Translations under genes and position numbers: made by a program
Notes under the pieces: generated by a model
What the model saw: the letters and a program-made list of their open reading frames with translations, nothing else
Database searches by the model: none
What the model was told of the DNA's origin: nothing
Source: Promethearchaeia archaeon
GTDB lineage: Archaea > Asgardarchaeota > Lokiarchaeia > Sigyniarchaeales > SOKP01
DNA: 32,000 nucleotides
Reading direction: 5' to 3'
NCBI GenBank assembly: GCA_046497275.1
Contig: JAWOFX010000057.1
Span: 117,249-149,248 of the forward strand
Shown: positions 1-32,000 of the stretch, piece by piece
Position numbering within the stretch: position 1 is the stretch's first letter
How the letters are laid out: every line of letters starts with the position of its first letter

Positions 1-213
1 AAATATATTTTTATTTCTTGAATATGGTTTTCTATATATTCTTAGTGAAAGGAAAATACTCTAAATTTTTCTTGAAAATTAGAATTAAAGAGTCTTATTT
101 TTTTAAATTTTCAGAATTAACAAAAAATATTATATTCTGTAAAATCAATACTAAACTAATTATTGCTTAATGCTTAATTATAAATATAAATAATGAACCA
201 AGAGTCGTTTTAA

Positions 214-1584
214 ATGAATAAAGAACGTGTATTAAAGGAACTAAAAGAAATTGTTGGAGAGGATTTTGTATCTAATGCGAATGAAGAACTATTTATTTAT
301 TCTATTGATCCCGGAGCCTCTGAACCAAGAGCTCCCGATTTTGTAGTCATGCCTGAAACAGCCGAACAAGTTCAGTCAATCGTTAAGTTAGCAAACGAAG
401 AGAAGGTTCCAATTGTACCAATGGGAGGAGGGCTCACCTTAAGTGGATTGATTCTTCCTATAAAGGGTGGAATTGTGCTTGATATGAAAAGAATGAATCG
501 TATTTTAGCGGTAGATGAAATGAATAGATATGCTAAAATTGAAGCGGGGGTAAGTACAGGTCGTCTAATGGCATATTTAGATCAAAATCATCCTAACTTA
601 GAAGTTTCAATTCCAGATGCTCCACCTTCTGTAACCATAGCAGGGAACACCTTAATCCATGGTTCAGGATTTTTATCTCAAAAATATGGAAATCATGGTG
701 ATATGTTAAATGGATTAGAAGTAGTTTTGCCTAATGGAGAGCTATGTAAGGTCGGTTCTTGTGCTGTATCTGATCATTGGTTTACTAGAGGTCCAATTCC
801 AGATTTTATTGGTTTATTTACAAGCTCTTTTGGTACTATGGGAATAGTTACAAAATTATCAATTAAACTATATCCTAGACCTAAAATGAGAGATATAGTT
901 TTTGGAATTTATAAGGATCCAGGAATAAGTTCTGAATTACTTTTAAAAGTTACAGAAACAGATTTAGCAGAAGATATTTTACTAGGGATGCAAGGCAAAC
1001 CAGATTGGATGAAAGGTTACACCTTTATTATAGTTTATATCACTGGAAAAAATCAAAAAGAATTAGATCAGAAAGAAAAGAAACTTAAACGAATTTATCG
1101 AAAAAATGGAGCTCGATATATGAAAGCTCCACCAAGGATTGCCGAAGTCTTTTTAGAGAAACCTCAATTCGCTGCTAAAGCTGCCGATTTCCGAAAAGGA
1201 GGTGGATTTGAATATGTTGGAAGTTTCTTCCCATTAAGTAAAGTTCCTGAAGCCCTTAAAAGGGGAGAAGAGATTTCAAAAAAATATGGAATCATTCCTA
1301 CATTAGGAGCAAGGGTTATTGATAAAGCCCATAATGTAATGGTCTTTTTCTCCTATTCGTTTAATAGGGCAGATCCTGAGGACATGCAAAATGCAAGGAA
1401 TGCTTTGCATGATACAAATGAGATGACACTAGACTTAGGGGGTATACCTTGGAAAGGAGAATTAAGAGCACAGCAAATGATATTTGATAAAATTGACCCT
1501 AATTATAAATACTTACTTAAAACAATTAGAGAAAATTTAGATCCTAATGGAATTATGAATCCAGGTAATTGGGAGGTGAAATAA
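214..1584 (+). CDS. FAD-binding oxidoreductase, GlcD / D-lactate dehydrogenase (VAO/PCMH) family
   Basis: 456 aa. P-x-GGG-x-LSG FAD loop (VPMGGGLTLSG), 'LNGLEVVLPNGE', 'SSFGTMGIVTK', C-terminal 'LDPNGIMNPG'. Stop abuts the next ATG (TAAATG). Confidence 0.9.
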   Translation: MNKERVLKELKEIVGEDFVSNANEELFIYSIDPGASEPRAPDFVVMPETAEQVQSIVKLANEEKVPIVPMGGGLTLSGLILPIKGGIVLDMKRMNRILAVDEMNRYAKIEAGVSTGRLMAYLDQNHPNLEVSIPDAPPSVTIAGNTLIHGSGFLSQKYGNHGDMLNGLEVVLPNGELCKVGSCAVSDHWFTRGPIPDFIGLFTSSFGTMGIVTKLSIKLYPRPKMRDIVFGIYKDPGISSELLLKVTETDLAEDILLGMQGKPDWMKGYTFIIVYITGKNQKELDQKEKKLKRIYRKNGARYMKAPPRIAEVFLEKPQFAAKAADFRKGGGFEYVGSFFPLSKVPEALKRGEEISKKYGIIPTLGARVIDKAHNVMVFFSYSFNRADPEDMQNARNALHDTNEMTLDLGGIPWKGELRAQQMIFDKIDPNYKYLLKTIRENLDPNGIMNPGNWEVK

Positions 1585-2745
1585 ATGGATATAGAAGAAT
1601 TCAATGGAATTGTACACAGATGTTTTAGGTGTGGATATTGTAAATTTACTTATAGTTATTCAGATTTTAACTGTCCAAGTTATAAAAAATATAGATTTGA
1701 AACTTACAGTACGGGTGGAAGAATGTGGTTAATCTATGCTCTAATAAATAATGAGATAGAATGGAGTGAAAAATTAGCTGATATTTTATATGCATGTCCG
1801 ACTTGCGGGAATTGTGTTGAAAATTGTAGGTTCGACAGATTTAATGAGTTCTTAGTTGATATTATAGAAGCTGCGAGAGCTGAGGCTGTAAATAATGGTT
1901 TTTGTCCTGAAAATCAAAAAGCTTTATTAGAGAGAACAACTAATCCTAAATTCTTTAATCCCTATGCAGAACCTAATTCTGATAATGAAGAATTAAAGAA
2001 AAAATACGATTTACCCGACAAAGCAGAATATGTCTATTTTATAGGATGTACTTCCAATTATAGGCAACAAGATTTAAGAGATTCTACCATAAGGTTTTTA
2101 AAGAAAGCAAATATTGATTTTACTTTGATTGATGAACACTGTTGTACAAGTCCTCTTATTAGAACTGGTCAAATTGAACCTATTAAGGAGTTCATGAATT
2201 ATAATATTGAGAAAATTAAAGAAGCAGGAGCAAATAAAGTAGTTACATCTTGCGCAGGTTGTTATAGAACTTTAAAGGTTGATTTTGAAAAACAAGGTAT
2301 TGATATGGATATTGAAATATATCATATTACTGAATTAATCAATAACCTTTTGGAAGAGGAAAAAATTGAATTTAAATCAGAGTTTAATAAAACGGTGACT
2401 TACCATGATCCTTGCCATTTAGGAAGACATAGTGGATTATATGATATCCCTCGGGAAGTTTATAAAAAGATACCTGGCATTAAATTTGTTGAAATGGACC
2501 GAATAAAAGAGAATTCATGGTGTTGTGGAGCTGGTGGAGGCGTAAAGATAGGATATCCAGATTGGGCATTAGAAATATCAAAAGAAAGAGTTGAGGAAGC
2601 AAGAGATACAGGTGCTACAATTCTTTCCTCAACATGTCCTTTTTGTAGAACCAATTTATCAGATGCAAATCAAGAATTTGATATAGGTTTAGAAGTAATT
2701 GACTTAGTTGAAATTCTTGACCTACTTGAAATAGCCCCAAAATAA
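1585..2745 (+). CDS. Fe-S protein of the GlcF/GlpC/HdrD type (2x[4Fe-4S] + two CCG domains), partner of the upstream FAD subunit
   Basis: CFRCGYC..CP and CPTCGNCVENC ferredoxin motifs. CCG-domain motifs HCCTSP, SCAGC, YHDPCHLGR, CCGAGGG, TCPFC. Directly abuts the upstream gene. Confidence 0.9.
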   Translation: MDIEEFNGIVHRCFRCGYCKFTYSYSDFNCPSYKKYRFETYSTGGRMWLIYALINNEIEWSEKLADILYACPTCGNCVENCRFDRFNEFLVDIIEAARAEAVNNGFCPENQKALLERTTNPKFFNPYAEPNSDNEELKKKYDLPDKAEYVYFIGCTSNYRQQDLRDSTIRFLKKANIDFTLIDEHCCTSPLIRTGQIEPIKEFMNYNIEKIKEAGANKVVTSCAGCYRTLKVDFEKQGIDMDIEIYHITELINNLLEEEKIEFKSEFNKTVTYHDPCHLGRHSGLYDIPREVYKKIPGIKFVEMDRIKENSWCCGAGGGVKIGYPDWALEISKERVEEARDTGATILSSTCPFCRTNLSDANQEFDIGLEVIDLVEILDLLEIAPK

Positions 2746-2823
2746 AATTATAATTTTTATCTTTTCTTTTAACTATATTTTTTTAAGGAGAAAGGTATTT
2801 AAATACAATAATGAGTGAAAATC

Positions 2824-3681
2824 ATGAGACTTGGCGCACATGTTAGCATTTCTGGAGGAAAATATAAGGCTTTTGAACGGGCAGATAGTATAAAATGTGA
2901 GGCTATCCAAATTTTTATTAGAAATGTACGTTCTTGGGCTTCAAAACCATTTGGTAAGGAAGAGATAACACAATTTCTAGAATATAAATCAATTTATAAA
3001 GATATTTGGCCATTAATGTCTCATAATAGCTATCTCATTAATCTTGCAGGAACTGATGAGGAAAAATTAACGAAATCCTATAATGCGATGTTAGATGAGT
3101 TAAATAAGGCAGATCAATTAGAACTTCAGTATGTTAATATGCATCCAGGTAATAAAAATGAGGACGAAAGAGATGAGGATGCTTTGCTTCGAATTGGTTA
3201 TCAACTTAATAAATTATTCGAAAAGACAAAAAATTCTAATGTAAAAATAGTTTTAGAAACTACTGCAGGTCAAGGAAATGATGTTGGACATACATTTGAC
3301 CATATGGCAAGAATTATAGAAGAGATTGAAGATAAGAATCGAATAGGGGTAACATTTGATACATGCCACTCGTTTGCAGCAGGATATGATTTTACTACTC
3401 AAAATAAGTATGATCAAATGTGGGATGAATTTGATGAAATCATTGGACTAAATTTTCTCTACGCTTTTCATTTAAACGACGCTGCTAATGAATTAGGATC
3501 TCGGATAGACAGACATGAGCATATTGGTCTCGGGGAAATAGGATTAGAACCATTTTCTTTTTTTGTAAATGATGATAGATTTACAAATCATCCAGGTATT
3601 CTTGAGACACCCAATGGACTTGATAAATTCCAAGAAAATTTAATCAAACTCAAGAAATTAAGGGAAGAAGGCTCTAAATAA
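2824..3681 (+). CDS. nfo: Endonuclease IV (AP endonuclease)
   Basis: Metal-ligand motifs GAHVS, HNSYLINL, MHPG, LETTAGQG, FDTCH, HLND, DRHEHIG, ILETP. ATG at 2824 (MRLGAH) preferred over the track's GTG at 2815. Confidence 0.93.
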   Translation: MRLGAHVSISGGKYKAFERADSIKCEAIQIFIRNVRSWASKPFGKEEITQFLEYKSIYKDIWPLMSHNSYLINLAGTDEEKLTKSYNAMLDELNKADQLELQYVNMHPGNKNEDERDEDALLRIGYQLNKLFEKTKNSNVKIVLETTAGQGNDVGHTFDHMARIIEEIEDKNRIGVTFDTCHSFAAGYDFTTQNKYDQMWDEFDEIIGLNFLYAFHLNDAANELGSRIDRHEHIGLGEIGLEPFSFFVNDDRFTNHPGILETPNGLDKFQENLIKLKKLREEGSK

Positions 3682-3794
3682 TTACTAGTTTTCAATGGTT
3701 AATATTATATACTCCGTAAAAACATAATACATCAATCCCATATCAATAATATTTTTGTTTACAAAAAATAATAATTATTTGAAATTAAATAAAA

Positions 3795-3803
3795 AAGGAG
3801 GAG
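3795..3803 (+). promoter_or_regulatory. Shine-Dalgarno sequence (AAGGAGGAG) upstream of ATG 3809
   Basis: aaaaaaggaggagaaattATG; complementary to the 16S rRNA 3' CCUCC. Confidence 0.7.
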
Positions 3804-3808
3804 AAATT

Positions 3809-4198
3809 ATGGAAAGCAAACCTATTTCTAAAATATTAAAATACACCTTTTTAATTTCTGGTACAGCTGCGTTGATTTTCGGATTCACTTTCCTTTTTCT
3901 GACTGAGATTTATTTAAATTTAATTGGTTGGATATTTTATGATCCTATGGTATCACGTGTGTTAGGTGCTGCTTTAATCGGTTTATGGGTTCTTCAATGG
4001 TTATCTTTCAGGGAGTCAGAATGGCAGAATGTTAAGAACGTCGTTATCATGATGATTGTATGGCATTTAGTAGGAGGTCTTGCATGTCTTATCAGTCAAT
4101 TCATCTTTAATCTTCCCATCGCTAATTGGTTGCATATAATTGTATTATTTTTGTTTCTTTTTGCCTATATCTTAAGTTATTATGTTGAAAAGAAATAG
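3809..4198 (+). CDS. Small 4-TM membrane protein of unknown function
   Basis: Four hydrophobic segments, 'DPMVSRVLGAALIG'. ATG at 3809 follows a strong SD (AAGGAGGAG); the track's 3755 start is probably too long. Confidence 0.75.
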   Translation: MESKPISKILKYTFLISGTAALIFGFTFLFLTEIYLNLIGWIFYDPMVSRVLGAALIGLWVLQWLSFRESEWQNVKNVVIMMIVWHLVGGLACLISQFIFNLPIANWLHIIVLFLFLFAYILSYYVEKK

Positions 4199-4256
4199 AA
4201 ATGATTTATCTATAATTTTTAATTAAATGAAAAATTTAATCTCAATTTTCTTTTTA

Positions 4257-4850
4257 TTATTCAATACTTGCATGCGTTTTATCTATATCATTTTCAGAAA
4301 TATTTAATATATCCATAAGAACACCACCTATAGCATCTAAAACAGAAAGAGTTGAAATATCAAAAAGACTGGTATAGGGTGCTAAACTCATTTCTGAAGT
4401 TGCTTTATCTTTACTTTTTCCTTTTATTGCTACAACTAAATCAGAAATATGACCTATGGGGCTTTCTGGATTGGTTGTAAATAAAATAATTTTGCCACCA
4501 ATCTCTTTAGCTTTCTGGGTTATGGCTAGAGATGAGATTGTTCCCCCACTCCCACTGATTATAATAAGCAAATCATCTTCAGTATATCTATATGTCACTG
4601 CATCAGAAATAAAACAAGATTTTATTCCTAAATGCATTAATCTTTGGGCAAACGCCCTTGCTATAAATCCTGAACGACCAGCTCCATATAAGAAAACTCG
4701 ATTTTTATTTTCGAGAATTTCTAAAATTGAGTCTGTTATATTAATTATAGAATCTATGGAAATTACATTAGAATTCTTAAGAACTTGATTTGAAATTTCT
4801 TCTAACGTATTATGGAATCTTTCAATTATATGTTTTTTATCGAGTTCCAT
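4257..4850 (-). CDS. hxlB: SIS-domain sugar-phosphate isomerase, 6-phospho-3-hexuloisomerase (HxlB/Phi)-like
   Basis: LYGAGRSG, LMHLG, IISGSGGT, 'APYTSLFD' and terminal 'KTHASIE' match the Phi/HxlB pattern (canonically ...LFE... and RHANLE). Confidence 0.75.
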   Translation of the reverse strand: MELDKKHIIERFHNTLEEISNQVLKNSNVISIDSIINITDSILEILENKNRVFLYGAGRSGFIARAFAQRLMHLGIKSCFISDAVTYRYTEDDLLIIISGSGGTISSLAITQKAKEIGGKIILFTTNPESPIGHISDLVVAIKGKSKDKATSEMSLAPYTSLFDISTLSVLDAIGGVLMDILNISENDIDKTHASIE

Positions 4851-4862
4851 AGTTTAAATCAA

Positions 4863-6110
4863 TTAATCTTCTTCTTTAAATTTTTCAGGATTAACACAGC
4901 GTCTCCATTCATTCACAGATTCTTTTGGTCCTAATCCAATAACTAAATCTCCCTTTTCAAAAGTAAAATCCTGCTTAAAACTATATATCCATTTATCTTC
5001 CCTTTTAAGAGCGATAATATGAAAGCCTCTTTTATAACGTTTATCTTGAACGTCTTTGTAGGTTTTTCCTCTAAAATATGAGTCCTCTGATAAAGTTTCT
5101 CTTACAACTATTTCAGAAGTTTCTGCTATTGCTTTTTGAAGGATTTTATGAGGTTCAAACCCTTTAATGATGCTTTCAGCGATATTCCCCGCAGCATCTG
5201 ATATTAATTCGCATGAAAAGACGATTCTTAGTATTCCTACTAAATCTCTCGGATTGTCTATAAGATTCGTTAATTCTAATAGATCTTTTTCGAATTTAAT
5301 GTTTAAACCATCCATTAATTCTTCCATTTCTAATACATCTTCCGCAACCTCATAGTTATTAAAAAATAGAGCAGCTAACGCTAATTCTGTCATCGTTTCT
5401 GAAATATCGGTAATTTGAACATAATCTTTCTTAATCTCAGCAAATAACTCTTTAATATCTGGATCTTCAATATTAAATGTCGAATCTTTTAATTGTTTTT
5501 CCAAATCAAAAGAAATAGGTTCATCATCATGAGCTTGTTTTTTCAGTTCCATAATGGGCTCTTTCTCACCCTTAACGATTAGCGTATCTCCTTCTAGAAT
5601 ATCTTCATCTTTATTAAAAAGCCATTTATCATTTCTTCTTATAGCAATAAGATCTACACCATGTTGAGAACGAAAGTGAATCTCTTTTCTGCATTTACCT
5701 ATAAAATCACAATTCTGATTAACTTTTATTTTTACTATAGGTTCAGGAACATAGTCCCACATTACTTGGGTGAAATCTGCGATATCACTGTTTATATATA
5801 CTACTCTTGCAATATCAGACAATGCATCTGAAATCTTATCTATGGAATATCCCATTACAACAATCGGTTCTAATTTTTTCGCATTTTTCAAACCTCCAGG
5901 TTGCGTCTGAATTATCTGGAAATTTAAAAGAAATGTAAGTTCATGAATTCTTTGTTCAATTTTATAAGCCTCGTCAGCGATCTCTTTACTTCCAAATTTA
6001 ATGGCACTATAAGCAAGATCGATCATTAAATCGATATTTTGCTTCATTTGACGCAGAATATCTTTAAGAGAAAGAGGTCTATATTTGAACTTCTTTTTAA
6101 TTGCGGTCAT
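4863..6110 (-). CDS. PhoU-like + TrkA-C (RCK_C) tandem-domain regulatory protein
   Basis: Two PhoU-like helical repeats ('MIDLAYSAI', 'MTELALAALF'), each followed by an RCK_C domain ('DLIAIRRNDKW..ILEGDTLIVKG', 'IIALKREDKW..FEKGDLVIGLG'). Confidence 0.8.
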   Translation of the reverse strand: MTAIKKKFKYRPLSLKDILRQMKQNIDLMIDLAYSAIKFGSKEIADEAYKIEQRIHELTFLLNFQIIQTQPGGLKNAKKLEPIVVMGYSIDKISDALSDIARVVYINSDIADFTQVMWDYVPEPIVKIKVNQNCDFIGKCRKEIHFRSQHGVDLIAIRRNDKWLFNKDEDILEGDTLIVKGEKEPIMELKKQAHDDEPISFDLEKQLKDSTFNIEDPDIKELFAEIKKDYVQITDISETMTELALAALFFNNYEVAEDVLEMEELMDGLNIKFEKDLLELTNLIDNPRDLVGILRIVFSCELISDAAGNIAESIIKGFEPHKILQKAIAETSEIVVRETLSEDSYFRGKTYKDVQDKRYKRGFHIIALKREDKWIYSFKQDFTFEKGDLVIGLGPKESVNEWRRCVNPEKFKEED

Positions 6111-6150
6111 TTTGTTTTTATTATCACTAATTATCTTCTATTTTTTAAAT

Positions 6151-6741
6151 CTATATAAATATTGTTATAAAAATTATAATAAATAAGGGGGATAAAAAGT
6201 CAGCAAGACTGGTTACTGCAGGGATAAGAAAGTTATTTGGATCTTTCCCTTTTTTAAATATAAAAATTGCAGCTATGAAAAGAAAAACAAACATCATACA
6301 GAATAATAATAAAATTGTAATTAATAGGATCAGAATAATTATTAGAGGATTAACTATATCTACTCCTGTAAAATAGGCCATTGAATACCCTATTAGTAAT
6401 AGCGCAACCAAACCCAAGATTGTAGTTAGTAAAAGTCCGATAAATTCTTCTTTTAATCGTTCGGATTTTTCTATATTCGGAGGAATTATACCGATATAAA
6501 GTTGAGTCGTTAAACGAGAAACTAAAACTGTTGAGATATCTCCTATCAAGGAATTTAAAGCGGGAAGTAATAAAAGAATAACAGGTATACTATATAAGAT
6601 TTCTTCATTAAAAGATAAAACAGTTCCCGAAACCATTCCCAATATAGAGGATAATACAACAATTATTATAGATTCCTTCACAATTTTCAAGAAATAATCG
6701 AGTTGGGAAAATTTACTAAATAAATCTTTTATCCTTTTCAT
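6151..6741 (-). CDS. MgtE-type integral membrane domain protein (split Mg2+/divalent cation transporter, subunit 2)
   Basis: Five TM segments; 'PALNSLIGD' and 'DPNNFLIPAVTSLAD' MgtE motifs. Confidence 0.82.
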   Translation of the reverse strand: MKRIKDLFSKFSQLDYFLKIVKESIIIVVLSSILGMVSGTVLSFNEEILYSIPVILLLLPALNSLIGDISTVLVSRLTTQLYIGIIPPNIEKSERLKEEFIGLLLTTILGLVALLLIGYSMAYFTGVDIVNPLIIILILLITILLLFCMMFVFLFIAAIFIFKKGKDPNNFLIPAVTSLADFLSPLFIIIFITIFI

Positions 6742-7296
6742 TTATGGAACCCCCAAAATAATTAAAGTTAAATAAAAACTAAACACTGAGAAAAAATCAT
6801 CAATAGCTGTCATAGTAGGTCCAACCACATTATTAGGATCTAAACCAAACCTGAAAGCTATATAATTTAGCAATGTTGATATGGGAATTGATATGGATAG
6901 ACTAAATAACATGGAAATGACGGGAATGATTAAAATTTTTTCTGGATTTATTATATTTATCCTAAATATAAAAAAATTCATCACTACACTTAATATTCCA
7001 ATTAAGATTGAGGTAACAATCGCTAACACGTAAGTTGCTAACACATTTTCACCCCAAGATTTTAATCCAAAATCTCCCAATATTAGGTCTCGTGAAGTTC
7101 TTGCGATAAAAGGACCGCTAATATTACCTCTCAGAGAAAGGAGTGCTGGGACAATCAAAATTAATAAGGGGAAACTCTTAAAAGGAAGAATCAATATCGA
7201 TAATATTATACCTGCTAAAATCGAACCAATTATGGAGATGACTTCTGAAGGGAAGGTTTCTTTAATAATGCGGAATTTTGTATCCTTCGACTCCAT
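6742..7296 (-). CDS. MgtE-type integral membrane domain protein (split transporter, subunit 1)
   Basis: 'PALLSLRGNISG' and 'GLDPNNVVGPTMTAIDD' MgtE motifs; its stop directly abuts the start of the paralog at 6741. Confidence 0.82.
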   Translation of the reverse strand: MESKDTKFRIIKETFPSEVISIIGSILAGIILSILILPFKSFPLLILIVPALLSLRGNISGPFIARTSRDLILGDFGLKSWGENVLATYVLAIVTSILIGILSVVMNFFIFRINIINPEKILIIPVISMLFSLSISIPISTLLNYIAFRFGLDPNNVVGPTMTAIDDFFSVFSFYLTLIILGVP

Positions 7297-7721
7297 GATT
7301 TAACGCCATCCATTATTTTTGAGAATTTATAATTACTTTTAACCATAATTGCTAATTGTCTAAATTCTGTATAATATAAAAAAATTTTCTATTTATTTAG
7401 ATATTTCCATTTTTCGTTTTTCTATATAATCTAATAACTTTAATAAATAGATATCACAAAATCCTTTACAATTTTGATGATATAGATTTCCTAATATCTC
7501 CAGATTCATATAAAAATAAATGTCCTAGATATACCTAATATATTAATTTTTAATTATTAGAAATTAACGAAGAATATATCCTAAAGACTAAATTCAAATA
7601 CGTTTTGACAATATATTTATTACATTTTAGAATTAAGTTAACTGACATTACGAGATTATGGATATCTTATAGTTTTTAAAATGAAAATTTTAATTTTGAC
7701 TATAGTAATATTGAATTAATT

Positions 7722-7958
7722 ATGAATTTTAAAAGATATGAGTCTCGGTTTAAAGCAGGCGAAATATTAACTAATTATAATAAAGAAAAGAATAAAGGGT
7801 TGTATCAAGAAATTTTAACTAATCCAAATGATACGTTTTGCTTTGCAATACCAAACGGTGGATTACCAGTGGCAGAAAGTTTTTGTTCTATATTAAATAT
7901 TGAATATGATCTGCTTATTGTTCGGAAGATCAAGATCCCCTATAATTGTTTCGTCTAA
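7722..7958 (+). pseudogene. N-terminal fragment of a phosphoribosyltransferase (paralog of 11735-12439), truncated after KIPYN
   Basis: 49 of the first 75 codons are identical by manual alignment to the intact copy (IPNGG.PVAESFCS, YDLLIVRK.KIPYN). Similarity stops at ~7946, before the PRPP-binding motif. Confidence 0.85.
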
Positions 7959-8222
7959 ATCAATAATTTCTTATAAATATTTTATAAACAAACTATAAAC
8001 TCTAAGAGTTGAATGAGATTAAAAAAAGGATATAAGTATCACTTTAATTTCTTTTTTAAATTTTGAAGTGATTTAAAATAATGAAAGATTTACTGAGTTA
8101 ACTAATTTGAAAATAGTACTATTCAAAAAAATTAAAAAATATATAAATTTGAAATTTTATATTAGATGGAAGAGTTCAAAGAATAATGCATAACCAAAAT
8201 TTTATTTAAATTGTATAAATTT

Positions 8223-8891
8223 TTATGGATTAACGACTTTTACACGGAATTGTGAAAGTAACTCGTCTAATTCTTTGATTTTTTTATTAACATTTACAAC
8301 AGTATCTAATGTAAATGCAGTTTTATCATTGATTATCAAAGTTATTTTACCAGCTCTTAAAGCTATATATTCAAAAACATCTGTTATTTCTTTTGTATAT
8401 TCCAAATTAGCTGTAGGAAATCTCTTCAAGTTTGCTAAGAATCCTTTTTTATGATACACTTCATTTTTTTCAATTTTCCAATATTCAAATCTTTCTTCAA
8501 ACCATACGAAAAATAGGATGAAACCCAAAATTATAGTCACAACTAAATAAAATTCTGTTGTTAAGCTTAAATCTAAGGTTCCCAGAAATAAAGCTGTTAG
8601 ATCAATATTTAAATATGGTAAAATAACATAGAAAAAAATGATTATCGAGAGAATAATAATAACAACTGCCACAAATAATCGTGTGCTATTCGTTTCAAAG
8701 GCTATAACAAATAGATTAAGGAAAAATATAATTATCCAAATATATCCTAAAATATTTGTTGATACATCAAAGTAATATTGAATGCAGCATAAAATAATGG
8801 AAATTATAAATAACGGATAAAAAAAGATTACTTTTGGATATCTTCTTAATATAATAGATTTAGATTCGACTGAATTTTTTCTTAAAGACAT
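8223..8891 (-). CDS. Membrane protein with ~4 N-terminal TM helices and a probable C-terminal bacterial-PH-like (bPH) cytoplasmic domain
   Basis: Hydrophobic N-terminal two thirds. The tail 'YWKIEKNEVYHKKGFL...DVFEYIALRAGKITL' follows the bPH/YdbS-like pattern (pattern recognition only). Confidence 0.6.
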   Translation of the reverse strand: MSLRKNSVESKSIILRRYPKVIFFYPLFIISIILCCIQYYFDVSTNILGYIWIIIFFLNLFVIAFETNSTRLFVAVVIIILSIIIFFYVILPYLNIDLTALFLGTLDLSLTTEFYLVVTIILGFILFFVWFEERFEYWKIEKNEVYHKKGFLANLKRFPTANLEYTKEITDVFEYIALRAGKITLIINDKTAFTLDTVVNVNKKIKELDELLSQFRVKVVNP

Positions 8892-9167
8892 TATTAAAAC
8901 TACTCTTTATTATGATATATAAAAAATTATTTTTAGAATTATAAATCTATATGGTAAAAAATAGAAACTATGCTAATTAAAGTTTCTTTATATATTCGGT
9001 TCTTTTCAAAGCTCTCCCATCAATTAACCTATTTTTGGATTTTTTCTTAATATTATTTAAAGGTTTTTGTTTTATTTTTATTATTTTAATCGCGTTTTAG
9101 GGCGTCTTAGAACATAGACTAAGACTGACTTGCTATGATATAAAAAAAAACGTTTTTGTTATAATAC

Positions 9168-9836
9168 CTAAATTTCTATTTTGATTTCATTTACTTTTTC
9201 TGTCAATGAGTAAATAATACTTTTTGATGATCTAACCTTTTGTACTAAACCAAATTCTTCAAGTAAATTTAAATATTTGGTAATTGTGTTAGGATGCATA
9301 CTTAATCCTTCAGAGAGTTCTGTTTTATTTTTTCCATCATTGTCATTTTCAAGATAATTGATAATTTTTTTCGATCTTTTTTTAGAAATTACATGAATGA
9401 ATTTAACTTTTTCAAAATCGAGTGTTGCACAATGATATAAATCATGATTAAGAAACTCTCTACTAGATATAAAGTTAAATTTCAATAATATGTTTAGATG
9501 CCATATTCCTACATTGTTTGGGATATGCAAATTTGTAATAATATCGTTAAAATAACAGCCGGGATTTTTTATGATGTATTCAAATATTTTTGTTCGCGTT
9601 TTATTTTTTAGAATATCTTTACGACTTAATTTAGAACCTTCCACGATATAATTTTTTTCGATTAAGGATTTTATAACTTTCTTAATTCCTTTTTTGTTAA
9701 TATTGAAGTTTTTTATTCTAAGTCTTGCAACTATGTAAGGAATTATCTTTTTAATTTTAAATACTCTATTTTCATCTAAATATTCTTGGATAATGGTAAG
9801 TATTATTCTTTCTTTTTTTTCAAGCTTCTTCCACAT
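9168..9836 (-). CDS. Winged helix-turn-helix transcriptional regulator with tandem HTHs (COG3398-like)
   Basis: 'RTKIFEYIIKNPGCYFNDI...WHLNILLKF' and 'KTELSEGLSMHPNTITKYLNLLEEFGLV' HTH motifs; SD-like GAGGA 9 nt upstream. Confidence 0.85.
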   Translation of the reverse strand: MWKKLEKKERIILTIIQEYLDENRVFKIKKIIPYIVARLRIKNFNINKKGIKKVIKSLIEKNYIVEGSKLSRKDILKNKTRTKIFEYIIKNPGCYFNDIITNLHIPNNVGIWHLNILLKFNFISSREFLNHDLYHCATLDFEKVKFIHVISKKRSKKIINYLENDNDGKNKTELSEGLSMHPNTITKYLNLLEEFGLVQKVRSSKSIIYSLTEKVNEIKIEI

Positions 9837-9874
9837 AGATTTGGATCCTCAAATTTAATTCAACTATATCGCGA

Positions 9875-11203
9875 TTAGTATCCCCTTAATAAGTCTCTAA
9901 AAATTTTTTTTCTCTCTTGTGGTGATAAAGCAAGCATCTCTTTTATAAATAATTTTTTGTCTTCTCGTTTCCACTTAAATAAATCTATTAATTCAAAAAA
10001 TTCCTCAGATATGGCCGTAATTAATAAATCTTTTCTATGTGGTGCTAAGTCACATTGTTTTTTGAGAATAGACTTTACTTTCCTCTTATCACTTAATTGG
10101 TTCACAATATTAAATGTGGAAGGGTTTTTAGAAGAAGTATAATATTTATCCAAATTGTTATGATAATTAATAGCAAAAATAACACCTATTCCAATTATAA
10201 GGATATATATTACAATAGGGACAATTATCAGCGTTATGGTATTATTAGATTGAGTCATTAGGATGATCCCTTCAAACCCTATAGAAAAATCATGAAAAAT
10301 ACTATCATTTTTTAAATTTTGATAATTAAAATACATTTTTGAGCAGTAATTAGTAATTACACTTTTTACATTTACTTCCCTTTCTGTTTCATTTATCTTC
10401 ACTAAATCTCTCCAAGAAAAATATCCGGAATCATCTTTATTACCTTTTATATTTAAAGATTCTTCTCTTGTAATAAATTGATATTTTTCATTCTCAGTAT
10501 ATTCATTTTCAACAATTTGGCTTTCAGATTTGATCTCAGTCACAAGACTTAAGCTTGAGTTCTCTGAATCAAAGGTGAAATTATTAATTTCAGAGATTAT
10601 ATGAATCTGCGTCGGGGGGACAATTCTTTCATCAACCTTAATAAACTCATTTGAAAAATAGAAATTTACTATAAATGTCTCATTTTTCATTCCAATTTTG
10701 AAATGATGGTTATTTCCATTATATCCGTTTTCAATAAATTCATATTCTAATAAAGTGAGATTATGAATTAATAAAGTTTTAATTAGATGATCTGACTCAT
10801 TTGAGTAAATATCGTCTCCATTTTCATCATTATACTCAATAATTTTGACGAATGTTAAATTAAAAAAAATAGCATCCACAATATTTTCGTTATTATCTAA
10901 AATCTGATAATTAGTATAACTAACTGAAATATAAGCATCATTATAATTAATATTATAGATTATATTATTTTGATAAGAATTCTTCACACCAACCGAATTA
11001 AAAATAATAAAATCATCATTAAAAGTCAAATTTGTATCTCTTTTATTAATAAATTCAATATTATTGGCAATAGAATCAAGATCATCATCCCCAGACAAAT
11101 TAGAAAATCCAATTGTAAATAGAATAAATCCCAAAGAAATCCCTATTACAAAAATTAGAATAATAAAAATAATTATAGAAACAAATTTGATTTTCTTTTT
11201 CAT
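9875..11203 (-). CDS. Two-TM membrane protein: N-terminal anchor, large glycosylated extracellular domain, second TM, ~90 aa helical cytoplasmic tail
   Basis: Hydrophobic residues ~7-32 and ~323-347; 11 N-X-S/T sequons between them; 38 bp upstream of the wHTH gene on the same strand. Confidence 0.75.
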   Translation of the reverse strand: MKKKIKFVSIIIFIILIFVIGISLGFILFTIGFSNLSGDDDLDSIANNIEFINKRDTNLTFNDDFIIFNSVGVKNSYQNNIIYNINYNDAYISVSYTNYQILDNNENIVDAIFFNLTFVKIIEYNDENGDDIYSNESDHLIKTLLIHNLTLLEYEFIENGYNGNNHHFKIGMKNETFIVNFYFSNEFIKVDERIVPPTQIHIISEINNFTFDSENSSLSLVTEIKSESQIVENEYTENEKYQFITREESLNIKGNKDDSGYFSWRDLVKINETEREVNVKSVITNYCSKMYFNYQNLKNDSIFHDFSIGFEGIILMTQSNNTITLIIVPIVIYILIIGIGVIFAINYHNNLDKYYTSSKNPSTFNIVNQLSDKRKVKSILKKQCDLAPHRKDLLITAISEEFFELIDLFKWKREDKKLFIKEMLALSPQERKKIFRDLLRGY

Positions 11204-11734
11204 TTTTGATTTAATTTTCTAATTAAATTGAAATTATTATAGATTAACGTTTATAACATCATTTAAAATACTATGGTAAAATAGTGAAGTTTAAAAGTTC
11301 ATATAATAATTCATTCTGTCATCATCTTTTTTTTGATAAATTGTCTATATTTATCTCATTTATTACTGGATAATAGCTCGTATAAGTTTAATGGATATAA
11401 GAAAATATAAAAATTTGGAGATATGAGTATATAAAATAATCATAGTCACGAAAAATGAAAAATATCGTAGAGCATTCTTGTTCGTCGAATTCTCCTGACT
11501 AATTCAAGTATTAATAAAAAATGAGTAACCATAAGCAATCTGAATTTAGATTCACCATTGTAATTAATTCTACTACATTAATCTGTAAATTTATTCCAAA
11601 TAATTAATAAATATCAATGCTAAGATATGGGGGATTTTTCGTACTAATAATTTTGGGAATAGTTGTTTTTAAGTTAAAATAATTTTTTTAAAGTTTAATA
11701 TTTAAATCCTTGTTAAATTTATATGCAAATGACG

Positions 11735-12439
11735 ATGAATTTTCAGAGATACGAATCCAGATCTGAAGCTGGAATTATTTTAACTAAATTTATTGAAGAA
11801 AAAGATAATGAGTTATTTTTGGATATTAAAAAGAACGGTAATAATTATTTTTGTTTATGCATTCCAAATGGGGGAGTTCCAGTCGCTGAAAGTTTCTGTT
11901 CGAAATTAAAAATTAGATATGATTTGCTTATTGTACGTAAGATGAAAATTCCCTATAACCCAGAAGCAGGATTTGGTTCAATCACAACTGATGGAACAGT
12001 GTTAATTAATGATTCACTTATGGAATACTTGAACTTAACAGAAATGGATATTAACGATGCGATTGAACAAACCAAATTAGAAATAGAGGAACGCTTAGAA
12101 TTTTATAATAAACCAAAGGATCTCTCTACTCAATATAGGCATAAAATAGAATCAAAAGTGATATTCTTAATTGATGACGGATTAGCATCTGGATTTACTA
12201 TGTTGGCAGCGATTAATATGGTGAAGAAATATAATCCTATGAAAGTGTATGTAGCAGTCCCTATAGCACCACACAGAACTATTGTAAAAATCGATGTGAA
12301 AGTAGATAAAGTATTTTGTCCAAAAATAAAAAAAACTTTAAGATTTGCTGTTGCCAGTGCTTATAGGAACTGGTATGATTTATCCGAATCTGAGGTGCTT
12401 AAAATCATTAGATCTTCTGAATATTATCGAGACAGATAA
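11735..12439 (+). CDS. Type I phosphoribosyltransferase (COG1926-like), intact copy
   Basis: IPNGGVPVA, LIVRKMKIP..PEAGFGSI, PRPP-binding 'IFLIDDGLASGFTM', 'VAVPIAP', 'SAYRNWYDL'. Start may be 11723 or 11735. Confidence 0.9.
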   Translation: MNFQRYESRSEAGIILTKFIEEKDNELFLDIKKNGNNYFCLCIPNGGVPVAESFCSKLKIRYDLLIVRKMKIPYNPEAGFGSITTDGTVLINDSLMEYLNLTEMDINDAIEQTKLEIEERLEFYNKPKDLSTQYRHKIESKVIFLIDDGLASGFTMLAAINMVKKYNPMKVYVAVPIAPHRTIVKIDVKVDKVFCPKIKKTLRFAVASAYRNWYDLSESEVLKIIRSSEYYRDR

Positions 12440-12782
12440 ATTTTTACAATTTAGCAAGCTTGAAATAGAAAAAATCTAATATTGTTCCTTCAATATCTCT
12501 ATAATCAAAAGAAATTAAAAGTGACCAAGTAATTTGATTTCATTCTTTAATAAGCTCTCATTAAGATAAGGGAATTTTCCCATAGGAAAAACTGATGGAT
12601 TTAGCATGATTCAATATTTTTTATATCTCCTTAACTTCATTTATAAATATACATCCATTTATGATATAAAAGACTATAATAAAAAAAAAACGAATTATAA
12701 TTCCTTGAATAAATTTTCCATCTTTTAATTTTCATCAAAAAAATATTTAAATAAAATTAATGCAAAAGAAAGAGATATTATT

Positions 12783-15527
12783 TTATCTTTTTCGCTTTAT
12801 TATCTGTTTTCGAATAAATTTTCTTATTTCATCTCCAATAAATACAGTAGAAGATATTAAAACTATAAATAGCCAGTCTAAAAGCGAAAGTGGAGCTGTA
12901 CCTAAAAGCCAGTTAAAGAAAAATAAGTACACAGCAGCTATCTGAAGTATAATCGAGACAAATATTGCACCGATAAGATATTTATTTGAAAAAACGCCTA
13001 GTTCAAAAAGAGATTTTGTTCTAGAACGACAATTAAGGGAATTAAATACTTGAAACATTGCCATAGTTGTAAAAGCGATTGTTTGAGCTTTTATAAATGT
13101 ATTATATTTATTCATTCCATAAACAAACATGAAAAGTGTTCCGATCATCATCAATGAACCTACATAAATAATATTAAGAAATATTTCTTTATTAAATATA
13201 CGTTCATCGGGGTTCCGGGGGTTTTGCGCCATAACATCACCTTCCCCCTTTTCCATGGCTAAAGTAACATCTAACACTCCGTCTGTAACTAAATTCACCC
13301 ATAGAACTTGTACAGGTGTAAAAATGAGGAAAATGTCACCAAATAAAAAAGGGAGTAAGAATAATGAGACCAAGATAACCGCGTCTTCTCCGACATTAGT
13401 ACAAAGCAAGTATTTGACTACCTTTCTCACATTCTGAAATATTACACGCCCTTCTTCAATCGCATTAACAATACTTGAAAAATTATCATCAGTTAATACC
13501 ATCTCTGAGGCTTCTTTAGCAACATCTGTACCTGTTATTCCCATAGCAACACCAACATCTGCTTTTTTAAGAGCGGGGGCATCATTTACCCCATCACCTG
13601 TCATACAAACAACATGATTTTTACGTTTTAACGAAGATACAATTTTATATTTATCCTCTGGTGATACTCGCGCAAAAATACTGGTATTTCCGATTTTTTC
13701 ATCGAGTTCGTCCTCGTCAAAATCCCTCAACTCCTCTCCGGTAATGATAAAATTGCCTTCTTGGTGGATTCCAATTTCACTCCCTATCGCTTTAGCAGTA
13801 AGCTTATGATCTCCGGTTGCCATAATTACTTTTATACCCGCCCTTTTACAGAGATTTATTGCGTTATGTACCTCTGGTCTGGGAGGATCAATCATCCCAA
13901 CTGTGCCTTGAAAAATTAATTTTTTTTCCCCTTTTTCTAATTTTTCCTTAAAGCTTTCAATTTGAGTTTTTTCAATAGTTTGTGTTGCAAATGCAAGATT
14001 TCTTAATGCCTTTTCTGCGATCTCATTGGTAGTATCCATTACGTTGTCAATCCTTTTTTGTGTTAATTCCCTGATTTCTCCATTACTTGAGATATGGGAA
14101 CATATTTTCAGTACACTTTCAGGAGCTCCTTTGAGATAAACGTGAACTTCTTCCGAAGGGGTTTCATGGAATGTCGCCATATATTTTCTTTCTGAATTAA
14201 AGGGTATTTCGTCTATTCGGTTATATGTTTCATTAACTTCTTCTTTATGGATTCCCTTTTTCGCGGCTAATACCAACAATGCTCCTTCTGTAGGGTCTCC
14301 ATATATTTCCCATTTACTTTCTCCCGATTCTAGTTTATGACTTCTTAAACGAGCATCATTACAAAGAGTAGCTGTATATAGTAATGGTTTAAGAGGCTTA
14401 AGCGAGTCCATTTCTATTACCTTCCCATCGAGTTCAAATTTCCCTTCAGGAGTAAATCCCGTCCCAGTGACATCAATGATTTTTCCATCCACAACAATTT
14501 TTCGAACTGTCATTTCATTTGTTGTCAAAGTTCCTGTTTTATCACTGCAGATTACTGTTGTTGCTCCTAATGTGTCTACAGCATGTAATTTACGGATTAT
14601 GGCCTTCCGTTGTGCCATTCTATTTACTCCCACTGCCAACGTGATAGTCATTACCACAGGCAATCCCTCTGGAATTGAAGATACCGCTGAAGCTACAGTA
14701 AATAAGAAAACTTCAACTAATTCCAGCCCCAAAAAAAAAGCAGTAAGAAATGTTAATATACTTACACCTAAAGCTAAAATCGCGAATTTTTTTACTAGAT
14801 TAGAAAGCTTGGTTTGAAGTGGTGTCTTTTCCATTTCAGTACTTTTTATTAAATCTGCGATTTCTCCCATCTCTGTACTCATACCAGTTTCAACAACAAC
14901 AGCTTTTCCCCTTCCATAAGTCACTACAGTACCTGAATAAGCTATATTTCTCCTATTGGCAACAATTATATTCTCATCAAGTTTTTTTGTTGTTTTTTTA
15001 ACAGAAACTGACTCTCCCGTCAACATAGATTCATCAATTTCAAGATTAATTGCCTCAAAAATTCGTGCATCAGCAGGAACTCTATCACCTCCCTCAAGAA
15101 GTAAAATATCTCCGGGAACCAATTCAGTTGCTTTAATACGCATCTCAACACATTTGTTGTCTTCCGGACACCTAATAACATCACATTCTGGACTAATCAT
15201 TGATTTAAGTGCTTTTATACTAGTTTCAGCTTTGTATTCTTGAAAAAACCCAATTGCAGTATTAAACACAATAACTAGTCCGATTACAATTGTATCAGCA
15301 TATTTATCGAATATAAAGGTAATTATTGCTGTTATAAAAATAATATAAACTATTGGATTCCTTATTTGTGCTAAAAGAACTTCAATCTTGCTAATTGGCT
15401 CCTCTTCTTCTATTTCATTAGGACCATACTTTTCAAGTCTTCGCTCAATTTCGTCCTCGGAGAGCCCTTTTGGAGATGTATCTAATTTTTTGAAAACTTC
15501 TTCAGTGCCTAAACTATGCCATTTCAT
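12783..15527 (-). CDS. P-type IIA (SERCA-like) cation-transporting ATPase, probably Ca2+
   Basis: TGES, IPEGLP, phosphorylation site DKTGTLT, KGAPE, DPPR, TGD, GDGVND, TM5 'TNVGE', TM6 'WVNLVTDG'. Confidence 0.93.
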   Translation of the reverse strand: MKWHSLGTEEVFKKLDTSPKGLSEDEIERRLEKYGPNEIEEEEPISKIEVLLAQIRNPIVYIIFITAIITFIFDKYADTIVIGLVIVFNTAIGFFQEYKAETSIKALKSMISPECDVIRCPEDNKCVEMRIKATELVPGDILLLEGGDRVPADARIFEAINLEIDESMLTGESVSVKKTTKKLDENIIVANRRNIAYSGTVVTYGRGKAVVVETGMSTEMGEIADLIKSTEMEKTPLQTKLSNLVKKFAILALGVSILTFLTAFFLGLELVEVFLFTVASAVSSIPEGLPVVMTITLAVGVNRMAQRKAIIRKLHAVDTLGATTVICSDKTGTLTTNEMTVRKIVVDGKIIDVTGTGFTPEGKFELDGKVIEMDSLKPLKPLLYTATLCNDARLRSHKLESGESKWEIYGDPTEGALLVLAAKKGIHKEEVNETYNRIDEIPFNSERKYMATFHETPSEEVHVYLKGAPESVLKICSHISSNGEIRELTQKRIDNVMDTTNEIAEKALRNLAFATQTIEKTQIESFKEKLEKGEKKLIFQGTVGMIDPPRPEVHNAINLCKRAGIKVIMATGDHKLTAKAIGSEIGIHQEGNFIITGEELRDFDEDELDEKIGNTSIFARVSPEDKYKIVSSLKRKNHVVCMTGDGVNDAPALKKADVGVAMGITGTDVAKEASEMVLTDDNFSSIVNAIEEGRVIFQNVRKVVKYLLCTNVGEDAVILVSLFLLPFLFGDIFLIFTPVQVLWVNLVTDGVLDVTLAMEKGEGDVMAQNPRNPDERIFNKEIFLNIIYVGSLMMIGTLFMFVYGMNKYNTFIKAQTIAFTTMAMFQVFNSLNCRSRTKSLFELGVFSNKYLIGAIFVSIILQIAAVYLFFFNWLLGTAPLSLLDWLFIVLISSTVFIGDEIRKFIRKQIIKRKR

Positions 15528-15720
15528 TACGAAATTAGTTAATTTTTTAATATAATTAAATTTTTGTTCAATAAATTAAATTAAATGTATCGAAATTTGA
15601 AGAACTTAGAAATAAATAGTTTATTTTAATAATTAATAATCTATTGGCAAAAATCAACTTCATCCTAAAGAATGAGTATTCTTTTACTTTTTGTAATAAA
15701 TAGCTCTATAATTTATTCTT

Positions 15721-15804
15721 ACCAGTGCTTATAAAAACTTTTATGATTTACAAGAATCTGAAGTTTCTAAAATTATTGAATCTTCAGAACATTATTCAGA
15801 TTAA
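15721..15804 (+). pseudogene. C-terminal fragment of a phosphoribosyltransferase (not in the ORF track)
   Basis: Translates TSAYKNFYDLQESEVSKIIESSEHYSD*, versus the intact copy's ASAYRNWYDLSESEVLKIIRSSEYYRDR*: 19/27 identical, ending at the equivalent stop. In-frame TAA at 15709 upstream and no start codon. Confidence 0.85.
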
Positions 15805-15829
15805 AAAATATCAGAAATTGATTATAATT

Positions 15830-16960
15830 CTAATTTTGATCTTTAAAATACTCTAAAACCCGCTTCATACAACTAAAAGAACTCTTTATTTTCGTTACAT
15901 CTGATAAATAGGTAGTGTTATATAGAACTGCGTGCCTAAGACCTGCTTTAGCATATTCTTCAATTTCCCCGATTACTTCGTCAACTGTTCCATATAAATA
16001 CATATCCTGACACATCTTAGCCGGAATTTCTTCTATTGCATTAAGTATCGTTTCCTCATCATATTTCGTGGGAATATACTCTAATAATCCATAAAAGTCT
16101 CTCCCAAACGGATGACTCGTCCCATATTGCTCAAAAAACTTATCTGGGAGCGTGAGTAATTGATTTTTTGATAGAGGTGATTGAATAATATCCTCACATG
16201 CATTATGATCCTCATCAATTACTAAATAGCAGAAGAGAGCAGGAGTAATAGATTCAGGATCTCTTCCATCTTTTTTCGCCGATTCTTTAATCTTTTCTAA
16301 TCTTTTTTTATAGGCTTTCGGACTAGAATATGCGGGAAGCCATCCATCAGCTAGCTTTCCCGTGATTTCTAACATTTTTGGCCCATGAGCTGCAACCCAT
16401 ATTGGAGGATACACACCTTCTTTGTAAGGATGTAATTGTAATATGGCATCTTTTAATGTCCAAAAATCTCCATCATAACTCACCTTATGATTGTGTTCCC
16501 ATAATAATTTTATAATTTGTAAAGCCTCTTCCAATCGTGAGACGGGTTTTTCCCATTTTATACCATAAGGAATAGTATTTTCTCCTTCTCCTGCTCCAAT
16601 TCCTAAGATAAATCTCCCTTTGGAAATGTTATCCTGAGTTAAAGCTATTTGAGCCAAGACTGCTGGATGTCGTCTAAATACTTCGGTCACACTCGTTCCT
16701 AAATTGATTCTTGAAGTATTCCATCCCGCAACAGCTAGAGTAGAGAAAGCCTCATAAAAATGATGGGGATATTTATTAAATGTGGCAGCTTTTACTAGTT
16801 CTGGACGCCAAATAGACTCGGGGGTCCAACCCATTATATGGTCCGATAACCATGCAGAATCATAACCGCTCTTTTCTATACGCGTGATCGAATTAATTCC
16901 GTCTTCAATTGGGGTGATAAAGGTTGCCTCAGTTCCGATTTTAATATTATCTATGTCCAT
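15830..16960 (-). CDS. LLM-class (luciferase-like) oxidoreductase, probably F420-dependent; resembles the phthiodiolone ketoreductase subfamily
   Basis: 'WLSDH', 'RRHPAVLAQ', '[28 protein letters not shown]', '[11 protein letters not shown]', 'ADGWLP'. ATG 16960 or TTG 16972. Confidence 0.85.
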   Translation of the reverse strand: [376 protein letters not shown]

Positions 16961-17143
16961 TCTCTTTTTCAACTTGTTTAATAGTTATTTAACTTTTTTA
17001 ATTTTCTTTTACTTAAATTTGTTGATTAAATTTCTCCTTAAACTAATCCAAACAATCCACTAGAAGAATTAAAATATGTAAATTTTTCACTCATGGGTTG
17101 ATATCTTAAGAAAAAGGAAAAAGGAAAAAAAGAAAAATATATA

Positions 17144-17410
17144 TTAATCGCTTTCCAACTTGAACAAAATTGAGGAATGAGGGATATAAAATTCATCATC
17201 ACTCTTTACTATTATTGTATGAAAATATTCAGCGAGCCCTAGAAAACCTCGAATCACGGACTCATCCTCTTCAAATCTGAAGGTTACTTTTGCAATAGTA
17301 TTTTTTGAAATTATATCTGCTTTATCATAAACTCTCTCATCAACAAGAGGAATCTTCAATTCGTTCACTATTTCGTATACTCTTTTAACAAATAATTCAT
17401 TCTTACCTAT
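17144..17410 (-). CDS. Small soluble hypothetical protein (~88 aa if it starts at ATA 17410; 74 aa from GTG 17368)
   Basis: The frame stays open with coding-like residues upstream of the GTG ((I)GKNELFVKRVYEI-VNELKIPL). SD-like GGTGG lies 6 nt before ATA 17410. Confidence 0.65.
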   Translation of the reverse strand: MGKNELFVKRVYEIVNELKIPLVDERVYDKADIISKNTIAKVTFRFEEDESVIRGFLGLAEYFHTIIVKSDDEFYIPHSSILFKLESD

Positions 17411-17750
17411 CTTTGACCACCACTTTAAGAGATATAATAATCTTGATTTCTCAAATATTAAGAATTTTTGTTTTAATATTTGTTATGAATCTTATTATAT
17501 ATTAACATATAAGAATTCGCATTTTTAATAATTAATATTTGTGTTTTTTCCACTCCCTTTTAAAAATTATCTAAAGGATGGAATATTTACTACAAACCAA
17601 TATTCAATTTTTAAAAATATTTTTTCAAGAAACACTCCCAAAACGCACACATCTTATTTTTGAGTAATATGGAATAGATTCTATTACGAAATTATTTTTT
17701 CTTTCGAAAAGATGGCTTACATGTAAAAATACACTATAAATATAAACAGA

Positions 17751-17770
17751 CAAAAATAAATTTATATAAA
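17751..17770 (+). promoter_or_regulatory. Candidate BRE/TATA promoter for the Pro-rich gene
   Basis: Purine-rich CAAAAATAAA followed by TTTATATA (17761-17768), ~65 nt upstream of GTG 17834; SD-like GAGGA at 17820-17824. Confidence 0.45.
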
Positions 17771-17833
17771 TAAACTTTCATATTATACATACAAATACAT
17801 AAATTTGAAAAATTATTTTGAGGATCGATTTTT

Positions 17834-18529
17834 GTGCCATCGGAAAAGAAGAAGATTAGTAGAGTAATTGACTTTATGAAAAAAGGATTAACCAGTTTAG
17901 CTGATGAATTAGAAGAGACTGTGAAAAATATAAATTCTTTTATTGATTCTCTTCAAAAAGCTGAGAAAGATCTGAAGGGAATTAGCATTGAAAAAGTAAC
18001 CACTGTCAGTACGTCATCTCAACAAGTGGTTGCCCCAACATCAGATGCGAAATCTACGGCAGCCAATACACTATTTAGCTTATTAAGTGGCTCTCAAGCT
18101 GGCGCGGGTATATCTCAACCAGCTACAGCCCAATCTAGTGGTTTGAAAGCTCCAACATTAGGAGGACCTAAAGCACCAAGCGCGGGACCACCTAAAGCGC
18201 CATCCTCTGGCCCTCCTAAAGCACCGTCTGCCGGACCACCAAAGAAATCAAATTTACCTCCAGCACCAAAACCATCCGCAGGACCTCCAAAAGCACCAAG
18301 CGCGGGACCACCAAAGGCACCAACATCGGGACCTCCAAGCACACCAGCATCATCTGGACCACCAAAGGCACCAACATCGGGACCTCCAAGCACACCAGCA
18401 TCAGCAGGTCCACCAGCAGCCCCTAGAGCACCTGCAACAGCACCTAAGGCAGGAGGAGGTTTGAGCTCACTGAGAGATGAAATGTTGGATGAATTAAATC
18501 GCTTAAAAAAGATTATGCGTGGAGAATAA
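17834..18529 (+). CDS. Coiled-coil / proline-rich / C-terminal WH2-like protein (candidate actin-binding or nucleation-promoting factor)
   Basis: Heptad I12-L19-L26-I33-L40-L47; amphipathic 'AANTLFSLLSG'; nine GPP-containing repeats; terminal 'GGGLSSLRDEMLDELNRLKKIMRGE'. GTG start with SD. Confidence 0.8.
   Translation: MPSEKKKISRVIDFMKKGLTSLADELEETVKNINSFIDSLQKAEKDLKGISIEKVTTVSTSSQQVVAPTSDAKSTAANTLFSLLSGSQAGAGISQPATAQSSGLKAPTLGGPKAPSAGPPKAPSSGPPKAPSAGPPKKSNLPPAPKPSAGPPKAPSAGPPKAPTSGPPSTPASSGPPKAPTSGPPSTPASAGPPAAPRAPATAPKAGGGLSSLRDEMLDELNRLKKIMRGE
18161..18448 (+). repeat. Intragenic tandem repeat encoding GPPKAPS(A/S)/GPPSTPAS units, including an exact 48-bp duplication
   Basis: GGACCACCAAAGGCACCAACATCGGGACCTCCAAGCACACCAGCATCA occurs at 18305-18352 and 18356-18403 (51-bp period); the other units are synonymously diverged. 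Confidence 0.92.
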
Positions 18530-18530
18530 A

Positions 18531-18560
18531 TCTTATTCCTTTTTAACCTATTTTTCTCCT
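18531..18560 (+). terminator. Possible oligo-T terminator after the Pro-rich gene
   Basis: Pyrimidine/T tracts TCTTATTCCTTTTTAACCTATTTTTCTCC immediately after the stop. Confidence 0.4.
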
Positions 18561-18647
18561 AAATTATTTAGTGATCTTTATTCTTTTTTGGATATTAATC
18601 ATTAAAAGATTAGATTTTAATGCTTTAATAAATAATCATTCAACAGA

Positions 18648-19397
18648 ATGTCAGATAAAAAAACTATTATCTGTGAAGATCAGGAAATTCCGATTGTAAT
18701 ACCAAAGAGATTAATGGTGTTTGCTCCTCATCCCGATGATGAAATTATTTCATGTGGTGGGACAATTCTAAAATATGAAGCGCTTGGATCAGAAACAACA
18801 ATTATAATAGCTACCTCTGGACTTGGTGGTTATGCAAAAAAGGAAGAAAAAAAACATATTTTAGAAACAAGAGAAAAAGAGATACAAAACATTAGTGAAA
18901 TATTAAATTCAAAAGTGATAGAATTAGGCTATGATCATTTAACTATAAATCGGGAAGCCATTTCTAGAATTACTAATTTAATTAGAGATCTCAGACCGCA
19001 TGTAATTTTTATGCCTCACTTTTCAGATTTTCATCGTGTTCACCGTGAACTCTCATTCATAGTTCGGGAAAGTATTTATCATTGTGCGACTGGGAAAGCG
19101 TATGGCGGTCATAGTCGAAATTGGACTCCGTTTGCGGTTTATTATTATGAATCGCCATCATGTAAATTTCAATACATCGAGGGCTCTGTGTTTATAACTG
19201 TTGATATAGAGAACTATTGGGAACAAAAAAAGCAAATTTTTAACCAAATTTATAAATCTCAGAAAGAAGTGTTAAAAAGAGTTATGGATTGGGCAGAAGA
19301 CACAGCAGTTTTGAGAGGAAATGAGATAAATTCAAAATTTGGTGAAGCATATATCCCCGAAACAACGTACACTCCTCTAAAAATCTTGTTGGGTTAG
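18648..19397 (+). CDS. PIG-L / LmbE / BshB family metal-dependent de-N-acetylase
   Basis: 'VFAPHPDDEIISCGGTI', 'REKE', 'IRDLRPHVIF..H..D.HRVH', 'ITVDIENYWEQK', 'RG......FGEAY'. Confidence 0.88.
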   Translation: MSDKKTIICEDQEIPIVIPKRLMVFAPHPDDEIISCGGTILKYEALGSETTIIIATSGLGGYAKKEEKKHILETREKEIQNISEILNSKVIELGYDHLTINREAISRITNLIRDLRPHVIFMPHFSDFHRVHRELSFIVRESIYHCATGKAYGGHSRNWTPFAVYYYESPSCKFQYIEGSVFITVDIENYWEQKKQIFNQIYKSQKEVLKRVMDWAEDTAVLRGNEINSKFGEAYIPETTYTPLKILLG

Positions 19398-19534
19398 AAT
19401 TTGAAATTTATAAATTGCGATTAATCTTTAGTTCTTTAGAAAAATCCAATAAATAGTGGGAAATCATTTTCTAAATTATCAAAAATCCATTATAAATTTT
19501 ATTAGGATAAAAATTCTTAATTATTTTAATACTA

Positions 19535-19543
19535 TTTATTATA
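19535..19543 (+). promoter_or_regulatory. Candidate TATA box for a (near-)leaderless actin-related transcript
   Basis: TTTATTATA 32-24 nt upstream of ATG 19567; no SD. Weak because the background is AT-rich. Confidence 0.3.
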
Positions 19544-19566
19544 AGAAGAAATTCGATAGATAAAAA

Positions 19567-20682
19567 ATGCCAAATCTAACTATTGTCATGGATATAGGAC
19601 AATTTAGCAGTAAAGTGGGGTTTTCAGGTGAAGATAACCCTGCAATGGTATTTTTTACTATTGTGGGAAAACCGAAATACGCTGATTTTGAGGGTCAATT
19701 TACAAAACAGAAGCAGGAACTTTATGTAGGTGACGAAATACAATCATTAGGATTATATAAAATTTATCATCCTATTGAAAAAGGAAGAATTACTGATTGG
19801 AACTACTTTGAAAAAATAATGGATTACACCTTCTATAATTTACGAGTGGATCCAACTCTTGTTAATATACTCTTTGCCATTCATCCTCTCTTTCCTACCT
19901 TTGATTTAGAACGATTATTTGAGATTTTTTTAGAAAAATATCAATGCATGGCGTTTTATCCAGTATTAGATCCAATGCTTACATTATATTCTGGAGGATT
20001 CCAAACTGGTCTGGTGGTTGAGATTGGAGATAGTGGCACAAGAATAACTCCCATTTATGAAAGTTTTAAAGTTGAACATGCTATTGAAATATTGGATGTG
20101 GGTGGAAAGGATTTGACCCGATATATGGGTGAGACTTTAAAGAACACTACGGGGTTTAATGTAGATTCATCTATTAGAAGGGAATTAGTACGCGCAATAA
20201 AAGAAAAAGCATGTTTCCTTTCTTTGGATTATAAGGAAGATCTAAAACGAACCGAACAATATGAAAAGCAATATTCTCTTCCAGATGGTTCCCGGATCAC
20301 ATTAAGTAAAGAAAGATTCATGGTTCCCGAACTCCTCTTTACCCCACTGCCGGAATCTGAAAATAAACCATTACATATAGCCATCATGGATGTCATCGAA
20401 AAATGTGATCTCGATATCAGACAAGAATTATTAAATAATATTTTTATATCCGGAGGATCCTCAATGTTTCCCAATCTAAAGGCAAGATTATATCAAGAAT
20501 TAGAATTAGAACTTGCTCGAAGAAAAAAACAAGACCAGACTATAAAAATTGTTGCTCCAAGAGAGAGAACCTTTTCAGTATGGGTGGGAGGTTCAATTTT
20601 AACGATGATTCCTGAATTTTCTGATAATTGGATTACTCGTGCTGAATATTTTGAAGAAGGAATTCCTGAAGATCTGCTATAA
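19567..20682 (+). CDS. Actin-family protein (divergent Asgard actin-related protein)
   Basis: Colinear with eukaryotic actin over the full length: IVMDIGQFSSKVGFSGEDNP, YVGDE, HPIEKGRITDW, LRVDP, IKEKACFLSLDY, YSLPDG, ERFMVPELLF, KCDLDIR, ISGGSSMFP, IKIVAPRERTFSVWVGGSIL, WITRAEY.E.G. Confidence 0.95.
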   Translation: MPNLTIVMDIGQFSSKVGFSGEDNPAMVFFTIVGKPKYADFEGQFTKQKQELYVGDEIQSLGLYKIYHPIEKGRITDWNYFEKIMDYTFYNLRVDPTLVNILFAIHPLFPTFDLERLFEIFLEKYQCMAFYPVLDPMLTLYSGGFQTGLVVEIGDSGTRITPIYESFKVEHAIEILDVGGKDLTRYMGETLKNTTGFNVDSSIRRELVRAIKEKACFLSLDYKEDLKRTEQYEKQYSLPDGSRITLSKERFMVPELLFTPLPESENKPLHIAIMDVIEKCDLDIRQELLNNIFISGGSSMFPNLKARLYQELELELARRKKQDQTIKIVAPRERTFSVWVGGSILTMIPEFSDNWITRAEYFEEGIPEDLL

Positions 20683-20780
20683 TACGTATGAAAAAATAAT
20701 ACCCTCGTATTATATTCTAATATAAAATCAAAATTATTATATCCTCATAATACAATCTCATAATTATTGAGGATATAAAA

Positions 20781-21158
20781 ATGGAAAAGATTAATCCTGA
20801 TAATCTTGAAACTATTAACCTTATGAAGAAATATTATAAACCAGATTATTCAAAATTATTCAACAAGATAAAAAATATTAAAACTCCTGTTAAGAATAAA
20901 ATTTTACATGCTTTGTTAGATGGTTCTTGGCATTCTGAGTTAGAACTGATACGGATCGCTCGAAAACAAGAAAATTATATTGGTTCAGTTACCTTAGGAA
21001 CGATGGTAAATTCTCTCAATCATATTGTCCGTAATGATTATTTGGAGAAAAAACAAGCGGACGGAAAAATGTATTATAAGCTTTCAGATAATTATGTTGG
21101 ACTCACACGCGCAGCATATACAAAATATCAATATGAACATAAAGATCTAGAGTCTTAA
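20781..21158 (+). CDS. Small winged-helix protein, possible DNA-binding regulator
   Basis: 'KILHALLDGSWHSELELIRIA...VTLGTMVNSL...YLEKKQADGKMYYKLS' has the helix-helix-helix-beta-wing pattern; SD-like GAGGA upstream. Confidence 0.65.
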   Translation: MEKINPDNLETINLMKKYYKPDYSKLFNKIKNIKTPVKNKILHALLDGSWHSELELIRIARKQENYIGSVTLGTMVNSLNHIVRNDYLEKKQADGKMYYKLSDNYVGLTRAAYTKYQYEHKDLES

Positions 21159-21165
21159 ATAAAGA

Positions 21166-21654
21166 TTAACTCTCCAGATTACTTTTTTTCAAAAATCTTA
21201 ACGCTATTATATTTAGAATTAGAATTATAATAAAAAGATAGTATCCTAACGCTGCTGTATAGAAAAATTCTATAATAGCATTCCATGTAATCGTTAGAAT
21301 AATAATAGAATATATAGTGATAATCAATATGCAAAAAAGTACATTCAAATTATACAGAGTTAAAGAATTCTTAAATTTTGCTTTTTTTATCGATGCCATG
21401 ATGGAACTTATACCTATAAAGATTACCATAGACCATAAAAATATGCCTATTATATTTTCTGGAAACTGCAAATTGATGGTAGAAGAGGAAATTATTTCAT
21501 TTACAACATATCCCCAGATATAATATTCAGTGTTGCTTTTAACCATCATCATAAAATTTATTTCTAAATCAATGGGGGGATATATAGGAATTTTACTAAT
21601 AAACGCAATCAATAATGCTAAAACTCCTGCCAAAATACCTGTTTTTCTCACCAT
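21166..21654 (-). CDS. 4-TM membrane protein (paralog 2 of a coupled pair)
   Basis: TM1, ~45 aa loop with 'YIWGY', then three TMs; its ATG overlaps the upstream stop (TAATG at 21652-21656). Confidence 0.7.
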   Translation of the reverse strand: MVRKTGILAGVLALLIAFISKIPIYPPIDLEINFMMMVKSNTEYYIWGYVVNEIISSSTINLQFPENIIGIFLWSMVIFIGISSIMASIKKAKFKNSLTLYNLNVLFCILIITIYSIIILTITWNAIIEFFYTAALGYYLFIIILILNIIALRFLKKSNLES

Positions 21655-22175
21655 TATAAATTAACCTCCATCACTGGATGTGTTATATAAGCAATTATGG
21701 AAATAATAAAATTGAGAATTAAGATAAAAAACCCATAATCTAAATACGCAAAAATCTCCCCTATAGCAAGTTCAATTCCGAGAATTTCCATACTATAAAT
21801 TGTAAATCCTATGAGCGTGTATAATATCATAAATAGATTCGTAAAAAATGTGAAATAGATAAAACACTTCCCTAATTCATCTTCTTTAAAGCAGCCAACA
21901 AAGGAGAAGATAACAGTTAACAACCCTGGAATAGTAAGAAAGATGAAGGAAACAATATTTTCTAAAACCCATAGATTTATAGAAGAATCTAAAAGAAATC
22001 CCCATAGAAAAATTTGCATATTTCCAAATCTCACTATAGAAACTGGGAACTGAATATAGTAATTGAATCCCAACCACGGATTAGATTCACTTCCAAAATA
22101 TATACCAACAGGAATAAAAGGTAAAAAGAATATTATTGCAGATAATAACCCCGAAATAAAACCCAATTTATTCAT
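21654..22175 (-). CDS. 4-TM membrane protein (paralog 1 of a coupled pair)
   Basis: TM1, ~45 aa loop with 'FLWGF', then three TMs; same layout as the downstream gene. Confidence 0.7.
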   Translation of the reverse strand: MNKLGFISGLLSAIIFFLPFIPVGIYFGSESNPWLGFNYYIQFPVSIVRFGNMQIFLWGFLLDSSINLWVLENIVSFIFLTIPGLLTVIFSFVGCFKEDELGKCFIYFTFFTNLFMILYTLIGFTIYSMEILGIELAIGEIFAYLDYGFFILILNFIISIIAYITHPVMEVNL

Positions 22176-22386
22176 GTTTAATTAATTACTCTTATTTATT
22201 ATCTAAATATGATCTGGTTTTTATTAAAATTTTTTAAATTTCTCCAAAACCATTTAGGAATGATCATTATTTAATAAGAATTTTGAAAAATTATGATATA
22301 TGAATAAATCGTAAATTTATTAAAGCATTAGAGACATAATTCATAAAATAAGAACTATAAAACATTCTATAAAGGAGAACTGAAAA

Positions 22387-23865
22387 ATGCGAACAAAGGA
22401 AGAATACATGGAAGATTTAAGTAAAATGAAAAAAAATCTCTATCATGACGGTGAAAAAATTGATAGGTTGGATGAAAGACAAATACCATGCATTAATACT
22501 ATTGGTACAACTTTTGAAGTAGTAGATGATCCCGAATTTAAGGATTTAATACTAGCAAAATCACATCTAACTGGTGAAATAATTAATCGATTTACCCATA
22601 TTCACCAGAATACTGAAGATCTTCATAAAAAACAAGATTTAACAAGAAAACTCTGCCAAAAAGTTGGTGGTTGTATTCAACGATGTATGGGTATTGATGG
22701 TGCAAATGCTGTTTATGCTGTTAGTTATGAGGCTGATAAAATACATAAAGGCGAAACTAATTATCATGAGAATTTTAAAAAATGGGTAGAATATTTTCAG
22801 AAAAGAGATTTAATTGCCGCTTGTGCCCAAACAGATGTGAAAGGAAATAGAATTCAAAGACCAGCTGAACAAGAAGATCCTGATATGTATGTCCGTATGG
22901 TGGAAGAAAAAGATGATGGTATCATAGTTCGAGGGTGTAAAGTTCACATTTCAGAAGCTTCTGTATCCGATGAAATTTTAGTAGTCCCAACGAGAGCTTT
23001 AAGACCAGAAGATAAAGATTATGCGGTTTCGTTTGCAGTCCCTGCGGATTTTGAAGGGGTTAAACAAGTGGTTACAATACATAATCCGAGAAAAAGAGAA
23101 CAATTCCCTAAGGGATTTAGGCAAGGAGCTACAGATTCATATGTTATTTTTGATGATGTGTTCGTACCATGGGAGAGAGTCTTTCTATGTGGTGAATATC
23201 AACATGGTGGAGCTCTTGCTTTATTATTTGCTTTGTTTCACCGACATAGCTATTCTGGATGTAAACCAGCCATAGGAGACATTACGATTGGGAATGCTGC
23301 CCTTGCTGCTGAATATAATGGCATTGAGAAAGCCTCTCATGTAAGAAGTAAATTGGCTGAATTAATCAAAGTTACAGAATTAGGTTATGCCGCAGGATTT
23401 ACTGCTTCAGAATTAGGTAAGCCGGAAGTATATATGCCTGGAATTGGATTTATTCCTTACGGCCCGGGTAATTATATTCCTAATTCAATCTATTGCAATG
23501 TTGGTAGATGTTTAACTGGGGAAAATGTGTTTCACGAAGCAGAAATCGTATGTGATCTTACTGGTGGTGTACCTGCAACTTTCCCTTATGAAGGAGATTT
23601 TGAACATCCAGATATAAAAGACTTACTTTATAAATATACTAAGAGAAACCCCAAAATCCATCCTAAAAATGCTGCTCAATTTTGGAGACATATTGGTGAT
23701 TCATATCTTTCCTCAGCGGCTGGAGTAGCTTACTGGGGGAATTATCATGGTGGAGGTTCCCCCGTGATGGAAGAAATAGCAATTGCTACTCAATATGATA
23801 TTGAGAAGAGAAAGGAAATGGTTAAAAAGCTTGCTGGAATTGATGATTCATTGAATGAAAAATGA
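22387..23865 (+). CDS. abfD: 4-hydroxybutyryl-CoA dehydratase / vinylacetyl-CoA isomerase (HpaB/AbfD family)
   Basis: [4Fe-4S] ligand motifs 'GGCIQRCMGID' and 'FHRHSYSGCK'; 'AQTDVKGNR', 'IIVRGCKVHI', 'HGGGSP'. SD AGGAG at 22373-22377. Confidence 0.85.
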   Translation: MRTKEEYMEDLSKMKKNLYHDGEKIDRLDERQIPCINTIGTTFEVVDDPEFKDLILAKSHLTGEIINRFTHIHQNTEDLHKKQDLTRKLCQKVGGCIQRCMGIDGANAVYAVSYEADKIHKGETNYHENFKKWVEYFQKRDLIAACAQTDVKGNRIQRPAEQEDPDMYVRMVEEKDDGIIVRGCKVHISEASVSDEILVVPTRALRPEDKDYAVSFAVPADFEGVKQVVTIHNPRKREQFPKGFRQGATDSYVIFDDVFVPWERVFLCGEYQHGGALALLFALFHRHSYSGCKPAIGDITIGNAALAAEYNGIEKASHVRSKLAELIKVTELGYAAGFTASELGKPEVYMPGIGFIPYGPGNYIPNSIYCNVGRCLTGENVFHEAEIVCDLTGGVPATFPYEGDFEHPDIKDLLYKYTKRNPKIHPKNAAQFWRHIGDSYLSSAAGVAYWGNYHGGGSPVMEEIAIATQYDIEKRKEMVKKLAGIDDSLNEK

Positions 23866-23907
23866 TATTAGTTTCGATATCAAATGTAAATTCAAAAAAA
23901 ACATCTT

Positions 23908-26094
23908 CTATTTTTTTCTTATACATTTATTATTTATTATTTCATAATCTTCACAATTAGAGCAAAAACCTTTACCTGAAATACTCTTTGAAAGACCAAT
24001 ATTCCAGCAATAAGGACATAAATAATAATGAAATGATTTATTGCCTTTTCTGGTGGATATCTTAAAAATATTAAATCCACATTTAGAACAAAATGAATTT
24101 TTTAAAATATATATTCTTCCATTTTTAGGAACAGATAAATATTTTTCTTTGCAATTTTCGTTCATACATACAAGAAATCTTCTCTTTCCTTTTGGAGACA
24201 CCAATTTCATAACATCTTGTTTACAAAAAGGACATTTACTAGACGTCGTTTTTATGTTTCTTTTTTTATATTGTTTTTTTTGAAATTTAGAGATATCCAT
24301 CTTTTCGATTTTGGAAATCATTTCAGATTTAGATTCTCTAAATTTGTCAAATAGCTTTAAAAAAATCTCTCGCATTAGTTTAATCACTTCTTCTTTACTT
24401 TTTTTACCTAATTTAACATCTTCCAGCAAATTTTCAATCATTCCGGTGAATTTAGGACGTAAAAATGGCAACCATATTTTTTTAAGATTTTCAATTAAAA
24501 AAATTCCCAAATCAGTAATTTTATAACTCCTCTTATTTCTATTTATATATCTACGAGTTTCTAATAATTGGATGATGACTGGTCTTGTTGATTTGGTACC
24601 TAAGTTATGCTTTTCCATTAATTTTAAGAGTGAAGTATCTGAATACTCAGGTGGGGGTTTAGTTTCCTTTTCTAAAAGACTTAGATCTTTTATCGGAATG
24701 AATTCGGTATCGATTTTAATTTCAGGGTCATATTTTCTCTTCAAAAATGGAGCAATGCGTAAGAAGCCCTCCGAAATTAATGAAACGATCTGAGAATTGA
24801 ATATTTCTCCTTTTATTGATAATTTGAGAAAAACCTTAGATTCAGTAGCTTTATCTCCGAATAAGGCTAGATAATGTCTTGCTAATAAATCATAGACCTT
24901 TGCTTGCAGTTTTGATTCAAATCGGTTACTACTCAATGGAAGGCTCTCTAATGGTGTAATTGGAGGGTGGTCTCCAGCATCCTTTTTCCCCTTTGTAGGA
25001 ACTATTCGAGCTTTCTTTAATATATTATTAGTAAATGGACCATAAACAGGATGAGTTGAAAAGGTTTTAATGATAGAAATATGATCAAAATTATTTTTAT
25101 AAATATCACTGTCTGTTCTTGGATATGTTATAATCTTATTGAGGTATAAATCACTCATAACCTTTAATGCTACTTTCGCATTAATTCGCAAATTTTTGGT
25201 CAACAGAATAAGTGCCTTAGAGGTGTTTAATGGAGTAGGAGGATTTAGTATTTTCTGATTTTGATTTTTATTCAGTATTTTTGCTAGTTTTTCGTCTTTA
25301 ATCTTATCATAAATAATTCGAGCACTTTCCATTTGATCTTTTCTAAATGGATTATTTTGATGATATGCTTTAAATTGATATTGATGATAATTTAATAGTG
25401 CTTCAATCGTTAAATAAGGTACTGGGGTGAACTCTTTGATCTTTTTATCTCTTAAATAGATTAAATATAATAATGAAGTCTGAACTCTGCCTATGGAGGT
25501 GAATTTTTGATTTATTTTTTCTAATAGGGGTTTAAAGGTATTTGTGACCTCTCTCGTAGCGGAGAATCCTATAATTGCATCAATTAAAGCTCTTGCATCT
25601 CCAGAATCAGCCCAATTCCATTTTGGAAGTATCAAATTCTTAAATTTTGATTGAATTTCATTTGCTTGTAAAGAATTTAGCCACATTTGGAAAATGTTTA
25701 TGGAATTATTTACTTTTTTTATAAATGGTAACGCATCATATAACCCAATAGCGCAACCCTCTACATCGGCATCAGTTCCAATAATACATTTATCACATTT
25801 TTTAGCATATTTTTTAAGAGTTTTAATATATGGATATGCATAAGACTTGGGAAACTTTTCGATTGCTTTTGGATCTATAATTATCTCTCTTGGATTTGAA
25901 TTACTCCAACTCTTGAAGTTTTCAGAATTTCTATATTCAAGGATATGCCCTCTAAGTGGAATAACAAATATGTCTTTTTGTGAAATATTATAAATTTCCA
26001 GTTTCTTTTTTTCCTTTATTACTTGTACGGGACCAAGAGATTCAGCAATTGCTTTTGCTGCCTTTTTTTTTTCAGCAACAATTAAGGTTCCCAT
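23908..26094 (-). CDS. topA: Type IA DNA topoisomerase with C-terminal Zn ribbons
   Basis: Toprim 'LIVAEK', 'TDADVEG', 'SIGRVQT', catalytic 'ITYPRTDS', 'DHPPITP', 'LGTKSTR'; C-terminal Cys clusters. ATG 26094 preferred over GTG 26106. Confidence 0.93.
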   Translation of the reverse strand: MGTLIVAEKKKAAKAIAESLGPVQVIKEKKKLEIYNISQKDIFVIPLRGHILEYRNSENFKSWSNSNPREIIIDPKAIEKFPKSYAYPYIKTLKKYAKKCDKCIIGTDADVEGCAIGLYDALPFIKKVNNSINIFQMWLNSLQANEIQSKFKNLILPKWNWADSGDARALIDAIIGFSATREVTNTFKPLLEKINQKFTSIGRVQTSLLYLIYLRDKKIKEFTPVPYLTIEALLNYHQYQFKAYHQNNPFRKDQMESARIIYDKIKDEKLAKILNKNQNQKILNPPTPLNTSKALILLTKNLRINAKVALKVMSDLYLNKIITYPRTDSDIYKNNFDHISIIKTFSTHPVYGPFTNNILKKARIVPTKGKKDAGDHPPITPLESLPLSSNRFESKLQAKVYDLLARHYLALFGDKATESKVFLKLSIKGEIFNSQIVSLISEGFLRIAPFLKRKYDPEIKIDTEFIPIKDLSLLEKETKPPPEYSDTSLLKLMEKHNLGTKSTRPVIIQLLETRRYINRNKRSYKITDLGIFLIENLKKIWLPFLRPKFTGMIENLLEDVKLGKKSKEEVIKLMREIFLKLFDKFRESKSEMISKIEKMDISKFQKKQYKKRNIKTTSSKCPFCKQDVMKLVSPKGKRRFLVCMNENCKEKYLSVPKNGRIYILKNSFCSKCGFNIFKISTRKGNKSFHYYLCPYCWNIGLSKSISGKGFCSNCEDYEIINNKCIRKK

Positions 26095-26241
26095 ACTAAA
26101 TTTCACACACTAAATAATTAATTTTTTATTTTCTCTATCAAAGCCTAAATTTAAATCTATTATAAAAGATTACGGATTAATAAATTTGTGATGTTATTTA
26201 AAGAAAAACTAGTCGAATTTATTTTATTGACAAAATTTTGA

Positions 26242-29127
26242 TTAATCTTGGGGTATAGTGAAAAAGATTTTTGTTCCTTTATTTAATCCTGGAGATTCTG
26301 CCCAAATTTCTCCCCCATGTGAGTTAATAATTCCTTTACATATATATAATCCCAAACCTGTTCCTCTATATTTAATTTCATGTTTTAATGGACTTTTTAT
26401 CCGTTCGAATTTTCGAAATAATCTTTTTATTTCATCTTCACTCAATCCTAACCCATTATCCTCAACTTTAAATAAAAATTTATGGTTATCTTTTTCTTCG
26501 CCCGAAATCTTTATTATTCCATTTTCTTTCGTAAATTTAATTGCATTTGAGATTAAATTAGTGAAAACTTGAGATATACGCTCTGGATCAACATTTAACG
26601 TCATTTGGTTTTCTATATCAAGCAAGATATTATGATTCTTTTCTTTTATTTGATAAGAGAGATCTTTAATACATTCTTCAACCAGATGTCTTATTTGAAC
26701 CTTTTCTTTTTTAAGCTTTAGTTTTTGATCATCAATTTTCATTACTTCAAAAAGTTGATTCATCAAATTTTCTAAACGCTTAACATTTTTTTTAATAATT
26801 GCTAAATCATTTTTTACTTCTGAATCGATATTATCTTTATGTTTCATTAGTAAATAATCTGTATATCCAGAGATTGAAATCAAAGGGGTTTTTAGCTCGT
26901 GGGCAGCATTTTGAATAAATTCATTTTTTAAATTATCTAATCGTCTTAATTCAATATTTTGCTTCCTTAGCTTTTCTTCTGATTCTTTTAATTCTTTTGT
27001 TCTTTCAACAACCTTCTGTTCTAATTCTTTATTTAATATTTTTAGTTTCTCTTGTGACTCTTTGATTTTCTGTTGAGCTTTTTTATTTTCGGTAATATCT
27101 TGGATAATAACTTGTACCAATGTTTCATCTCCTAATTTTATTAGCGAACCAATCACGTTTAACCACATTGATGTTCCATCTCCTCTTTTTAATAGAACCT
27201 CAGTAGGATCTAATTTCTCTCCTTCTCTTATTTTTGAAAACCGTTTTTTAAAAAAGGGGATAAAATAATCAGATTTATCAAGAAGAGACAAGATCTCAAT
27301 AAAATTGTTTCCAATTAAATCCTCTTTAGTGTGATTTGCTAATAATTTGTTTGTGGTTGTATTGCAATCTATAATTGTTCCATCCAATTGCACTAACCAA
27401 ATTACTAAAGGAGATCCTTCGAAAAGATACCGATACTTTTCCTCAGATTTTTTAAGTTTTTCTTCTGTCTTTTTTCGTTCTTCAATCTCTTTTTTTAAAG
27501 TTATTTCTGATTTTTTTCTCTCAGTGATATCACTAATAATTCCACGAAGTCCGATAATTTCATGATCTTTATAAATTGGCATCACATGACTTCTTCCATA
27601 GAAATAGCTTCCATCTATCTTTTGTAAAAGAACATCCTTAGGTTCAATATTTTTACCTTTAAAGATTTCTTTAATATCGCTTAATGCATCATTGAAATCT
27701 AAGGGTGCTATAAATTCTGTAATTTTCTGATTTTTATAATCTTCCTTATTGAGTCCAAATTTTTCTACTCCAAAATTATTAACATAAGTTAATTTTAAAT
27801 CTTTATCGAATTCATAAATAATAATGGGTAAAGATTGTGCTAAGGTTCTATATTTTTTTTCTGATTCTATTAATTTTTGCTCTGCTTCTAATAACTTTGA
27901 TATGTCGTGAATTATGCCAAGAAGTCCAGTTATTTCTCCATCCTTATATAAGGGTCTTGAATGAAGCATCACGTAAATTTTGGAGCCATCCTTTTTTATC
28001 ATCTCATATTCATGAGCTTCCGTAATTGCACCCTCAATAACTTTATTAAAATTACTCCGCAAGAAATCTAAATGTTCTTTAGGAAAAAATTCAGAAATGT
28101 GTTTTTTATTCGATATTTCATCGGGTTCGTATCCTAAAATATTATGAACTACTGAATTGACATATGTTATTATTCCTTTTCTATTAACTGTATAAACAAT
28201 ATCGGGCAATAATTCATTTAATTTTCTAAATCGTTTCTCACTGCTTTCTAAAGCTTTTTTTGCTTTTATTCTCTCAGTAATATCTTCATATGCCATTAGA
28301 ATGCCAATTACATTTCCAGCTAAATCTCTTAAAGGTAATCTTGATGCGTCAAAATATCGTATTTCATCGTCTATCCTAAACCAATCTTCTATATTATGTA
28401 ATTCTGGATTCTTTGAGTTTATTATATTTTCCTCCTTTTTGTTAAGATATTGCTTTATGTCATCTTTATGATATATTTCTTCGTTAGATTTCCCTATTAT
28501 TTTCCCAGGTTTATTTAATCCAATTACTCGGGCAAAATTTATATTGCAACCTAAAAATGTGAGATCTTTATCCTTCCAAGCAATATATTGAGGCATCTGA
28601 TCCAAAACAAATTGAAGCATCTCGAGAGATTCTTCTAATGCACTTACTCTCTGCTTTGGTTGCAATAATTTCCAAAAACTCACTTCTGATAATGATTCAT
28701 AGAAATCGCTTTCTTTAAGTTTTCCCTTCTTAGACATTAAATCTTTTGTTTTAAAAATATTATTTAAGAATAGAACGGTTTTGGCAGAATTTCTATTAGT
28801 TTGAATTTCCTTTCCCTTTAGAAAATACCAAATAAAACCCCCATTTTTATTAATCAATCGTATTTCAATTTTTGAATCTTTATCTTTTCTAATCTTTTTT
28901 AAAAGATTTTGAAGCTTATCTTGATCCTCATGATATATGATCGATTTTATAGGTTTTTGAGTCAATTCATCTGAATCAAATCCAATATATTTCTTGCATT
29001 TTTGACTGATATATTCAATTCTATGATTGTTATTTATAATTATAATTATATTCTCTGTATTTTCAATTAGTTTTTTAATAAAATCAATTGTTTCTTTGTT
29101 ATTTAGAAGTTCTTTAAGTTCTGCCAT
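26242..29127 (-). CDS. Soluble multi-PAS (about five PAS/PAC) sensor histidine kinase
   Basis: Repeated 'ESEKKYR/SEEKYR...DITERK' PAS linkers; HisKA 'AAHELKTPL', N-box 'FTNLISNAIKF', 'VEDNGLG', 'GTGLGLYICKGII'; no TM segments. Confidence 0.93.
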   Translation of the reverse strand: MAELKELLNNKETIDFIKKLIENTENIIIIINNNHRIEYISQKCKKYIGFDSDELTQKPIKSIIYHEDQDKLQNLLKKIRKDKDSKIEIRLINKNGGFIWYFLKGKEIQTNRNSAKTVLFLNNIFKTKDLMSKKGKLKESDFYESLSEVSFWKLLQPKQRVSALEESLEMLQFVLDQMPQYIAWKDKDLTFLGCNINFARVIGLNKPGKIIGKSNEEIYHKDDIKQYLNKKEENIINSKNPELHNIEDWFRIDDEIRYFDASRLPLRDLAGNVIGILMAYEDITERIKAKKALESSEKRFRKLNELLPDIVYTVNRKGIITYVNSVVHNILGYEPDEISNKKHISEFFPKEHLDFLRSNFNKVIEGAITEAHEYEMIKKDGSKIYVMLHSRPLYKDGEITGLLGIIHDISKLLEAEQKLIESEKKYRTLAQSLPIIIYEFDKDLKLTYVNNFGVEKFGLNKEDYKNQKITEFIAPLDFNDALSDIKEIFKGKNIEPKDVLLQKIDGSYFYGRSHVMPIYKDHEIIGLRGIISDITERKKSEITLKKEIEERKKTEEKLKKSEEKYRYLFEGSPLVIWLVQLDGTIIDCNTTTNKLLANHTKEDLIGNNFIEILSLLDKSDYFIPFFKKRFSKIREGEKLDPTEVLLKRGDGTSMWLNVIGSLIKLGDETLVQVIIQDITENKKAQQKIKESQEKLKILNKELEQKVVERTKELKESEEKLRKQNIELRRLDNLKNEFIQNAAHELKTPLISISGYTDYLLMKHKDNIDSEVKNDLAIIKKNVKRLENLMNQLFEVMKIDDQKLKLKKEKVQIRHLVEECIKDLSYQIKEKNHNILLDIENQMTLNVDPERISQVFTNLISNAIKFTKENGIIKISGEEKDNHKFLFKVEDNGLGLSEDEIKRLFRKFERIKSPLKHEIKYRGTGLGLYICKGIINSHGGEIWAESPGLNKGTKIFFTIPQD

Positions 29128-29407
29128 GGGTATAATTCTATAGTTTTTCCTAATTTTTTTCTTTATTGAAATATGGTAGTTTAATTATTTTAAATTATGT
29201 ATATATTATAATAAAGAAGTCTAAAGTTAAATTCTGTTCTCCTAATTTTTTCTTCAGATTCAGCTAAAATTTCTTCATTATTCATTTTACATATATTTTC
29301 TGAAATATAAATTGCTTGAATTTCATATTAGGAAAACAAAAAAAAATATATAATAAATTCATAAATCTATTAACACTTTCAAAAATTACATTCTATTGAT
29401 TTGACTA

Positions 29408-30058
29408 TCAATCAGCCGAATTTTTAAATGGAATCTCTTTCTCAAACAACTTATAAGCATGTATTAATCGTTGCAAAGCTGTTAAAAATATTAATATTGC
29501 AAAAATCCATAAGAAAAGATAACGTAATGATATAAGTAGAATAAGGATCGTTAAAAACAAAAAAGTCTCACCTCTTTCCATAATTCCTCTCGCATAGTAA
29601 ATCATTTTCTCATTCTCTTTAAGATTCTTTTCGTTTACAGCCCCTCCTATTGCTAAAAATACAGTAATACATAAAATAATAGCCGCTAAAGTAAAAACAC
29701 CTGGCCATAATAGATTTTTATTAGTAGAAATAATAGAAATAATTACAACTATCTCAACAGTTCTATCACAAAATAGGTCTAATACTCCTCCAAAAGCAGT
29801 TGAACCTTCTTTTCGTGCCACTACCCCATCTAATGTATCGAGAAAAAAAGATATTATCAAGAAAATGGTCGCAATAAGTAAAATATAGAAATTATTACTT
29901 AAAAAACTACTTAGAAAGATAATAAAAGCACTTATTATTCCAGTCAGTAATCCTAGAGCAGTTAGCATGTTTGCTGTTATCTTTCCTTGTAATTTTTTTT
30001 GAAAGAATTTTTCAAAAATTTGTTTCAATTTTGTTTTAGTTAAAAAATTATCAATCAT
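29408..30058 (-). CDS. CDP-alcohol phosphatidyltransferase
   Basis: Signature D-x2-DG-x2-AR-x7-G-x3-D-x3-D (DTLDGVVARKEGSTAFGGVLDLFCD); 'TANMLT', 'MERGE'. Confidence 0.9.
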   Translation of the reverse strand: MIDNFLTKTKLKQIFEKFFQKKLQGKITANMLTALGLLTGIISAFIIFLSSFLSNNFYILLIATIFLIISFFLDTLDGVVARKEGSTAFGGVLDLFCDRTVEIVVIISIISTNKNLLWPGVFTLAAIILCITVFLAIGGAVNEKNLKENEKMIYYARGIMERGETFLFLTILILLISLRYLFLWIFAILIFLTALQRLIHAYKLFEKEIPFKNSAD

Positions 30059-30339
30059 CTTTTCTATAGAAGAGTTTAGTATTATTAATAGAATTTCATT
30101 GAAAACAACTTCAAAATATTCACATTTTTATAGTTAAATATTGGTTTTATTATTTTTATTTTCTAATTTTTAAGAAATAAAGAGTAATATAGATGGGATT
30201 TTAAACTAAATCTCTATGCTTTTAAAAAAAATTATGTAAAAAAGAACTGCTCTTGGCTAAAAGATCTAAATCTTTAAATATTTAAGAATTGAAAATTATT
30301 CAAATAAAACTTAATTTAAAGAATTATCATTAAGGATAA

Positions 30340-31740
30340 ATGATTGAACGAAAAAAACTATCTTTTAAAGAAAAATTTTTATTCGGAATTTCAGCGATAC
30401 CTGACCATATAACATACCAAGGTTTCTCGTTATTAGTCTTTACATACTATTTCTCAGTTATACAACTAAAGAATCTTGTATGGGTGGGATTCATAATTTG
30501 GAGTATATGGAATATGATTAACGATCCAATTCTTGGAGCTCTTTCTGATAAAACAAAAAAAAGAGAGTGGGGTAAAAGAAGATTTTTTCTCATTATATCT
30601 GTTGTCCCCCTTGCTATTTCTATGTTTTTTCTATTTTATGTACCATTTAACACAACTTCTAAAATTCTCGAATTTGCGTATTTTTTAGCTATCATAATTA
30701 TTTTTGAATTCTTTTATACTCTCTTTGACGTAAATATAAATTCTATATTTCCAGAGCAATTTCCAACAGAATCCGAACGTGCTCAAGCAAATATATTTGT
30801 AAAAGCATTTACAGTTCTAGCTGTAATATTGGCTGCCGTTCCTACTTTAACTCAACAAACCCCACAGACAACAGATCCCCAAGAAATCATTTATTTAAAA
30901 TCATTATACCTAATTTGGGGTATTTATTTAGCAGCTATGGTGATTATCTTTGCTATTCCATTTCTTTGGAAAGGTATCAAAAAAGAGAAAGAAACAGATG
31001 AAGTTTATGAAAAACGACCAGGGTTTATAGCATCATTAAAATCAACATTGAAAAATAAAAATTTTGTAAAATTTGTTATCGCTAACACGATGGTTTGGTA
31101 TGTGTTTAACACTCTAATCACCATATTTCCCTTATACTTTGAACATGTAATAGATGTCACAGCTGAAGAAGCTTTTATAAAAACACTTGCATTAGTTAGC
31201 GCTCTATTAGTTGCTGCATTTGTACTTCCTTTCCATAAATGGTTAGGAACGAAATACGGAATGCGAAATGCAATGATGATTAATATGGGCTTATGGATTA
31301 TTTTATTAACTCCTTTTTTCTTTATAGGTTCAGGAGATAAAGTCTTTGGATTAATCGTGACGGCAATACAAGGAATTTCTCTCTCTGGTGCACTTTTTTA
31401 TGTGGATATTTTAATCGGAGATATAATTGATGAAGATGCATCTGTTCATGGAGTTAAACGATCTGCAAGCTTTTATGGAGTAAATGCACTTATTCATCGA
31501 ACATCTACAATTCTTACAATGCTTACTATATTTATTGTGTTTCAGGGAACTGATTGGTCCGGTGGATATACACCGATTTATGATGAAGCTATTATAGAAT
31601 TGGCGCTTAAATTAATCATATTTGTCTTTCCATCCATAGGATGTATAATTTCAGTTTTATTCTTAAAATCTTTTGATCTTCATGGAGAAAAGCTTAAAAA
31701 GATGAGAAAAAGACTTGAAGAATATCCAGAATTATTCTAA
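30340..31740 (+). CDS. MFS transporter, glycoside-pentoside-hexuronide (MelB-like) family
   Basis: About 12 TMs; 'WNMINDPILGALSDKT...WGKRR', 'DIIDED......KRSASFYG'. Confidence 0.9.
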   Translation: MIERKKLSFKEKFLFGISAIPDHITYQGFSLLVFTYYFSVIQLKNLVWVGFIIWSIWNMINDPILGALSDKTKKREWGKRRFFLIISVVPLAISMFFLFYVPFNTTSKILEFAYFLAIIIIFEFFYTLFDVNINSIFPEQFPTESERAQANIFVKAFTVLAVILAAVPTLTQQTPQTTDPQEIIYLKSLYLIWGIYLAAMVIIFAIPFLWKGIKKEKETDEVYEKRPGFIASLKSTLKNKNFVKFVIANTMVWYVFNTLITIFPLYFEHVIDVTAEEAFIKTLALVSALLVAAFVLPFHKWLGTKYGMRNAMMINMGLWIILLTPFFFIGSGDKVFGLIVTAIQGISLSGALFYVDILIGDIIDEDASVHGVKRSASFYGVNALIHRTSTILTMLTIFIVFQGTDWSGGYTPIYDEAIIELALKLIIFVFPSIGCIISVLFLKSFDLHGEKLKKMRKRLEEYPELF

Positions 31741-31770
31741 TTCTTTTTTTTCCTTTAATTTTAATTTTCA
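31741..31770 (+). terminator. Oligo-T terminator after the MFS gene
   Basis: TTCTTTTTTTTCCTTTAATTTT directly after the stop (T8 run). Confidence 0.5.
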
Positions 31771-32000
31771 TATAAGATAATTAATCTCAAAGAATAATAA
31801 AAAAAAATCAATTGAGTAAATTTTAAGTTTTATATTTTTTATTTTTTTTCCTTATTTTTAAGTTAATTCATTTCTTTAAATTGTTTCTATGCTTATTAGA
31901 TTTATGTCGAGTCTCATCACACATAAGATGTGAAATTTTATGATCGGGGCGGAAATAATTCAAAATCATAATCTCTTAGATTTGAATAATGTAGGATCAG

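Follow-up and report, generated by a model that had tools for sequence, protein, structure and literature searches.

Gene organization of the locus

The window (the whole stretch of 32,000 nt that was analyzed) encodes a 231-aa protein, designated PRO, whose gene is followed on the same strand by genes for a PIG-L family deacetylase and an actin-related protein (ARP). A small orphan gene, S74, is divergently oriented upstream. The features are listed in Table 1. ORF calling and AlphaFold2 (AF2) modeling reproduced the PRO architecture proposed in the initial annotation, i.e., a heptad helix, a GPPKAP-repeat linker and a terminal helix, and the Pfam searches bore out an actin-family gene downstream with the PIG-L gene alone in between. 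The intergenic gaps (118 bp between PRO and PIG-L, 169 bp between PIG-L and ARP) and the T-tracts after the PRO stop codon (T5, T5 and T6) are also as previously noted; the tracts probably mark the transcript end.

Table 1. Features of the PRO locus (window coordinates)
Feature	Coordinates	Strand	Evidence
S74, orphan alpha/beta protein of about 88 aa, divergent neighbor of PRO	17147..17410	-	homologues, AF2
PRO gene, 231-aa putative tether protein, GTG start	17834..18529	+	ORF call
PRO N-terminal heptad-repeat helix, residues 4-48, family-specific 'handle'	17843..17977	+	AF2, a/d periodicity, invariant columns
PRO AKTAAASTLFSLLSG motif, residues 72-84, conserved, weak predicted helix	18047..18085	+	invariant columns, AF2
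PRO disordered Pro-rich linker, GPPKAP-type repeats	18086..18460	+	pLDDT, DNA repeats, homologue variability
PRO linker motif NLPPAPKP, conserved, MIM2-like (family consensus NLPPAPKLPP)	18251..18274	+	alignment columns
PRO C-terminal 'LRDEML' putative docking helix, residues 210-228, portable module	18461..18517	+	AF2, profile matches
Intergenic stretch with T5/T5/T6 tracts, probable transcript end	18530..18647	+	read directly
PIG-L family deacetylase	18648..19397	+	PF02585 at 4.9e-23
Actin-related protein (ARP), altered nucleotide-site and catalytic residues	19567..20682	+	PF00022 at 7e-87
125-aa ORF downstream of ARP	20781..21158	+	no Pfam family above cut-off

PRO is a conserved Asgard protein with a disordered linker

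The PRO gene is more than a chance ORF. At least 200 PRO homologues (208 to 246 aa) were found, all of them in Asgard archaea. A search of PRO against Pfam-A (hmmscan, E<=1) gave no family above cut-off, the best matches being sub-threshold ones to unrelated helical families. Searching the PDB by sequence with the profiles of PRO and S74 returned nothing relevant, and an ESM Atlas search found only PRO's own cluster plus weak unnamed clusters. PRO is a real, conserved and previously undescribed scaffold/adaptor of Asgard archaea.

The AF2 model of PRO was built on a 32-sequence alignment and covers the free chain only. The N-terminal helix (residues 4-48) is predicted with a pLDDT of about 90. 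The heptad periodicity claimed for it is real, with about 6.5 heptads and 85% hydrophobic residues at the a/d positions, and many of its alignment columns are invariant. Further invariant columns are found at T57-S62, the TVSTSS motif, which precedes the AKTAAASTLFSLLSG motif, and at K73-L84. Residues 72-84 form a weak helix at low pLDDT. Residues 85-209 are disordered (linker pLDDT 39-65), and 24/51-bp tandem DNA repeats make up part of the linker coding sequence. The linker differs in length and sequence among homologues, whereas both termini are nearly invariant; within it, L141, P142, A144 and P145 show little or no variation. The C-terminal helix (residues 210-228) is predicted with a pLDDT of 85-93, and the protein ends in IMRGE without an acidic/Trp motif.

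The terminal helix is found on many carriers

The terminal helix is an amphipathic segment of roughly 18 residues with the consensus LRxEMLxELxRL[KR]x[IL][MF], usually followed by RG[ED]. A helix-only profile of 36 positions matched 74 representative clusters among 1.84 billion proteins and 326 of 400 Asgard genomes, usually with one copy per genome; in some families matched at E 1e-4 to 1e-6 (f31, f15), part of the hits may be due to chance. It was detected in 30/31 genomes of family f13, 22/22 of f16, 11/12 of f18 and 6/6 of f21. Among 70 distinct helix instances, M217 and E220 are found in all 70 and R223 in 69, position 224 is L in 67 and position 225 is K or R in 67, a pattern that is partly circular because the instances were collected by a regular expression limiting the residues allowed at conserved positions. 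Invariance within the allowed residue sets is still informative. Position 226 is variable (K25, E13, R9, D6, S5 and A4), and position 227 is I or L, never T, and V only once. Lineage variants around the LKK site read LKS, IKE, IKG or LRE. The only variable positions (215, 219, 222 and 226) cluster on the helical wheel in a 180-240 degree arc, and conservation extends over about 300 degrees of the helix surface.

The carriers of the helix are TM-anchored, multipass-membrane or soluble proteins, in family f1 (the family of the window) also Ras-like/zinc-ribbon proteins. By architecture they comprise PRO-type, 1-TM, multipass, Ras/Roc plus zinc ribbon, tandem-helix and TIR-fusion proteins. The f9, f13 and f18 carriers have a single transmembrane segment plus a coiled coil at the N-terminus, and their tail is predicted to be cytoplasmic because basic residues follow the TM segment; the f16 carriers have a multipass membrane domain as the N-terminal part. 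Membrane-anchored and soluble carriers have only the linker style and the helix in common and may be analogous users of one motif instead of one homologous family. Among the first 25 of 81 listed neighbors of the membrane-anchored carriers, we found housekeeping genes (rpiA recurring) and no cytoskeleton or ESCRT family.

Neighboring genes: ARP, PIG-L and S74

The actin profile PF00022 covers residues 5-365 of the 371 in ARP, a full-length match, and ARP is about 44% identical to eukaryotic actins. In a phmmer alignment to actin it lacks the canonical phosphate-loop/catalytic residues (S14 to Q, G15 to F, Q137 to D, H161 to R). The same alignment confirmed the reported cleft residues (Y143, I345, L346 and F352 retained, L349 replaced by I and Y169 by F) and the acidic equivalents of D24/D25 (E22/D23). 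Members of the ARP orthogroup occur in f1 and f3 only, i.e., within the order of the window. In each of the 28 other f1 loci sampled, ARP comes after PRO, as the very next gene in 12 and with PIG-L in between in 16, and the 125-aa ORF follows ARP in 28/28; this ORF was not found beside the f3 ARP orthologues. In the f3 genome G132, PIG-L lies directly upstream of the ARP ortholog and PRO is about 70 kb away. The PIG-L gene is paired with ARP rather than with PRO.

A survey of synteny with actin genes, as the initial annotation had suggested, supported the linkage in f1 and failed to extend it to other families. The adjacency of PRO and ARP is restricted to f1, where topoisomerase, MgtE and histidine-kinase neighbors are as conserved as ARP, i.e., synteny is conserved in general. 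Adjacency of a helix carrier and ARP was not seen in f3, f4, f5, f7, f9, f13, f16, f18, f19, f21, f27 or f31, and no actin gene was found within 7-8 kb in 22 non-f1 carrier loci. The proposed two-gene actin-regulator module is not supported by the distributions, the helix being present in 326/400 genomes on unrelated carriers and the ARP orthogroup in one order. The putative docking partner of the helix is not specifically the neighboring ARP, and the adjacency of the two genes is a caution against over-reading.

S74 is the PRO neighbor that is conserved across classes. It has 355 homologues, only in Asgard archaea, and no Pfam match. The canonical start is lost in the window, and homology continues in frame to an ATH codon. 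The AF2 model has a pLDDT of 89.8, and fold searches (Foldseek against the PDB, best E 0.11; VIA-align wide, best Z 4.5) revealed no informative fold. S74 adjoins PRO in f1, f5, f7, f19 and f27, and its phyletic pattern matches that of the soluble PRO type: it is absent where carriers are membrane-anchored only (f9, 0/3; f16, 0/22). Most f3 genomes lack the linkage of S74 to PRO; in the three closed ones, the two genes lie 25 to 260 kb from each other. No PRO-like neighbor was found for an S74 paralog on C150. Judging from gene order and co-occurrence, S74 is likely a partner of the PRO head. A complex prediction of S74 with PRO residues 1-95 scored 0.00 with controls not run and counts neither way.

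Possible binding partners of the terminal helix

The initial annotation had read the PRO C-terminus as a WH2-type element, an amphipathic helix followed by LKKI, in a Pro-rich actin recruiter. The helix is present, but LKKI (residues 224-227) lies inside the single AF2 helix 210-228, whereas in WH2 the LKK is extended after the helix. The overall layout also stands, with a head of coiled-coil character, then a disordered spacer rich in Pro and at the end the conserved helix, and it resembles WH2 proteins (WASP/WAVE, WIP, MIM/ABBA, Spire) and Ena/VASP, in which an oligomerizing or membrane-targeting head and a Pro-rich linker are combined with a short terminal or tandem L-K-K helix. WH2 membership does not: the hmmscan search of Pfam-A (E<=1) did not return PF02205, the second K of LKK(T/V) is freely variable and position 227 is I/L instead of T/V in the 70 instances, and nearly the whole helix surface is conserved instead of one face. 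The terminal helix of PRO is not a recognizable WH2 actin-binding domain. Membership in WASP/WAVE or Ena/VASP was rejected as well; PRO has no WH1/EVH1, SHD or EVH2-type Pfam domain, no central motif, no terminal acidic/Trp motif and no long poly-Pro runs.

The helix might still bind the subdomain 1/3 hydrophobic groove of an actin-fold protein (the universal Lokiactin and/or ARP), like WH2, arcadin-2 and ParR, and PRO would then recruit, sequester or membrane-link actin. We regard this as unlikely. The invariable order of PRO and ARP in the f1 loci (28/28), the groove residues kept in ARP, the Lokiactin-level matches in nearly all genomes searched and a WH2-like context (upstream Pro-rich region, tandem copies, membrane-anchored carriers) are in its favor, and arcadin-2 of Pyrobaculum is a precedent: this crenactin regulator is encoded beside crenactin, binds the groove by a conserved C-terminal helix past an unstructured linker and depolymerizes filaments (PMC5173319). 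PRO likewise has a conserved C-terminal helix set off by a non-conserved disordered linker and, in f1, an actin homologue as gene neighbor. However, the two have no detectable sequence relationship, groove binding was measured for arcadin-2 while PRO is known here from sequence and prediction, and PRO is linked to an actin gene in one family only, its helix being reused on many carriers. Beyond the unmatched WH2 profile, the helical LKKI with its variable second Lys and the approximately 300 degrees of conserved surface, an ARP orthogroup restricted to one order is at odds with a nearly pan-Asgard helix, f1 synteny is conserved in general, f3 ARP retains PIG-L and not PRO, and the 22 non-f1 carrier loci have no nearby actin gene. 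None of 73 helix-bearing representatives is fused to an actin-binding Pfam domain, and the main text of the L. ossiferum Lokiactin Co-IP study names profilin, gelsolins and an Arf GTPase as enriched and no PRO-like protein. There is a similarly slim chance that the LRxEMLxELxRLK helix binds Lokiactin and serves as a cytoskeleton-docking motif specific to Asgard archaea, with the TM-anchored carriers as the missing membrane-to-actin linkers and the soluble PRO/S74 and Ras-like/zinc-ribbon carriers as regulated recruiters. If true, the motif would be a functional forerunner or analogue of WH2-type motifs, older than eukaryotes.

MIM1 elements are Leu-based amphipathic helices with salt-bridging charges and the consensus (D/E)xxLxxRLxxL(K/R). 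For MIM2 the consensus phiPxphiPxxPphiP is quoted in PMC5840170 (citing Kojima 2016), and Ist1 carries both motifs (PMC5840170). The PRO tail could be an Ist1-like ligand of MIT domains, with a MIM1-type terminal helix and a MIM2-type LPPAPKLP, recruiting Vps4 or another MIT protein to a site set by the handle; we consider this quite improbable. Like the Ist1/ESCRT-III tails (PMC5840170, PMC7240154), PRO has at the end of a flexible linker an amphipathic helix that is Leu-based and charged, and upstream of it a conserved phiPxphiPxxP-like motif. A local match was found to the Vps2/24/46-type ESCRT-III of the same genome, which ends in IDELEKELDRLKSKD and shares D-E-phi-x-x-E-L-x-R-L-K with PRO. 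Among 2.39 M six-frame residues, this core is present at just three places, in ESCRT-III, in PRO and in the C118 protein (0-1 in shuffles), but the expression was written after the ESCRT-III sequence had been seen. When 30 ESCRT-III C-termini of 16 other families were tested independently, none matched the core or scored above 4.5 bits with the helix profile, which speaks against a specific MIM1 relationship. Similarity of the profile to Asgard ESCRT-III tails is not significant, and even the ESCRT-III of the same genome was not reported at E<=10. M217, L221, L224 and K225 fit MIM1 positions 4, 8, 11 and 12, but Glu (E220) occupies the canonical Arg position 7; L213, R214, L218, I227 and M228 are conserved in the helix and lacking in ESCRT-III tails. 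LPPAPK[LP]P is present in 105/119 PRO family members and fits the first eight MIM2 positions, and linkers contain 1.41 MIM2-like matches on average against 0.26 in shuffles. Short matches, however, arise easily in Pro-rich sequence, and in the window protein, with LPPAPKPS at this site, the third MIM2 proline is missing. Snf7-family genes were found in 61/61 genomes searched; PRO itself has no ESCRT-III core, and its two motifs are about 65 residues apart. It also seems unlikely that the helix is an association element, in which copies would pair antiparallel (acidic N-half against basic C-half) and link carriers to each other, in f1 also packing on a helix-2/zinc-ribbon unit. Two or three tandem copies do occur in single proteins, and a helix conserved on most sides is compatible with burial in a bundle. 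Both motifs were located in six zinc-ribbon proteins (P0245, P0251, P0257, P0290, P0302 and P0311), and in these a constant 45-48 residues separate the helix start from the first Cys of the zinc ribbon, suggestive of one folded unit. The genome of the window encodes both a zinc-ribbon protein with its own helix (C118) and a helix-less Ras-like zinc-ribbon protein (C170). Most genomes, however, have a single helix-bearing gene, and a coiled coil of only sixteen to eighteen residues is a short one to be stable on its own. The zinc-ribbon domain is all but limited to f1 (124/134, close to none elsewhere) and so cannot explain helix conservation across classes; helix-less zinc-ribbon domains were rejected as a general trans-receptor for the same reason.

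PRO as a putative cytoplasmic tether

On balance, PRO probably represents the soluble Loki type within a family of cytoplasmic tethers that is nearly pan-Asgard. It would be a flexible leash whose terminal helix docks into a conserved Asgard-wide partner. Each tether would present the same terminal helix on a long disordered Pro-rich linker and differ in its N-terminal handle. The handle would set the position, either at the membrane or within a complex that is oligomeric or associated with S74; in the soluble type it is predicted to be the 45-residue heptad helix, encoded by a gene that co-occurs with and usually adjoins the S74 gene. The terminal helix would act as a docking peptide and become buried nearly completely in a conserved partner that occurs throughout the Asgard archaea.

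Little has been established about how Asgard archaea wire their actin, ESCRT and small-GTPase systems to membranes, and the Asgard actin regulators characterized so far are profilins and gelsolins only. A roughly single-copy, nearly invariant helix, present in about four out of five Asgard genomes searched, would end long cytoplasmic leashes, which are membrane-anchored in several classes; the helix is found in Ras-like GTPase/zinc-ribbon proteins of one family as well. The 18-residue helix could serve as a peptide bait for fishing out this putative central conserved interaction hub. With Lokiactin or Vps4 as the hub, the respective Asgard system would gain its first described membrane tether; any other hub would point to an unrecognized conserved machine. 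The orphan family S74 is added as a candidate partner.

Bacterial ZipA-type tethers have an N-terminal TM anchor, a long P/Q-rich linker and a C-terminal FtsZ-binding module. The Asgard carriers show no homology to them and end in an 18-residue helix, not in a globular domain. The f9, f13 and f18 carriers nevertheless have a comparable layout: a TM segment, a charged/coiled region, a long Pro-rich linker and a cytoplasmic C-terminal candidate binding element.

A portable terminal helix in Asgard archaea

The terminal helix of the 231-aa putative tether protein PRO is, judged by its sequence distribution, a portable and nearly pan-Asgard element. A helix-only profile run against 1.84 billion proteins matched 74 representative clusters, and whole-genome searches located the helix in 326 of 400 Asgard genomes, mostly with one match per genome. 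It is also found in genome families without PRO, the small orphan protein S74, the orthogroup of the actin-related protein (ARP) or the zinc ribbon (f13, 30/31; f16, 22/22; f18, 11/12). The proteins bearing it (carriers) have six architectures: PRO-type proteins; proteins whose N-terminal TM segment leads into a coiled coil and then, through a Pro-rich linker, into the helix; multipass membrane proteins of 500 to 630 aa with the helix at the end; a Ras/Roc GTPase with a Pro-rich stretch and one to two helices ahead of a CPxCG...GIPCCxC zinc ribbon; the zinc ribbon preceded by two to three tandem helices; and a TM-PRO-TIR fusion. Basic residues after the TM segments would place the carrier tail in the cytoplasm. 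Apart from PRO, the only helix bearer encoded by the window genome is a 139-aa protein that combines the helix with a zinc ribbon. One fusion carrier (P0268, 549 aa) has a whole PRO-type protein, helix included, between a TM segment at its N-terminus and a TIR domain (PF13676, 6.3e-18) at its C-terminus. In 5 of 10 fetched loci (L081 to L090) from several families, a ribose-5-phosphate isomerase A gene is near the helix-carrier gene (L081, L084, L085, where it directly adjoins the carrier gene, L088 and one more).

In the best-supported model, PRO would act as a flexible cytoplasmic leash. A lineage-specific handle (a membrane anchor, or a coiled-coil head plus S74) would set the position of the docking helix, and this universal helix would engage a conserved Asgard partner. 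The analysis adds the near pan-Asgard, roughly single-copy helix, the membrane-anchored carriers, the putative S74 partnership and the helical-wheel conservation; tests of the ARP, zinc-ribbon and MIM1 ideas narrow each of them.

Coordinates of the genes and features (window positions unless another contig or locus is named)
Feature	Location	Strand	Remarks
S74 gene	17147-17410	-	~88 aa
S74 start region	17369-17410	-	no ATG/GTG/TTG where homologs begin (MGKNELF/MAKNELF); frame reads IGKNELF
PRO gene	17834-18529	+	231 aa, GTG start
Repeat in PRO Pro-rich linker	18305-18415		51-bp unit, 2.2 copies, 95% identity
PIG-L deacetylase gene	18648-19397	+	Pfam PIG-L, 4.9e-23
ARP gene	19567-20682	+	Pfam actin family, 7e-87
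125-aa ORF	20781-21158		no Pfam family
Second S74 paralog	G000:C150:1983-2249 (window genome)	+	88 aa, normal ATG start, no PRO-like neighbor
Zinc-ribbon protein with helix	G000:C118:25092-25511 (window genome)	-	bears its own LRNEMLEELNRLKELI helix
Zinc-ribbon protein without helix	G000:C170:7938-8747 (window genome)	+	Ras-like
Tandem carrier genes	L087 (G066:C1), 5591-7258 and 7798-9486		paralogous multipass membrane proteins, helix at end of each
Lokiactin-type actin genes	G000:C156:92430-93542 and C84:44117-45223 (window genome)		two genes
PIG-L and ARP ortholog, f3 genome	L121 (G132:C2:254697-265797), 5001-6869		PIG-L directly upstream of ARP ortholog

The PRO family and S74

On sequence comparison, PRO is one of a large Asgard family that has no name. 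The search returned at least 200 homologs (208 to 246 aa); all carry Asgard lineage labels, and they lack both Pfam domains and informative names. A PDB sequence search found no solved structure for any PRO relative. The N-terminal helix, TVSTSS, AKTAAASTLFSLLSG, the linker motif NLPPAPKLPP and the last ~25 residues are near-invariant, and the remainder of the linker varies freely. The three ORFs of the initial annotation (PRO, PIG-L and the actin-family gene) were borne out, and its modular anatomy of PRO was right. The proposed N-terminal leucine zipper shows clean heptad periodicity, and the reported T-tracts are present 3' of the PRO stop codon. An AlphaFold2 model built from a 32-sequence alignment predicts confident helices at residues 4-48 and 210-228, a weak helix at 72-84 and disorder at 85-209. 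In this model the LKKI motif, described earlier as following the terminal helix, would sit within it. The linker is made up of 24/51-bp tandem DNA repeats and its length is unequal among close relatives; the high identity of the 51-bp copies points to a recent repeat expansion.

S74, a small divergent ORF, is the neighbor of PRO kept across classes (adjoining it in f1, the family of the window genome, and in f5, f7, f19 and f27). The S74 family (355 matches) is an Asgard-only orphan family and parallels the soluble PRO type in its phyletic distribution. Its fold is predicted with high confidence (pLDDT 89.8), and searches of the predicted structure against known folds (Foldseek against PDB, VIA-align) gave no match. 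Since S74 is absent where membrane-anchored carriers are the only kind, its more likely role is with the head specific to PRO. The IGKNELF frame in the window suggests either an ATH start or the loss of 14 residues of the first helix. Many f1 genomes carry two S74 copies.

Conservation of the helix and the WH2 assignment

Among 70 distinct helix instances, collected with a regex that allowed only a few residues at each conserved position (the informative part being invariance among those allowed), M217 and E220 never vary and L213, E216, R223 and L224 nearly never do. Only positions 215, 219, 222 and 226 are variable, and together they occupy a single 60-degree stripe on the helical wheel, so that the other ~300 degrees of surface appears constrained. 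This pattern is consistent with a peptide held tightly in a bundle or deep groove. The proposed WH2 membership is not supported: a WH2 helix makes a one-faced contact, whereas nearly the whole circumference is constrained here, and the second K of 'LKK' is among the four free positions. In the accessible literature, WH2-like motifs in Asgard archaea are reported solely within gelsolins.

Genomic context of PRO and ARP

Approximately 8 kb on either side of 40 PRO family members was compared. In all 28 other f1 loci the order on one strand is PRO, an optional PIG-L gene (16/28), ARP and the 125-aa ORF. This adjacency is weak evidence of a functional link because topoisomerase, MgtE and histidine-kinase neighbors are about equally conserved in f1, the ARP orthogroup (at least 48% identity) is restricted to f1 and f3, and the 7-8 kb around the carrier gene is free of actin genes at 22 non-f1 loci. 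Outside f1/f3 the best match to the window ARP is at Lokiactin level (44 to 46% identity). The f3 arrangement is a fourth reason: ~70 kb separates the ARP ortholog from PRO, and PIG-L is nonetheless still directly upstream of ARP; the PIG-L-ARP pairing thus looks like the older one. The claim of a dedicated PRO-ARP module is not upheld. The 125-aa ORF did not turn up next to the ARP orthologs of f3.

Alignment to actin agreed with the cleft-residue equivalences proposed for ARP, and the barbed-end cleft residues are retained. Changes at nucleotide-site and catalytic positions (S14 to Q, G15 to F, Q137 to D, H161 to R) and at D154 (to E) suggest that polymerization-coupled ATP hydrolysis may be altered or lost.

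Candidate partners of the terminal helix

Lokiactin or an ARP is an improbable partner. It would be plausible by analogy with arcadin-2 (PMC5173319) and the motif usage pattern is compatible, with the f1 adjacency as the sole further support, but no helix bearer among the representative carriers has a Pfam actin-binding domain. Association of the helix with itself or between carriers is likewise improbable. The chance of a MIT domain is small. The C-terminus of the Vps2/24/46-type ESCRT-III protein of the window genome (IDELEKELDRLKSKD) shares a core regex with PRO, genome-wide matches to this regex are ESCRT-III, PRO and the C118 protein only, and the conserved LPPAPKLP agrees with positions one to eight of the MIM2 consensus (PMC5840170). 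However, the regex was written post hoc, and of 30 ESCRT-III tails drawn from 16 other families, none matches the regex or the helix profile. A partner other than these three takes the remainder of the odds.

A zinc-ribbon domain bound in trans was also considered, as the window genome has a helix-less Ras-like zinc-ribbon protein besides the helix-bearing one. The domain is essentially f1-only and cannot be the general partner. The fixed helix-to-ribbon spacing of 45 to 48 residues suggests that the helix may pack in cis on the ribbon. The window genome has only two proteins with the CPxCG...NH...FYF...GIPCCxC ribbon, and the domain reaches up to seven copies per genome.

Follow-up and report, generated by a model that had tools for sequence, protein, structure and literature searches.

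A Lokiarchaeial actin-related protein with retained nucleotide-grip residues and replaced hydrolysis residues

The locus described here raises the question of whether an actin-like gene that lacks the residues used by actin for ATP hydrolysis is a further copy of the conserved Lokiactin or a paralogue with another function, and what that function might be. The gene lies in a window of 32,000 nucleotides, the whole stretch of DNA that was analysed, which corresponds to positions 117,249–149,248 of the forward strand of contig JAWOFX010000057.1 (Promethearchaeia archaeon, assembly GCA_046497275.1). It occupies positions 19,567–20,682 of the window as an intact open reading frame of 371 codons with an ATG start codon, and its product is referred to below as the ARP (actin-related protein). 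This gene and all other features of the window given below are on the forward strand.

Identity, distribution and origin of the gene

The product matched the Pfam Actin family (PF00022) over residues 5–365 (E = 7 × 10−87, 292 bits against a cut-off of 27) and is therefore a full-length family member. The best sequence match in the PDB was the Asgard HC1 actin (9wc4), followed by eukaryotic actins. The AlphaFold model (pLDDT 86.6, falling below 50 only at residues 41–47) had the four-subdomain actin fold, with a TM score of about 0.90 and an rmsd of about 2 Å relative to actin; a structural comparison by VIA gave Z = 43.6, an rmsd of 1.5 over 340 residues and 40% identity to actin, which ranked above Arp3, the nuclear Arps, crenactin and MreB. 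Residue equivalences were read from PDB actin alignments and from a multiple alignment that follows the numbering of a eukaryotic actin. The ARP belongs to the actin family and falls within an already catalogued clade of Asgard ARPs.

By its defining residues, the ARP is not Lokiactin. Two canonical Lokiactins, each retaining Q137, H161, H73, N111, R177 and the HRCF end, are encoded on other contigs of the source genome (98.9% complete). The ARP was 40–43% identical to them and fell into a clade of its own (support 100/100), and its orthologue in Candidatus Lokiarchaeum ossiferum has already been published as an ARP. The claim of the first-pass annotation that this is not the conserved Lokiactin was thus borne out. 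Besides these Lokiactins and the ARP, the source genome has a further pair of divergent paralogues and a fragmented actin-like gene. The second Lokiactin copy (L002, contig C84:44090–45229) was 81% identical to the main copy with the catalytic set intact, and second copies of a similar kind were found in several genomes of the same family. The paralogue of 511 aa (L004:1483–3018, contig C169) has two zinc ribbons inserted in subdomain 3 and carries Q137S and H161W, and matches of about 500–560 aa were found across the order. The paralogue of 389 aa (L005:1474–2643, contig C180) is highly divergent, being 25% identical to the ARP, and lacks H161, K18 and P109. The gene in pieces (L006–L008, contig C66:10764–11701) is very divergent, comprises ORFs of 129 and 175 aa with an in-frame stop, and adjoins a thermosome-like gene.

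The clade was already known, since the two RT-qPCR primers published for UYP44126.1 each have an exact match within the ARP orthologue of L040, from a closed genome of 6.04 Mb, and identify this protein as an orthologue. UYP44126.1 is one of three transcribed 'ARPs' of Ca. L. ossiferum, with a transcript level several-fold below that of Lokiactin (Rodrigues-Oliveira et al. 2023, PMC9834061); that paper gives its tree position and transcript level, without residue analysis or function. It was 49% identical to the window ARP, belonged to the same clade (100/100) and shared Q14, F15, S158 and R161, but had Gly, Asp and Asn where the window ARP has D135, E152 and H106, as well as other gene neighbours. 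UYP44126 appeared in that one paper only, and the literature search returned nothing relevant on H161R in actin or on the biochemistry of Asgard ARPs. Consequently, the clade itself is catalogued, a point missing from the first-pass annotation, and what is new here is the residue pattern across 152 orthologues; no earlier account of the clade-wide anatomy was found in the accessible literature, one key review being beyond reach, so that such an account may exist.

The ARP orthologues formed a single clade in two families of one Lokiarchaeia order, and their closest named relatives were Lokiarchaeota/Promethearchaeota proteins. A profile search of 150 genomes of the class detected an orthologue in about 108 of the 126 genomes of the source family (f1), in 12 of the 13 genomes of the second family (f2) and in none of the 11 genomes of five other families; the remaining Asgard genomes in a phylum sample of 301 yielded none, and the genome searches left a clean gap between ARP orthologues and Lokiactins. 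A wider range, suggested by Thor-, Odin- and Hodarchaeota labels on matches of 71–76% identity, was rejected because no orthologue occurred outside f1 and f2 in the 301 phylum and 150 class genomes. The Anaeramoeba candidate P0130, which has an IHPxFP motif and Asp at position 137, was rejected as a relative because it grouped with eukaryotes. Identity within the ARP clade was 48–90%, whereas that of Lokiactin was mostly 89–100% within the order; the ARP clade thus has neither the high conservation nor the Asgard-wide presence of Lokiactin.

The stem branch of the clade was long (1.3–1.45 changes per site). The best trees placed the clade outside the Lokiactins, but AU tests rejected none of three placements and so left the Lokiactin ones standing, a limit that the first-pass annotation did not foresee: placement as sister to the Lokiarchaeia Lokiactin had p = 0.21, nesting inside it p = 0.13, and a grouping with eukaryotic actins, which was not recovered, p = 0.115, the last meaning eukaryotic actins and Arp1-like sequences in a tree from which named Arp2/3 sequences were absent. 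Since the distribution is narrow, duplication of Lokiactin followed by a burst of change would be the simplest history. The dN/dS ratio was 0.08–0.24 where computable, with dS near saturation, which indicates purifying selection and rules out a pseudogene. ARP identity exceeded that of the neighbouring topoisomerase in six of six pairs, and ARP dN was about 6–14 times that of Lokiactin. The long stem would suit a decaying, functionless duplicate, yet this explanation is effectively refuted by the selection and distribution data: about 120 genomes carry the gene intact, in most cases as a single copy, its dN/dS is constrained as given above, and L. ossiferum transcribes it (PMC9834061).

Nucleotide site

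Site statistics were obtained from 152 orthologues, a set strongly weighted to one family. The residues that were kept are those holding adenine, ribose, the alpha and beta phosphates, and Mg: G13, K18, G182, K213, E214, G301 and G302 were invariant in all 152 sequences, D11 and R210 were nearly so, and G156 was invariant in 140 orthologues. The phosphate-1 loop DIGQFSSK (D9–K16; 19,591–19,614) retains D11, G13 and K18 (actin numbering) next to the replacements N12I, S14Q (142/152) and G15F/Y (150/152). The ribose and adenosine grip comprises R209, K212 and E213 (20,191–20,205), which correspond to actin R210 (151/152), K213 and E214, and the adenosine loop SGGSSMFP (20,449–20,472) combines the two invariant glycines with F at the Y306 position. 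Judging from this conservation, binding of an adenine nucleotide by the ARP is likely.

The positions involved in hydrolysis and phosphate exit were replaced. In the hinge helix beginning at D135 (19,969–20,004), the Q137 position is occupied by Asp (140/152) or Gly (10/152), with clade-specific T139, G143 and F145 and with Y143 kept. The phosphate-2 loop (E152–R159; 20,020–20,043) has E for D154, which is retained as D in part of f2, keeps G156, has S for G158, is variable at V159, and has R for H161 in 152 of 152 orthologues. In the Pro-rich loop IHPLFP (19,879–19,896), E107 is replaced by I, V or T, A108 by H (139/152; H or N across the 152 orthologues) and N111 by F or, elsewhere in the set, by L, while P109 is invariant. 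I175 (20,089–20,091) replaces R177 at the phosphate back door, a position that is hydrophobic across the 152 orthologues, and K72 (19,780–19,782) replaces H73 at a position that varies within the clade (K, N, E, Q, D or G). The replacements in the window ARP proposed in the first-pass annotation, namely S14 to Q12 and G15 to F13 in DIGQFSSK, Q137 to D135, H161 to R159, D154 to E152 in EIGDSG, H73 to K72, E107 to I105 and R177 to I175, all agreed with the alignments; Gly at position 137 in the L. ossiferum branch was absent from it.

In actin, Q137 holds the attacking water, and D154, H161 and V159 hold a helping water; hydrolysis is triggered in the G-to-F transition when the Pro-rich loop 107–113 approaches R177 (PMC9618068), while A108 sterically flips H161 (PMC10062479). 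Every hydrolysis or trigger position named in these two papers is changed in the ARP. At the 15 nucleotide-grip positions the ARP agreed with Lokiactin in 13 cases, and at the 10 positions for hydrolysis and phosphate exit in none (Fisher p = 2 × 10−5), the position sets being drawn from the literature and partly from the list of the first-pass annotation, so that this is not a blind test. Divergence of the ARP is heavy in general, since, of the 163 positions that never vary among 29 canonical actins from Asgard archaea and eukaryotes, the clade keeps 71, is mixed at 37 and has lost 55; yet the losses include the whole catalytic set. Loss of Q137/H161-type residues is common among divergent actins: of 143 other divergent representatives of the actin family, 99 retain Q137, 88 retain H161 and only one has Arg at 161.

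The invariant R159 and the near-invariant H106 and D135 could form a different active site. Glu acts as the base in bacterial actins, and the ARP might likewise be an active ATPase with a rebuilt site, in which D135/E152 would serve as the base, R159 as a built-in arginine finger and H106 in place of H161, with polymerisation-independent turnover acting as a switch. This proposal, which we regard as quite unlikely, draws on the contrast at position 161 (Arg in 152/152 against 1/143) and on the joint presence of the trio D135-E152-H106 (positions 137, 154 and 108 of actin) in 134 of 152 orthologues, these positions being neighbours around the actin gamma-phosphate (PMC10062479, PMC9618068); it is at odds with the L. 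ossiferum branch, which reads G-D-N at the trio and also loses D157, and with the replacement, mostly by hydrophobic residues, of the phosphate-exit residues N111, R177 and H73. Because that branch reads G-D-N, no acid is needed at position 137, and the alternation of Asp and Gly at this position argues against a substitute catalyst. We infer that a pseudo-ATPase in which R159 would grip a phosphate or lock the site is to be favoured over a rebuilt catalyst. Little or no coupled hydrolysis, together with the lack of a self-polymer, is probable for the ARP, as the first-pass annotation suggested, and is well grounded in the pattern of the 152 orthologues.

Polymer surfaces and gene neighbourhood

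The D-loop region (residues 36–53; 19,672–19,725) was poorly conserved, comprised 15–21 residues across the orthologues and had a pLDDT below 50 at residues 41–47. Counted as P38–Y53, the loop has 18 residues in the window ARP, the same as in Lokiactin, and 16 in actin, which qualifies the earlier statement that the D-loop differs. The equivalents of K61/R62 are S60/L61 (19,744–19,749), position 62 being hydrophobic in 151 of 151 orthologues. The hydrophobic-plug region (20,338–20,376) has 13 residues instead of 14, so that its shortening, also noted earlier, is real but was overstated, as it amounts to one residue and 38 of 140 orthologues have 14. This region was the least conserved surface set (0.53, genome-balanced set), and it and the D-loop were the least conserved surface sets of the clade. 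Further changes in the polymer surfaces were A204I/V, E205R/Q and the loss of G268 in the plug.

Conservation of the barbed groove within the clade was 0.92 against a background of 0.82. The barbed face keeps Y143, I345, L346, F352, an aromatic residue at 169, D286, D288 and R290, and P243, D244 and H173 are kept as well. Its alterations are R147F, T148Q, T351E, a basic insertion of four residues after the subdomain-3 helix (RRKKQDQ; 20,518–20,538; of the same length in the orthologues displayed), and a truncated C-terminus (GIPEDLL; 20,659–20,679) that lacks the last five actin residues, H371–F375, which contact profilin. The pairs D286/R290 and P243/D244 are probably structural and are kept in Arps that are not known to touch filaments, and the asymmetry between the pointed and barbed faces is therefore modest. 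It fits a subunit able to receive either a second actin or a helix on the barbed side while presenting no canonical pointed face.

It should be noted that S14, G15 and V159 are positions of filament-stabilising actin mutants, and their changes might lock a flat conformation, with the new surfaces self-complementary, in a second stable filament or a co-polymer. The four intact subdomains and the retention of P243, D244, D286, D288, R290 and H173 would agree with such a polymer, in which E205R could be a compensated charge swap. However, conservation is lowest in the surface sets of the D-loop and the plug, both of which are variable in length, the ARP evolves about 10 times faster than Lokiactin, and expression of the L. 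ossiferum orthologue is low (PMC9834061), all of which make this polymer rather improbable, slightly more so than the rebuilt ATPase.

The gene order in f1 was the same in 14 of 14 loci examined, some with inserted genes: a gene for a Pro-rich protein (17,834–18,529), often a gene for a PIG-L family deacetylase assigned by Pfam (18,648–19,397), the ARP gene, and a small gene for a putative helix-turn-helix (HTH) protein (20,781–21,158). The Pro-rich gene is upstream of the ARP in f1 only; its product has a conserved N-terminal helical part and a C-terminal amphipathic helix ending in LKKI, which is near-invariant (LRDEML.EL.RLKKIM) and resembles WH2 or VASP-type helices. No Pfam match was obtained for this protein, which is single-copy across the class, including families without the ARP. 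In its distribution, this candidate regulator of actin corresponds more closely to Lokiactin than to the ARP. An obligate operon of the two genes was rejected, as four f2 genomes have them separated by 44–270 kb and families that lack the ARP also carry the Pro-rich gene. An uncontrolled prediction of the complex between the ARP, with ATP and Mg, and the last 34 residues of the Pro-rich protein scored 0.00, which speaks neither for nor against a contact. A dedicated archaeal nucleator or pointed-end cap, derived from actin separately from Arp2/3 and switched on by the WH2-like helix of the Pro-rich protein, which would amount to a convergent Arp-plus-nucleation-factor system in cultivable Lokiarchaeia, is improbable, slightly more so than the stable polymer.

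The PIG-L deacetylase gene adjoins the ARP in both families, mostly upstream, and downstream and convergent in L122; it was not found with the window query in three closed f2 genomes. The putative HTH protein is restricted to the order, occurs as tandem copies in some genomes and in f2 is fused behind an N-terminal region of 450–700 residues, and an HTH-homologous domain was located 4–6 kb from the ARP in several f2 genomes. In most f2 genomes, a co-oriented gene for a Ras-family small GTPase lies directly upstream of the ARP (L039:5791–6381; also L040, L041, L051, L119, L120, L121 and L123) and is preceded by a divergent gene whose product, about 460 aa long, carries a zinc ribbon at its tip. 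No gene neighbour was common to f1 and f2, and because none is universal, synteny provides leads and no proof.

The HTH gene enters into a further explanation, namely that the ARP serves as a monomer in the scaffold of a complex other than a filament, as nuclear Arp4, Arp5, Arp6 and Arp8 do, with a structural nucleotide and a barbed groove holding a helix of a partner, which might be the C-terminal helix of the Pro-rich protein or an HTH protein acting on DNA. Hydrolysis residues and polymer contacts have been lost in the same way, the aromatic residue at G15 recalls Arp4/5/6, the 26 clade-specific near-invariant positions of the ARP orthologues suggest new interfaces, and both families show linkage of the ARP to a gene with an HTH domain, which may be inherited synteny. 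The model, however, comes out nearer to actin, at Z = 43.6 and 40% identity, than to Arp4, Arp6, Arp5 and Arp8 (Z = 39.9–30, 18–27%) and has none of the large nuclear-Arp insertions, and such a scaffold is unlikely, though less so than either the rebuilt ATPase or the stable polymer.

Proposed role and comparison with known systems

The best reading, which we hold tentatively and with somewhat less than even confidence, is that the ARP is a nucleotide-binding, hydrolysis-uncoupled, non-self-polymerising accessory actin paralogue, most likely seeding or capping the pointed end of Lokiactin filaments; the role at the pointed end is, overall, a shade more doubtful. The ARP would bind an adenine nucleotide and Mg as a structural cofactor without cycling and, having lost the polymerisation-triggered hydrolysis switch and its own pointed-end contacts, would build no dynamic filaments. 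As a low-abundance accessory subunit, it might meet the pointed end of the Lokiactin filament with its actin-like barbed face and so seed or cap the filament, much as Arp2/3 or dynactin Arp11 would, with another partner possibly bound to the remodelled face of subdomain 2. Against a pointed-end role, the barbed face is remodelled as well, through the three substitutions, the insertion and the lost C-terminus described above, and the asymmetry is modest. Two further findings count against it: Asgard genomes outside f1 and f2 have Lokiactin without the ARP, and f1 and f2 do not share gene neighbours.

Asgard profilins and gelsolins have been characterised, and no Asgard nucleator or end-binding ARP was described in the literature searched; the clade bears on how Asgard archaea start, cap and position actin filaments. 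As the cultivated L. ossiferum carries and transcribes the ARP, the predictions from conservation (a bound nucleotide, uncoupled hydrolysis, an altered pointed face and an essential R159) can be tested now. If the accessory-subunit reading is true, the eukaryotic path from actin to specialised Arps would have been taken separately inside Lokiarchaeia.

Lokiactin, which forms double-stranded filaments, and HC1 actin (9wc4) share with the ARP the actin fold and the nucleotide-grip residues. The ARP differs from Lokiactin in lacking Q137, H161, H73, N111, R177, E107, A108 and the HRxF C-terminus, in its variable D-loop, in its range of two families and in its faster evolution. Crenactin (4bql; Z = 34.3) is 19% identical to the ARP, against 40% for actin, and is thus not its closest likeness. 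The nuclear Arp4/5/6/8 are likewise non-polymerising, and Arp4 and Arp8 structures contain bound ATP (3qb0, 4fo0); they differ in their lower identity (18–27% against 40% to actin) and in their large insertions, compared with four residues in the ARP, for which no remodeller complex is known. The likeness of the ARP to eukaryotic Arps is one of analogy, without shown orthology to any of them. In its proposed way of working, the ARP most resembles Arp2/Arp3 and dynactin Arp11 (Arp10), divergent actins at filament pointed ends, with fold matches of Z = 41.6 for Arp3 and Z = 33.9 for dynactin chain J; its insertion after the subdomain-3 helix recalls Arp2/3 as well. Arp2/3 keep Q137/H161-type hydrolysis and work in a seven-subunit complex, whereas the ARP clade has D or G at 137 and R at 161 and so lacks this hydrolysis set, and, in contrast to Arp11, the ARP has an intact subdomain 2.
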